From: an uncultured Acidobacteriota bacterium
GTDB taxonomy: Bacteria; Acidobacteriota; UBA6911
Direction of reading: 5' to 3'
NCBI GenBank assembly: GCA_963827655.1
Contig: CAWHCF010000053.1
Span: 38,363-102,362, forward strand
Length of the DNA stretch: 64,000 nucleotides
A program made the translations under genes and the position numbers. This document shows positions 1-64,000 of this stretch, piece by piece (position 1 is the stretch's first letter; every line of letters starts with the position of its first letter). A model generated the notes under the pieces. It made no database searches. It saw nothing but the letters and a program-made list of their open reading frames with translations, and had not been told where the DNA came from.

Positions 1-1437
1 CCGAACTGGACCGCCTGGCTCATTCGGGGTTTGATTGGATTTGGATGTTGAGTGTCTGGCAGACAGGTCCAGCCGGGCAACACGTTTCACGCAGTAACCC
101 CGAGTGGCGAAGGGAATTCGAGGAGACTCTGCCGGACCTTCGGGAAGATGACATCGCAGGGTCCGGGTTCGCCATCACCGGCTACACCGTGCATCAGTCC
201 CTGGGCGGTGACGCGGCCCTGGCCCGCCTTCGCGACCGCCTGCGGAAACGTGGTCTGAGGTTGATGCTCGATTTTGTCCCGAATCACACCGGCCTTGATC
301 ACTCCTGGGTAGAGACTCATCCGGAACACTACATCCCGGGGACTGAAGCCGAACGGGAGCGGGCGCCAGCAGAACTATACCCGGGTCAAACGCAAGCGCG
401 GCGATTTGATTCTGGCCCACGGGCGCGATCCGTACTTTCCGGGCTGGCCGGATACGCTGCAACTCGACTACAGCAACCCGCAAACTCAGGAGGCGATGAT
501 TGCAGAACTGCTGAAGATCGCCGGCCAATGTGACGGCGTGCGCTGCGATATGGCCATGCTGGTTCTGCCGGACGTCTTCGAACGAACCTGGGGCCGCCGG
601 TCGCAGCCGTTCTGGCCGCGAGCGATCCGGCAAGTTCGAGAGCGGGTCCCCGATTTCTGTTTCATGGCCGAGGTCTACTGGGACCTGGAATGGACGTTGC
701 AGCAACAAGGCTTCGACTACGCTTACGACAAACGACTGTACGACCGTCTCCGCGAGGGTCATGCCCGGCCCGTCCGTGAGCATTTCCACGCCGGGCTCGA
801 TTACCAGGACAAACTGGCCCGTTTCCTGGAAAATCACGACGAGCCACGCGCCGCCGCTACGTTCACTCCTGAAATTCAGCAGGCCGCAGCCGTCATCACC
901 TTTCTATCGCCAGGATTGCGGTTCTTCCACCAGGGCCAGTTCGAGGGACGGAGGAAGCGCATCTCGCCCCACCTGGTTCGCGCGCCTCTCGAGCCAACGG
1001 ACCAGGCGCTGCAACAGTTCTACAACCGGCTGCTTTCCGCGCTGCGTGTTCCAGCCGTTCGCAACGGGCATTGGCAACTGCTCGAATGCGTGCCGGCATG
1101 GGACGGCAACTGGACCTGGGACGGTTTCCTGGCCTTTGCCTGGCAGGACCCGAGCGGCCAACGGGTGCTGGTGACAGCGAACTACGCTGCCAATCAGGGG
1201 CAGTGCTACGTCCGGTTGCCCTTCCCGGACTTGGCCGGCCGCTCAGTGCGATTCAAGGACCTCATGGGTCCCGCCAGCTACGATCGCGCCGGGAACGATG
1301 TAGTGGCAGGCGGCCTTTATCTCGACCTGCCGCCCTGGGGCTACCATGTCTTCGAAATAAGAGCACTGGGGATTGACTCATGGAAACAGACCGGAACGGC
1401 TGGCACTTTCCGTGGCAGCTTTTCCTGTCCGAGCTGA
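1..1437 (+). CDS. GH13 alpha-amylase family glycosyl hydrolase (5' partial; apparent +1 frameshift near 369)
   Basis: ORF 45..533 has LMLDFVPNH. ORF 406..1437 has DGVRCDMA, AEVYW and FLENHD (GH13 catalytic regions). Removing one base near 369 joins them (ERAPQNYTRVKRKRGDLILAHG). Confidence 0.85.
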
Positions 1438-1627
1438 TCGGTACGGCTGCTTGCTGGTCTGCAGTTCTCTGGCGAGGCGAATCGAAGTAGCGAAGCTAGA
1501 TCATTTCGAGACTGATCGTCGGCGGTTATTTCACAGGATGGCGGCCTCCAATTAACCGTTAAGTCCAGAACCACCGGCAGGCGAAGCTGAATCAATGGCC
1601 GTCCCCACATTCTCGAACAGAGCGGCC

Positions 1628-2308
1628 ATGAATGCCCATTCCAAAAAAGAAAGCTTCGTTCATAGACACCTCGACCCCGCCAGCCGGATGGGCGAAATCC
1701 TGTTCGGCCTGATCATGGTGTTGACCGTTACGCTCACCGCAGGTCTGACCGTGAGAGAGGGCGGTACCGGAGTGCGCGAGCTTCTTTTCGCAGCGCTGGG
1801 CTGCAACCTCGCCTGGGGAATTATCGACGGTATCATGTACGTCATGAACCGCATGGCCGAGCGCAGCGTCAGGTCGCGTCTCATTCGGGCGATTCAAGCC
1901 ACGCCCAGCAAAGACGTCGCGCTCGAAATTATCCGGAATGAAATCGAATCAGAACTGGAATCTATCGCTCGTCCCGAGGATCGTGAGGTTTTCTACCGGT
2001 CCACGCTCAAGCATCTCACCCAGGGCGGCGTAATACTGAAGACCACATTAAGGAAGGATGACTTCTATGGCGGGCTCGTTTGTTTCTGGCTGGTTTTCGT
2101 CTCGTGCCTGCCGGCGGCGGCACCCTTCTTGATCTTTTCAGAACCGACGCGGGCGCTGCGCGTCTCTAACTTTCTCCTGCTCGCGATGCTCTTTGCTGTC
2201 GGCTATAAATGGGCGGCTTATGCCAACGCCAGCCGACTGCTCTTCGGCCTGGCGATGGTGGCCATTGGGCTCGCGCTGGTCGGCGTGGCCGTGCTTCTGG
2301 GGGGATAA
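1628..2308 (+). CDS. VIT1/CCC1-like integral membrane protein
   Basis: About five hydrophobic helices, EILFGLIMVL and GCNLAWGIIDG motifs, and a cytoplasmic insert between TM2 and TM3. Start is 1628 or 1595. Confidence 0.6.
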   Translation: MNAHSKKESFVHRHLDPASRMGEILFGLIMVLTVTLTAGLTVREGGTGVRELLFAALGCNLAWGIIDGIMYVMNRMAERSVRSRLIRAIQATPSKDVALEIIRNEIESELESIARPEDREVFYRSTLKHLTQGGVILKTTLRKDDFYGGLVCFWLVFVSCLPAAAPFLIFSEPTRALRVSNFLLLAMLFAVGYKWAAYANASRLLFGLAMVAIGLALVGVAVLLGG

Positions 2309-2964
2309 TGGCGCGTAGCACACTCACGACCGTGGTAGCGGCGCTGGTTTTGCTCGCCGGTAATGCATCCGGCCAGACGACGAGCTCCAGTCCCACAGCG
2401 CCTGCGCCGCAAACACCCATGAACCCCTGGTCATTCAACGCCTCCGCCTATACCTATCTCGTGCCAGACTCCCAGAACTACGTGAACCCCAACTTCACGG
2501 CAGATCGCGGCTGGTTTCACCTCGAAGCCCGCTATAACTACGAGGCCATCAAGGCGGGCTCCTTGTGGGTGGGATACAACTTTCAGGTCGGGAGCAAGCT
2601 CGCCTTGGAGGTGACTCCAATGGTCGGCGCTGTTTTTGGGGACCTCAATGGAATCGCACCAGGCTACAACCTGTCGCTCAGCTTTTGGAAGGTTGAGCTG
2701 TCCAGCCAGAGCGAGTATGTTTTTGACGCTCAGGACCGCTCTGGTAACTTCTTCTACACGTGGTCGGAGCTCACGTACTCGCCCGTGGACTGGTTCCGGA
2801 CAGGCTTGGTGGTCCAGAGGACCAAGGCCTACCAAACCGAGTTGGACATTCAACGAGGCCTGCTGGCGGGCTTCTCCTATAAGAAGGTCGACTTTACGGC
2901 CCACGTGTTCAATTTCGGTTGGACCGACCCGACAGTCGTTTTAGCGGTCGCCGTGAATTTTTGA
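2308..2964 (+). CDS. Exported putative outer-membrane beta-barrel protein
   Basis: TAATG overlap with the upstream stop, signal peptide MARSTLTTVVAALVLLAGNASG, alternating aromatic strands, C-terminal Phe (VAVNF). Confidence 0.6.
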   Translation: MARSTLTTVVAALVLLAGNASGQTTSSSPTAPAPQTPMNPWSFNASAYTYLVPDSQNYVNPNFTADRGWFHLEARYNYEAIKAGSLWVGYNFQVGSKLALEVTPMVGAVFGDLNGIAPGYNLSLSFWKVELSSQSEYVFDAQDRSGNFFYTWSELTYSPVDWFRTGLVVQRTKAYQTELDIQRGLLAGFSYKKVDFTAHVFNFGWTDPTVVLAVAVNF

Positions 2965-2995
2965 AACCAAAAGCGCCTTGCCAACGGAGAGACTC

Positions 2996-5068
2996 ATGCA
3001 AACAGCTCAAGCAATGACAGACGAGGAAGCCGCTCAACTGTGCATCAATACGATCCGCACCCTTTCAATGGACGCGGTGCAACAAGCCAACTCGGGTCAT
3101 CCCGGAGCGCCAATGGCAATGGCGCCGGTCGTCTACTGTCTGTGGCAACGCTTCCTGAGGTTTGATCCCGACCACCCGATCTGGCCCAATCGCGACCGCT
3201 TCGTCCTCTCGGCGGGTCATGCTTCGATGCTGTTGTATTCGATGTTGCACCTGACCGGCGTCAAAGCGGTCAATCCCAAGTATGAAACGCTGGGCCATCT
3301 GTCGGTGACACTGGAAGACATCAAGCGCTTTCGGCAGCTCGACAGCAAATGCCCCGGCCACCCGGAATATCGTTGGACCTCGGGCGTCGAGACGACCACC
3401 GGCCCTCTGGGGCAAGGGCTGGCGACCAGTGTTGGCATGGCGATTGCCGCCCGGTGGTTCGCGAGTACCTTCAATCGCCCGGGTTACGAGCTGTTCGACT
3501 ACGACGTCTATGCCCTGTGTGGCGACGGCTGCATGATGGAAGGGATCTCCGGAGAGGGCGCTTCGCTGGCCGGGCATCTCAAACTTGCCAACCTGTGTTG
3601 GATCTACGACAACAACCAGATCACCATCGAGGGAAATACAGCATTGGCTTACAGCGATGACGTGGCCACACGATTCATGGGTTACGGCTGGAACGTGACG
3701 CGCGTCGGTGACGCCAACGATCTCGAGCTGCTCGAGCGCGCCTTCCGCACCTTCAAGAATGAGAAGGAGCGGCCTACCCTGATCATCGTCGATAGCCACA
3801 TCGCCTACGGCGCGCCCAACAAGCAAGACACCAGCGCCGCGCACGGCGAGCCTCTTGGCGAACAGGAGGTCCGATTAACGAAGCGTCGCTACGGCTGGCC
3901 CGAAGATGCGAAGTTCCTCGTGCCTGACGGCGTGCGCGAGCATTTCCAGGCGGGCATGGGGGCGCGCGGGCAGGCATTGCGCGACGCATGGATGGCCAGG
4001 TTTGAGGAATACAAGAAGCAGTATCCCGAGATCGCCGACCTCGGCTATCGGATGCTACGCCGTGAGCTGCCCGAGGGCTGGGATCGAGGATTGCCGGCCT
4101 TTGCCGCGGACCCCAAGGGAATCGCGACTCGGGACGCGTCCGGCCAGGTACTCAACGCGCTGGCGAAGAACGTGCCGTGGCTGCTCGGAGGCTCGGCAGA
4201 TCTCGGCCCCTCATGCAAGACGCGCCTCACGTTTGAGGGCGCCGGCGAGTTCAGCGCCGAGAACTTCGGCGGACGGAACCTCCACTTCGGAATCCGCGAA
4301 CACGCCATGGGAGCCATTCTGAACGGGCTATCACTTTCGAAGATTCGGCCGTTCGGCTCGGGCTTCTTGATCTTCAGCGACTACGGTCGGGCCGCGATTC
4401 GCTTGAGCGCGCTGATGGAAATTCCCGTTATTCACATTTTTACCCATGATTCCATTGGAGTAGGCGAAGACGGGCCGACCCACCAGCCGGTAGAGCATCT
4501 CGCCTCGTTGCGTGCCATCCCTGGACTGGTCACTCTGCGGCCCGGCGACGCCAACGAAGTGGTGGAGGCTTACCGCTATATCATGCGACTGCACCACCAG
4601 CCTGCGGTGCTCGTGCTGTCGCGCCAGGCGATGCCGATCCTGGATCGCAGTCAGTACGCGCCCGCGTCGGGCGTTGCGCGCGGCGCTTACGTGCTCGCCG
4701 ACTCACCCGGCGAGAATCCAGAGGTGATCCTCATCGCCTCGGGAAGCGAAGTCAGTCTGGCCGTGCACGCTCACGAGAAGCTGGTCACCGAAGGCATCCG
4801 CTCGAGAGTGGTCTCCATGCCGTCCTGGGAGATCTTCGACCACCAGCCGCAGGAATACCGGGATAGTGTCCTTCCGCCCAGCGTGAAGGCGCGAGTCGCA
4901 GTGGAGCAGGGTTCGACCTTCGGCTGGGAGCGATACGTTGGCCTGTCGGGTCGAACTATAGGGATGAAGACTTTTGGGGCTTCGGCTCCACTTAAAGAGC
5001 TTCAGAGAAAGTTCGGATTCGAGCCGGAACGGGTCGCGGCGGCTGCCAGGGAGTTACTGGGCAGGTAG
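2996..5068 (+). CDS. tkt: Transketolase
   Basis: ANSGHPG, RDRFVLSAGH, TTGPLGQG, GDGCMMEG (ThDP motif), THDSIGVGEDGPTHQP. Start could be 2978-3014. Confidence 0.97.
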   Translation: MQTAQAMTDEEAAQLCINTIRTLSMDAVQQANSGHPGAPMAMAPVVYCLWQRFLRFDPDHPIWPNRDRFVLSAGHASMLLYSMLHLTGVKAVNPKYETLGHLSVTLEDIKRFRQLDSKCPGHPEYRWTSGVETTTGPLGQGLATSVGMAIAARWFASTFNRPGYELFDYDVYALCGDGCMMEGISGEGASLAGHLKLANLCWIYDNNQITIEGNTALAYSDDVATRFMGYGWNVTRVGDANDLELLERAFRTFKNEKERPTLIIVDSHIAYGAPNKQDTSAAHGEPLGEQEVRLTKRRYGWPEDAKFLVPDGVREHFQAGMGARGQALRDAWMARFEEYKKQYPEIADLGYRMLRRELPEGWDRGLPAFAADPKGIATRDASGQVLNALAKNVPWLLGGSADLGPSCKTRLTFEGAGEFSAENFGGRNLHFGIREHAMGAILNGLSLSKIRPFGSGFLIFSDYGRAAIRLSALMEIPVIHIFTHDSIGVGEDGPTHQPVEHLASLRAIPGLVTLRPGDANEVVEAYRYIMRLHHQPAVLVLSRQAMPILDRSQYAPASGVARGAYVLADSPGENPEVILIASGSEVSLAVHAHEKLVTEGIRSRVVSMPSWEIFDHQPQEYRDSVLPPSVKARVAVEQGSTFGWERYVGLSGRTIGMKTFGASAPLKELQRKFGFEPERVAAAARELLGR

Positions 5069-5145
5069 GCTGCGCCTTTGCCCCCGAACTGGACGGCTGT
5101 CTGCCGTGAAAACGGGAAAGCGAATGGAGGTGTTGTGAAGCAGCC

Positions 5146-7215
<2,070 letters not shown>

Positions 7216-7288
7216 TAGCTCCGCGGCCCGATGACGGCGATTGGTTGCGGTAATCGGTAGTGGCCTCGACCACGTGATGAGTGACGGG

Positions 7289-8163
7289 CTAAGATTCCTC
7301 GCGGTTCGAGGATTCGGAACCCGGCGCCGGGCGGTCGAGATACTTCACGAAAACAACCTCGTTGCGGGCTTCGTTGTAGAGCAGCTCATCGACGGTTGAC
7401 CGGGCAAGCAAGATTCCGAACCCGCCCGGACGCAATCCCTTTTGTTCCCGGACAGGCAAATGTTCCATGGGTTGATCGGCCGGATGGCTGATGGCGGCGT
7501 GGGACAGGTCCTCAAGGCGAAAGCCCGGTCCGGGATCGGCGATCCGATAGAGCAGCATGTGCTGCGTCCGGAGGTACGCAATCCGTACCTTGCGATTGGG
7601 ATCCAGCTTGCCGCCCCATTCGATCGCATTACTCAGCAGCTCGTGGAAGGCCCGGCCAACCGCCTCGCGGACTTCTTCGGGCAGATCGGCCTTCAGCTGA
7701 GCCATGAAGCCCTGAATCCGCTCGGCCGCCCGCAGGTCGCATGGGACGAGCAACTCCACCCAGTGGGGTTGGGCCGAGACGACTTCAATGGGCGGCGAAG
7801 TGGGGGAGGCCGACACGGCATCCTGTACCAGTTCAACCAGACTCGACGGGTCGACCGGTTTGGTTATGTACTGGTAGGCATGCTCGCGTATGGCCCGCAG
7901 CAGCGTTTCCGGGGTCCCATCGGAGGTCATAACCACCACTCGGGCGCTCGTAGGCTTGCTGCGCAGGTGCGCCAGCAGTTCAAGCCCGTTCATTCGAGGC
8001 ATCCAGATGTCGGTCAAAAGCAGGTCAAACTCTGCCGAGCGCGCTCGTTTCAAGCCAGTCGCGCCATTGGCGGCGGTCGATACATGGAAACCGGCCGTCT
8101 TGAGCACCTCGCTCAGGAACAGGCGGGTGGCACGCTCGTCCTCTACTATCAGAATCTTTTTTT

Positions 8164-8167
<4 letters not shown>
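7289..8167 (-). CDS. Response regulator with C-terminal RsbW/SpoIIAB-like (HATPase_c_2) domain
   Basis: REC domain ([20 protein letters not shown]), then [18 protein letters not shown] and GGFGI motifs. ATGA overlap with the kinase stop. Confidence 0.85.
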
Positions 8168-11259
<3,092 letters not shown>

Positions 11260-11354
11260 GTCGCAGCGCGTTTCTTAGGCGCTTAGTGAATCGTTCAAAC
11301 CAACATGTTGTCGTTCGCAAGGGACTTTCGTTCGGGGCGAAGTCCCCGAACGAA

Positions 11355-11381
11355 CCTTAGCGTCTTTGTGTCTTCGTGGTT
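11355..11381. repeat. Copy of the ACCACGAAGACACGAAG-type intergenic repeat, next to a perfect 11-bp hairpin at 11327-11354
   Basis: ccttagcgtctttgtgtcttcgtggtt resembles the arms at 26354-26442 and 55771-55860. Confidence 0.6.
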
Positions 11382-12612
11382 AAGCGACCGCCAAGACACA
11401 CAGGCTAATCAGAACCGTCGCGTCGTGCAGCATACCGCGCGGAAATGATATCGACATGGTCCCGATTTGCTGCGCGATCCTCGGAATGCTGAGAGCCAGC
11501 GGAACCAGAAGCTTCAAGGAACGCGCCGAAATCCCAAGCAGTGCCAGCCAGATCAGCATGGGCGACATGGTCCTGGCAAATGCATAGGCGTCGGCCCAGA
11601 CATCCGGTTTGGCCACAAACATCGCCGAACAGGCAAAGATTGCGGTCGCCAATTCCAGGAGTCCAAAGTTCTTCTTCCAGATGAAACCGGCCGCTAACCA
11701 TAGCGCGAACCATAACCCCAGGAGCGCCAGGTAATCCAGAAATGCCGCCATGGCGAGCCATTGTCCGGTTATTTCAAATTGGACGGGTTTAAGGGTGCGC
11801 GTCACAAGGCCGCTGAAAGGAATAGCCGACAACCACGGGGTCGCATCACCCCACAGTCTTACGTGTATGAAAAGCGTCCAACCCAGCCACGGAAGAGTCA
11901 TCGCCATGCCCAGCGCCGCCTCCTTGAATCGTCTCTGGAAAATGCAAAAAAGACAGAAAGCGGCCGGAAGAACCAGGCCGGTCTCGCGTGCCAGCGGCGC
12001 CAGAAGCAACACCGGATAGATTCTCCACGACGGCTGATAAACGCCGTAATACGCAAAAGCAACGCAAAGAGCCGCCAGGAGACTATCGACCGTCATGCGA
12101 TCGAGAGAGGTCGCGACCGCGGGAACCATCAAGAAACTGAGACCCCAAAAGGCGTTGCAAGATGCGCTTTGGCACAGCCGGCTTAACCACCACGATCCTG
12201 CGAATACTGAAGCCAGGACAATGCCGATGTAAGCGGCAGGAATCAAGTCGGCTCTTCCCAAAGCCATGACGTACGCCAGTGCCGGAAGCAGTATCCGGCG
12301 CCAGCGCAGCGGGGAGTTATCCACGTACTGAAGGAATTCACCCTGCAAGAAAGGGTCATGGGAGACATAGTAGTAAAACTGGCCGTCGTATCCTTGACTC
12401 TGGGGAACACGATACAAATCCCGATCCACCAGAGAAGGGGGAAGCGCGAGCTTATCTCCGATGCAGAAAAGCCCCGTCCAGTTACCCCCGTAGTTGTAGC
12501 GCACATCGAAGAATAGCCACGCCCAAGCCAGCGCCAGGGCGAGCGCGGCACAGCCGAAGCTTCGTCGTTCCGTGGCGCTTATTTGACGCATATTCAAAGA
12601 TAGACCAGACAA
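11380..12612 (-). CDS. Polytopic membrane protein, GT-C-like (cell-surface glycopolymer formation family)
   Basis: GYDGQFYY..DP, RWRRILLP and LARET motifs, about ten transmembrane helices. Confidence 0.6.
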   Translation of the reverse strand: MSGLSLNMRQISATERRSFGCAALALALAWAWLFFDVRYNYGGNWTGLFCIGDKLALPPSLVDRDLYRVPQSQGYDGQFYYYVSHDPFLQGEFLQYVDNSPLRWRRILLPALAYVMALGRADLIPAAYIGIVLASVFAGSWWLSRLCQSASCNAFWGLSFLMVPAVATSLDRMTVDSLLAALCVAFAYYGVYQPSWRIYPVLLLAPLARETGLVLPAAFCLFCIFQRRFKEAALGMAMTLPWLGWTLFIHVRLWGDATPWLSAIPFSGLVTRTLKPVQFEITGQWLAMAAFLDYLALLGLWFALWLAAGFIWKKNFGLLELATAIFACSAMFVAKPDVWADAYAFARTMSPMLIWLALLGISARSLKLLVPLALSIPRIAQQIGTMSISFPRGMLHDATVLISLCVLAVA

Positions 12613-13182
12613 GGGCTCGAGTAAGAATTACGGTACATTTTGCCGGCCGCCGCAGGAGCGGCAATCGCCCGGGTGATAGGCGCGAAGCGCGTAAGATCAC
12701 TCAGAATAGCGCCATCGATATCGCGGATCATCAACAAATGTTTGACGTGGCGTGGAAAAGGATCCATGATCCGGCACCAAGATCAAATTACCTTGCAAGG
12801 GACGATCGTCAGGCGGCTTCCGGGCGCCGATTGCCGGCGGATGATTCAGTCAGGCTGCGGGGCAGTATCCTGTAACGTTCTGACGATCCGATGCACCATT
12901 ACTAGACGAGCCGGCCGCCATTGGCCGGTCAGGTCACGGCTTGACCGGCAAAGCCGACCGATTTCAAGAGTCGCGGCCGGCTGATACCCAGAGAGGTTCG
13001 CCCCGCCAACCGAGCTGAACCTGCTGACAGCCCTCGGGCTTTATGACGCTAACCAAAGTCAGTAACAATGTCTGAGGGACACCATTACAAAGTAAACCAC
13101 TCCTTCTATCGTGTGTTCCCCCGGTGAGGGCTTGGGGTCGTGCGGCCTCAAGAAAACAACAACCAAACAGAAAGGATTGACC

Positions 13183-14055
13183 ATGGCAAGAAGAGCAGTG
13201 CAGGTAGGCATCAACAACTACAAGAGCATCGGCGACCTGAACGGATGCCTCAATGATGTCACCAACGTGCGTGGCATCTTGAAGGGTCTGCTCGGATTCA
13301 CCAATGAAGAAATCAGGGTTCTCACGGACGACCGCGCTACCAAGGCTAACATCCTGGATCGGCTCAATTGGCTGGTCAAGGGCGCCAAGTCGGGTGACTA
13401 TCTTGTCTTCCATTACTCCGGGCACGGCTCCCAGATCCGCGATCGACAAGGCGATGAGCTGTCCGACAGTCTGGACGAGCTGATCTGCCCTTGGGACATG
13501 GATTGGAATGCCGGTACCTACATCACCGATGATGATCTCAACAAGATTTTTACCACTCTTCCGGCAGGTGTCCTGCTCGAGGTCTATCTGGACTCGTGCA
13601 ATTCGGGTACCGGGCTGAGAGTGCTTGACCTGGGCCGACCTTCCGAGCTCGGGCCGCCGCACCCCACCCTGAACCGATATATCGAGCCGCCGGTCGATCT
13701 TCTCGCTCGATTCGAGGGCGAGGAAGACCAGCTCAAACGCAAGAAGCTGCTGGCAGGCGCTACTCGCGCCCCTGTGCACCATATCCTCTGGGCTGGATGC
13801 ATGGACAATCAAACCTGTGCCGACGCCTTCATCGATGGCAGCTACAACGGGGCCTTCAGCTATTACTTCTGCAAAGTCATGCGTGAAACCGGCAATCGAC
13901 TCTCGCGGGCCGAGGTTCTGAGCCGTGTGCGCAGCGCCTTGAAGAAGGGCAACTATACCCAGATCCCGCAACTGGAAACCGAGGCCACAACCAGGAAGTC
14001 CCGTTTTGCGGCGCCCGGCGAAGGCACCACTGCCCGTGGCGCGGGCAAAGCCTGA
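13183..14055 (+). CDS. Metacaspase (peptidase C14)
   Basis: VGINNY, GCLND, FHYSGHG (catalytic His), LDSCNSG (catalytic Cys), GAFSY, QIPQL. RBS aaagga upstream. Confidence 0.92.
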   Translation: MARRAVQVGINNYKSIGDLNGCLNDVTNVRGILKGLLGFTNEEIRVLTDDRATKANILDRLNWLVKGAKSGDYLVFHYSGHGSQIRDRQGDELSDSLDELICPWDMDWNAGTYITDDDLNKIFTTLPAGVLLEVYLDSCNSGTGLRVLDLGRPSELGPPHPTLNRYIEPPVDLLARFEGEEDQLKRKKLLAGATRAPVHHILWAGCMDNQTCADAFIDGSYNGAFSYYFCKVMRETGNRLSRAEVLSRVRSALKKGNYTQIPQLETEATTRKSRFAAPGEGTTARGAGKA

Positions 14056-14369
14056 AACGACAGCAAGACCGTTTAGCCCGGATGGCTTCAAAGACTGGTC
14101 ACGCATTCCTGATTGGAATGAGTCATCCGGCGGCCCCCCAAACTGCCGCGTACACCCGACTGCCCGGAAAGCGGGCGTCGGGTGGCGCTGGCGTTGTTGG
14201 GGATAGCAACTTCAGGCGACGGGCCGTCCGAGACTGTTGCAAAACCCCCCGGTACATGTGCGGACGGGCTATCAAGCCCTCCGCTCCGGCACGAAAACAA
14301 GTTGATAGACGTTGCAAATACTAGACAGGCTTCATGTCGGACGGGCATCAAGCCGATCCGTCGCGGCGA

Positions 14370-14770
14370 TTACTTCGTGACGCAAGGCGATCAATGGGAT
14401 CGAGCTTCGCCGCCCGCAGTGCCGGCAGGAAACTCGCGCAGGCCGCAACACCAGCCAGCAACACGCATGCTGCAACCAGCGTCACGGGATCGTACGGCAT
14501 AAGGCCGAACAGCAGCGGGCTCGCGCCGCGTCCCGCAACCAGAGCAAGCGCCACGCCAATCAAATTCCAATAATTATCAGCCGAGCCGCTTCGCGCATCA
14601 CCATTGTCAGCACCTGCCCGGGCCGCGCTCCTAACGCAAGGCGAATGCCAATTTCGGTCCGGCGGCGCGCCACAAGATAAGAGATCACTCCGTACAGTCC
14701 GACCATGGCCAGAAGCGCGGCCAGGAGGCCGAAGAAGCCGGACAGCATCGCCATCCGCCTCCGCGCCGAC
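14370..14770 (-). pseudogene. 3' remnant of an ADOP/FtsX-type ABC transporter permease
   Basis: VGLYGVISYLVARRRTEIGIRLALGA, then after a frameshift LFGLMPYDPVT..FLPALRAAKLDP. No N-terminal part present. Confidence 0.8.
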
Positions 14771-14894
14771 CATGGTGCCGTCTCCAGGTCCGCGTCTCCC
14801 TGGAAACTCGCTGGAAACAAAAGGAGAAAACATCTATGCTGAACCGGCTCGCGTGGAGCAGATTCCTGTCTTTATTCGTCGCGCCTCCTTAAGT

Positions 14895-16121
14895 ATGAAT
14901 GCTCTGGTTCGAATTCAGCTTTCGGCAATGATGTTCCTCGAATACTTCATCTGGGGAGCCTGGTTTGTGACCCTGGGGACCTACCTGGGCACGGCGCTCA
15001 ATTATGACGGAGGCCAGATCGGGCTTGCCTACGGCACCACGGCGGTGGCGGCGATCGTCTCGCCGGTTTTCGTGGGCATGATCGCCGACCGGTTTTTCGC
15101 CACCGAGAAAATCCTGGCGCTGCTGCACCTCGCCGGCGGGCTACTCCTTTACTACGCGTCAACGGTTTCCACCTTCGGTCTCTTCTACGCGACGCTGCTC
15201 GGCTACACGCTCTGCTATATGCCGACGCTCGCGCTGACGAACTCGCTCTCCTTTCACCAGATGAAGGAGCCGGGAAAGACCTTTCCATCGATCCGCGTCC
15301 TGGGCACGATCGGTTGGATCGTCGCGGGGTTGATCATCGGCCGGCTTGCCCTCGAGGCGACGGCAGTCCCGCTTCGGATCGCAGCGGTCGCCTCGATTGT
15401 CATGGGTCTGTATTGCCTGACGCTTCCCCACACTCCTCCGAAGAAGACCGGCGAACAGGTCTCCATCCGAGTCGCGCTGGGCCTTGACGCGCTCGGCCTC
15501 CTGAAGGACCGCTCGTTTGCGATCTTCACGGTGAGTTCGTTTCTCGTCTGTATCCCGCTCCAGTTTTATTACGCCTTCACGAATTTCTTTTTGAATGAGC
15601 TGGGCGTGCCGGAGCCGGCAAGCAAGATGACGATGGGGCAAATGTCGGAGATCTTCTTCATGCTGGTGATGCCGTTTTTCTTCGTTCGGCTGGGAGTGAA
15701 GAAGATGCTTCTGGTCGGAATGGCTTGCTGGGCGGCCCGCTATCTACTTTTTACCCTGGGGGACTCAGGGACGCTAGTGTGGATGCTCTACGGGGGGATC
15801 ATCCTGCACGGAATCTGCTACGACTTTTTCTTTGTCACCGGTCAGATTTACGTCGACCGGGCCGCGCCGCCCGAGATTCGCGCCGCCGCTCAGGGCTTCC
15901 TGACCTTCGTGACCTGGGGAATCGGGATGTTAGTGGGCTCCTGGGCCTCGGGGCAGATCGTGCAATACTTTACCTATTCGGACGGCGCCGGGGTCGTGCG
16001 CCATCACTGGGACAGAATCTGGGCGTTCCCCGCGCTTGCGGCTGCGGCCATTCTGGTCTTTTTCGCTCTTTTCTTTCGCGAGCCGGTGAAACCGAAGGAG
16101 TCGAAGGCGCTGGCCGCGTGA
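14895..16121 (+). CDS. Nucleoside:H+ symporter (NupG/XapB-like MFS)
   Basis: MMFLEYFIWGAW, GMIADRFF, YMPTLAL, IRVLGTIGW, GQMSEI, LHGICYDF, AAAQG. Confidence 0.92.
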   Translation: MNALVRIQLSAMMFLEYFIWGAWFVTLGTYLGTALNYDGGQIGLAYGTTAVAAIVSPVFVGMIADRFFATEKILALLHLAGGLLLYYASTVSTFGLFYATLLGYTLCYMPTLALTNSLSFHQMKEPGKTFPSIRVLGTIGWIVAGLIIGRLALEATAVPLRIAAVASIVMGLYCLTLPHTPPKKTGEQVSIRVALGLDALGLLKDRSFAIFTVSSFLVCIPLQFYYAFTNFFLNELGVPEPASKMTMGQMSEIFFMLVMPFFFVRLGVKKMLLVGMACWAARYLLFTLGDSGTLVWMLYGGIILHGICYDFFFVTGQIYVDRAAPPEIRAAAQGFLTFVTWGIGMLVGSWASGQIVQYFTYSDGAGVVRHHWDRIWAFPALAAAAILVFFALFFREPVKPKESKALAA

Positions 16122-16129
16122 ATTGAGAC

Positions 16130-16197
16130 TGCGTCAGTAGCCCTTCAGCCACTCGAACATCGACATTCTCATCGGTGTAGATTCTTAACTTGGCCAA
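16130..16197 (-). pseudogene. Truncated DUF5615/PIN-like toxin (N-terminal ~22 codons)
   Basis: LAKLRIYTDENVDVRVAEGL matches the PIN-like N-terminal motif and overlaps the DUF433 gene end. Similarity stops at the convergent permease gene. Confidence 0.65.
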
Positions 16198-16503
16198 GCT
16201 TCCGCTCCAGCAGCGAAGGGTGGTCTTTCTTGAGACGCTCAATCCTTTTCATGGAAGCTTTCCACTCACTATCCAATTTCAACTTGTGGGCATAGTAATA
16301 CGAAAGAGCCGCGTGGATCTGTGATAGGTTTAGCTGGGGAAGCGCCACCAAAATCTCTTCCGGCGGCATGTGCATGACCTCATATCGGATGGCAACATCC
16401 AGGATGCGAATGCCGGTCCCGGCGATCACGGGCGAACCCTGCCGCAATCCAGCACGGTGCGCTATGTACGGATATTCCTTGGCTGCTTCCTTGTCTTCCC
16501 CAT
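16169..16503 (-). CDS. DUF433 family antitoxin
   Basis: GSPVIAGTGIRILDV and LSQIHAALSYY. The RBS-preceded ATG at 16503 is out of frame, so there is a possible indel at the start. Confidence 0.82.
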
Positions 16504-16596
16504 GAGCTCTCCTTCCGTCAAACACCCCGCCTTACACTCACGATAGATCTGCAGGAATGCACCCGCAGCATGGACTCGATGCACTAAAGGAAGAGA

Positions 16597-17064
16597 TCAA
16601 CCGGGAAAGGCTAACGAGCGGGATACTCCTTGATAAACCGACGTCGTTCCATCCTTATAGAACAGCAGGACTGCGTATCTTTCACTGCGGGCTGCTTCCA
16701 TCCCCGGCGAGCCCAGCGGCATACCGGGAACCGCCAGGCCTACGGCTTTTGGCCGCTGCTTCAACAGGCGTTGGACCTCAGCCGCCGGAACGTGCCCTTC
16801 AATGGTGTATCCCTCAACGATCGCCGTGTGACAGGATGAAAGGTTCTCCGGAACGCCGTGCTTGCGGCGGTATTCCGCCGGGTTCGGGACGTCCTGGACC
16901 TTCACTTGAAATCCGTGGTCTTTCAAATGCGTCACCCATAGGCTGCAGCAGCTGCACGTACTTGTCTTGTATACCGTCATCTCGTTCGTAGCGGCACGGA
17001 CGTTCCAGAAGAACGCCAAAGTCAGAACAGTAAACATCGACCGGACAATTAGTCGCCAACGCAT
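16597..17064 (-). CDS. DUF411 / CopG-type periplasmic metal-binding protein
   Basis: Signal peptide, CSCC..W..HL, SCHTA, IEGHVPA, GLAVPGMPLGSPGME. Confidence 0.9.
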   Translation of the reverse strand: MRWRLIVRSMFTVLTLAFFWNVRAATNEMTVYKTSTCSCCSLWVTHLKDHGFQVKVQDVPNPAEYRRKHGVPENLSSCHTAIVEGYTIEGHVPAAEVQRLLKQRPKAVGLAVPGMPLGSPGMEAARSERYAVLLFYKDGTTSVYQGVSRSLAFPG

Positions 17065-17217
17065 ATCGTGTCTCCTTCAATCCCTGAAGAGCGCCGCCGT
17101 CAGGTTCACTTCCGAAGCCGCGCCCGATGCCTCAACCGGCCCGATCGACGCCGAGCCTTGTGTTCAGTTCCCTGCTTTCCGGAGCCTGGATTCGCTTGCG
17201 GCGCGCTTGGATTTCAA

Positions 17218-18600
17218 TCAAGGTTCTCTCGACTCCAGCGTCGCTGTGCGATCGTCGTAGTACTGGTACTTTGCACGGAGAGTTTCCTTCTGCTCTTCTG
17301 TCGGAAGGTTCCCTTCGGAATCGCTGGGCGCGAGCGGTTCATAGAGCGGGCGCGGGATGCTGGCGAACTCCGACATCGGTCCGTAGACCTCATCCGCGTC
17401 TTCTCTGAATACGTTGCCGATCAGAAGGTTGATGATGCTTACGCGGTGTTCGGGATACTTCTGGAGAAAACCGGCGAAACTGAACCCATCGTTGTAAAAG
17501 GCGTACACCAGCTTCCGCATCGATTCGATGCCCTTATCCAGCTTCGCCTGAAACCGCCCCAGCCGCTCGCGCGAGAAATCGTCTTGGTTGAAGGCGTCGT
17601 GAATGGCGTCGGCGGCAAACTCGGCCATCTTGAGCGCCAGCAACACGCCGGAGGAATAGATCGGATCGAGAAACCCGTAGGCGTCGCCGATCAGAATAAA
17701 CCCGTTGCCGGCGCATTGTCTCGAGCGGTAGGAGTAGTCGATGATCGAATAAATCTTGTCCACGCGCGTGGCGCCCGCGACTCGCCGCCGGCACGGTTCG
17801 CATTTCTCGATCTCCTCATTAAAGATCTTGGCAAGATCCTGGCCGCGCCCTTTGACCAGGTAACCTGGATCGGCGACTATGCCCACGCTGGTAATGTCGT
17901 TCTCGAGTGGGATGTACCAGAACCAGCCGCCGCTGCCGCGCTCGGTCCGCAGGACGAGGGTCGCACCGCCGTTCAGGTCCGGTTCGCGCATGGCTCCCTT
18001 GAAGTAGGAATAGAGCACAGCCTTCTTGAGCTTGGGATCCCGCATGCGCCAGCCGAATTTGTTGGACAGCATCGCGGTCTGGCCGGTGGCATCTACCACA
18101 ACCTTCGATCCAAACCTCTGCAGCGAGCCGTCCTTCATCCGGACTTCCACGCCGACGGCGCGATCGCCCTCGAAAAGGACCTGGCGGACAGGAGTTCCCT
18201 GATGAACCTTTGCCCCTTGATCCCCGGCATGCTCGAGCAGCATTCTGTCGAAGACGGAGCGCGTCACTTGCCAGGTGATGGCGCTCTCGTGGTGTATAGC
18301 CTCGAAGAAATAGAAGGGCTTCGATTCCTTCCCCATGGGGTTTGCGAACTGGACGCTGTACTTCCGTACAAACGGGCTGGCATTGAGCTTGTCCAGAAAA
18401 CCCATCCGCTGGAAGGTCCAGTAAGTGTCGGTCATCAGAGATTCGCCGATGTGATGGCGCGGGAATTCCTCCTTCTCAAAAAGGATCACCTTGCGCCCTT
18501 CCCGGGCCAGGATGCTGGCTACGGTACTGCCCGCGGGCCCGCCCCCGATCACAATGACATCATGGGTGGAGGAGTTCGTTTTCATAGAAGGATCATGCAT
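17218..18600 (-). CDS. FAD-dependent halogenase-like oxidoreductase
   Basis: GGGPAG, FPRHHIGES, FVRKY (conserved Lys region), GWFWYIP (WxWxIP), GDAYGFLDPIYSSG. Confidence 0.85.
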   Translation of the reverse strand: MHDPSMKTNSSTHDVIVIGGGPAGSTVASILAREGRKVILFEKEEFPRHHIGESLMTDTYWTFQRMGFLDKLNASPFVRKYSVQFANPMGKESKPFYFFEAIHHESAITWQVTRSVFDRMLLEHAGDQGAKVHQGTPVRQVLFEGDRAVGVEVRMKDGSLQRFGSKVVVDATGQTAMLSNKFGWRMRDPKLKKAVLYSYFKGAMREPDLNGGATLVLRTERGSGGWFWYIPLENDITSVGIVADPGYLVKGRGQDLAKIFNEEIEKCEPCRRRVAGATRVDKIYSIIDYSYRSRQCAGNGFILIGDAYGFLDPIYSSGVLLALKMAEFAADAIHDAFNQDDFSRERLGRFQAKLDKGIESMRKLVYAFYNDGFSFAGFLQKYPEHRVSIINLLIGNVFREDADEVYGPMSEFASIPRPLYEPLAPSDSEGNLPTEEQKETLRAKYQYYDDRTATLESREP

Positions 18601-19906
18601 AGCGCACAGGTCTCAATTCAGGTTCGAAGAATTCCGGGAGAAGCCGATCGACTTCCAGCAGCCCCCGGCGAGTCAGCGCAATCGTTCCGTTATGGCGCTC
18701 GAGCATTTCCTGCTGGCCGAGTTGTTCATAAGCAGGTTGAAACTCGCGCCAGATATCTATACCGAACTTCCGGTGAAAGTACCGGGTGTCAAGCGCGCCG
18801 GTCTTGAGTTGCAGAATCATCTCGCGTATCAGCTTCTGTTTTGGCGTCATCTCAAGCGCGCGGGCCAGCGGCAGACGATCGTCATTGAGGAGACGTAGAT
18901 ATTCTTCGGAGCTGTGGGCATTCTGAAAATGCACTCCACCAAAGTGCGAAAACGACGAGACGCCGAGTCCAATCATGTCGCCACCGTGCCACAAAGAGTC
19001 GGTATAGACGAAACGACAGGGTTTTCTGGTTGTGGCGATCGTATAGGCGCTTGCGATGCGATAGCCGCGGCCGCTGAACTCATCGAAGGCAAAATCGACC
19101 CAGCGCCTCTTCGCAGCCCAGTCGGCGATCGGCGAATCGAGACCCTTTCGGATCATGTCCTGCGAAATGATCGTATTGTAAGGAAGCTCCATCTGATAGA
19201 TGGTAACCGAATCCGGCTCCAGCTCGAGCGCGCGACGCACGCAGTCGCGCCAGTGCTCGTCTGATTCGCCCATCATCCCCGCTATGAGATCAATGTTGAT
19301 CTGAGCGAATTCGACCTCCCGGGCCCACTGGTACGCCCGGTAAATCTCGGCCGAGAGATGGGCGCGGCCATTCGCCTCCAGAATGTCATCATTGAAGTGC
19401 TCTATTCCCAGGCTTAATCGCGTCACGCCGATTTGCTTCAGCGTTTCCAGTTTCGATTTTCTGAGGGTGCCCGGCTCGCATTCGAAAGTAACCTCCTCGG
19501 CATTCTCCCAACTGACATGACGGTTGAGACCTTCAACCAGGTATTGAAGCTGCTTTTCGCTGAGATACGAGGGAGTGCCACCGCCGAAATACGCAAATCG
19601 GAGCTGCCTCCCCTGAAAGGCCGGCGCGCGACTGTAAATCTCGTTTTCTTTAATTAAAGCGTTGAGATAGAGCTCGATCTCCTGGGCGTTCTTGTCCGTG
19701 TAGACCTTGAAGTAGCAGAACAGGCATCGTTTGCGGCAAAACGGAATGTGGATGTACAGGCCCAGCGGATCGTCCGTGCGTGGTGACAGGTTCAAAGCAT
19801 CGAGGGCCGCAGGAATGAATTCCGGCCGCCATTGCGAGAATGGAGGGTAATTGGCGATGAAATAATTGCCGACATCGGTTTTGGTTCGTGCCACGTCTAT
19901 GGTCAT
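18593..19906 (-). CDS. HemN-like (class C) radical SAM protein
   Basis: GLYIHIPFCRKRCLFC (CxxxCxxC), FGGGTPS, RLSLG, INIDLI and a HemN C-terminal domain (LTRRG). Confidence 0.9.
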   Translation of the reverse strand: MTIDVARTKTDVGNYFIANYPPFSQWRPEFIPAALDALNLSPRTDDPLGLYIHIPFCRKRCLFCYFKVYTDKNAQEIELYLNALIKENEIYSRAPAFQGRQLRFAYFGGGTPSYLSEKQLQYLVEGLNRHVSWENAEEVTFECEPGTLRKSKLETLKQIGVTRLSLGIEHFNDDILEANGRAHLSAEIYRAYQWAREVEFAQINIDLIAGMMGESDEHWRDCVRRALELEPDSVTIYQMELPYNTIISQDMIRKGLDSPIADWAAKRRWVDFAFDEFSGRGYRIASAYTIATTRKPCRFVYTDSLWHGGDMIGLGVSSFSHFGGVHFQNAHSSEEYLRLLNDDRLPLARALEMTPKQKLIREMILQLKTGALDTRYFHRKFGIDIWREFQPAYEQLGQQEMLERHNGTIALTRRGLLEVDRLLPEFFEPELRPVRYA

Positions 19907-20157
19907 CGGTATTCACGCGCAACCTTGCGCAGCCTTAAGATTATCGATCTCTACGGATCTGAGCAAGTCCCTTGGCCGGCACAACCAATACATACGACCA
20001 GCCGAATTCCCTGTTGCGGAAAAACCGAAGGCTCGCAGTGATCATGCAGTGGACCTAAGGGGAATCGCACCTTTTCAGGCAAAAGCGACAGTCGCGGATA
20101 CGGCTGATGTCTTGGTGTTAACTTTTACCTTTAAGTAATGCCCTAAGCCCAGACAAA

Positions 20158-20847
20158 TCAAAGGATTTCCTGGACTCGAGCCCCGGCCGACCAGAGCGCC
20201 TCGGCATACTGCACCCCGGCGGCCGCGCCACGATAGCGGGCGATAGTCTCCTTCAAGTTCTGCGCCGGGTCCGGTTTTGCCCGGTCGTATGGCTGGTTGC
20301 GTGTTATGGCCATCAGTTTGCCCAGCCATTCGATAGCGTCGGGCCAGACCGGGGAGACATCCACGTACGTGTTGGGCTCGAAGCCAATCGTGTGACGCGG
20401 GCCGTTGTCATAAGCGTAGATCGCTTTCGGCGCTTTGTAAGAACCGGCGTCGAGGACGCGGTCCCCGTGACGCAACGCGATCTTGCTCAGAGTCGCCGCG
20501 ACGACGTGGTCGTGATGATGGTCCTGGTGCCAGAGCATGAAGGCGATGTCCGGCTTCACCTCGAGCACGGCGCGGGCCACCGCGCGCTTCGAGTCGAGGT
20601 TTACATCGAAGCGATGCGATGCGAAATCGAGGAAGCGCAACTCGGCGCCGTAGTCCTTGCAGATCCGCACGCTCTGCGCCAGGAAATCTTTTTCGCGACC
20701 TTGGGCCGGCGGCCAGTTCGTGTAATCTCCTATGAGCGCGAGGATCACAACCCGGTAATGTTTGCGCACGGCCTGCAGCATGATGCCCGGAATCCCGAAG
20801 ACGCAATCATCGTAATGCGCTCCCATCGCGAGCAGCGTCGGACTCAC
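20158..20847 (-). CDS. PIG-L/LmbE family deacetylase
   Basis: GAHYDD, DHHHDH, PNTYVDVS, YAEAL. GTG start preceded by aaggagagg. Confidence 0.88.
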   Translation of the reverse strand: MSPTLLAMGAHYDDCVFGIPGIMLQAVRKHYRVVILALIGDYTNWPPAQGREKDFLAQSVRICKDYGAELRFLDFASHRFDVNLDSKRAVARAVLEVKPDIAFMLWHQDHHHDHVVAATLSKIALRHGDRVLDAGSYKAPKAIYAYDNGPRHTIGFEPNTYVDVSPVWPDAIEWLGKLMAITRNQPYDRAKPDPAQNLKETIARYRGAAAGVQYAEALWSAGARVQEIL

Positions 20848-20875
20848 GGTAACCTCTCCTTGGTCTAGAAGTGAA

Positions 20876-21496
20876 TCAGCGCTTGACCGGGCGTCCCCGT
20901 ACCTCGATCCAGTCCAGACGGGAACATGCCGGGGTACCACCGCCGGCCATCAGATCGGTGAAACCGATTTCGTCTACCCTGCCAAGGTCCGGTTTTTCAA
21001 CCTGGGACCCCTCGAGGATCTTGTCGATGTCGATGCGGCGCCAACGCATGTCGGCGATGTTGAACTCGCGCTCCCGCCAGTCGCGCGACTCCCCGTCGGC
21101 CTGGTCAGCGATGAGCCAGGTCCCGTCGGCGAGCTTCACGATCAGACGTAGTTGCCGGAATCCGGCTTGTTTCGAACGCCACCGGATCTTCGCAAGGCCG
21201 GTCAGGTCAACAAAGGAATCTCTATGGCGCAGCGCGACAGCCCATTGAGCCGGGCAGGTGCCGGACCAGACGTAGAAAGGATCGTCTTTTGGCGTGTCAT
21301 GATGGCTCTTTTTTATTCCATCCTTGCCCGGTCCGTAGAGCTTCAGAACCAGATTCGCGTTCGCGACGTGCTCCTGCGTGATGGGCGTCGCGGCCGGCGA
21401 TTCCTTCCAGTCCTCGCGAAAGAACAGACCGGGTCGATCCTCTTCCACACGCGGCCCGGACTGAAGCAGCATGACCAGGAATGCCAGAAGTATCAT
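20876..21496 (-). CDS. Exported hypothetical protein (beta-sandwich-like)
   Basis: Hydrophobic N-terminus and a Trp-rich soluble domain. Co-oriented 28 bp upstream of the deacetylase. Confidence 0.6.
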   Translation of the reverse strand: MILLAFLVMLLQSGPRVEEDRPGLFFREDWKESPAATPITQEHVANANLVLKLYGPGKDGIKKSHHDTPKDDPFYVWSGTCPAQWAVALRHRDSFVDLTGLAKIRWRSKQAGFRQLRLIVKLADGTWLIADQADGESRDWREREFNIADMRWRRIDIDKILEGSQVEKPDLGRVDEIGFTDLMAGGGTPACSRLDWIEVRGRPVKR

Positions 21497-21729
21497 TGAA
21501 TAGAAGCCCTCCAAAGAACCAAGAGTTTACCACAAACAGGAGACAACCCACTGTTTCGAGCGCACTGGTCGCGCTTTTGCTAACGCAATTCGCGTTATCT
21601 TCGTGACTTGGCGTCTTCGAAGAGTTACCAAGCTGACGCACAAAGACACGCGCAGGCCCACCCACTTCTAGTATAATCACGTGGTCTGTCGAGTGAGTCT
21701 GGTCCCCGGCAAGAAACCACGGTCTGAAC

Positions 21730-24700
21730 ATGACAAACCCAACTCCGGCGCGCTTCATCGGTTTGTGCCTGGCCTTCGCCTGGATCTTTTCCGCCCTCGC
21801 GTCGCCGCCCAGTCCGGCCGCCGCCGATCAGCAAGTGCAATTCGCCAGGGACATTCGACCGGTTCTCGAAAAGTCGTGCTATGCCTGCCACGGACCGAAG
21901 CTTCAGATGGGAGGGCTTCGGCTGGACTCGAAGAAGACCGCCCTGGCCGGAGGACAATCCGGCAAGGCCATACAGCCGGGCAGCGCCTCGGAGAGTCTCC
22001 TCTACAAGCGCATTGCCGGAATCGGCGAGCAGGCCAGGATGCCCATGGAAGGCGAGCCGCTCCCGGCCGCAGAGATCGCGCTGGTTCGCTCCTGGATCGA
22101 TCAGGGGGCCGAGTGGCCCGATGGTATGGGCGCCGACGTCGCCGAAGTGAAGCGGCACTGGGCCTTCATCCCGCCGAAGCGCCCTGCCGTGCCCCGCGTC
22201 AGGAATTCGCGCTGGCCGGCAAACCCGATTGACTCTTTCGTCCTGGCGCGGCTCGAAAAGGAAGACCTCGCCCCCTCACCTGAGGCCGACCGCGTGACGC
22301 TGCTGCGCCGTTTGAGTCTCGATTTGATCGGACTGCCGCCCACGATCCAGGAAGTCGATGCCTTCCTGGCGGACAAGAGTTCCAATCCCTATGAAAAGCA
22401 AGTCGAGAGGCTGCTGAGCTCACCGCATTACGGGGAGCGCTGGGGACGGCACTGGCTCGATGCGGCCCGCTACGCCGATTCGGATGGTTTCGAGAAGGAC
22501 AAGCAACGGAAGGTATGGTTCTATCGCGACTGGGTCATCCAGGCCTTCAATCGCGATCTTCCTTACGACCGGTTTATCATCGACCAGATCGCCGGCGACC
22601 TTCTTCCTGACGCGACGCAGGACCAAAAGGTGGCCACTGGATTCCTGCGCAACTCAATGATCAACGAGGAAGGAGGGGTCGACCCCGAGCAGTTTCGGAT
22701 GGAAGCGATGTTCGACCGCATGGACGCAATTGGAAAAGGTATTCTGGGAGTCACGATCCAGTGCGCTCAATGCCACAACCACAAATACGACCCGCTCAGT
22801 CAGGAAGAGTACTACCGCATGTTCGCGTTCTTGAACAATTCGCATGAGGCGAACATCCCCGTGTACCCTCCGGATGATGAAATGAAGCGGGCGGAATTAT
22901 TCCGGAGCATCCGTGAAATCGAGATGGATCTCCAGCACCGCCATCCGGACTGGAAGGCGCGCATGTCGCAGTGGGAGTCGGGAGTCCGGGCCGGCCAGCC
23001 TGAGTGGATCGTCGTCCGGCCTGTTGTCGAGGACATCTCGACCGGGGGACAAAGGTATTTACCCCTGAGTGACGGCTCCTTCCTGGCACAAGGGTATGCC
23101 CCCACCAAACACCGGGTGAAGATGACCGTAAAGACGGAGATCCAGAAGATCACGGCTTTCCGTCTCGAGCTGCTGAAGGATCCCAACCTCCCGCTGGGCG
23201 GTCCTGGCCGCTCCATCAAGGGAACCGGCGCGCTCACCGAGTTCGAGGTGGAGGCCGCGCCGGCGGACGCGCCCGACAAGCCCGCCAAGGTGAAGATCGC
23301 CAACGCAACCGCGGACATAAACCTTCCGGAGACACCGTTGGAGCCGATCTTCTATGACAAGACCGAAAGACGCCGGGTGACCGGTCCGATCGAGTTTGCC
23401 CTCGACGGCAAGGACGAAACCGCCTGGGGCATCGACGCCGGTCCAGGACGGCGCAATCAGCCGCGCATGGCGGTCTTCACGGCGGAATCGCCGATAGCTC
23501 ATCCTGGAGGCACTGTCCTCACCTTCTACCTGCGCCAGGCGCATGGCGGCTGGAATAGCGACGACAACCAGAACAACAACCTCGGGAGGATTCGTCTCTC
23601 AATCACAACCACGTCCGGCGCCGTCGCGAATCCGATTCCCAGAAACGTTCGGGATATTCTGTCCATTGCAGAGGACGAGCGCACCCCGCTCGAGGTCCAA
23701 ACCGTTTTCAGCTACTGGCGGACTACGGTTTCGGAATGGGCGGCGGCAAACGCCAGGATCGAGGAATTGTGGCGGCAGCATCCGGAAGGGGCTTCGCAGC
23801 TCGTGCTGCTGGATCGCACCGAGGCGCGCGCAACGCACTTGTTGACCCGCGGCGACTTCCTGAAGCCGGGGAAACAGGTCAGCCCGGGCGTGCCTGCGTT
23901 TCTCCATCCCTTGCCGCAGAATGCGCCCCCGACGCGTCTTGCGTTCGCCCGCTGGCTGGTCGACCCCAACTCGCCGACCACGGCCCGGTCGATGGTCAAC
24001 CGAATGTGGCAATCGTATTTTGGAATCGGCCTGGTCGCCTCCAGCGAGGATCTGGGAACCCAGTGCGAAACGCCGTCTCATCCGGATTTACTCGACTGGC
24101 TGGCGGTCGAGTTCATGGAGCGAGGGTGGAGCCTGAAAGCCATGCACCGGCTGATCGTGAATTCCGCCACCTACCGCCAGGCTTCCCGGGTTACACAAGA
24201 CCTCTATGCGCGCGACCCTTACAACCGCTTGCTGGCCCGCGGGCCGCGCTTCCGCGTGGAAGGGGAAATCGTGCGCGATATTGCTCTCGCCGCCAGCGGT
24301 TTGTTGAACCCGAAGGTCGGCGGCCCGAGTGTCTACCCGCCGGCTCCGGCGTTTCTCTTCCTACCGCCGACGAGCTACGGCCCCAAGATCTGGAACGAAT
24401 CCGCAGGGGAGGACGTCTACCGGCGCGCCCTTTACACCTTCCGGTATCGATCCGTTCCGTATCCGATGCTGCAAACCTTCGATACTCCGAATGGGGACAC
24501 GTCTTGCGTTCGCCGCGCGCGCTCCAACACGCCCCTGCAGGCGTTGACGACCCTCAACGAGCCTCTTTTTCTGGAATCCGCGCAGGCCCTCGCTCTTCGA
24601 ACCCTGCGCGAGGGAGGCAAGACCGACACGGACCGCGTCATATACGCCTTCCGCAGCTGTCTGGCGCGAAAACCGACACGGCGGGAAATCGCTGAACTGC

Positions 24701-24885
24701 GTTCGTTGCTGGAAAAACAGAGGGAGCGTCTCGCCGATGGCTGGGTCAGCGTTTGGGATCTTGCCGGCATGGATCAGGCCCAGCCGCCTGATATCCCGAA
24801 GAGCGCGACTCCCGTCCAACTGGCTGCCTGGACGACGGTCGCGCGCGTCCTGCTCAACCTCGATGAAACCATTACCAAGGAATAG
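21730..24885 (+). CDS. Planctomycete-type cytochrome c / DUF1549 / DUF1553 (PSD1) protein
   Basis: Signal peptide, CYACH, HWAF, TLLRRLSLDLIGLPP, YGERWGRHWLD, CAQCHNHKYDP, VNRMWQ, NTPLQAL. Confidence 0.93.
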   Translation: MTNPTPARFIGLCLAFAWIFSALASPPSPAAADQQVQFARDIRPVLEKSCYACHGPKLQMGGLRLDSKKTALAGGQSGKAIQPGSASESLLYKRIAGIGEQARMPMEGEPLPAAEIALVRSWIDQGAEWPDGMGADVAEVKRHWAFIPPKRPAVPRVRNSRWPANPIDSFVLARLEKEDLAPSPEADRVTLLRRLSLDLIGLPPTIQEVDAFLADKSSNPYEKQVERLLSSPHYGERWGRHWLDAARYADSDGFEKDKQRKVWFYRDWVIQAFNRDLPYDRFIIDQIAGDLLPDATQDQKVATGFLRNSMINEEGGVDPEQFRMEAMFDRMDAIGKGILGVTIQCAQCHNHKYDPLSQEEYYRMFAFLNNSHEANIPVYPPDDEMKRAELFRSIREIEMDLQHRHPDWKARMSQWESGVRAGQPEWIVVRPVVEDISTGGQRYLPLSDGSFLAQGYAPTKHRVKMTVKTEIQKITAFRLELLKDPNLPLGGPGRSIKGTGALTEFEVEAAPADAPDKPAKVKIANATADINLPETPLEPIFYDKTERRRVTGPIEFALDGKDETAWGIDAGPGRRNQPRMAVFTAESPIAHPGGTVLTFYLRQAHGGWNSDDNQNNNLGRIRLSITTTSGAVANPIPRNVRDILSIAEDERTPLEVQTVFSYWRTTVSEWAAANARIEELWRQHPEGASQLVLLDRTEARATHLLTRGDFLKPGKQVSPGVPAFLHPLPQNAPPTRLAFARWLVDPNSPTTARSMVNRMWQSYFGIGLVASSEDLGTQCETPSHPDLLDWLAVEFMERGWSLKAMHRLIVNSATYRQASRVTQDLYARDPYNRLLARGPRFRVEGEIVRDIALAASGLLNPKVGGPSVYPPAPAFLFLPPTSYGPKIWNESAGEDVYRRALYTFRYRSVPYPMLQTFDTPNGDTSCVRRARSNTPLQALTTLNEPLFLESAQALALRTLREGGKTDTDRVIYAFRSCLARKPTRREIAELRSLLEKQRERLADGWVSVWDLAGMDQAQPPDIPKSATPVQLAAWTTVARVLLNLDETITKE

Positions 24886-24897
24886 GAACAAGAAACC

Positions 24898-26340
24898 TTG
24901 AGCTGCCAGGATTATTTCTATCGCAACCAGCCCCCTGATCAGGTCACACGCCGTTGGTTCCTCGAGCAGTGCGGTGTCGGCGTCGGCGCCGCCGCGCTGG
25001 GCCACCTGCTCCAGAGAGCAGGCTTCGCCGAAACCGGGAGAGTGTCGGCCGCCAACCCGCTGGCTCCCAAAGAGCCGCACCACGCCGCCAGGGCCCGCAG
25101 CGTTATTTTCCTGTTCATGGCAGGCGCGCCCAGCCACCTGGAGCTGTTTGATTTCAAGCCTCAACTAGCCAAGTTTGACGGGACTCTGCCACCCGCGGAT
25201 CTGCTTGCAGGCTATCGCGCGGCTTTCATTAATCCCAGCTCAAAGCTGCTCGGCCCGAAGTTCAAGTTTGCGCGGCACGGCCAGTGCGGCGCGGAACTCT
25301 CGGAATTGTTACCTCACCTCGGGAAAATTGTCGACGACGTTGCCATCGTGAAATCGATGGTTACCGATGCGTTCAATCACGCTCCCGGCCAGATCCTGAT
25401 GAATACGGGGTCGCCACAGTTCGGGCGGCCCAGCTTCGGCGCGTGGGTTACGTATGGTCTGGGCAGCGAGTCGGAGAACCTGCCCGCGTTCGTGGTCTTC
25501 AGTTCAGGCAAGAAGGGACCCAGCGGTGGCAATTCCTGCTGGGGGAGCGGCTTTCTGCCCACCGTCTATCAGGGTGTTCAGTTCCGAAGCAGTGGCGACC
25601 CGGTCCTGTATCTTTCCAATCCACGCGGCGTGGATGCCGAGCTTCAGCGCGATTCTCTCGACTCGATTCGGCGCCTTAACCAGATGCGGCTCGACGTGAC
25701 CGGAGATCCCGAGATCGCGACGCGGATTAATTCATTCGAAATGGCGTTCCGCATGCAACGCAGCACGCCCGAGCTGATGGACATTTCCAAAGAACCGAAG
25801 CATATTCTCGAGATGTACGGCATCGAGCCCGGCAAGCCTTCGTTTGCATACAACTGCCTCGCGGCGCGGCGCCTGGTCGAACGCGGCGTTCGCTTTGTCC
25901 AGCTCTTCCACGAGGCCTGGGATCAGCACGGCAACCTGGTGAAGGATATCCGGCAGAACTGTCAGGACACCGATCAAGGCTGTGCCGCCCTCATTCAGGA
26001 CCTCAAGCAGCGTGACATGCTCAAGGACACGCTGGTGATCTGGGGCGGCGAATTCGGTCGCACGCCAATGATGCAGGGGGGAGACGACGGCCGCGACCAT
26101 CATCCCAACGCCTTCACCATGTGGCTGGCCGGCGGCGGCATCAAATCCGGGATCACGCTGGGCGAGACCGATGATCTGGGTTTCAATGTGGTCAAGAACA
26201 AGGTTCACGTGCACGATCTGCATGCGACACTGCTCCACCTGCTGGGCTTCGATCACACCAAGCTGACATATCGTTTTCAGGGCCGTGATTTCCGCCTTAC
26301 CGACGTCCACGGCGCCGTCGTGAAGGAACTGCTCGCCTGA
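24898..26340 (+). CDS. DUF1501 domain protein (Tat-exported, sulfatase-like)
   Basis: [59 protein letters not shown]. Confidence 0.93.
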
Positions 26341-26353
26341 CCGAAGCAAGATA

Positions 26354-26442
26354 CTTGGTGTTTCTTCGTGTTCTTCGAGTCTTAGTGGTATTTGTTAGAC
26401 AGCTCTAACCACGAAGACACGAAGCCACGAAGAAACACTAAG
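26354..26442. repeat. Inverted pair of ACCACGAAGACACGAAG-type repeats
   Basis: cttggtgtttcttcgtgttcttcgagtcttagtggt (26354-26389) pairs with accacgaagacacgaagccacgaagaaacactaag (26408-26442). Confidence 0.85.
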
Positions 26443-26462
26443 AGAACCCGCACTGGCTGAGA

Positions 26463-26738
26463 GTGACGGTAGTGGTGAGAAAGGTTCGATATCTGGTTCG
26501 CATCAACAAGGATCCGGACAGTGACTGGGGCGCCCCGGTGCCAGACTTACCCGGGTGTGTTGCCACAGGCAAGACCATCGACGCAGCGCTTAACCGCATC
26601 CAGGTGGCAATTGGCCTGCATCTGCGCGGCATGAAGGCCGATGGTCTGAGGCCTCCCCGGCCGCGGCAGCGTGCGGTGGTGCCGCGCAGGACGTCCCGGC
26701 AGGTCGACTTCTACGCAAGTGTTGAAATCGCCGCCTGA
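26463..26738 (+). CDS. hicB: HicB family antitoxin (no adjacent hicA)
   Basis: YLVRI..D..WGAPVPDLPGCVATGKTIDAAL. Confidence 0.85.
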   Translation: MTVVVRKVRYLVRINKDPDSDWGAPVPDLPGCVATGKTIDAALNRIQVAIGLHLRGMKADGLRPPRPRQRAVVPRRTSRQVDFYASVEIAA

Positions 26739-26926
26739 CCTGATTCGGCGAGAAGCTCGAAGGGCCCACAGAACTACAGCTTCACGCGCCGGGGACGGCG
26801 GTTTCCGTGCGTACTTCGTCCCCATGCTCGCCAGCCGAAGGTGAACGGTGGGCGTCAGGCGTTCTGTGCCCGACGTGGCAGGCTGAGGATGCTGGTTCGG
26901 ACCCTTTCGATGTGGACAGGCTTCAG

Positions 26927-28039
26927 ATGAATCGACGGCGTCTCTTGAAATCAGGCGCGGCCGCCGCGTTTAGTGCCGCGCTCGCGTGCGCCACCAGGAA
27001 CCCCGGCAGGATCAGCGTTTCTGGAGAACCCGGCCGAAAGTTCGCGCGGGTCCAGGTTTCCTGGGACCGGATCATCCGAACCGTCGTCGGATTGCGCCCT
27101 TTCCGCCCCTCCGGGTTTGTGGTAAGAAGCGAGAAGCTCGGCCCCAAAACGGTCATCCATAATTACGGCCACGGCGGGGCCGGGGATCACTCTTTCGTGG
27201 GGAACATCACACCTGGCTGTCGAGGAAGCCCTGAAGACGGGTGAGAGCCGCTATGCCGTGATCGGCTGTGGAGCCGTCGGTCTGGCGTCGGCGCGCTTGC
27301 TTCAGCGGCGTGGCTTCAATGTCACAATCTATGCCCGGGACATTCCACCTGATACAACCTCCAACATGGCCGGGGCCCAGTGGTCTCCATTCAGTGTCGC
27401 CGACCGGGATAGGCGCACAGCGGAGTTCGAAAGCCGCTTCCAGCGAGCGGCGCGGCTCTCACATCGCTATTTCCAGGACATGGTGGGAGACTACTACGGG
27501 GTCCGCTGGATCGAGAACTACGCGATCAGCGAGAACCCCAGGCCGGCGGCGCAGAGCGCCGATCCTCTGCAGGATCTCTATTCCCGCTTCCAGAGATCTG
27601 CGCCAGGAGGAGCATCCTTTCGCCGCGTCTCACGTGCATCGCTTCGTCACAATGTTGATCGAGCCTCCGATCTACTTGAACGCCGATCCTGCGCGATTTT
27701 CTCCTCTCGGGCGGGAAGCTGGTGGTGCGGGCATTCGACGATCCGCGTGAGCTTGCCGCCCTTGATGAGCCGGTGATAGTCAACTGCACCGGTCTGGGCG
27801 CGAGGGCGCTGTTTGGCGACGAAGAGCTCGTGCCGATCAAAGGGCAACTCTCGATCCTGTTGCCCCAACCCGAGATCGACTACATCACCCTGGGAAGCGA
27901 CCTGTACATGTTTCCGCGCAAGGACGGAATTCTCCTGGGCGGGACCTTCGAACGCGGCGAATGGAGCCTGGATGTGAACGAACCCGAGCGGCGGAGAATT
28001 GTCGAAGGACACATCGCCTTCTTCAACAGCATGAAGTAA
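26927..28039 (+). CDS. Tat-exported D-amino-acid oxidase-like flavoprotein with permuted motif order (about three frameshifts)
   Basis: MNRRRLL, VGLRPFR, HNYGHGGAG, then IGCGAVG, TTSNMAG, VNCTGLGA, PIKGQL and LLGGT, spread over four reading-frame segments. Confidence 0.8.
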
Positions 28040-28290
28040 CTGCTCCCGCGAATTCGCAACTTCGTTGAACTGCGGCGCCCAGGCGTTCAGCGAAGAGACA
28101 TCCCACCCTTGCGCCGGGCCATGAACCTCCTCGCCGGAGGCGCTCAGGCACGTCGCTAAGGCGATCCAGAAAATAACCAGCGCCCGCCGGCGCACCTGGA
28201 AACGAAGCTCCATCATTGTTGTCCTCCCGCAAAAAAAGATGCCTTTCCCGCTCATTAGCTGATCCCGTTCACCGGAAAGCGGCGCGACGC

Positions 28291-29766
28291 TTAATGACCG
28301 GCCACGTCGCGCTCATACGCCTCGCGCAGAGCCAGCAATCTTTTGACGACGTCCGGGTATTGGCCCGCGCGATTCGTCCGCTCACTTCTGTCCTTGGAAA
28401 GATTGACCAGGAATGGGTTGTCCTGGGCCGGAAGGCGCCCCGCACCGGTGTTGTCGTAGGGATTCCCTAACAGCTTCCAGTCCCCTTCCCGCACCGCCCA
28501 CTGAGATCCTTCTCCAGTCGCGATCCTCCAATAGAAGGATTCGTGAGGAGTCGGGGCATCATGAGATCGAATGACGTTCGCCAGACTGGAGCCGTCGAGC
28601 TTGCGCTCGGGCACAGGCGTTCCAGTAAGCTCCGCGATCGTAGGGAGCCAGTCGCACGCAACAGCCATCTGGTCGCGGACGGCGCCGCTGGGAATCCGTC
28701 CCGGCCAGGAGATGATGGCAGGAACGCGGATGCCTCCTTCGAACAGCGTCGCCTTGGCGCCCCGGTACGGGCCCGCGAAGCCCCCTCCGCCGAAGGTGCG
28801 CTCTTCGACCGAATGCCCCTGATCGGACTGAAAGATGACGATCGTGTTGTCCCGAAGAGCCAGCGCTTCGATCTTCCGCAAGACCATTCCGATCCGCTCA
28901 TCCATGGTGGAGACGAATGCCGCGTACTTGTCCCGGGGCGACGGCGTATCTTTGTAGCGCAGCCGCCATGCTTCGGCGGGCTGCAGGGGATAGTGCGGCA
29001 TGTTCAGGGCCCAGTAGAGGAAGAACGGCCTGTCCTTGTGATCCTCGATAAACCTGGTCGCTTCCGTCACGGTCAGATCAGGAAAGTATCGGCCGTCTTC
29101 CCAAATTTCGCTCCCGTTTCGCCACAAATCGTGGCGATTGGGTCCGCTCCAATAGAAAAAGTGGGAGTAATTGTCGATGCACCCTCCCATGTGGCCGAAG
29201 GAATAGTCAAAGCCTTGTGCGTTGGGCATGGTCTCCGGGCTGTACCCGAGATGCCATTTCCCAATGTGCGCGGTGGCATAGCCGCCGGATTTGAGCATTT
29301 CCGCGATCGTGATCTCAGCGCCCGGCATCCCGGGATCCCCCTTTGCCGACGACAGGTTGGTTGGAACTCCTGCCCGAATCGGCAGGCGACCGGTCATGAG
29401 TCCGGCGCGCGACGGCGAACAGATGGCCGATGCTGCGTACATCTGGGTGAACCGCACCCCGCTTTGCGCGAGAGCATCGAGGTTCGGAGTGCTGAGGTCC
29501 TTGGAACCATAGCAGCCGAGGTCCAGCGTACCCTGATCGTCGCTATAAATAAGCAGGACATTGGGGCGTGGCGACGGCTTCTGTGCGCGATTCATTGGAA
29601 CCGCGCCCGTCGCTACTCCGGAACTCAGCAAGAGGAACAAAAGAAGGAAAGCCTGTCTCAAAGTTTCTCCTGATCTTAGAAGGTTGGATACCAGCGCCGT
29701 CCGACGCGTCCTCGGGATTCCTCCTTCGAGTCCAGTCATTCTGGAAAGCTTTGCCACGGGAGTCAA
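28291..29766 (-). CDS. Arylsulfatase (formylglycine-dependent); start uncertain
   Basis: RPNVLLIYSDDQG, TPNLD, CSPSRAGLMTG (CxPxR), GKWHLG, EGGIRVP. Confidence 0.93.
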   Translation of the reverse strand: MTPVAKLSRMTGLEGGIPRTRRTALVSNLLRSGETLRQAFLLLFLLLSSGVATGAVPMNRAQKPSPRPNVLLIYSDDQGTLDLGCYGSKDLSTPNLDALAQSGVRFTQMYAASAICSPSRAGLMTGRLPIRAGVPTNLSSAKGDPGMPGAEITIAEMLKSGGYATAHIGKWHLGYSPETMPNAQGFDYSFGHMGGCIDNYSHFFYWSGPNRHDLWRNGSEIWEDGRYFPDLTVTEATRFIEDHKDRPFFLYWALNMPHYPLQPAEAWRLRYKDTPSPRDKYAAFVSTMDERIGMVLRKIEALALRDNTIVIFQSDQGHSVEERTFGGGGFAGPYRGAKATLFEGGIRVPAIISWPGRIPSGAVRDQMAVACDWLPTIAELTGTPVPERKLDGSSLANVIRSHDAPTPHESFYWRIATGEGSQWAVREGDWKLLGNPYDNTGAGRLPAQDNPFLVNLSKDRSERTNRAGQYPDVVKRLLALREAYERDVAGH

Positions 29767-29888
29767 TCCGTTTCGGAAGACGACGCGGTTGACACCGTAA
29801 TTGACCGCGATAGAATTGGATCCACGCGTTCCATTGGCGAAGTATCCAATCGCCGGGAGAGCCGACGGTTGCCGGCTTAGGTCTCTTC

Positions 29889-32040
29889 ATGGAGGTTTTC
29901 GTGTATACATCGACGTGCTTCGACCAGGGGCTGTGTCCTCGGTTGCGGTTGCTGTTGGGCTGCGCCATTGTGCTGATCCATACCGCGGCCACGCCGCTTG
30001 TCGCTGCCGCGCGGCGTCCGATGGCGCTGGAAGACTTCTATGCCATCAAGTCCGTCGAGGACGCCTCGACTTCCCCCGACGGTCGATGGGCCGTCTACGC
30101 CATCCAGGAAATCGATCGCGAGAAAAACGGGCGCATATCGAGCATCTGGCGCGTTCCGGTAGCGGGCGGCGCGGCCGAGGAAGTGGTACGGAGTAAGGAT
30201 AACGATCGGATGCCCAAGTTCTCTCCCGACGGCCGATATCTCGCTTTTGTGTCCGACCGGAATACGGATGCGTGGGGCATGCCCGGAAGCGCCGCGGGCA
30301 GGGGCCAGGTCTTCCTGCTCCCGCTGAGCGGCGGCGCGCCCTTTCCTGTGACCTCCCTTGCTGGAGGAGTATCGAGCTACCGTTGGGCTCCCGACAGCCG
30401 CCGGTTGGCGGTTATCGCGCGTGATCCCAAGACCGAAACGAAGCTCGGTCCCGCCAACACTCCTCCCGTAATTGTCATCACCCGGCTCCGTCACAAGGGG
30501 GGAACCGAGTGGCTCGACGATCGCAAACAACATGTATATCTGGTCGATCTGGGCGACGCGTTGTCGTCTTCGGGGCTGCGCCGCAGCGAGGCCAAGATCC
30601 TGACCCCGGGACCTTTCGACGAGGACGACGTTGCCTGGTCGCCCGACGGGCGTCGCATCGCCTTCGTCTCGAACCGCACGAAAGAGCCGGACGCCAATCG
30701 CAATTCCGATGTCTGGATCGTCGACGTCCAGTCGTTGAACATAACCCAGTTCACCACCGACCCGGGATCCGATATCCGCCCGGCCTGGTCGCCCGACGGA
30801 TCCACGATCGCGTACGTCCACACGCCGGCCAAGCCTCCGCAGTATGCCCTCCCCCGCCTCATGGTGATGGCCGCAACCGGCGGCTCGCCCAGGGACTTGA
30901 CCGGAAAGTTTGATCGCGGCGTTTCCCGTTCGCCGAGCAAAGCGGGGTATCCGCGCTGGGCCAGCGACGGACAGGCCCTCTATATCACGCTTCATCGACG
31001 GCGGCATGAACCCGCTGTGCAAGGTCGGACTGGACGGCTCCAAGTCTACCGTCTTCGAGGGAGACATCCAGGAGTGGGATCTCGCTGCGGACAAGGTCGT
31101 CGCCATCAACACGCCTCCGGATGCGCCGGCCGACGTCTTCGCCGCGCCGCTGACGGTCAACTCGCCGCCGAGAAATCTGAGCCGTGCCAATGAATCCTTG
31201 ATGCAAACATTGTCGGTGCGCGGCGCCGAAAGCGTCCGGTTCAAGAGCGCCGACGGAACTTCCGTGCACGGATGGCTGATCAAACCGCCGGACTTCATCA
31301 CCGGCCACAAGTATCCCCTGATCGTTTGGATTCACGGGGGGCCCGTGTGGCACTGGACGAACGGCTTCAAGTTCGAGCCGATGCTCTTCGCGGCGCGCGG
31401 ATATCTCGTCTTCCTGCCAAATCCGAGGGGGAGCCTTGGATACGGTGAGGCCTTTTCCTACGCGCTGAACGCAGACTGGGGCAATCTCGACTATAAAGAC
31501 ATCATGTCCGGAGTGGACTCGCTGATCGGGCAAGGACTCGTGGATTCCCAACGCATGGGCGTCGGAGGGTGGAGCTACGGCGGCATCATGACAAACTACA
31601 TCATCACCAAGACCGGCCGCTTTGCCGCGGCTGTGTCCGGAGCCGGCCATTCCGATCTGCTCAGCTCGTTCGGCACCGACGACGCGCGCCTGGCCTGGAT
31701 TGAGGAGTTTGGCTACCCCTGGGAGAATCTCGACTTGTACAGGAGGTTGTCCTCGATCACCCAGGTCCACAAAGTCGTGACTCCCACGATGTTTCTCTAC
31801 GGCGAGCGCGACTTCAATTGCTCGCCCGCACAGGCCGAGCAGATGTACGTGAGCCTGAAAACCCTGGGCAGGGAGACCGCGTTGATTCTCTACCCTGGAG
31901 AGGGGCACGGATTGAGAAGACCTTCGAACCTTATCGACAAGGCGCGCCGCTACTGTCTATGGTTCGACAAGCATGTGCTGGGCCGCGACGTGGATCCGAC
32001 TTATCATTCGTGGCCCGCTGAGGCAACGTCCGTCAATTAG
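29889..32040 (+). CDS. S9 family peptidase with PD40 beta-propeller (frameshift near 30990)
   Basis: Repeated WSPDG in 29889..31193. IHGGP, NPRGS, GWSYGG nucleophile and YPGEGH in 30910..32040. Confidence 0.9.
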
Positions 32041-32195
32041 CCGATCGTTCTGATGGTTCACGGCTCCCCTGGGTACTGCATCGGTTGGCGCTGACCGCGT
32101 GGAATCGATCGAGATCATCCTGGAACTCCGTGCCGTCTTTTGGCGATCTAAAGAACTCGGGCCATCTCATCGCAGGGCATTCCTCCACACACGTT

Positions 32196-32376
32196 AGAAG
32201 TCAGGAGTCAGGAGCAAGAAGTTGGTTGGCACTACCTGAAAAGGATAACATCACGAGATGGGGTAGGTACGGCAGACCTCAAGAAGGAAGGATGAATCTC
32301 CTGGAGGAAGTGAGCCGCCTGCTGAATGCATATGCAAAAGCGAATTCTGGCTTCTGGCTTCTGACTCCTGGCTTCT
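32196..32376 (+). pseudogene. Four-helix-bundle (23S-IVP/bAvd-like) gene remnant between inverted heptamer repeats
   Basis: agaagtcaggagtcaggagcaagaag ... attctggcttctggcttctgactcctggcttct enclose YG....MNLLEEVSRLLNAYAKA. Confidence 0.65.
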
Positions 32377-32451
32377 ATCCCGCTGCTTTTGGCAAGAAAC
32401 TCAAATCGATCAAACGGGAACCAAATAGCCATTACTGGCGTCTGAAACAGC

Positions 32452-34884
32452 ATGCACTCGATCTGGCAGGACCTCCGCTACGGATGGCGCAGTTTGCTCA
32501 AACAGCCGGCGTTCGCCTGTCTGGCGGTGCTGACGCTTGCGCTCGGCATCGGCGCCGCAACCACGATCTTCAGCGTGATCCATAACGTGCTGCTTGACCC
32601 GTTTCCGTATACGGATGCGGAACGAGTCGTCGCATTTCAGATCCAAGACGCGAGCAGCAGCCGCCCCGGAGGCCGCTCGGCGTTCCAGGTGCCGGAGTTC
32701 CTCGACTACCTGGAGCAAAACCACGTCTTCGAGGACGTGATCGGCGGGAGCTTCGAGGACATCCTGTACAGAACCGGGGAAGGCACCGAGCAGTTCAACG
32801 GGGGCCTGGTCACGGGCAACACGTTCCGCTTCCTTGGGGTACCAGCCGTAGTGGGACGGCCGCTAACACCGGAAGATGCCAAACCGGGGGCGCCACCGGT
32901 TTTCGTCATGAGTTACAAGATGTGGGTCAAGCACTTCAATCTGGATCCGGGCATCGTGGGCCGGACGTTCGTGCTCAACAACGTGCCGACTACGCTGGTG
33001 GGCATCATGCCCCGGCGGTTTACCAAACTGGGCGCGGACCTGTGGAAACCTGTAATGCTGGACCGCGCCGATGCCGAAGGAAGCCAGCGCTTCTTCATGT
33101 TTCAGGCACGCCTGAAACCCGGCATCAACCATCAGCAGGCTGAGGCCGACATCAGCGTGATCGCGCAGCGGCTGGCGCAGGTGTACCCGAAGAATTATCC
33201 GAAGAAGTTCACGGTCAAGGTTGTGAGCTGGGTCGACAGCCTGGTCGGGCGGTTTCGCCGGACCTTGTATACACTGGCCGCGGCGGTGGGGCTGCTGCTG
33301 CTGATCGCGTGCAGTAACGTCGCCAACATGCTACTCGCCAGGGCTACGGCTCGCGAGAGGGAGATGGCAATTCGGACTTCGCTCGGCGCCAGCCGGGCGC
33401 GACTGGTCCGCCAGTTGCTGGTCGAGAGCTTTATGCTTGCCCTCGCTGGAGCAGCCGTCGGGTGCCTGTTCGCGCACTTCGGAATCAAGGCTCTGGTGAC
33501 GGCGATCCCCGACGGCCTCATCCCCAGGGAGGCGGTTATCCAACTGAACGTGCCGGTCCTGTTATTCAGTCTGGGGGTTGCCATTTCAACGGCGGTCGTG
33601 TTCGGTCTCGCTCCCGCGCTCCAGACGGCGAAGCGGAATCTGGTGGACGCGCTTAAAGCTTCCGGCAGGGGCGTCACCGACAGCTTCCGGCGCGGCAAAC
33701 TCCGAAGCGCGCTGGTGGTAGTGGAAGTGGCGCTGTCGCTGGTACTGCTGGCGGGGGCCGGCCTGCTGATGCGAAGCTTCATCAAGCTGCAGACCGTGGA
33801 TCTGGGTCTCAAGCCGGACAACATTCTGGTTGCGCGCCTGCCGCTGCCACGCGGCCAGTACGAGACCGCAGCCTCCAAGCGGCAGTTCTTCCGGCAACTG
33901 CTCGCCCGCCTTCACGCGCTGCCCGGAGTGCTGGCGGCTACAGAAACCAGCTCGCTGCCACCGTACGGCGGCATCGGCAGCGATATCGACATTCCGGGCA
34001 AGACGCACTCGGAAAGGTGGAATGCTATTTTCCAGTTGTGCAGCGAAGGATATCTCCCGACTCTCGGACTCCGTCTGGTGAGCGGGCGCTTCTTGACCGA
34101 GGTTGAAGTGAACGAAGCGCGCAAAGTTGCCGTCGTCAATCAGACCCTGGTGAACCGCTATCTCGCCCCGGATGATGCCATCGGACGCCACGTCAAGTTC
34201 AGCCTGCTCGAGACGCTTCCAGATTCGCGCGTTGAGAATCCTGTATTCGAGATCGTGGGCGTCGTTGCCGATGCGAAAAACCAGGGAATTCAGGAGCCGC
34301 CCATGCCGGAAGTGTTCATCCCGTACACCGTGACGGGCGCATTCGAGCGCGGGATCCTGGTGAGAACCGCGAACGATCCCGCGACGATGCTCAACAGCGT
34401 GCGCCGCGAGATCTGGGCGATCGATCGCAATGTCGCCCTCACGCTGACGGGCAGCTTAACGGACTATCTCAAGCAGTTCTCGTATGCCGAACCACGCTTC
34501 GGCCTCGTTGTCCTCGGTGTCTTTGCGGGAGTGGGGCTGGCGCTGGTCGGGCTGGGCGTCTACAGCGTCATCGCGTACACGGTTTCGCGGCAGACTCACG
34601 AGATCGGGATTCGCATGGCTCTCGGGGCGCGCCGCGCCGACGTGCTGCGCCTGGTGTTGTGGCTCGGACTGCGCCTGATCGGCCTGGGACTGGCGGCCGG
34701 GCTGCTGGTGACCCTGGGGGTGTCCCGGGTGTTGGCCAATCAGCTCTGGGGTGTGTCGCCCAACGATCCCGTCACTCTGTGCGGAGTGGTGGCGGTGGTG
34801 GCGATCGCCGGGCTTTGCGCGTGCTACTTCCCTGCCCGGCGCGCAACCCGCGTGGATCCGATGGTCGCGCTGAGGCACGAATAA
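32452..34884 (+). CDS. ADOP-type duplicated ABC transporter permease
   Basis: QDLRYG.R.L, LTLALGIGA, LLIACSNVANMLLARA..RE.E.AIR..LGA, a second FtsX repeat, RVDPMVALRHE. Confidence 0.95.
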   Translation: MHSIWQDLRYGWRSLLKQPAFACLAVLTLALGIGAATTIFSVIHNVLLDPFPYTDAERVVAFQIQDASSSRPGGRSAFQVPEFLDYLEQNHVFEDVIGGSFEDILYRTGEGTEQFNGGLVTGNTFRFLGVPAVVGRPLTPEDAKPGAPPVFVMSYKMWVKHFNLDPGIVGRTFVLNNVPTTLVGIMPRRFTKLGADLWKPVMLDRADAEGSQRFFMFQARLKPGINHQQAEADISVIAQRLAQVYPKNYPKKFTVKVVSWVDSLVGRFRRTLYTLAAAVGLLLLIACSNVANMLLARATAREREMAIRTSLGASRARLVRQLLVESFMLALAGAAVGCLFAHFGIKALVTAIPDGLIPREAVIQLNVPVLLFSLGVAISTAVVFGLAPALQTAKRNLVDALKASGRGVTDSFRRGKLRSALVVVEVALSLVLLAGAGLLMRSFIKLQTVDLGLKPDNILVARLPLPRGQYETAASKRQFFRQLLARLHALPGVLAATETSSLPPYGGIGSDIDIPGKTHSERWNAIFQLCSEGYLPTLGLRLVSGRFLTEVEVNEARKVAVVNQTLVNRYLAPDDAIGRHVKFSLLETLPDSRVENPVFEIVGVVADAKNQGIQEPPMPEVFIPYTVTGAFERGILVRTANDPATMLNSVRREIWAIDRNVALTLTGSLTDYLKQFSYAEPRFGLVVLGVFAGVGLALVGLGVYSVIAYTVSRQTHEIGIRMALGARRADVLRLVLWLGLRLIGLGLAAGLLVTLGVSRVLANQLWGVSPNDPVTLCGVVAVVAIAGLCACYFPARRATRVDPMVALRHE

Positions 34885-34907
34885 ACGTAGCTGGGGACGT
34901 CCCCGTT

Positions 34908-35942
34908 TTACTGGCTCTTGCGTTTCAGCAGCACCGGGGGTTCATTGGCTTTTTCCGGTTGCGGCTTCACGGCGCCCGTGTTGGCCGGGGCCGCCGAGTT
35001 TACGCCGAAATCCCAAACGAATGTGTTGATTTCCTGTTTCCCGAGCAGCTCGACGAGCGCGTACTCACCCGATGGCAACGGCGCCGCCGGACTTACCTTC
35101 ACCCAACGTCCGGAGACCGGCTCCACTTTGATTTCCACGTACCTGGCGTCTTGCTTCACTTTGCCGTAGACCGCGATATTTAGAATTCCGACCACGCGAT
35201 TCCCTTTCTTTTCCTCACATCGCACGATGCGGAAGTGGTCCTTGGCCGTCTCAGGCGTGTAGTCGGTGGACGGATCTTCTGGGTCGATCGAAACGTAGAT
35301 CGATGGGTCGGCTACGTGAGACTGTATTACCGCGTGCAGGCCCTTCAGTTCGATCATTTGCTTCGCGCTGGCAACGGGATTGATGATGCCGCGCAGAATG
35401 TTGCCTCCCATGTTCTTGTTGATGTCGGCACCGCTCTGATTCAGTTGATTCAGCTCGGCCTTGCTCTGAAAAAGATCGAGCAGGAAAACGCCCCCCGCCG
35501 CCGGCAACCGGATGCCCGGAGAGACCAGCGGACTCTGCACCTCAGCCTCGGCGCGTTCTTTCGCCTCCGTTTCGGCGAGCTCTCGAAGAAGGGACTGCTT
35601 TTCGGCGGCAGCCTCTTTTGCGTACTTCTCCGTGGCAGGCCAGTCAACGAGCGAGTAAGGAATCTCCTCCCATTCACGGCGTTCTGAACTGAGATACTGA
35701 ACACGGTCACCCTTGATTCGATACTGGTTGATAAGCTCGTATGAGCCGTCCTTCAGGATCAAGCGTCTGATCTTGTTTTGCTGCCCATCGCTTTGCGGCT
35801 TGTCGGCCGACGGTTGCGGCTGCCTGGACTGCTGCGTTGATTTGGGCTGCTGGGCTGGGGTCGGTTGTTGCGCGCCGGCTTCGGGCAGTACTGCAAGCAG
35901 TGTCAGAAGGATGAACAAGGGTGCTGGGCGACCGGGAAACAT
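34908..35942 (-). CDS. Exported hypothetical protein
   Basis: Signal peptide, Q/P-rich linker, RLILKDGSY, long open frame. Confidence 0.7.
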   Translation of the reverse strand: MFPGRPAPLFILLTLLAVLPEAGAQQPTPAQQPKSTQQSRQPQPSADKPQSDGQQNKIRRLILKDGSYELINQYRIKGDRVQYLSSERREWEEIPYSLVDWPATEKYAKEAAAEKQSLLRELAETEAKERAEAEVQSPLVSPGIRLPAAGGVFLLDLFQSKAELNQLNQSGADINKNMGGNILRGIINPVASAKQMIELKGLHAVIQSHVADPSIYVSIDPEDPSTDYTPETAKDHFRIVRCEEKKGNRVVGILNIAVYGKVKQDARYVEIKVEPVSGRWVKVSPAAPLPSGEYALVELLGKQEINTFVWDFGVNSAAPANTGAVKPQPEKANEPPVLLKRKSQ

Positions 35943-36018
35943 AGATAAAGTTTAGCGGTTCACCCGGAGCACGTACAGCGTCAATTAGCCTTGGGGGAAG
36001 CGGCCCGAGCAGCTTCCA

Positions 36019-36345
36019 TCAGGCCGTTGTGACCTTGCCGTACCCTTTCACGGCTCGCTCGATACCAGGACCCGCATCAGCGAGGTCCTGCGGATTCATC
36101 GCCGGACGGACTGTGAGGCGGGCGTTGAAGGCAAGAAACCAGGGTTCGGCAATGGCAGGCAACTGAGATGAATCCTTCATATCGAAGAAGATGTATCCAG
36201 TGCGTTCGCCATTGTCTTCGGCGAAATACGCCGCTTCAGGTTTAAGATCAGCGAGGATCCGCTGAATTGTCGTTGCTAAAGCGCCGCTTCGCGCAGCGGC
36301 GTTCCCCGCCTCGACCGGGATTGAGACTTTGAGCATCATGCGCAT
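36019..36345 (-). CDS. Small conserved hypothetical protein (DUF3303-like)
   Basis: [26 protein letters not shown] ggaggg. Confidence 0.65.
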
Positions 36346-36714
36346 GTGATTTGCCCCTCCAAAGGCACTCGGTATTATATGCATCCGGGCTCTCGTCGGC
36401 GAGATGTTTATTCCCAACTATCCGGCATCGATCCTTTCAACGCCTAAACGCCCTTGCGTCGGTAGTCGCGAGAACGGTCTCTTGCTATCAGTCTTCGCGC
36501 GCTTCCCTGTAAATTCGTGAAATCAGTGCCTTCTGCGATCCTGTCCGGAACGGTTGCATGAGGTCGTGTAGTGAGAGTCGTCCGGGGATCTCGGTGCGCG
36601 GATTGAGCCAACTCCGGCGTTGACTCCGACTGGGATTCGAGGTATCTAGGATTCGGGCGTCAGCCTCCGCCCCTGCGATGGGCAATCCGGCAATTGGTAA
36701 CGTAGGAGAATCTT

Positions 36715-37224
36715 ATGGCCCTGATCAAAGATTTCCACGACAAGTTGCTGATCAGTGTCACGGATGGAAAGAAACTGGGTGAGGTCAAAGACGTCTACCT
36801 CGACCCAGACATCACCCGCATTGTGGCTGTTTACCTGGGCAAATCCGGGATCATCAAGCGCAAGATGCTGATGATCGAGTTGTCGCGGGTTCAGCTTCTT
36901 GGCATCGACGCCTGGTTCATTTCAGGATCCGACACCGTGATCGCCCGCGACGAGGTTAAGGGAGCGGACACTTACGTCCTCGCCGGCGACCTGCGCGGGC
37001 GCGAGATTCAGACCGAAGGCGGGACCAAGATCGGTTCGGTCGACGACGTAATCGTAGATGAAAAATCGAAAGTCGTCGGCTTCACCCTCGACAGGTTGCA
37101 GGTTCAGGGCCCGCTTGCGCAATCCAGGGTGATTGCCCGAGCCGCCATCACTAGCCTCGGCGACAAACATACACCCATGGTCGCCTCGCTGGAACAGGCC
37201 GAGAAGTTGCCCGTATTGCAGTAA
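36715..37224 (+). CDS. Tandem PRC-barrel domain protein
   Basis: DGKKLGEVKDVYLD and GTKIGSVDDVIVD. RBS aggag. Confidence 0.85.
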   Translation: MALIKDFHDKLLISVTDGKKLGEVKDVYLDPDITRIVAVYLGKSGIIKRKMLMIELSRVQLLGIDAWFISGSDTVIARDEVKGADTYVLAGDLRGREIQTEGGTKIGSVDDVIVDEKSKVVGFTLDRLQVQGPLAQSRVIARAAITSLGDKHTPMVASLEQAEKLPVLQ

Positions 37225-37358
37225 CCACGCCGAAACGCCCTGGCCACGCATTAAATCAACATTTCTTGACTTGGTCCGACTCGCCGTTTCGCGGTGGAGT
37301 TCGATGTGACCTCCGTGCGCAAGAAAGTGGGGCCTAGCATTTCCGAATGATCACGGCG

Positions 37359-37824
37359 TCACTCACGTTCGACTGTCGGGCTAACCTGTCCAAACCAGCC
37401 ACGACTCCTGGCGAACCACGAGAACCACAGCAGTACCGCTGCGATGCTAATGACCAGCGAGGGCATGACTAGTCCTGATGGTCCCATGACTTGTAACCCG
37501 CCGCCAATGATCATGGTGTAGAACATTTGGACAATCACCGCCACGAGGCAGATTGCGAACATCGCGATGGTCCAGCCCTTTCGCATGAACAGGCCAATGG
37601 TTCCCGCCACTCCGGTTGACACGGCCAAGCCGTAGACGAAATAAATCCAGCCTGGAATGGATCGAGCCCACTCCTTCTGATTCTCGCGTCATGGATTCCA
37701 TCATTGCCTCCTGGGCGAAAATCTCGATCGCGAAGAAGACACACCCCATCAGGTTCCACAGCAACGCCACAGCCGCGATCACCCAGTACCAGAGAGGAAC
37801 CGCTGATTTTGTTGTTTGATTCAT
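37359..37824 (-). CDS. Four-TM membrane protein (frameshift near 37685)
   Basis: WYWVIAAVALLWNLMG joins in another frame to IPGWIYFVYGLAV..LWFSWFARSRGWF. Confidence 0.7.
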
Positions 37825-38000
37825 TTTCTTCTTTCCGCGATTTCGGATTGTCAACCACCCATCATCCTACCGATGCCAAGATTCATTTCAAACAGGCGTA
37901 AGTTCCGGTGACGGACGGCGGAATCATTGGACTGAACGGACGATTCGAAGTACAACGTCAGCCAACGTGTTGATCGATGAGAATTGGGTTTCCGTCTGGA

Positions 38001-38255
38001 TGGTGCTTCCGTCATCAATTGTTGTTATGCCGCCAGAGGCATCGGCGTCTCATCGACAACGACCAAGACGGTCGATTGTCCGAACTTTACGGTGCTTCGC
38101 AGTTTACTGTTGGTGACTTGTCCTCATGTCCTTCTGACAAAAACATTTGTTCCTCATTTGGAGCAAACCAGAATTGGTCATGCCAAATTTGCTTATACAT
38201 ATTGCGACCTAAATCTTTATACGAATCCTACCAACAATTGATGACGGAAGCACCA
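38001..38255. mobile_element. 255-bp segment bounded by perfect 24-bp inverted repeats (MITE or invertible element)
   Basis: tggtgcttccgtcatcaattgttg (38001-38024) is the exact reverse complement of 38232-38255. The interior is AT-richer than the window. Confidence 0.65.
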
Positions 38256-38631
38256 ATGGACTGGCGCTTGAGGGCCGGAACCTGGATGTGCAGATCGTAG
38301 ACCGGCAGGCTTGGCCCCTTCCTGCCGGTCAGACCCGCCAGCTGCAGAAATTCGCTTGCTCCTGCGACGCCTCCGCGATACAAATACCTATCTATCGTCG
38401 CTGGGCCGCGACCCCGACGCGCGAACCGTGCTTACCGCGCAAGCAAGCAACAGCACCACGCGGTCCAAGTGACCTACGATCGCTTGTAGTGTCAGGCTTT
38501 AGGCCGGACCATTGGGCGCCTGACTTGACGCCACCGTCGCGCTGCAAGATCATGCGCCACCCCCACCGACAACGTCACCTCGCGCAACCGTGGCGAGGAC
38601 GGAACATTGGCCGCGCCGCCCGGAGTGATGG

Positions 38632-39300
38632 ATGGCCGACAACGCGTTTCCAAGCCTGGTCTTGGTGATCCGGCACGGCGAGAAGCCCGGCGCCGCCGGC
38701 GACGACAAGGACGGCGGGCCTCACCTGTCGATCCGCGGGTCGGCACGTGCGGCGGCGCTGCCGTCGCTGTTCATCCCAGGCGGCAAACCGGCGGCGGGCA
38801 CCGAGGAACTGTGCTGCGAGATGTCGCCAGGATCATCGAGTGGCCAAGTCCTCGGCACCTATGCCTTCGGCACGGTGAAGGCCTCGTCCAGCCGATTTCC
38901 GACGCCGAACTATCTCTTCGCGACCGCATCGTCGCACGCCAGCAGCCGTCCGCTCGAGACTATTACCCCGCTCGCCCAGGCGCTGCAGCGCCTGAACGAT
39001 CCGTCGATCGACACCACCATCGACGCCAGCTTCAAGAACAAGCCGGACGACATGCAGAAGCTCGTCAAGACCGTGCTGCAGACACCGGCGACGTACGCGG
39101 GCAAGGTTGTCCTGATCTGCTGGCACCACGGCACCATTCCGGCGCTGGTCGAGGATTTCGGCGTGCCGAAGCACGAACTCAAGGGCTGGGATCCGTTCCC
39201 GTCGAAAGTCTTCGACGTCATGATGCAGATCACGTGGAGCGGCGGCCAGGCAAAGATGGCGGTGGGCTTTCAGCAACTGTTGTTCGGTGACACCACATGA
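38632..39300 (+). CDS. Histidine phosphatase superfamily protein
   Basis: IRHGEKP, GSARA, RPLETITP, VLICWHHGTIP. Confidence 0.82.
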   Translation: MADNAFPSLVLVIRHGEKPGAAGDDKDGGPHLSIRGSARAAALPSLFIPGGKPAAGTEELCCEMSPGSSSGQVLGTYAFGTVKASSSRFPTPNYLFATASSHASSRPLETITPLAQALQRLNDPSIDTTIDASFKNKPDDMQKLVKTVLQTPATYAGKVVLICWHHGTIPALVEDFGVPKHELKGWDPFPSKVFDVMMQITWSGGQAKMAVGFQQLLFGDTT

Positions 39301-40349
39301 CGACCAGAGGCGACGGCACGCGGCAGACGAAGCAGTCAGGCAAGCCGCCGGACAAATGCGGCAACTTTCCATCGGGCTCGATCACCACGGTCCTCGACGC
39401 CCCCGACCGCGATCTCGAGACGTCGCCGCTTCCCAGGATGTTTCGCAGCTGCCTCGACCCGCTCAAGCAGGACCCGAAACCACCCTCGGTGAAGGGACTG
39501 AAGGAGATTAACGCCTCGGGAAGCGCGCAGTACTCGAGAGGTCAGATGGCGGCCGTCCTCGGTTCGGGGCGGGTGCGCAAGCCGCTGATGGTCGTGGACC
39601 TGCGGCAGGAGTCGCACGGTTTTCTGCACGTCAAGCAGCCGCTGTTCGAAGAGTCGACGATTGCGGTCGGATGGTTTGTCGAGCGCGACTGGATGAACGT
39701 CGGCAAGGGTCTTCCCAGCATCGAGCTCGATCAACGCCAGCGACTCTCCGACGCGGCGCGGACGCCGCAGCTCACCGTGAACTGGATTTCCAAGAAGACG
39801 GCCGAAGACGGCATCTGCATCGCCGACCCGTATGTCGTCTATCCATCGGCACCGGCGAGCGAGCAGGAAATCGTGGAGGCGATGGGGCTGAAGTACCTTC
39901 GCTTCCCGACCACCGACCACGTGAGGCCCCGCGACGCGGAGGTCGACGAGTTCATACGCATCGCTGCGAAGCTGACCCGAGACACCTGGTTGCACTTCCA
40001 TTGCCGAGGCGGCGACGGCCGCACCACGACGTTCATGGTGATGTACGACACCATGTGCAACGCCCCTGCCGTCTCAGTGGACGACATCGTGCGCCGGCAG
40101 TTTCTTGTCGGCGGCGCCGATCTCGACAAACCGGCGGACCCGGCCAGCTTTGCCTTTCCGTTCGCCGTCGAGCGGCGTGACTTCGTGCGCGACTTCTACG
40201 ATTACGTTTGCGCCGCGAAGCCCGGTCGTTACACGCTCACCTGGTCGGCGTGGGTGGCGAAGAAAGGACCGCCCGCGTCCAAAGGTCGCCGTCGCACGCC
40301 GCGCGCGCGAGCGAGCGCGGAAGCGGCGCTGATCCAGTCCATCACGTGA
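39297..40349 (+). CDS. PTP-like inositol polyphosphatase (cysteine phytase family)
   Basis: SGSAQ, VDLRQESHG, TDH..P, HFHCRGGDGRTT (CX5R). ATGA overlap. Confidence 0.9.
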   Translation: MTTRGDGTRQTKQSGKPPDKCGNFPSGSITTVLDAPDRDLETSPLPRMFRSCLDPLKQDPKPPSVKGLKEINASGSAQYSRGQMAAVLGSGRVRKPLMVVDLRQESHGFLHVKQPLFEESTIAVGWFVERDWMNVGKGLPSIELDQRQRLSDAARTPQLTVNWISKKTAEDGICIADPYVVYPSAPASEQEIVEAMGLKYLRFPTTDHVRPRDAEVDEFIRIAAKLTRDTWLHFHCRGGDGRTTTFMVMYDTMCNAPAVSVDDIVRRQFLVGGADLDKPADPASFAFPFAVERRDFVRDFYDYVCAAKPGRYTLTWSAWVAKKGPPASKGRRRTPRARASAEAALIQSIT

Positions 40350-40867
40350 CCGTCGAAGATGGAGTCGAGCTGATCCGCGGGATGCGCGTGACCACGCGAG
40401 GCACGTGGGCCGACCTCGGCTGCGGGGACGGGACGTTTACGCTGGCGCTCGCCACCATATTGAAAAGGACCAGCACAATTCACGCGATCGATCGCGATGC
40501 GGCGGTGTTGAAACACATCCCGAGCGAGTACACCGGCACGACGATCGTCACCCATCACGGCGACTTCACGAAGCAGCCCTGGCCGTTCGGGCCGCTCGAC
40601 GGGGCACTCCTCGCAAACTCATTGCACTATGTCAGCAACCAGGAGGCATTCATCCGCGCCTGCGGCCAGGCCATGAATCAGCCTCACCGGTTCCTGATCG
40701 TCGAATACGACACCGACAGAGCCAACCCCTGGGTGCCGTACCCGATCAGCCAGCGCAGCCTCGAGCAGCGGTTCGGCAGCGCTGGCTACACGTTCACGAG
40801 CCTCGGCACACGCCCCTCGATCTATCAACGAGCACCGATCTACGCGGCGTTGGTGGAAGGACGTTGA
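40346..40867 (+). CDS. Class I SAM-dependent methyltransferase
   Basis: WADLGCGDG, AIDRD, GDF, ANSLHY. GTGA overlap. Confidence 0.85.
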   Translation: MTVEDGVELIRGMRVTTRGTWADLGCGDGTFTLALATILKRTSTIHAIDRDAAVLKHIPSEYTGTTIVTHHGDFTKQPWPFGPLDGALLANSLHYVSNQEAFIRACGQAMNQPHRFLIVEYDTDRANPWVPYPISQRSLEQRFGSAGYTFTSLGTRPSIYQRAPIYAALVEGR

Positions 40868-41056
40868 GCCCCGGCCGTGCCACACGGGACTGAACAATTA
40901 CCGAACATCGGGCGCGGCATGGTCCATCTTCACTCAAGACGCAAGGCCGGCATCGGTTCCACTGGTGTGGCTCGTCTCGAGAAGACCGACCGCGCCGGCA
41001 CAATCGTCATCCCGGCGGACAGGACATCTCCAGCGGCGGATTGGTTTGCTCGTGGT

Positions 41057-41719
41057 TCAATTCGCGGATTTCTTTAAGCGAAAGTTGAGCTCCAGCTTGA
41101 TTTCGTCGTCGACGCTCAACACCGACATCACACTTGGCTTCGTGAGTCGGAACTTGTCGAACCCGAACTTCGTCGCCGCTTTCCCCGCGATCTCGCTCTG
41201 GCTGAACGAGGCCGTGACGTCCCAAGTGACTTCGGCCGTCACGTCTTTGATAGTCATGTCCCCGAGGAGCTGGAAGCGAGCTTCTCCCGATCCCGGGATG
41301 GGGGAAGGAAGCCCCTGTACCCGCTTCGGAACGAAGACCGCCCGGGGAAAGCGCTCGGTTTCCAGCGTGCGCCGCCGCAGATAGTTGTCACGCCGGTCGC
41401 GGTCGCTCTTCAGGGTGGTGAGATCAACGGTCAGCTTTGACTGATCGGCCTGGACGCTATTATCCGGACCCAGCACGAGGCGGCCTTCGACACCCTGGGT
41501 CGTCCCGACTGCGTCATTGGGAAACTCCACTCCCGCGAGCTGTTCTCGCACCCTGTAATTCGCCGTCGAACCTTCTATCACGTCGAGCCGCACAAGGGCC
41601 GATGTTTGACTCGGCACCTCCTCTAACGCCCGCGCCGATAACGCCCCCAACCGGTGATTGCCGGCTGTACCGGACAGCAGCAACACAACCAAAAGCAGAC
41701 GATGCTTCAGTTCAAACAC
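41057..41719 (-). CDS. YceI family lipid/polyisoprenoid-binding protein
   Basis: Signal peptide, YRVREQL, LKSD...RDNYL, GDMTIKDVT. Confidence 0.88.
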   Translation of the reverse strand: MFELKHRLLLVVLLLSGTAGNHRLGALSARALEEVPSQTSALVRLDVIEGSTANYRVREQLAGVEFPNDAVGTTQGVEGRLVLGPDNSVQADQSKLTVDLTTLKSDRDRRDNYLRRRTLETERFPRAVFVPKRVQGLPSPIPGSGEARFQLLGDMTIKDVTAEVTWDVTASFSQSEIAGKAATKFGFDKFRLTKPSVMSVLSVDDEIKLELNFRLKKSAN

Positions 41720-41988
41720 AATATGATCCTCCTCCGCTATGAGCCGAATCGACGCCCCTCGATGCCTGCGACCTCGCCGCTCGAGATCGCAGGGTCAGCC
41801 TCCGAACGCGAGAAGGGCGATCCTGTCTGTTGAATATACGACGGAGCTGGCTCGATATTTCTCGGCTTGGAGCGGGTGGCGCGCCATGGCAGCTACCGGA
41901 ACAGCGCGAACCCTAAGACCTCCGGGCGTCAGCGAAGCCGACCACATCCTCGGAAAGAAGCCGGCCAGGCGACCCGGTCGCAGAGAGC

Positions 41989-42300
41989 TCAAAAGCCGAG
42001 CGCGAACAGAAGACCTTGTCGGATCTCGGCGAGTTTTCTGACGCTCAGCGTCGCAATCAAAGGTCCTATCTTGCTCCTGGAGACGGTCTGAACGTGGTCC
42101 AGGTTGACCGCGCAGTCTGTCGGCATGCCGTCGCCCCGTCCCAGGAAGACTTCGGTAGGAATGTCACGAATGGTTGATGTGACGGGCGCTACAGTGACTT
42201 CTCCCAGGAATTCCAGGGCGGAATCTCTAGTCAAAATCACCACTGGCCGACGCTTATCCGGCTTCGCAAACCTGTACCATCGCACGTCGCCTCGCTTCAT
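41989..42300 (-). CDS. mazF: MazF/PemK family toxin
   Basis: MKRGDVRW, KRRPVVIL, VAPVTS, VNLDHVQTV. Confidence 0.92.
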   Translation of the reverse strand: MKRGDVRWYRFAKPDKRRPVVILTRDSALEFLGEVTVAPVTSTIRDIPTEVFLGRGDGMPTDCAVNLDHVQTVSRSKIGPLIATLSVRKLAEIRQGLLFALGF

Positions 42301-42530
42301 TCGTCGCCCCAGATCTGTTCGGTTGCCCAGGCGCTGAATTCACCGGGACGGACCGGCTTTCGTGCATAGCCCTCGCGGTGTCTGCGCTCGAGGTCCAAGA
42401 TGCTCAATTTCTTCAACGCCTCCTGAAGCGCCCTTCGAGCGAAGGCGGAGCGCGTAGTCCCCAGCCGCTTGACGGCCCGGTCGACCGCTTTGACGAGTTC
42501 TTCGTCCAAGGTCATTTGTACCGTCTTCAT
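42297..42530 (-). CDS. Ribbon-helix-helix antitoxin
   Basis: MKTVQMTLDEEL, TRSAFARRAL. ATGA overlap with the toxin. Confidence 0.9.
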   Translation of the reverse strand: MKTVQMTLDEELVKAVDRAVKRLGTTRSAFARRALQEALKKLSILDLERRHREGYARKPVRPGEFSAWATEQIWGDE

Positions 42531-42828
42531 GCTCCTCCTTTCGTATAGCGGACCGAATAGCTATAGTAATCCACATTCACACGTCCGAGCAACCAATACC
42601 GCCTGCGCGGCAAGCGCGGTGCCGTTTCTGTCTTGCGCGGGACTATGATCGAGCGATTGAAGAAACTGCAGAAACACTCGATATGGATGGGAATTCTGCC
42701 GCGGCGCCCGGAACGGTTGGGCTGGTTTTCGTGCAGAAGGGAATGTGCGAGAAGGCGATCGGGGCCCCGGTCAAAAGCCGGGGCCCCGTGGTCAAGGCGC
42801 GAGTGGGATGCGTCTTGACTCGCGGCAT

Positions 42829-43470
42829 CTACAGCAGGACAGTCAGGACGCCGGTCGCGATGAGTGCGACCGCCCAGACCACATCGAGGTTGAACCACGC
42901 TTTTCGCAGGATGCCAACCCCGACTTTCGCGAACACCAGCCACGCCACTGCCGCAGTCACGATGAGGTAACCGGCGCCATGGACGAATGTCGCAACCACT
43001 GCGGCCGCCGCGTCGCTTGAAGCGTCGGCCGGCGCGTGACAGCTCGCGCCGAGGCCAGTCGCCGTCATGCCGAGAAAAACGGGCAGCACCATGAGGCCTG
43101 CTCCGTGGCACGTGGCCATCAGAAACGACCACACGGTCAGGCCGCGCATGCCCACGCGCATGCCGGCGCCGGCAAAGTGGGCGTGGCGCACCAGCCGGTA
43201 GACCCCCAGCGCTGCCAGCGTTACCGCCACCGGAAGCTTGAGAGACGCGGACGGCACAGCCAAGCCCGCGAACGCCGCGACCAGCACCACCGCGCCGATG
43301 GCCAGGCCGTGGCCGAGCGTAAGCGGAATCAGAGCTTGCCACACCGCCCGCATTCGCCGCTCCTGCATCCCCAGCGCAACGGCGAACAGCCAGCCCATGC
43401 CCGGATTGATCCCATGAAACGCCCCCAGCAACAGAATCGTGGCCAGAGGTAACAGCTGTTGCGTTTCCAT
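42829..43470 (-). CDS. Membrane protein coupled to SBP56
   Basis: GAFHGINPGMGWLFAVA, LGH, HGAGLM, AWFNLD. Starts 3 bp after the SBP56 stop. Confidence 0.8.
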   Translation of the reverse strand: METQQLLPLATILLLGAFHGINPGMGWLFAVALGMQERRMRAVWQALIPLTLGHGLAIGAVVLVAAFAGLAVPSASLKLPVAVTLAALGVYRLVRHAHFAGAGMRVGMRGLTVWSFLMATCHGAGLMVLPVFLGMTATGLGASCHAPADASSDAAAAVVATFVHGAGYLIVTAAVAWLVFAKVGVGILRKAWFNLDVVWAVALIATGVLTVLL

Positions 43471-43473
43471 GAT

Positions 43474-44880
43474 TCACCCCGAGTAGCAGTACGAATCCGA
43501 GGACGCGTCTCCACCGTCAAGGTGCACTTGATGGGGACGCAGCCCATTGAACTCCAGCAAGAAGTTCCGGTCGAGTTGCACACCGCCGTCGCCGCCTGCA
43601 TCGACTTTGGCCATCCATCCACGAATGCCGTCCGGATAGAACTGCTCGTCCCAGGACGAGTAGAGCGAGTTGGTAACGTACACACGCCGTCCATCGCGGC
43701 TGATCTCCACCATCTGCGGACCGCCGTTCAACGGGACGCCAGGCTTGCCTGGATGGGACGCGCGCCGCACGATGCCGCCGATCTTTATCGACCCTGCGAG
43801 CTTGGGATTGAACGGATCCGCCACGTCGTACTGCTGCAACTCGCCCGTGCCCCAGCAGGAGACGTACAGGTAGCGGTCATCGAGTGAAAGGTTGATGTCG
43901 GTTACCAGAGGCGGCACCGCCTTGAAGCCCTGCAGCAGCGGCGGCAGTGAGTCGGAATCGGCAGGTTCCGCCGGGATCTCGATCACCTTGCGCACCTTGA
44001 ATTCGCCGTCGGCGTTCTCGCCTTCTCTGTACCAGAGCCAAACCGACGCCGAGAGGTCTTTCAGCGACGTCACCACGCCGGCGAATCCGTAGGCCTTGGC
44101 CGGGTCATGCGCCGGACGCAGCTCGAGCACCATCTGCTGCTCTGACCCGAGATCGAGCACCTGGCGGTGCCGCCGGCGCCGCAGGTCCCAGACATGCAGC
44201 CGGTGGCCGTACTTGCCGGCCAGCAGCAACTCTGGGTTGACGCCGCTTTCGTACATGTTGGGTGTACCCCACTCGCTGGTGATCATGGTGTCGCAGCCCA
44301 TATGCCACCAGAAGTCGTAGGCCAGATACTGGGGACCTCGGGCCAGTTCCCAGCGGCCGCGCACCTCGAACGTTTCCGGGTCCATCATGAAGATGCCACC
44401 CGGGCCGTCACCGTCGGTCGAACCCAGAGCATTGAGGTAGATGCCGTCGGGTCCGCAGTGCGCCGTGTGGGGCCGGCTGTAGCCAGTCCGGCGTGTCACA
44501 GTCTCCGGCTCTATCACCTTGACGATCTTGGGCCGCCGCGGATCGGGCTTCGTATCAACGATGTGGATGCGCGAGGATCGCATCCCGGGCACGATGAGAT
44601 AACGCCGCTGCATGTGCGGATGCGGCGAATATGGGCACAGGCACGAGCTGCAGGCGTTCCATCCGAAGTGATGCAGCTCATCTCCGGCACTGGGCATCTC
44701 CACACGTCCGACGACACGGCCGTAAGTCTTTGAGGCCGGCTCGACGTCCACCACCGCCAACGCATCCGGCCGCGTGCGCGTCGGCTCGAGCAAGGCCACG
44801 TACGCCAACTCTTCCCGCGGCGACTGCGTCGCCATCGTCGGCGTCGGATAGAACGTTTGATCGGGTCTCCACTGAGTCAT
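43474..44880 (-). CDS. Selenium-binding protein SBP56 (methanethiol oxidase-like)
   Basis: GDELHHFGWNACSSC, SSRIH, PHTAHC, SEWG, GGPQM, YVTNSLYSSWD.QFYP, GGDASSD. Confidence 0.93.
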   Translation of the reverse strand: MTQWRPDQTFYPTPTMATQSPREELAYVALLEPTRTRPDALAVVDVEPASKTYGRVVGRVEMPSAGDELHHFGWNACSSCLCPYSPHPHMQRRYLIVPGMRSSRIHIVDTKPDPRRPKIVKVIEPETVTRRTGYSRPHTAHCGPDGIYLNALGSTDGDGPGGIFMMDPETFEVRGRWELARGPQYLAYDFWWHMGCDTMITSEWGTPNMYESGVNPELLLAGKYGHRLHVWDLRRRRHRQVLDLGSEQQMVLELRPAHDPAKAYGFAGVVTSLKDLSASVWLWYREGENADGEFKVRKVIEIPAEPADSDSLPPLLQGFKAVPPLVTDINLSLDDRYLYVSCWGTGELQQYDVADPFNPKLAGSIKIGGIVRRASHPGKPGVPLNGGPQMVEISRDGRRVYVTNSLYSSWDEQFYPDGIRGWMAKVDAGGDGGVQLDRNFLLEFNGLRPHQVHLDGGDASSDSYCYSG

Positions 44881-45300
44881 TTCTGTCTCCTTTTCTCTAT
44901 GTTGCAAAAGTGTGAATTCAGGCGTTGATGCATTCGGTTTCGATGCGTATTGAAGGCAGGTCGCCGATTTTCCACTGGGAATAGACGGCGCGCGGATCCG
45001 GACGCTTCAGCTGATGGACGTCACTGTTGATGTCTCCGTCGTCAGTTGCAGCTTTGCGCGTGCTCTCGAATCTTTGTTTCATCCACTGCATGTCGAGCAT
45101 GGTTGGTTCTCCTCTCGTCGAGCTGTCCCTGCGGCGATTCATCGCCGCTCACCCCCTACGTGCGCAAATCAGGCGGGCGAGGGATCACAGAAAATGAGGA
45201 GGAAAGGAAAAAAGTTGGCTGGGTTGTGAAAAAATTGGTCTGTGCCGCGGGTCAGACCGGTCGCAAACCAACGCGATCGGGAGGATTTAGCCTTAAGAAG

Positions 45301-45449
45301 TTCATTTCCTGTCATTGGTCATTGGTCATTTTTCATTTGTCATTAATAGGGGTAACAAGGCCCGCGTAGTCTGCGAGCGCAAACCCGGCCCGCAGCACCC
45401 ACTAATGACAAATGACAAGTGACGTAATCGGGAGCGATTAACCAATGAA
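45301..45449. repeat. Inverted heptamer tandem repeats (TCATTGG / AATGACA)
   Basis: gtcattggtcattggtcatttttcatttgtcatt versus aatgacaaatgacaagtgac. Confidence 0.7.
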
Positions 45450-45627
45450 AGCTTTTGTGCCACCAGGGGTCGGACGGGCTTGATTAGCCCGTCCGCACAT
45501 GAATCCGGCGACCTTTGCAATGGGCTGGAACAAGCCAGGCTGCTGGGCGGCACGGGGTCTGGCGAACAACGCTGCGCCCATCAAGTGCGGGCAAGATCAC
45601 ATTGGCATTGGAAATCCCATGTCGGTT

Positions 45628-48042
45628 TCAACGGGGCTGCGTACTCGGCTGTCTCTTATCTCTCGCGGCTTGAAGAGCCTCCAGGGCTGCGCTTCGTAAA
45701 TCCGGCCACTGGGTCTCTGACGCCTTCCGCAAGTGCGTGGTCGCTAATTCGTAAGCGCTTTCGTTGAGCAAGATCATCCCCAGGTGAAAGTGGGACTGAT
45801 GGTCGTTTGGGTCGGCCCGGATCGCGGCCTCAAAATGTCGCCGGGCTTCTGTTTTGTCTCCTTGCCGGAGCAGAGCGAGGCCCAGATTGAAATGGGCTGA
45901 CGCCAACCCGGGCTTCGCCTGGATTGCTTGCCGGTAGAACGCGATCGCCTCGTCCGACCGCCCCTTCTGGACCAGTACCAATCCCAGGCTTGTGGCCGCC
46001 TCGGCTTGCCGGGGATCCAGTTTAAGCGCCGACCGCAACTCGGCCTCAGCCTCTTCGAGCATTCCGTTTTCCGCCAGTGCGCGGCCGTAGTTGTAGCGCG
46101 CGACCGCGTATTCGGGATCGAGCCGGATGGCCTGCCGGAAATGACGCTGGGCCTGCTGGAAATCACCTTGCGCATTCAAGACGTTGGCCAGGTTGTTGTA
46201 CGCCGGGGCAAACCCGGGTCTGGCCCTGATGGCGTTCATCAGGGCGTCGAGCGCGGCGGGCCGGTCGCCGGTACGGAAGAGAGCATTGCCCAGGTTCAGG
46301 TGGGCTTCGGGCAGGTCAGGCGCGACAACCAGGGCGCGGCGAAATGACGTCAGCGCTGCGTCCAGCTTTCCGAGTTCCATGTACGTCGACCCCAACGTAT
46401 TGAGAGTCGCCGGATCGTCGAGTGCATCCCCGCTCGCTGCTTCCAGCGATTCCACTGCGGCGGTCAACCGGCCGAGCTTGCTCAGGGTCAATGCATGCTC
46501 CCTTCGGGCCGAGAGCAAATTCGGGTTGCGGCGGAGCGCTTCCTCATAATAGTGAACCGCCGTTTCGTTTTTTCCGGACTTCACGTAAGCGCTGGCCAGC
46601 TCCAGGTAGAATTCCGCCTGTCGAGGCCTGAAGGCTTCAATCGCCTTGTGCAAGCGGGGAATGCCGTCCTTGAGGTTGGCGCCGTCAGTAACCTGGGCGG
46701 CTGCGAGGTAAAGCTCGGTTTCCGGGCTTTGCGGCAGTCGCGTCGGGTAGAGCAGCGATACTTCTCCCTGGTAGGCGGTTCGGTCGTCGTCGTGAACCTC
46801 CTTGAGCGGCGCCAGCAAGTCGCGATCCGCCTTGCGGCGCTGTATGTAGTGATCCGTCATTGCGACGTGGACCACATCGCTGGTACGGCGCTTTGGCATG
46901 TGGCATCCCACGCAGTCTTCGGTTGCGTTATGGGCGGACGCGTGACAACTTCGGCACGCCTGAACGTAGCGCTGGCGGGCCTCATCAGCGCGCGGCTTCT
47001 CATGGGGGTCGTGACAGGTGGTGCACGTCAGCGCGCCGTTGCTCTTCAGGAAGCATGCCGATTTGAGAAGACGGTACGCGGAATGCGCAATCTCGAACTT
47101 ATCGTCGTATCCGGCGCCCGCTGCATGGTCGAAGTGCAGGATGTAGCTTTCCAGCGGTTCCCCGGGCCGATATGAAAAATAGCCGCGATCATAGCGCCGG
47201 ATCGCATAGGGCAGCCGGCGGCTGGTCGATTCCAGGTGGCACTGCAGGCACACTTCGAGTTGTCTTTCCCGGCTCAGCCGCGCCGGGTTGACAATGGCTT
47301 TCCGGATGGTCTCAGGCGATGCTCCCGTCCGGACGCTCTGAACATGCCCCTGGCCCGGTCCATGACACCTCTGGCAATCAATACCCTCGGGAATCGCTCC
47401 GGGAAGAACAAGCTCTCTCACACTGGGACCCGTGCTGCGTGCAAGCTCCGGGTACGCGTTGTGGCAGAAGAAGCATTCCCGATCGATTCTGCGGCGGAAG
47501 TCCATGTGGTCCGGACGGTCGTAGCCCGGATTCATCCCCCAGAAACCGCCGTTCCCCGCGTACCAGGCTACAGGCAGTTGCACTAATTGACCGTTGGGAG
47601 TCAGGTGCAGATAGGAACGCGCATGATTCCCGGAGCCGAGGACGAAATGAACCTCTTTCTCGATGACGTTCGTTTCTCCGCCGTCGGGCGCGATCTGGCG
47701 CCGGCGCTGGTAATACCGCCCGCCGCGCTCGTACATCGTGTAATGCTGGTCGGAAGCTTCGTGGAAGAAACTGTTGTTTTGCGAGTAATCCTCTACTTTG
47801 TTTTCCGGCCTCGGGCGATAGAAGGACCTTCCCATGCCGGTGCGGCGATAACTTTCGTAGATCTTCTGGTGACAGGCGGCGCAAGCGGCGGGATCGAGAT
47901 ACCCCGCGTCCTCACCGGAAATGAAAAGCCGCCCCGCTCCGGCAAAGGCGGGGAGGCAGACAGCCAGCAAGACCGCCAGGCCTCGCCTGCGCCGCCGCCC
48001 ATTATCGCCGGTGAGACGTGATGCCAAGCGGATAACCTCCAT
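45628..48042 (-). CDS. Multiheme c-type cytochrome fused to TPR repeats
   Basis: Seven CxxCH motifs (CAACH, CFFCH, CQRCH, CLQCH, CTTCH, CRSCH, CVGCH), about ten TPRs, signal peptide. Confidence 0.9.
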   Translation of the reverse strand: MEVIRLASRLTGDNGRRRRRGLAVLLAVCLPAFAGAGRLFISGEDAGYLDPAACAACHQKIYESYRRTGMGRSFYRPRPENKVEDYSQNNSFFHEASDQHYTMYERGGRYYQRRRQIAPDGGETNVIEKEVHFVLGSGNHARSYLHLTPNGQLVQLPVAWYAGNGGFWGMNPGYDRPDHMDFRRRIDRECFFCHNAYPELARSTGPSVRELVLPGAIPEGIDCQRCHGPGQGHVQSVRTGASPETIRKAIVNPARLSRERQLEVCLQCHLESTSRRLPYAIRRYDRGYFSYRPGEPLESYILHFDHAAGAGYDDKFEIAHSAYRLLKSACFLKSNGALTCTTCHDPHEKPRADEARQRYVQACRSCHASAHNATEDCVGCHMPKRRTSDVVHVAMTDHYIQRRKADRDLLAPLKEVHDDDRTAYQGEVSLLYPTRLPQSPETELYLAAAQVTDGANLKDGIPRLHKAIEAFRPRQAEFYLELASAYVKSGKNETAVHYYEEALRRNPNLLSARREHALTLSKLGRLTAAVESLEAASGDALDDPATLNTLGSTYMELGKLDAALTSFRRALVVAPDLPEAHLNLGNALFRTGDRPAALDALMNAIRARPGFAPAYNNLANVLNAQGDFQQAQRHFRQAIRLDPEYAVARYNYGRALAENGMLEEAEAELRSALKLDPRQAEAATSLGLVLVQKGRSDEAIAFYRQAIQAKPGLASAHFNLGLALLRQGDKTEARRHFEAAIRADPNDHQSHFHLGMILLNESAYELATTHLRKASETQWPDLRSAALEALQAARDKRQPSTQPR

Positions 48043-48244
48043 TCACGAACTCCACGGCCTTAAAGGCGTGGCGAAGCAAGCTTCGCGAAACTAGGGCGGT
48101 AGCAAGCTCTTAACCTTACACGCATCTCATCGGTCTCGGCGATTTCGCCCCGGAGGGGCGACGGAAATTAGCCCCGGGCAAGCGAAGCGCAGCCCGGGGT
48201 TACGGGTTTATAGTTAATGCGCCCTGAAGGTCCTGTGTTGTGAG

Positions 48245-49594
48245 TCAAGCAATTTTTTTTAGTTTGGGGTCCACTTTTTTCCACAGTGCACGGTTGTCCT
48301 TGTGCTGACGAACAAAAGTTTTCCACAGGCCCGCGTGATGGATTCGGATCTGTTCAATCATTCGATTTACATCGTACATCTGGTTTCGGGCGACCAGTGC
48401 CCAGATGACATGGGCCATTCTGTTCATCTCAGCGCAGACGGCCTGCTGGGGACACAGGCCGCGCTGGATCATTCGCCACTTATGAAACGCAAAGGCGGGG
48501 TCAAAGTTGCAGGCGGTCTGCGTAACCAGATACAGCATAGCTCGTTGCTTGTGGTCGCCCCGGGCGGTCAGATGTGTTTTGTTAAGCGAAGTTCCCGTTT
48601 GGGTCCGCTCAGGACAACTGGCCCATTGAGCCGACAAAGCCTTGCCCGAAACGAACCGGGCGAGTCCCCGTGTGCCCAGCACCAGAGTGGCGGCAGAGAC
48701 TATGGCGATGCCGGGGATACTGTCGAGCAGCTCGACCTGGCGCGCCGCAGACACGCCTTCTTCGGGTGTTTCGGTCTCGGCTTTCGCCTGTTGTACATAG
48801 GCAACCAGGGTCCGCTCTATATAGGCCAACCTCTTCTCCAGCAACTCGAGCTGAGCGAGCAGAAAAACCATGGCCTCGGCGTCATCGTCCTCGCCGGCGC
48901 TGGCTATCGACTGCTTAGCCAAGAGGATCAGTTGTTGAGCCCGTTCTACTCCGAGAGACCGACCCCGCCGCTCAGACTTCACTCGAGCCAAAGACAGGGC
49001 CTGGCGACGGGCCGCACGTCGTGCGGTGGGAATCTCACTCAACACCGCCCGAGCGAGCTTTGCGAACGGGTCGGCGAAAACCTGGGTGAACTCTGGAAAG
49101 CACACCAGCACTTGCTCGTGAATCCGGTTTTTGGTTGCCGCCAGATCCTGGACCAAACGCTGACGTTCACTAATCACACGAGTCATCGCCTGGGCTTTGG
49201 GATCGTAATCGAAGGCCTCCAGCCGACGTTCGTATACCCGGGTAAACTCCGCCACATGATCGGAGTCGGACCCATCGGTTTGATCGCGGCGCGGGTTGGG
49301 ACCTCCAAAGCGCGCGCTCTGGCCCGGATTGACCCGAATCAGCCTGATATTGCGATCCTGACAGGTCAACTTCCATTCTCCAAGCCAGGCGATCAGGTTG
49401 TCGTCTATCCGTCCGCTGGCCTCGATTCCGATCGTGAGATCCCCCTCTGGCAAGACAGACTTCAGACTCTCGAATCCCTCGCGCGACATGTCAAACTGCC
49501 GTGCTTTCCAAACCCTTTCTCCGGTCGAATGCACCAGAGTTGCTGCAAAAAAAGACTTGCCTGGGTCAATGCCCAGCACGAAACTAGCTGTCAT
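48245..49594 (-). CDS. IS110 DEDD recombinase/transposase, 449 aa
   Basis: LGIDPGK, IGIEASG, TDGSD (DEDD), LLDSIPGI, CPERTQTG, RGD. RBS aaggag. Confidence 0.95.
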   Translation of the reverse strand: MTASFVLGIDPGKSFFAATLVHSTGERVWKARQFDMSREGFESLKSVLPEGDLTIGIEASGRIDDNLIAWLGEWKLTCQDRNIRLIRVNPGQSARFGGPNPRRDQTDGSDSDHVAEFTRVYERRLEAFDYDPKAQAMTRVISERQRLVQDLAATKNRIHEQVLVCFPEFTQVFADPFAKLARAVLSEIPTARRAARRQALSLARVKSERRGRSLGVERAQQLILLAKQSIASAGEDDDAEAMVFLLAQLELLEKRLAYIERTLVAYVQQAKAETETPEEGVSAARQVELLDSIPGIAIVSAATLVLGTRGLARFVSGKALSAQWASCPERTQTGTSLNKTHLTARGDHKQRAMLYLVTQTACNFDPAFAFHKWRMIQRGLCPQQAVCAEMNRMAHVIWALVARNQMYDVNRMIEQIRIHHAGLWKTFVRQHKDNRALWKKVDPKLKKIA

Positions 49595-49621
49595 GGGAGC
49601 CCTCCTTGGGTTATCCCGCAT

Positions 49622-49877
49622 CCGGGTCTCTCACCCTTGCGGCGATCCGCCTTAGTCAAGCGCGGTCCTGTACGAGATGAACCCGGTCTACGGGCGGAAG
49701 AGCGACCTTCAGGACGAGCTCGAGGCTCACGGGGCGCACGCTTTCTTCCGCCCGTATTCTTTTGCGGACTTAAAATGATCCCACGGATTTCCACATTTCC
49801 ACAGCAATTCACAAAGAGAAAGAAGCAAAGAGAAAGCTACTACTACTACTATTGATATTCTTACTTAATTGGGTGCC
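49622..49877 (-). ncRNA. Predicted bridge RNA (target-binding loop 49689-49756, donor-binding loop 49622-49686)
   Basis: Two stem/internal-loop/stem structures whose loops match the target and donor junction sequences. The 5' end is inferred from the junction promoter. Confidence 0.85.
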
Positions 49878-49883
49878 ACAATG

Positions 49884-49889
49884 ATCATA
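49884..49889 (-). promoter_or_regulatory. -10 box (TATGAT) of a split promoter; -35 box TTGACT at 48243-48248
   Basis: The circle junction reads TTGACT-cacaacacaggaccttg(17 nt)-TATGAT. Confidence 0.85.
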
Positions 49890-50164
49890 CAAGGGGCGCC
49901 GGAGCAATGAGGGGCCGTGTCCAGCGCCCCTCCGGGGCGCGTCTCTTCGCCTGTCTGTGACCGGGGGCAGCGCTCCGCTTGCCCCCGGCTAATTTCCTTC
50001 GCCCTTTCAGGGCGCGAGCTGGCGTAACCATTCGTTCTGGACCAATACAAGATGCGTGTAAGGTTCAGAGCCAACCTACGATCCCCCAATGGCCGTTGTG
50101 GGATTCAAAACTCGAGAAAGTCCGGCACAATGACTCTCACGGTGTCACCTGCCTACCCGGCCAA

Positions 50165-51652
50165 CTACCGGACCCTCTTGGCCCGCATGGTCCGCCCACC
50201 TTGCTCGATAATCAAGGCGGCCACTCCCCTGTCCTCACCCAGTTCGAAGCGGTGCCCGATACCATTGTTGGAGAAGTATTTTATTTCCGACTCGGGCAAC
50301 AGCTCAAACCTGGATTGCCCTTGTCCTTGCGCCCAGAGCCGTCCCTCTTCCGTCGTCAGCGTGATCTTGAAGCCGTCATCCAGTTCGTAAAGACCCGCGT
50401 ACTTCTGGTAGACGGCGGGGTCAACTTTGGCCAGGACGCGCTCCGGTTCCAGGTAGTCCGGCCAGTTGTATTCACGCGCGATCGAGCGAATCAGTTCATG
50501 CGCCAGCGGCATCGCGCGGTTCGCGTTCAGCATCACCACGGCGCCACGCCCCCCCTGGCAGTACGCCGTGAAGAAGGCCTCGAAACCTTCGTCCACGCCG
50601 CCGTGGCTGAAGCGCGCCGACTCCTTGTCCGCGTTATCCAGCGCCGGGCCGAGCCCGTGACTTCCCTTTTGCACGGTCACCATCTGCCGGGCCATCTCGC
50701 GCGATAGAATTTTCGACTGGCCAGCCAGCGCGCGCTGCACCTCGATGGCGTAGCGCGCGAGGTCCGAGGGCGTCGTCCACAGCCCGGCGGCGGCCATCTC
50801 GGGATAGATGTGCCAGCGGCCTTTGACCTTGTCGCCGTTCCGGCCATGCGCGGTGGCGGCCGAGGCTTCGAGCGACTTCGGCAAGGGGTTTTCGTAAGTG
50901 CTCTGCCGCATGCCGGCAGGCTCGAAGACAAGCTCGCGCGTCAGTTCGGGGAACGACTTTCCCGTCACGTCCATGCACAACTGTTGCATCACGGTGTAGC
51001 CGCCGCCCGAGTACCGCCATCGGCTGCCCGGCGCGACGTCAACCCGTATCGCCGCGGTGTTGGCCGGCTTCTCGCCGTTCAAAACCTGAACCAGCGTCGG
51101 CATCGGCGCGTCCACCGCGTAGCCGGGGAACCCGTGCACAGTCAGCCCTGCGCTATGGCTGAGCAGCCCGCGCAGCGTGACCTTCTTCTCCTTGGTGAAC
51201 TCATTCTCCGGTACCTTCCAGGTCTTCAACTTCCGGTTCACGTCCTCATCGAGGTCGAGCTTGCCCTGCTCGACCAGGCGGAGCGCCGCCAGCGCGGCCA
51301 CGGGCTTGCTGATCGAGCCGGCCAGGAAGAGCGTGTCGGAGGTGACTGGCTTGCCGCCGTCTTTTTCGACGACTCCGTAACCGCGCGCCCATTCGATCTT
51401 GCCGTCGTTGATAACGGCGACGCTCAGGCCGGGAACTTTGTAATGAGCTATGCGATCGGTGAGCTTCATCGCCGTGGTCTGGCCCTTGATCATGACGGCG
51501 GGCAGCAGCCCGTTCTCAACGCGTTGAATCCGCTCGGCGACGCCGGCCTGGTCCTGCGCCGCGACGGGCGCCGCATCCGACGACGCGCGACAAGCGTCGA
51601 GACTGAGCGCGGCCAGCGTGAGCAACCAAACGAGTCTGAGTTTCATGGTCAT
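50165..51652 (-). CDS. Serine hydrolase, beta-lactamase/AmpC-like, with C-terminal DUF3471-like domain
   Basis: GSISK (SxxK), LLSHSAG, RYSGGG, FSHGG. Lipoprotein-like signal. Confidence 0.9.
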   Translation of the reverse strand: MTMKLRLVWLLTLAALSLDACRASSDAAPVAAQDQAGVAERIQRVENGLLPAVMIKGQTTAMKLTDRIAHYKVPGLSVAVINDGKIEWARGYGVVEKDGGKPVTSDTLFLAGSISKPVAALAALRLVEQGKLDLDEDVNRKLKTWKVPENEFTKEKKVTLRGLLSHSAGLTVHGFPGYAVDAPMPTLVQVLNGEKPANTAAIRVDVAPGSRWRYSGGGYTVMQQLCMDVTGKSFPELTRELVFEPAGMRQSTYENPLPKSLEASAATAHGRNGDKVKGRWHIYPEMAAAGLWTTPSDLARYAIEVQRALAGQSKILSREMARQMVTVQKGSHGLGPALDNADKESARFSHGGVDEGFEAFFTAYCQGGRGAVVMLNANRAMPLAHELIRSIAREYNWPDYLEPERVLAKVDPAVYQKYAGLYELDDGFKITLTTEEGRLWAQGQGQSRFELLPESEIKYFSNNGIGHRFELGEDRGVAALIIEQGGRTMRAKRVR

Positions 51653-52086
51653 GCCTCGTGTGCACAAAAAATCATGGCCCAATGTAGCTTCGTGGTTACC
51701 ACAAATCCAATCGTCCGTCGTACTGAACCTGGCGGAACTACGCGTGTGCTCCTTAACTTGCCTTTATCGAAGCAACAATCACCCCAGCGACGAGCATTGC
51801 CAGTCCAAGCCGGGACAACCGATCATAGTAGTCAGAGGAGCGATCCTCGAATAGCGACCCTGGTCCCGACTATCCTTAACAAATCCGACATATGATACCC
51901 CCCTTTCATGATTTCCGTGTTAACTCGGAAAACCGGAATCTCCTGGGATTCACCCGGGTGCTTTCCTTCAGTTGTGGGGCTATGGTCCCCCTTGGTCACA
52001 CTGTGGAGCTATGGGCTTGAGAATTTCGGCGACAGTCATCGATGAAGTGGTAAGGAGTATTTCGAAGCTTCGAGGTTGCCCGACAG

Positions 52087-52169
52087 GCGTTGAGACTGAG
52101 CGCGACCAAAGTGAGCAACCAGATAAGTCTGAGGTCATAGCCATGCCTCGTGTGCACAACAAATTATGG
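52087..52169 (-). repeat. Diverged direct duplicate of 51594-51677 (5' end of the serine hydrolase gene)
   Basis: gagactgagcgcg..gtgagcaacca..agtctgag..catgcctcgtgtgcacaa is shared by both copies. Confidence 0.8.
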
Positions 52170-52351
52170 GTCGAGGTTGTCAGAACAATCCGGGGAGCGT
52201 TGAGGTGCCAGGGTCACGCCGCCAATCGAACCTCTTGAACACGACGATGGTACGATGGCATCGTTCAGGTGTTCTGAAACAGGAATTCCGAAGCACTACG
52301 CCGTGCCGCCGGCGGATAAACCGTCTGACAACTTGGAGGAAATGCGCAATC

Positions 52352-53767
52352 ATGTCCAGAACGACTAAGGCCTGCTCTCGGCGAAAATTTCTCGCCGCCG
52401 GACTCATTGCGGCGGCGGGCTCACTCGCTCGCAGTCCGGCGCGGCCCCAGGGAGGGGCGTCGCGCGCGTTACGCGACCGGATCCGGCGTGAGCTCGCGCG
52501 CGGTCCGATTTTCAACACGCACGAACACCTGGTGCCGGAGGCCAGGCGTCTCGCCGATCCGCTCGATATCTTCACCCTGATCTCGCACTATGCCATCAGC
52601 GACGCGATCTCGGCCGGTCTCGACCCCAAGACCGCCGCCGGCCTGACGCGGTACGAGACGCCACTCGCGGAACGCTGGAGGACATTCGAGCCCTACTGGA
52701 AGCGCGCGCGCAACACCGGTTACTGCCGGGTGGTCGAGATCGTGGCGCGCGAGCTCTGCGGCGTCGATGAACTGAACGCCGCGAGCGTCGAGACCGTGTC
52801 CGAGCGGTTGCGGGCGGGAAACACGCCCGGAATCTATAAGCGCATGCTCGAGGAGCGGATGAAGGTCGACTGGTCGGTGCTCGACGATTACTGGAATGCA
52901 AGTCCGGTTGAGCCCGATTACCCGCGTTTCGTAACGGCGCGCCACTTCGATCGCTACGCCCTGGTACGCTCGCGCGCCGACGTCGAGAAGATCGGCGCGG
53001 AGCTGGGACGCACGATCGGGAGCTTCGCCGAGTATGTGACCGCCCTGGAGGAGGATTTCGCGCGTAACGTGGCGCGCGCCCGGATGGCGTGCGTCAAGTC
53101 GACGCTTGCCTACAGTCGGATTCTGCACTTTGCGCGCGTCGATCGGGCCGACGCCCAGAGAGCCTTCGACGGCCTGGCGACGGGCCCCCCGTCCAGCCCC
53201 ACAGGCTCGGCGCGTCTGATGGAGCCGCCTGCGAGGCCGCTGGGCGACTTCATGGTCCATCGAGTCCTTCAGCTCGCGCGCGAGCACGGCCGCCCGGTCC
53301 AGTTTCACACGGGAATCCACGCCGGCAACGGCAACTATCTCACCAACAGCAACCCGACCCACCTGATCAACGTCTGTCTGGACTACCCCGACGTCCGGTT
53401 CGACCTGTTTCACTCCGGGTATCCTTGGGTTACCGAGCTGGGCGCGATGGCCAAGACGCTGCGCAACGTCTCGATCGACCTCACCTGGATGCACATAATC
53501 TCGCCCGCGACCGCCCAGCGCGCACTGGCCGAGTACCTCGATACGGTGCCGCTCTCGAAGATCTTCGGATTCGGCGGCGACTACCGCTACGTAGAGAACT
53601 CGTACGGGCATTTGCAGATCGCCCTGGAAAATACGGCCGCGACGCTCGCGGCCAAGGTCGAAGCCGGCGTCTTCGGCGAGGGACGGGCCCTGGAGATCGG
53701 CCGCCGGATCCTGCATGAAAACCCGCTGGAGTTCTTCGCTCCCGAGGCGGTCCGGAAAGTGGCGTGA
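52352..53767 (+). CDS. Tat-exported amidohydrolase family protein
   Basis: SRRKFL, NTHEH, QFHTG, LFHSGYP, FGFGGD. Confidence 0.88.
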   Translation: MSRTTKACSRRKFLAAGLIAAAGSLARSPARPQGGASRALRDRIRRELARGPIFNTHEHLVPEARRLADPLDIFTLISHYAISDAISAGLDPKTAAGLTRYETPLAERWRTFEPYWKRARNTGYCRVVEIVARELCGVDELNAASVETVSERLRAGNTPGIYKRMLEERMKVDWSVLDDYWNASPVEPDYPRFVTARHFDRYALVRSRADVEKIGAELGRTIGSFAEYVTALEEDFARNVARARMACVKSTLAYSRILHFARVDRADAQRAFDGLATGPPSSPTGSARLMEPPARPLGDFMVHRVLQLAREHGRPVQFHTGIHAGNGNYLTNSNPTHLINVCLDYPDVRFDLFHSGYPWVTELGAMAKTLRNVSIDLTWMHIISPATAQRALAEYLDTVPLSKIFGFGGDYRYVENSYGHLQIALENTAATLAAKVEAGVFGEGRALEIGRRILHENPLEFFAPEAVRKVA

Positions 53768-53772
53768 GTGTT

Positions 53773-53810
53773 CTAACCACAAAGACACGAAGTCACGAAG
53801 AAACACCAAG
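53773..53810. repeat. ACCACGAAGACACGAAG-type repeat copy
   Basis: ctaaccacaaagacacgaagtcacgaagaaacaccaag is nearly identical to 26405-26442. Confidence 0.85.
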
Positions 53811-53897
53811 AATCCCCCCGCCTCCAGACCAACGGCGCTTGACAGCATCCTGCCCAAGGCGTTAGTAATAGCACTACCGTATTGACAGGGGGACTCC

Positions 53898-55205
53898 ATG
53901 ACCTCGATCAACCGCAGAACCTTTCTCCTTTCGACTGCCGGTGTCGCCGCCTCCCGGTTGCGCATCGCGTCAGCGAATGACCGCGTTTCCGTCGCCGTCA
54001 TCGGCGTGCGGGGACGTGGGCGCGAGCACATCGAGCTGTTCGCGAAAAATCCGGGGAGCTGTGTCGCTGCACTGTGCGACATCGACAGGGCAGAAACCGA
54101 GAAGGCTGTCGCGGCAGTCGAGAAGGTTCAGGGGATGAAGCCGACGGTTTACCAGGACCTGCGCAAGCTCCTCGAAGACAAAGAAATCGACGCGGTTACT
54201 ATTGCCACCTGCAATCACTGGCACGCGCTCGCCACCGTCTGGGCCTGTCAGGCCGGCAAGGACGTCTATGTCGAGAAGCCTGCGAGCCACAACGTCTGGG
54301 AAGGGCGTAAGATGGTCGAAGCGGCGCGCAAGTACGGGCGGATCGTCCAGACCGGAATGCAGAGCCGCTCGATCGCACACAAGCGGCGGGCCATCGAGTT
54401 GCTCCGGGAGGGCGCCATCGGCCACGTCTACATGGCCAAAGGACTCTGTTTCAAGCGTCGCCGCTCGATCGGCCGGGGCGCTGATGGACCGGTGCCGGAC
54501 GGCGTCGACTACGATCTCTGGCGCGGGCCCGCGGCGATGCGCCCCTTCAACTCGAATCGATTCCACTACAACTGGCACTGGTTCTGGGACACGGGAAACG
54601 GCGATATCGGCAACCAGGGGGTCCACGAAATGGACGTCGCGCGCTGGGGGCTCGGAAAGTCGACGCTCCCGCGGCGCGTCTACTCGAGCGGCGGGAAGTT
54701 CGGCTACGACGACGATCAGGAGACACCGAATACCCAGCTGGCGACGTTCGACTACGGAGACTGCCAGCTCGTTTTCGAGGTCCGCGGCCTGCTCACCGGA
54801 GGCGAGAGCTCGATCGCCTTCGACGGCACTAATTTCATCGGTAATCTCTTTTTCGGCACTGAAGGAACGATGTCGGTCGACCTGCGCGGGTTCCAGATCT
54901 ACCGCGGGGAAAAACGGGAATTGGCCGAGCAGATGGACCACGCCGAGCCGCGCGCGTGGGACACCGCACCGCTGGTCGCAAACTTCCTGGCTGCGGTGCG
55001 GAGCCGACGGCAAACCGATCTCACGTCCGACATCGAAGAAGGGCATCTCTCGGCCGCCCTGTGCCACATGGCCAACGCGAGCTACCGGACCGGCCGCGTC
55101 CTCGAGTTCGATCCGGAGACCGAGACGTTCGGAAGCGACCTCGAGGCCAACGGCTATCTTTCGCGCGAATACCGTGAGCCGTTCGTCGTGCCTTCTAAGG
55201 TCTAA
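53898..55205 (+). CDS. Tat-exported Gfo/Idh/MocA oxidoreductase
   Basis: NRRTFL, IGVRGRG, GKDVYVEKP, GNQGVHEMD. Confidence 0.93.
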   Translation: MTSINRRTFLLSTAGVAASRLRIASANDRVSVAVIGVRGRGREHIELFAKNPGSCVAALCDIDRAETEKAVAAVEKVQGMKPTVYQDLRKLLEDKEIDAVTIATCNHWHALATVWACQAGKDVYVEKPASHNVWEGRKMVEAARKYGRIVQTGMQSRSIAHKRRAIELLREGAIGHVYMAKGLCFKRRRSIGRGADGPVPDGVDYDLWRGPAAMRPFNSNRFHYNWHWFWDTGNGDIGNQGVHEMDVARWGLGKSTLPRRVYSSGGKFGYDDDQETPNTQLATFDYGDCQLVFEVRGLLTGGESSIAFDGTNFIGNLFFGTEGTMSVDLRGFQIYRGEKRELAEQMDHAEPRAWDTAPLVANFLAAVRSRRQTDLTSDIEEGHLSAALCHMANASYRTGRVLEFDPETETFGSDLEANGYLSREYREPFVVPSKV

Positions 55206-55265
55206 CGGCCGCCCGCTGCGAAACAAATACCACCAGGACGCAAAGACACAAAACCTGACACCAAT

Positions 55266-55785
55266 ATGGCGCGTTTTCCGATAGAGAAGATCAGAGCCAG
55301 CAGCTGGGCTGTGCTGTTCACGGCGCTGCTGACCGCGCTGATTGTCCTGGGCTCTCGTCGTCTTGATCATTTCGATGCGGCCCTGGTCGGCTACACGTTC
55401 GCGACGCTCTTTGCCACCTTCGGGATCTCGTATCGATACGCGATGTGGCTTCAGCGGCCGCCCACTCGAATGTACTGGCGGCGCGGATGGCAGGTGTTCC
55501 TGACCCCACGCTTCCTGGTCCGCAACCTGGCGGAATTGTGCCGAAGACTTTTTCGAGAGTTCGCCGCGAACCAGTTCATCTTCCGCCGCGGCCAACTTCG
55601 TGGAGCAGCGCACTGGCTGATCATGTGGGGATGTGTCCTCGCAGGGCGCTGACGTTCCCGTTGGTCTGGGGGTGGATTCACTTTGAAACGGTTCCCGGGC
55701 GTCTCGACAGCTACCGCACCTATGTCTTCGGCTGGCCGGTTCAGGATTTCCAGGTGGAATCTGTATACGCCTTCGTGATCTTTCT
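55266..55785 (+). pseudogene. Truncated polytopic membrane protein (NarI-like family)
   Basis: [28 protein letters not shown], a frameshift, then [11 protein letters not shown]. It then runs into a repeat element. Confidence 0.65.
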
Positions 55786-55860
55786 TGGCGTCTTCGAGTC
55801 TTCGTGGTTAGTGCGGCGGAACAAAAACAACCGCTAAGACACGAAGACTCGAAGAGACGA
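55771..55860. repeat. Inverted pair of ACCACGAAGACACGAAG-type repeats
   Basis: cttggcgtcttcgagtcttcgtggtt ... aaccgctaagacacgaagactcgaagag. Confidence 0.8.
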
Positions 55861-55866
55861 CTGCGA

Positions 55867-56565
55867 TCAACGGACCGCCACTTTAAGTTCGAACCGAAGA
55901 TTAACGCCATTGAGTTGATTGAAGCCCAGCATGGTCTGAACGGCTTCACCTCGCGCCTCCGAAAATATGCCGGTCCCGCCTACGATTGCCCGCCGGATTG
56001 CGACGTTCACGTCCACAAGCTCGAAGCCGTCAGTGACGATAGTCTCGCGGCCCGGCTTGCTACCGAAATCATAGATCTGGTGCGTGATCACCCACGGTCC
56101 CGTCACGGTCTTGGCACCCTCACCCACGTGCCACCCACGGCAAACCCAGCGACCGATCACTTTCTTCGCAAACTGGGGACTGCCGTCAGGGTTGACTCCG
56201 TCTGTGCCCTGGAGCGTCCCGTAGGGATAGATGTAGCCTTCCGTAACGAACTCGTTGCCGTAAGCCGGCATACCGTCCGGGAACAAAGGCGTTTCGTCGA
56301 AAATGAATCGCTTCGCATTCTCCGTAACGTCGAATCGGATAACCTTGGTGTCGTCGCTGTCCCTTACGTCGCCCGGTTCGTACTGCGTGGAGGTCGGCTG
56401 TTCAGGCTGAGCCGCGGGCGCAAGAGCAGCATACACTCCCCTTCCTTCTATTTGCCGTTCGACTGCCACCGCCGCATAGGGAGTGAAAGCAGTTTCGACC
56501 AAAGAGCAACAGAACAGAGCAAGCAACGAAAAACAAGTACCCTTAGCCGTCGAGTGTATCTTCAT
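55867..56565 (-). CDS. Exported dirigent/allene-oxide-cyclase-like beta-barrel protein
   Basis: Signal peptide and C-terminal RAIVGGTGIFSEARGE motif. Confidence 0.65.
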   Translation of the reverse strand: MKIHSTAKGTCFSLLALFCCSLVETAFTPYAAVAVERQIEGRGVYAALAPAAQPEQPTSTQYEPGDVRDSDDTKVIRFDVTENAKRFIFDETPLFPDGMPAYGNEFVTEGYIYPYGTLQGTDGVNPDGSPQFAKKVIGRWVCRGWHVGEGAKTVTGPWVITHQIYDFGSKPGRETIVTDGFELVDVNVAIRRAIVGGTGIFSEARGEAVQTMLGFNQLNGVNLRFELKVAVR

Positions 56566-56657
56566 AAATTCCATCTCCTTTTTTATGGTTTTCCTCTCAT
56601 AGGGCCGAGCTTCCAATCCTCCACAAGTGCGGTCTGGCCCCCCCTTCGCCTTCTTTC

Positions 56658-56793
56658 ACAAGAATCCGAGGAGAAGGTCACAGGAAATTTTGGGGTTCGT
56701 GGCGAGAAGGGCCGAAACTGACCGGGACCGTCAGGACGCCTTTTCAACGCGTACCGAGGAAATTTGTGACAAGGAATTCAGCGGAAGATCACA
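56658..56793 (-). promoter_or_regulatory. Two copies of TGTGAYCTTC-N10-CTTGT (putative ECF promoters)
   Basis: 56682..56658 reads tgtgaccttc-tcctcggatt-cttgt. 56793..56769 reads tgtgatcttc-cgctgaattc-cttgt. Confidence 0.5.
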
Positions 56794-56830
56794 GAGAAAA
56801 TGATTTCAAAAAAAGCCCGGTGTCCTCATA

Positions 56831-59800
56831 TTACCCTTCTTTCTCCGACGTCTCGATTTCTGCGAAGGACGGAGCGCGCCAGAGCCGCACGGTGCCGTTG
56901 TAGTCGGCGGTGACCATCGTGTTGCCGTCCGGCGAGAACAGGACGGCGAAGATGGTGCGTTCGTGGCCTTCAAGTCTGGCAACTTCCTGCCACGTTGAGG
57001 AGTTCCAAAGTTTCACAGTGTCCACAACGCTGGCCAGTGTACGGCCGTCAGGAGAAAAGCACAGGTCGTAAGGCCCTTCGTTGTGGCCGGAGGGGAATCG
57101 TGAAACCGCCTTGCCGCGCCGGGCGTCCCATACGGTGACCGCAAAGTCTTGATGGCTGGAGATCAATGTTTGGCCATCCGCCGCAAACTCCAGAGAAAGA
57201 ACCAGCGAAAGCCCTTCCAGTCGGTGAATAGTCCTGGCTGAACGGGCCTCGAACACTATAATCTGGCGTGCGGTCGCGACGGCCAGGACCTTTCCATCCG
57301 AAGACCATACCGTCGGAACGTTGAAAGTGATATCCGGCAGGTCGTCGGCAAGAGGGAGATCCGCCAATCTATCGAGTGTATTTGCATCCCAGAGCCGCAG
57401 ACGGGCATCATCTCCGACGGTCGCAAGGCTCTTACCGTCGGGGGAAAAGGCCATATTGCGAATCTGCCGATCGTGTCCGCGGTAGATGCGCCCCGTGCGC
57501 AGCGTCACGTCCCAGAGCTCGACGTCACCGTTTTCTTTGCCTACGGCCAGCGCTCTAAGATCTTGGCGAGAGCACGGGTGCGATGGACTCGAAATCCCCG
57601 GTGTAAACGCCGGCCATAGTCACCTGGAATCCTCTTGCCGTCAGCTCCCTACCGGTCGCTACATCCCAGAACTTTACTCCTCCGTTTTCGTTGACAGTTA
57701 GAAGCGTCCTGCTGTCGGCGGAGAACGCCAGCGGCATGGTTTGCGGTCCTTCATCGATTAGAGGGCTTTCCCGTCTGCGCGCGCGAGCGTCCCATAACAC
57801 GACGCGGCCGGTCTGCTCTACGGTGGCAAGCGTCCGGCCATCCGGGGAAAAGGCGAGCGCCCAGATCTGATCCTCCGGGCCCTGCAGGGCTACGAGCTCC
57901 TCCCCCTTTGTATAATCCCAGAGCCGCAGGGTTCCTTCTGAGCCGATGCTGGCCAGCACGGCTTCGGCGGGCGAAAAAGCCAGATCGAGGACGAATCCAT
58001 TATGCCGCATCATAGAAGTAACCTCCTTCCGGGTGGCTACTTCCCAGAGCCGGAGACGGCCATTCCAGCACCCCCCAGGAGGTAACGGCCGTCTGGAGAG
58101 AAGGCAAGCGAGGATACGTCCCGTACCGGAGCGGCCAGTCCGGAAGCTCTTCGAGCGCAGGCACGGACCAAAATTTTATCTCGCAGCGATTGGCGTAGGG
58201 AAACCCGGTGCCGCTGACGAGCGTCCGCCCGTCGGGCGAGAAGGCGAGGTGCTTCGCATTGTGCCAGGTCTTGAATTCGACGGGTTTCGACCGCACGCGC
58301 TGCCAGGTGGAATCGTGCCAGCGCCACAGGATAAGGCTCGCGCCGCCGGTCGCCATCAAGTCCCCGTCCGCGGAAAAGGCAACCACATGTACCGGCTCGG
58401 TGAGAAGCAGTTCCCTGCCCTTCCAGGTATCCGTGTCCCACGCCCTGAGCCCGGCGTTTCCGTGCGCGATGAGTGTGCGACGCAAGACGGAAAAGCCGAG
58501 GACAACCTCCTGTTCGGGAAGCGTGAAGATTGGCTCCGCCGGCGAACGGAGGTCCCATACGGCTTTTCCCGCAGCGAGAAGTATCCGCATCCCCCAGAAA
58601 CCTGACCTGTCGCAGTCCCTCTGTCGTCTTCAACACCAATTTCTCGTCACCACGCGAGCGGCCCCAGAAGTAACGCCACTCAAACCCCCGGCGGTCCTGG
58701 CTTCCCGGCGCCGGGCGGTGCCGGTTCAGTAGAGCGCGGGCACGGCCAAGGGTGTGGTCCGCCAGCGCCAGCCGGAGCAGATTCATGTCGGCAGCATACA
58801 GACTGTCCTCGGCTCGCTCCCGCTCGCGGCTGATACGAAGAGCGGCGATTGCAGAACGAATAGTCACGGCGAGGAGAAGCAGGAGGGTCGACGCACTTAA
58901 ACTCGCGACAATGGGCTTGCGCCTGCTCCATCGCCAGACCGTTTCCAACCGACCAACCGGGCGGGCCTGGATCGGTTCATCACGCAGAAAACGGCCGAGT
59001 TCATCTGCCAGGTCTTGCGCCGCCGCGTATCGTTTGGCCGGTTCCTTCTCCAGGCATCTCAGAGTGATCGTTTCCAGGTCGGGCGGCACCGGCGTTCAGC
59101 CTGCGCGGCGCAATCGGCTCGGCGCTCACGACCTGATTCAGCGTGTCCGCCATCGTCTGTCCCGTGAACGGCGGGCGTCCCGTCACCAGGTGATAGAGCA
59201 CAGCCCCCAGCGCAAATACATCGCTCCCCCGCGCTCGACTTGGCGCCGCTTGCCTGCTCCGGCGACATGTAATTCGGCGAGCCAAGCACTTGGCCGGTCA
59301 CGGTCAGATCCAAATCCGAGTTCAGACGCTTGGCGAGACCGAAGTCGGTTACACGGGGATGATCGAAATGATCGATGAGAATGTTGGATGGCTTCAGGTC
59401 GCGGTGCAGGATTCCTTGCCGGTGGGCATGCTCGATCGCCTCGGCGATTCTCTGCATATATTGTGCCGCTCGCCTGCAGCGAAGCGGCTGACGGCAGACG
59501 AGCTGCGCCAGATCTATCCCTTCCACATACTCCATCGCAAAATAGTGCTCGTTATGGACCACACCGACTTCATGGATGGAGACGATGTCAGGATGACTCA
59601 AAGCCGCTGCCGCCGAAGCTTCCGCGCGAAACCGTTGTACAGCTTCCGGATTCGACATCGCGCCTAACGGAAGGATCTTCAGCGCCACGATCCGGTCCAG
59701 GCTTACTTGCCGGGCCTTGTGAACCACTCCCATCCCACCACGGCCGATCTCCTCCAGAACTTCGTAATCGCCGAACTTGCGCGGGAAAAAAACCCGAGGA

Positions 59801-59967
59801 TGCGGAGGATGAAGACTCCTCAGGCGGGGTCACTCGGTGTGGACCGGTTTTCCTGCCGTCCCTGAAGCGGGACGGGCTGCCAGCATCAGCAGACAGCGAG
59901 GGCACAAGCGGCTTTGCCCTGCTCCAAGTTCGGCGCTGCATTCGGAACAGCGTTGCACGTCCGTCAT
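56831..59967 (-). CDS. Ser/Thr protein kinase with TM helix and WD40 repeats (multiple frameshifts)
   Basis: N-terminal Cxx[43 protein letters not shown] and many FSPDG/LWD repeats across six or more frame segments. Confidence 0.85.
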
Positions 59968-60026
59968 AAACGTCCCTGCTTGTTCCCTGGCACGGGAGAA
60001 TCGGGAGCACGTAACCTGGAAGGAGT

Positions 60027-60773
60027 TCAAGCCCCTACCGCGGCGATCAAGCTGCGGATTTCCTCGTCGATTTCTTCGGGGCGGCTCACCGTGTGGGCAA
60101 TCTCCAGTCGGAGCAATTCTCCATACCGGCTGCGCATGCGATGCACGGCCATCTTCACCGCGTTTTCCACCAGGCCAAGTTCGGAGGCGAGCTCTTGGTA
60201 GAGAACCAGGCGTTCCGCTCCGGTAAGGCACACTTCCAGGCGCTGGTAGAGTCCGGCCTTGTTCCTGGATACGAATTCTTCCTTAAGCCGCTCCCGTGCG
60301 CGTTCCAGTGTGACGAATGCCCAGCGGCAATCAGACAGTCTTTCAGGCGTGGTATTGTCCGCCGGCTCCAACTGGTAGCGCTCCTCAGCGCCTAACTGGT
60401 CCAGCGGCAGGAAGACGACGCCACCGCCGCGTTTCTGGACACGCCGGCTCTTCCACTCATTCACCAGGAAACGCTTCAGCGACACGAGCAGGTAGGATCG
60501 AAACTTTCCGCCTTCGGGTTTGACGTGTGCCGGGAAATCATTCGCCAGCAGCCGCGTAAAGAACTCCTGAGTGAGGTCCTCTGCCTCGTGCGCGCCATGG
60601 CCACGGCGGCGGACGTAAGCATAGAGGGGATACCAGTAGATGCGGCACAATGTCTCGAGCGCCTCGGCTGCCTGCGGCGAGTTCCCCTGGGCTGCCAGTA
60701 CCACACTCCAGTGCGTGGTGGCGAATATGGCGTGGCCCATCGGCTTGCTTGCATCGTAAGGTTCGCTAGGCAT
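60027..60773 (-). CDS. ECF-type sigma-70 factor (Ser/Thr kinase-associated)
   Basis: FATTHWSVVLAA, YWYPLYAYVRR, AEDLTQEFF, FRSYL, AVKMAVHRMR. Confidence 0.92.
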   Translation of the reverse strand: MPSEPYDASKPMGHAIFATTHWSVVLAAQGNSPQAAEALETLCRIYWYPLYAYVRRRGHGAHEAEDLTQEFFTRLLANDFPAHVKPEGGKFRSYLLVSLKRFLVNEWKSRRVQKRGGGVVFLPLDQLGAEERYQLEPADNTTPERLSDCRWAFVTLERARERLKEEFVSRNKAGLYQRLEVCLTGAERLVLYQELASELGLVENAVKMAVHRMRSRYGELLRLEIAHTVSRPEEIDEEIRSLIAAVGA

Positions 60774-60946
60774 ACGGCAATCGACCCGGCGCAGGCTGGT
60801 TCATAAGGATTTCTATCTTGAGAAGACGCGAAGCGCAAGCGACTTCTGATGGGCGAGACTCCGGCTTCAGGTAGAGCAGTGCAAAAATTGAAGCTTCAAG
60901 AACTGACACCGGGTTATACTCCCAAAAATCGACCAAAGGAGCATCT

Positions 60947-62606
60947 GTGCGGCGTCTCTTCATGGTTTTTCTCTTTCTGCTCGCTGTCGGACCGGCGGAA
61001 CCTCAAACCGTGAACCAGCATGACCTGGTTGTGTACGGCGGCACGGCGGCGGCCATAACCGCCGCCGTGCAGGCAAAACTGATGGGCAAGTCCGTCGTCA
61101 TCGTCTCGCCGGACAAGCATCTGGGCGGCCTCTCGAGCGGCGGTCTGGGGTTCACCGACACCGGCAACAAAGCGGTCATCGGCGGCCTCGCGCGCGAGTT
61201 CTATCAGCGCGTCTGGAAACACTATAACCAGCCCGCTGCCTGGGTCTGGGAGAAACGCGAGGAATATGGCAATAAGGGCCAGGGCACCCCGGCCATGGAC
61301 GGCGAGCTGCGCACGATGTGGATTTTTGAGCCGCACGTGGCCGAGAAGGTTTTCGAGGAATTGATCAAAGAGCACGCGATTCCCGTGCACCGCAATGAAT
61401 GGCTCGACCGCCGGGAAGGGCGTAACGAAGAGCGGCTCTCGCATCGCGTCGATCACGACGCTCAGCGGCAAGCGCTACGCCGGGAAGATGTTCATTGATG
61501 CGACCTACGAGGGCGACCTGATGGCGGCCGCCGGGGTGGACTATCATGTGGGCCGCGAGGCCAATAGCGTTTACGGCGAGACTGGAACGGCGTGCAGACG
61601 GGCGTGCTGCACCATCGCCATCATTTCGGCGCAGTGCCGATGAAGATAAGCCCTTACGTCATCCCCGGCGACCCCGGGAGTGGCGTCTTGCCGCGCATCA
61701 GCACCGCGCCGCCAGGAGAATATGGTCAGGGCGGACAAGCGGGTGCAGGCCTACTGTTTCCGCATGTGTCTGACCGATCATCCCGACAACCGCGCGCCTT
61801 TTCCCAAGCCCGACGGCTACGATCCCAAGCAATACGAGCTGCTCTTGCGCATTTTCGCGGCCGGTTGGCGCGAAACCTTTCAGAAGTTCGATCGAATTCC
61901 CAATCGCAAGACCGACACCAATAATCACGGGCCGATGAGCACCGACAATATCGGTTACAGCTACGATTATCCGGAGGCGTCTTATGAACGCCGCCGCGAG
62001 ATCACGCGTGAACACGAGACTTATCAGAAGGGTTGGCTCTACTTCATCGCCAACGATCCCCGTGTGCCCCCGGAGGTGCAGAAAGAGATGCGCCGCTGGG
62101 GACTGGCCAGAGACGAGTTCAAGGACAACGGCAACTGGCCGCATCAGCTTTACATCCGCGAAGCGCGGCGCATGATCGGTTCATTTGTCATGACCGAACA
62201 CGAACTGCTCAAGCAACGTCCCACGCCCGATTCCGTCGGCATGGGTTCCTACACCATTGATTCGCACAACGTGCAACGCTACATCACGCCCGAAGGCTAC
62301 GTGCAGAATGAAGGCGACATCGGCGTATCAACCAAGGGGCCCTATGAAATCGCCTACGGCGCGCTCGTGCCGAAAAAGGGGCAGGGAGAGAATCTGCTCG
62401 TGCCGGTGTGCGTTTCAACTTCACACATCGCCTTCGGCAGCATCCGGATGGAGCCGGTTTTCATGATCCTGGGCCAGTCGGCGGCGACCGCTGCCGTGCT
62501 GGCAATTGAGGGCAACACGACCGTGCAGGACGTGCCTTATCCGAGACTGCGCGAGCGTCTCTTGAAGGACGGTCAAATTCTCGAATACGCCGCCGCAGGT
62601 AAGTAG
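60947..62606 (+). CDS. Exported FAD-dependent oxidoreductase (about three frameshifts)
   Basis: VVYGGTAA, LGGLSSGGLG, FEPHVAE, FIDATYEGD, YIREARR, DSH, SIRMEP. Confidence 0.85.
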
Positions 62607-62790
62607 CCGAACCCTCGGTTTGTAACGTCAAAACGCCGGTGTCAGGTCTTGAAATTCTTTGTACCGCATACCTGCAGTAGAACCACGAGGTCGGTAAGAA
62701 TCGCCTGGCTCGCTTCGAGATCCAATCCATCCAGGCGAGATGCGCTCCACCAAGGCCAACCAGCGCAGTGTGGACCTTCAGTGACGATTG

Positions 62791-63435
62791 TTATCCGGGG
62801 AACGCCAGACGCGTGAGCCGGGCGATCAGATCGGAAAGGTATCCTCGCAGTTCTTCGTTTGATACACCGCCCGGCGGAACCAGGTCGGAGCCCAACTCAA
62901 TCTGGTTGAGAACCCAGCTCAGCTGGGCAGGCGTCAATCCGGTATCCTTCAGGGCCGCAGCCGGAAAGGCGTCCTCGACCCGGTAGCCAGCCGCCTCGAG
63001 AGCGCGCACATCAACCAGATCGCGGATTTCGGCGCGCTCGAGCAACGTACACAGTTTGTTCGCGAGGATTTCCTCAGGGGGATCCAGGCGAATACCGTTC
63101 ACGACAGGCTTCTCGGGAACCATCTGCGCAACGCGCTCGCGTACCAGGTCTATCACGACGGCTTCCCTCCCCCGACGCAAGAGTAATCGCCGGAAGTCAG
63201 GGTATGTCTGGATGGACTCGAGTGAAGCGCCCCATTGCCGGGCGATCTCAGCCACTGCAGCCCGGCCCTCGTCGAGAGCGTCGCTGACAGTGAAAAGGTC
63301 CAGGTCGTGAGTCTCCCGGTGTCCCAAATGAAAGCCCGCGAGCGCGGCGCCGCCGGTCAAAAAGAACCGGTCTTCACGCCCGAAGAAGGCGTCCAGGAAT
63401 TCTTGTTGCAAGCTGGTCAGTCTGCTATGTACCAA
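62791..63435 (-). CDS. AbiEii/AbiGii-like nucleotidyltransferase toxin
   Basis: FLTGGAAL, HRETHDLDLF, ILANK, RDLVD. Confidence 0.9.
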   Translation of the reverse strand: MVHSRLTSLQQEFLDAFFGREDRFFLTGGAALAGFHLGHRETHDLDLFTVSDALDEGRAAVAEIARQWGASLESIQTYPDFRRLLLRRGREAVVIDLVRERVAQMVPEKPVVNGIRLDPPEEILANKLCTLLERAEIRDLVDVRALEAAGYRVEDAFPAAALKDTGLTPAQLSWVLNQIELGSDLVPPGGVSNEELRGYLSDLIARLTRLAFPG

Positions 63436-63724
63436 TCAGACCCTCTTCGTGCCAGCGATCCATCAGAAACTCCCAGAATTTCCGACGCCGTCCAAGATGG
63501 CGGGAGATATCGGGCCATCTTCGCCAGACTTCTTCGGGCGAAGTAAACTTCCAGACATCGGTGTCGCGAGCCTCCCTCAGCAATTTGGCCAACAGTCGCG
63601 TCTGTTCTGCGAGCGATGCCGTCATCAGGCGACGCCGGAACTCGGCTGACGTCATTGGCTCGTCCCACAGGAAATAAGGAACAGCATTGGGATCGGCCAG
63701 ATCGGTTGAAAGAGAAACGCTCAT
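63425..63724 (-). CDS. Putative cognate antitoxin (small helical protein)
   Basis: PYFLWD, overlaps the toxin start by 11 bp. Confidence 0.75.
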   Translation of the reverse strand: MSVSLSTDLADPNAVPYFLWDEPMTSAEFRRRLMTASLAEQTRLLAKLLREARDTDVWKFTSPEEVWRRWPDISRHLGRRRKFWEFLMDRWHEEGLIGT

Positions 63725-63878
63725 GACGAGCTCCGACAGTCGGGCAGCTGTGGTTTGAGCTGCCTCTCAAGCGACCTTGATGCTTCGATGAACCTACCGC
63801 ACTGGCTCTCGGTTCGTAAAGGAGTTTTGCTTAAAGATCCTTACCGTCTCTTCGTCTTCGTGTCAGCGCCGGCCGGGT

Positions 63879-64000
63879 TCACTCATGGCGCAGGCGCTCC
63901 ACAGGATCAATGGCCGCAGCCCGCAGCGCCGGCAGGCAGCACGCGCCCAACGCCATGGTACCCAGCGTCAAAACCACCGCAGCGATTGTTACCGGATCGG
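63879..64000 (-). CDS. C-terminus of an ADOP-type ABC permease (partial)
   Basis: Manual translation gives DPVTIAAVVLTLGTMALGACCLPALRAAAIDPVERLRHE*. Confidence 0.85.
   Translation of the reverse strand, partial: DPVTIAAVVLTLGTMALGACCLPALRAAAIDPVERLRHE

Follow-up and report, generated by a model that had tools for sequence, protein, structure and literature searches.

We conclude, with a probability of about 0.93, that positions 48228-49893 of the window (the whole 64,000-nt stretch analysed here) form an insertion sequence of the IS110 group, intact and autonomous, with a two-loop bridge RNA in its left end and a recombinase guided by that RNA. As such it is a true member of a class, the bridge-RNA elements, published since 2024 and already mined on a very large scale. 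The element lies on the minus strand, as do all features described below unless noted otherwise. It spans 48228-49893 with both copies of a CT core included, or 1,664 bp counting one CT, and consists of a 297-nt non-coding left end (LE, 49595-49891), which contains the bridge RNA and can be aligned across 25 distinct left ends, a gene for a 449-aa DEDD/Tnp recombinase (48245-49594), and a 15-nt right end (RE) beyond the stop codon.

Both boundaries can be read from the junction letters. At the left junction, the host sequence GGCGCCC (left target, LT, positions 1-7; 49900-49894) is followed by CT (49893-49892) and TGTAT (49891-49887). At the right junction, ACAGGAC (left donor, LD, the final bases of the right end; 48236-48230) is followed by CT (48229-48228) and host TCAGG (right target, RT; 48227-48223). 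The reconstructed target is thus GGCGCCCCTTCAGG (GGCGCCC-CT-TCAGG) and the reconstructed circle junction is ACAGGACCTTGTAT (ACAGGAC-CT-TGTAT), and both reproduce those of a preliminary description of this DNA. The span given there, 48227-49899, does hold the element, but it wrongly includes flanking DNA, 6 nt on the left and 1 nt on the right. The core was assigned by analogy with the CT core of IS621 at positions 8-9, and its exact boundary is ambiguous within CCTT.

The recombinase comprises a RuvC-like DEDD domain, a long coiled coil with a helical insert, a Tnp domain and a C-terminal extension. It matches PF01548 with 68.2 bits (cut-off 29; E 9.1e-19) and PF02371 with 44.2 bits (cut-off 21.3; E 2.6e-11). 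With the NCBIfam equivalog model NF033542 (IS110 family RNA-guided transposase) it scores 128.7 bits (E 2.7e-37), below the 140-bit cut-off; judged by sequence, we take it for a clear relative of this family, though under the equivalog threshold. A structure search with an AlphaFold model (pLDDT 83.4) returned the IS621 and ISCro4 recombinases as best matches (E 3.5e-11, TM 0.66-0.68 by target length, 17% identity). The DEDD residues are D10, E58, D107 and D110; they are present in 106 of 139 aligned representatives, this protein included. Together with an RNA in the long left end, the two Pfam domains and these structural matches bear out the original reading of the locus as an IS110 element with a bridge RNA.

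The structured part of the RNA (49622-49803) lies in the long left end and the right end is short, which is the layout of the IS110 group. The IS1111 group, with its seekRNA, also has a DEDD recombinase and a guide RNA bridging donor and target, but its members, as described in the available part of PMC11208160, differ in having a long right end that bears the RNA and subterminal inverted repeats of 7-17 bp. Given the 15-nt right end and the position of the RNA, we rejected an assignment to that group. A subterminal inverted repeat CACAA/TTGTG, picked out by eye, was also set aside, being asymmetric about the core (8 nt versus 10 nt). An antisense open reading frame of 517 aa (48302-49855) has no Pfam family and is taken as a by-product of GC-rich coding sequence.

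The RNA contains two loops. The target-binding loop (TBL, 49689-49756) is closed by a perfect 13-bp stem, TACGGGCGGAAGA (49756-49744) with TCTTCCGCCCGTA (49701-49689), which encloses GCGCCCC (49737-49731) and CCTGAAGG (49713-49706), the two being separated by a TGAGC/GCTCG hairpin. The donor-binding loop (DBL), closing stems included, occupies 49622-49686; its stem CCGGGT/ACCCGG (49686-49681/49627-49622) encloses ACAGGACC (49671-49664) and CAAGG (49639-49635). Both stems and the strands within them lie where the preliminary description had put them. That description had also called for folding and covariance analysis. Both stems are present in the minimum-free-energy fold, but the fold energy is not unusual (z -0.8). 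Covariation, on the other hand, upheld the stems: across the 25 distinct left ends 98.6% of cells are paired in the stems, and 13 pairs have changed on both sides, against 2.2 (s.d. 1.0) in shuffles, none of 500 shuffles reaching 13, and 0-4 in slid controls. Six such pairs fall in the TBL stem (helix 3) and five in the DBL stems (helix 5).

Other parts of the left end are also conserved. A putative 5' stem-loop, UGUGG/CCGCA around a variable hairpin (49763-49803, helix 2), is weakly indicated by 96.8% of cells paired with one-sided changes only. The variable inner hairpin within it, inspected by eye, shows compensatory changes in relatives. A near-invariant pyrimidine-rich block (49788-49836), which holds TTTCTCTTT twice and TGTGGAAA twice, is kept even in a relative of 40% protein identity (L043); the left-end alignment gave no supported pairing for it and the promoter scan described below no sigma70-like site. 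A ribosome-binding site, AGGAGG (49601-49606), lies in a conserved small hairpin (helices 6-7 of the alignment). An Rfam search of 47900-50300 (E up to 1) assigned no family to the left end and placed Acido-Lenti-1 in the flanks only.

All four loop strands match the DNA that they would be expected to read, as had been claimed for both target and donor. The left target guide (LTG, UGCGCCCCG, 49730-49738) matches LT plus the core C through its positions 2-8. The right target guide (RTG, CCUGAAG, 49707-49713) is the reverse complement of the core CT plus TCAGG, the left donor guide (LDG, ACAGGACC, 49664-49671) equals LD plus the core C, and the right donor guide (RDG, CAAG, 49636-49639), invariant among relatives, is the reverse complement of CT plus TG. 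In this copy, position 9 of both LTG and LDG (G in each) is unpaired with the core T. A longer, discontiguous RDG pairing, between GAUC 5' of CAAGG and a left-end GATC, was considered and rejected: the RNA bases are invariant, and the DNA varies (ATC, CTC, TTC, TTG).

Short matches of this kind could arise by chance, with the left end being a structured 5' UTR only. We therefore shuffled the 297-nt left end 5,000 times with dinucleotides preserved and counted matches at least as long as those observed. An RDG-like 5-mer appeared in 1,776 of 5,000 shuffles, so that the RDG match is uninformative on its own; an LTG-like 7-mer appeared in 285, an RTG-like 8-mer in 49 and an LDG-like 8-mer in 16. 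The frequency of the first two, and the ordinary fold energy, are what an explanation by chance has in its favor. Against it, no shuffle of the 5,000 yielded all four matches jointly, and both the covariation of guides with flanks and the handshake pattern described below contradict it. We regard chance as scarcely credible.

The guide–flank covariation was scored in about 30 metagenomic relatives, counted as unique guide–flank pairs; one locus (L041), in which a 1-nt deletion at the left-end terminus misplaced the pattern match, was left out of the counts. For RT5 versus RTG, 48 of 50 positions match in unique pairs, compared with 29.1 (s.d. 3.3) after shuffling. For LT9 versus LTG, the corresponding count is 159 of 207, compared with 137.3 (s.d. 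4.0). On neither side did any of 10,000 shuffles reach the observed value. Failure of guides to covary with targets in homologs had been named beforehand as evidence against a bridge RNA; the target guides do covary. The left target guide as originally drawn matches in the window, but LT positions 1-2 are not tracked in relatives (6 of 23 and 8 of 23), and the effective LTG is therefore positions 3-9, which do track the flank. Some natural fits are poor, with 3 of 9 guide positions matching in register in L011 and 5 of 9 in L012. On the donor side, variation amounts to a single compensatory event, in L029, where ACGGGACC stands in both guide and right end. That the element has its own target specificity, as first proposed, is shown by this natural covariation; for example, a relative with 96% protein identity (L009) carries the RTG CCCGAAGG beside the flank TCGGG, where the window has CCTGAAGG beside TCAGG. 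Nature has in effect run a reprogramming experiment for free, and the element adds a bridge-RNA system with a fully readable guide code and its own 12-bp specificity.

The natural site is itself a hairpin. The crossover falls in the loop of GCGCCC-CTTCA-GGGCGC, a GC-rich hairpin at the center of a dispersed repeat, some 313 bp long, with Acido-Lenti-1 motifs, and relatives are likewise inserted in short GC-rich hairpins. A working IS110 element might thus choose its target mainly through a protein that reads the shape of the repeat's hairpin, the loop–flank complementarity being a by-product of a palindrome-like, GC-rich target. LT positions 3-5 and 7, which hardly vary in our sample, fit such a view, as does a 2026 preprint in which, in its available part, a target stem-loop adds specificity for ISPpu10 (bioRxiv 10.64898/2026.03.19.712850). 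The positions that do vary, however, follow the guides base by base: RT positions 1, 3 and 5, which vary among four letters, match the guide in 9-10 of 10 unique pairs, and LT position 6, which varies between G and C, matches in 23 of 23. Hairpin shape by itself predicts no letter at these positions. We therefore consider recognition mainly by shape very unlikely. Dual recognition of sequence and structure is compatible with guidance by the bridge RNA and does not replace it.

Outside the guides proper, two-base handshake guides were located by the rule described for IS621, where, in the available text of PMC11208160 and PMC11208158, such guides pair with non-cognate DNA. For the TBL handshake guide, GU (49705-49706), the partners are C and A at donor positions 7 and 6; for the DBL handshake guide, GG (49634-49635), they are the two Cs at positions 7 and 6 of the target. 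Among 21 guide sets, the TBL guide pairs with donor position 7 in 21 and position 6 in 20, and the DBL guide pairs with target position 7 in 21 and position 6 in 18; pairing with position 6 of the cognate DNA (the target for TBL, the donor for DBL) occurs in 0 of 21 for each. The DBL guide also tracks LT position 6 (Fisher p 0.0025). A departure from IS621 is that donor and target share a C at position 7, which lets the first handshake base pair with either. Full handshake complementarity to non-cognate DNA is the arrangement that improved IS621 in vitro, according to the same parts of those papers; the window element has it naturally on both loops.

The genome holds a second copy of the element, 100% identical over 1,673 nt (contigs C53 and C50) and inserted in a different copy of this host repeat. 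The flanks of the two copies are alike and not identical, the C50 flank being 92.6-97.2% identical to that of the window; that the element copies are identical while their host-repeat flanks differ indicates recent insertion. Both occupied sites have the same 14-mer halves and a duplicated core dinucleotide. The target 14-mer, to which LT and RT belong, occurs uninterrupted twice in the genome, in unoccupied copies of the repeat (0.21 expected), and one DNA contig of run X5 likewise shows an empty-site form. Guide positions 3-14 give a 12-mer that is present 14 times in the genome (2.4 expected), with 11 of these sites inside the repeat. The left half of the repeat (49894-50071) has 33 genomic matches of at least 100 nt and, at 49975-50014, resembles Acido-Lenti-1 weakly (24.2 bits, short of the gathering score); the right half (48093-48227) has 29 matches of at least 100 nt and Acido-Lenti-1 at 48146-48199 (39.3 bits; gathering score 37).

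Expression of the element would be tied to its excision. The right end holds a -35 hexamer, TTGACT (48243-48248), which overlaps the stop codon TGA (48247-48245), and the left end holds a -10 hexamer, TATGAT (49884-49889); only at the circle junction would they form a promoter. The rebuilt RE-LE junction promoter of the window is TTGACT-N17-TATGAT, known as sequence only. TTGAC or TTGAT, N17 and TATGNT recur across the RE-LE junction in 26 of 27 parsed loci, the one exception (L035) being a parser misreading. A sigma70-type consensus scan of 48100-50100 found one site within the gene and none in the left end; with the consensus used, no internal promoter for the integrated copy was found. Two RNA-library contigs cover the left end (X15, 49597-49910; X16, 49521-49790), one extending 17 nt into the flank, and may reflect DNA carry-over or read-through; all sequencing runs compared were assembled contigs, from which RNA ends, strand or level cannot be read.

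The copies could instead be relics, their complementarity left over from a once-active element, for instance one whose enzyme was disabled by a change at the nucleophile. The residue aligned to the IS621 nucleophile S241 is indeed a threonine, Thr333, followed by the conserved Gly334 (G242 column). Also in keeping with a relic, only two copies exist despite 11 unoccupied perfect 12-mer sites in the repeat (2 of about 13 are occupied), and the circle junction, right end back to left end, was found neither in assembled contigs of four runs nor in the genome assembly. The identity of the two copies at differing flanks, however, argues for recent activity. In addition, each of the 39 clade members, which span 41-98% identity, has Thr in this column, an uninterrupted full-length reading frame and an intact DEDD motif; near-identical left ends sit at different flanks (L011, L012 and L013), and within the Thr clade the guides have changed in step with their targets. 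We consider decay to a relic highly improbable.

By analogy with the IS621 literature, we propose the following mechanism for the bridge-RNA element. The recombinase would use the left-end bridge RNA to pair the RE-LE junction, ACAGGAC-CT-TGTAT, in a synaptic complex with a site in the chromosome whose consensus here is CGCCC-CT-TCAGG, and strands would be exchanged at the CT core in an order like that of IS621. Excision to a circle would join the right-end -35 to the left-end -10, and the junction promoter so formed would switch on both the RNA and the recombinase. A covalent protein–DNA intermediate would here most likely involve Thr333.

In its overall plan the element closely resembles IS621 of E. 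coli as presented in the available parts of PMC11208160 (Durrant et al. 2024) and PMC11208158 (Hiraizumi et al. 2024). It shares with IS621 the RNA in a long left end, the short right end, and the target loop placed before the donor loop, which, with the CT core at positions 8-9, is the IS621 order that had been recognized earlier. In both elements, LTG and LDG run in the same sense as the left halves, and RTG and RDG are reverse complements of the core plus right halves; the LDG spans positions 1-8, a two-base handshake guide follows each of RTG and RDG on the 3' side, a sigma70-type promoter is rebuilt at the RE-LE junction, and the DEDD motif has the same D-x2-D spacing. The IS621 donor ACAGTATCTTGTAT, as given in the preliminary description, is found in the methods of PMC13396178, and 12 of its 14 positions are identical to the window donor ACAGGACCTTGTAT.

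The two elements also differ. The proteins are 17% identical in a structural alignment (phmmer E 6.9e-5), and the window recombinase has 449 aa versus 326 aa in IS621, with a helical insert at the coiled-coil tip (about 167-227), a further short one near 275-283 and about 38 additional residues at the C terminus; it has Thr333-Gly334 in place of S241-G242. As far as those same sources go, the RTG is 7 nt (positions 8-14) versus 4 nt in IS621, the LTG is effectively positions 3-9 versus 1-9, and the left end of 297 nt has about 120 nt upstream of the target loop, including the pyrimidine-rich block, whereas the IS621 RNA is 177 nt. ISCro4 (PDB 9t56, synaptic complex), likened here by protein alone, is the best sequence match among solved structures (E 4.9e-7) and has the same fold (E 3.7e-11), but has 341 aa and a YESGSS serine loop as in IS621. 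In target choice the element resembles ISPpu10 and other REP-targeting IS110 elements of Pseudomonas putida (bioRxiv 10.64898/2026.03.19.712850; ISPpu9, PMC12288879), whose insertions, in the available parts of these reports, all lie in one conserved intergenic repeat with a GC-rich stem-loop target. Compared with these, the crossover here is within the hairpin loop itself, and the host repeat contains Acido-Lenti-1 and belongs to a different phylum.

The clade with this threonine comprises about 17 clusters at 50% identity, mostly from soil and sediment metagenomes. Among the 139 representatives, the S241 column holds Thr in 18 and Ser in 119. Thr333 bears a hydroxyl without being a serine, and some Thr-bearing members lack Ser336, which lies three residues further along. 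DEDD is invariant in 39 of 39 clade members. The tree (FastTree) covers the first 60 rows by E-value, with the other 67 of 127 full-length rows, all Ser-type or more distant, outside it. A scan of genome contigs with the single recombinase protein gave no relative, a scan with the protein alignment gave one partial match of 38% identity (L008), which was left out of the analysis, and, besides its own genome, a phylum sample of 401 genomes contained only two matching genomes, at 24-25% identity, too distant for covariation.

We put at about even odds a joint reading in which the Thr clade uses threonine as the DNA-attacking residue (with a covalent 5' link), is active in nature, has swapped Ser and Thr at least twice, bears the pyrimidine-rich 5' extension of about 50 nt in its bridge RNA as a possible clade-specific RNA–protein module, and has specialized on the Acido-Lenti-1 repeat as a landing pad. 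The threonine at the catalytic serine column, the pyrimidine-rich block and the hairpin landing site in the Acido-Lenti-1 repeat are features that the preliminary description did not contain; the clade may already be listed in the supplementary tables of PMC11208160 or the database of the 2026 preprint. Acido-Lenti-1, catalogued in 2010 and since then as probably a non-coding RNA, and described even in 2026 as "of unknown function", here belongs to a dispersed repeat, present in about 30 copies, in which these IS110 insertions are found. If Thr333 is the nucleophile, the chemistry of the family would be less strict than its description by a "conserved serine", and natural Ser/Thr swaps would offer a handle on the cleavage and religation rates that set bridge-editing efficiency.

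The IS110-group element lies on the minus strand at 48228-49893, both copies of its CT core being included, and is 1,664 bp long when one CT is counted. It consists of a non-coding left end of 297 nt (49891-49595) and a recombinase ORF of 449 aa (49594-48245), which is preceded by a ribosome-binding site, AGGAGG, at 49606-49601 and whose stop codon is only 15 nt from the core. A 458-aa version starting at the ATG at 49621 finds no support, as the starts of relatives coincide with the 449-aa form. A 517-aa open frame antisense to the entire gene (48302-49855, plus strand) matches no Pfam family; GC-rich coding sequence most likely accounts for it. The left junction reads GGCGCCC-CT-TGTAT and the right junction ACAGGAC-CT-TCAGG; the target GGCGCCCCTTCAGG and the donor junction ACAGGACCTTGTAT proposed in the preliminary description both follow from them. 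The two stems and four guide segments described there are likewise present at their positions. The outer coordinates given there reach 6 nt into the left flank and 1 nt into the right. Together with its host repeat, the element fills the space between the genes for a protein of 804 aa that combines CXXCH cytochrome motifs with numerous TPR repeats (45628-48042, minus) and a 505-aa beta-lactamase-fold serine hydrolase with DUF3471 (50165-51682, minus).

Within this single sequence, 5,000 shuffles of the left end that preserved dinucleotides never reproduced together the matches of all four guides, left and right for the target (LTG, RTG) and for the donor (LDG, RDG). By itself, the 5-nt RDG match is frequent (1,776/5,000 shuffles) and the 7-nt LTG match is not rare (285/5,000), and the fold energy of the region is ordinary (z -0.8). 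Thus the weight of the argument rests on comparative data. Among 401 genomes sampled from the same phylum, only two others contained matches, at 24-25% identity. A large protein database returned 102 matches at E <=1e-10, 87 of them at 41-98% identity, with the next ones falling to <=29%; these 87 are mostly full-length (440-460 aa), with 7 shorter partial sequences. With an alignment of 39 of these proteins we collected 40 metagenome loci, 32 of which extend over the N-terminus and the DNA upstream of it.

Across the left-end alignment, variation in the first loop falls nearly entirely in the 9 bases after GCG and the 8 bases before UCGC, and there is hardly any change in the second loop or at the element termini. 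Counting every distinct guide-flank pair once and excluding one locus (L041), the five flank bases after the core matched the reverse complement of RTG at 48 of 50 positions (shuffled pairing 29.1, sd 3.3; 0/10,000 as high). The nine bases before TGTATG matched LTG at 159 of 207 (shuffled 137.3, sd 4.0; 0/10,000). Because LTG positions 1 and 2 match at chance level (6/23 and 8/23) and positions 3-9 match the flank, including the G/C-variable position 6 in 23/23 pairs, the effective target footprint is 12 bp, made up of LTG positions 3-9 and RTG positions 8-14. At left-junction position 8, agreement with LTG in 17/23 pairs would be compatible with mismatched cores resolved either way. In L009, a relative with 96% protein identity, one RTG base differs from that of the window and the corresponding flank base differs likewise. 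L029, the only natural donor-side variant, carries the same A-to-G change in LDG and in the right end. Two near-identical elements, L011 and L012 (left ends of 308 and 307 nt), fit their left junctions poorly, at 3/9 and 5/9 LTG positions or out of register, and look like natural off-target or half-matched insertions.

The bridge-RNA sequence also carries handshake guides, described by Hiraizumi et al. (PMC11208158) as the two bases 3' of RTG and of RDG. Once strands have been exchanged, these bases pair with the non-cognate DNA at its positions 7 and 6; pairing to the cognate DNA is reported there to inhibit exchange. Among 21 distinct guide sets, the bases 3' of RDG are complementary to the target at position 7 in all 21 and at position 6 in 18; for the bases 3' of RTG and the donor, the counts are 21 at position 7 and 20 at position 6. 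Cognate position 6 is paired in 0/21 for either loop. Position 7 is C in donor and target alike, and therefore its handshake base can pair with either. The base after RDG tracks the G/C state of left-target position 6 (4/6 vs 0/15; Fisher p 0.0025, a generous value given that the sequences are related).

RNAalifold on 25 distinct left ends recovered, for the target loop, the 13-bp closing stem and the GAGC/GCUC hairpin inside it, for the donor loop, a closing stem in two parts, and, over the ribosome-binding site, two small hairpins. The consensus helices are paired in 98.6% of cells, with two-sided changes in 13 pairs vs 2.2 (sd 1.0) in shuffles (0/500) and 0-4 in slid controls; the 5' stem at 49803-49763 shows one-sided changes only. 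The two small conserved hairpins, GGGA/UCCC and CCC/GGG (49595-49620, minus), cover the AGGAGG just upstream of the start codon and could hold down recombinase translation. The left end also contains an (AGT)5 / TAGTAG run at 49838-49852 (minus), part of which relatives keep as GTAGTAG.

A near-invariant pyrimidine-rich block at 49836-49788 (minus), comprising TTTCTCTTT twice and then TGTGGAAA twice, lies upstream of the target loop, after the predicted start of a junction transcript. Its conservation extends down to 40% protein identity, and no supported base pairing was found for it in the left-end alignment. A promoter scan found no sigma70-like site inside the left end, this block included. 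In a circular form, TTGACT of the right end (48248-48243, minus, overlapping the stop codon) and TATGAT of the left end (49889-49884, minus) would be brought 17 nt apart to form a junction promoter. Judged from sequence, 26 of 27 parsed loci have this layout, and IS621 is described with the same arrangement (PMC11208160, PMC11208158). No circle junction was seen in the metagenome contigs examined. Soil metagenomes from 13 studies, 6 RNA libraries among them, contain the element or close relatives of it; the RNA-library contigs cover the left end, a coverage that cannot show transcription, ends or strand.

Both IS110 Pfam domains of the recombinase score over the Pfam cut-offs, and the NCBIfam "IS110 family RNA-guided transposase" model gives 128.7 bits, under its 140-bit cut-off. 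Sequence matches among solved structures were only the bridge recombinases ISCro4 (E 4.9e-7) and IS621 (E 6.9e-5). For an AlphaFold model made from 39 relatives (mean pLDDT 83.4), the same two were the best structural matches (E ~1e-11, TM 0.66-0.68 by target length, 17% identity); next came proteins of the Nop5 family, in keeping with the published link between IS110 and Nop5. D10, E58, D107 and D110 make up the DEDD motif. Compared with IS621, whose domains are given as RuvC 1-122, coiled coil 123-188 and Tnp 189-326 (PMC11208158/PMC11208160), the recombinase has an extra helical insert at the coiled-coil tip, shared with many ~400-aa IS110 proteins, a short insert near 275-283 that is particular to its clade, and an extended C-terminus.

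At the column of the catalytic serine, the recombinase departs from the family. Its TQ-T-G-TS is aligned by phmmer with the YE-S-G-SS loop of IS621 and ISCro4, where the aligned S and G are S241 and G242 by a count along the IS621 chain; G242 is named as conserved in the structure paper (PMC11208158). The T-G-T-S motif (residues 333-336, ~48587-48598, minus) thus aligns to S241-G242-S-S. Thr333, Gly334 and Ser336 are each invariant in 39/39 clade members, and 13 of 13 more typical IS110 proteins have Ser at the Thr333 column. Across 139 aligned representatives from the best 150 clusters, Thr is rare at this column (18), most having Ser (119), with one Phe and one gap; the next residue is Gly in 136. 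A FastTree covering the first 60 of 127 full-length rows places the Thr rows in one supported group of 19 (15 Thr, 4 Ser), requiring at least two changes. In two Thr-bearing representatives, Gln or Thr takes the place of Ser336, which makes Thr333 the better nucleophile candidate. A literature search on the IS110 catalytic serine and bridge recombinases, limited to main texts, found no mention of threonine, and the word is absent from the IS110-Nop5 preprint.

The genome (53 contigs, 8.18 Mb) holds a second copy on another contig, 100% identical across 1,673 nt. Its flanks belong to the same repeat family as those in the window, yet are 97.2% and 92.6% identical on the two sides. Identical copies in differing flanks of one family point to two separate recent insertions and not to a segmental duplication. 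The interrupted host repeat is dispersed and ~313 bp long (48093-48227 and 49894-50071), its left and right halves having 33 and 29 genomic matches of >=100 nt. The uninterrupted 14-mer target occurs twice in the genome (0.21 expected), each time within an unoccupied repeat copy. For the 12-mer covered by guide positions 3-14 there are 14 sites against 2.4 expected, and 11 of these lie inside the repeat. The donor-junction 14-mer was not found in the genome assembly, allowing <=1 mismatch. The uninterrupted target form is also present in one DNA contig of metagenome run X5 and in loose ends of runs X1 and X5.

Within the host repeat, Rfam matches to Acido-Lenti-1 (RF01687) flank the insertion on both sides, at 48146-48199 (minus, 39.3 bits) and 49975-50014 (plus, 24.2 bits). 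Flanks of 10 of 20 related metagenome loci also contain Acido-Lenti-1, typically ~33 nt past the right end. A 2010 study includes the motif in its Table 1 as a probable non-coding RNA found in Acidobacteria and Lentisphaerae. The repeat that carries it has inverted-repeat ends and ~30 copies in this genome; rather than an sRNA gene standing on its own, Acido-Lenti-1 may be a repeat of the REP or MITE kind.

As far as sequence can tell, the element has all the features that define IS110-group bridge elements, the identity of the nucleophile residue being the sole exception: Thr here, Ser in the IS110 family description. The bridge-RNA system class is already known, having been in print since 2024. 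Because a 2026 preprint clustered 181,180 IS110-adjacent intergenic sequences, the Thr clade may well be within an existing catalogue. We conclude that the predicted mechanism is ordinary, the catalytic residue unusual and the RNA extended, and that the element has a clear ecological link to a long-unexplained repeat, the one containing Acido-Lenti-1.
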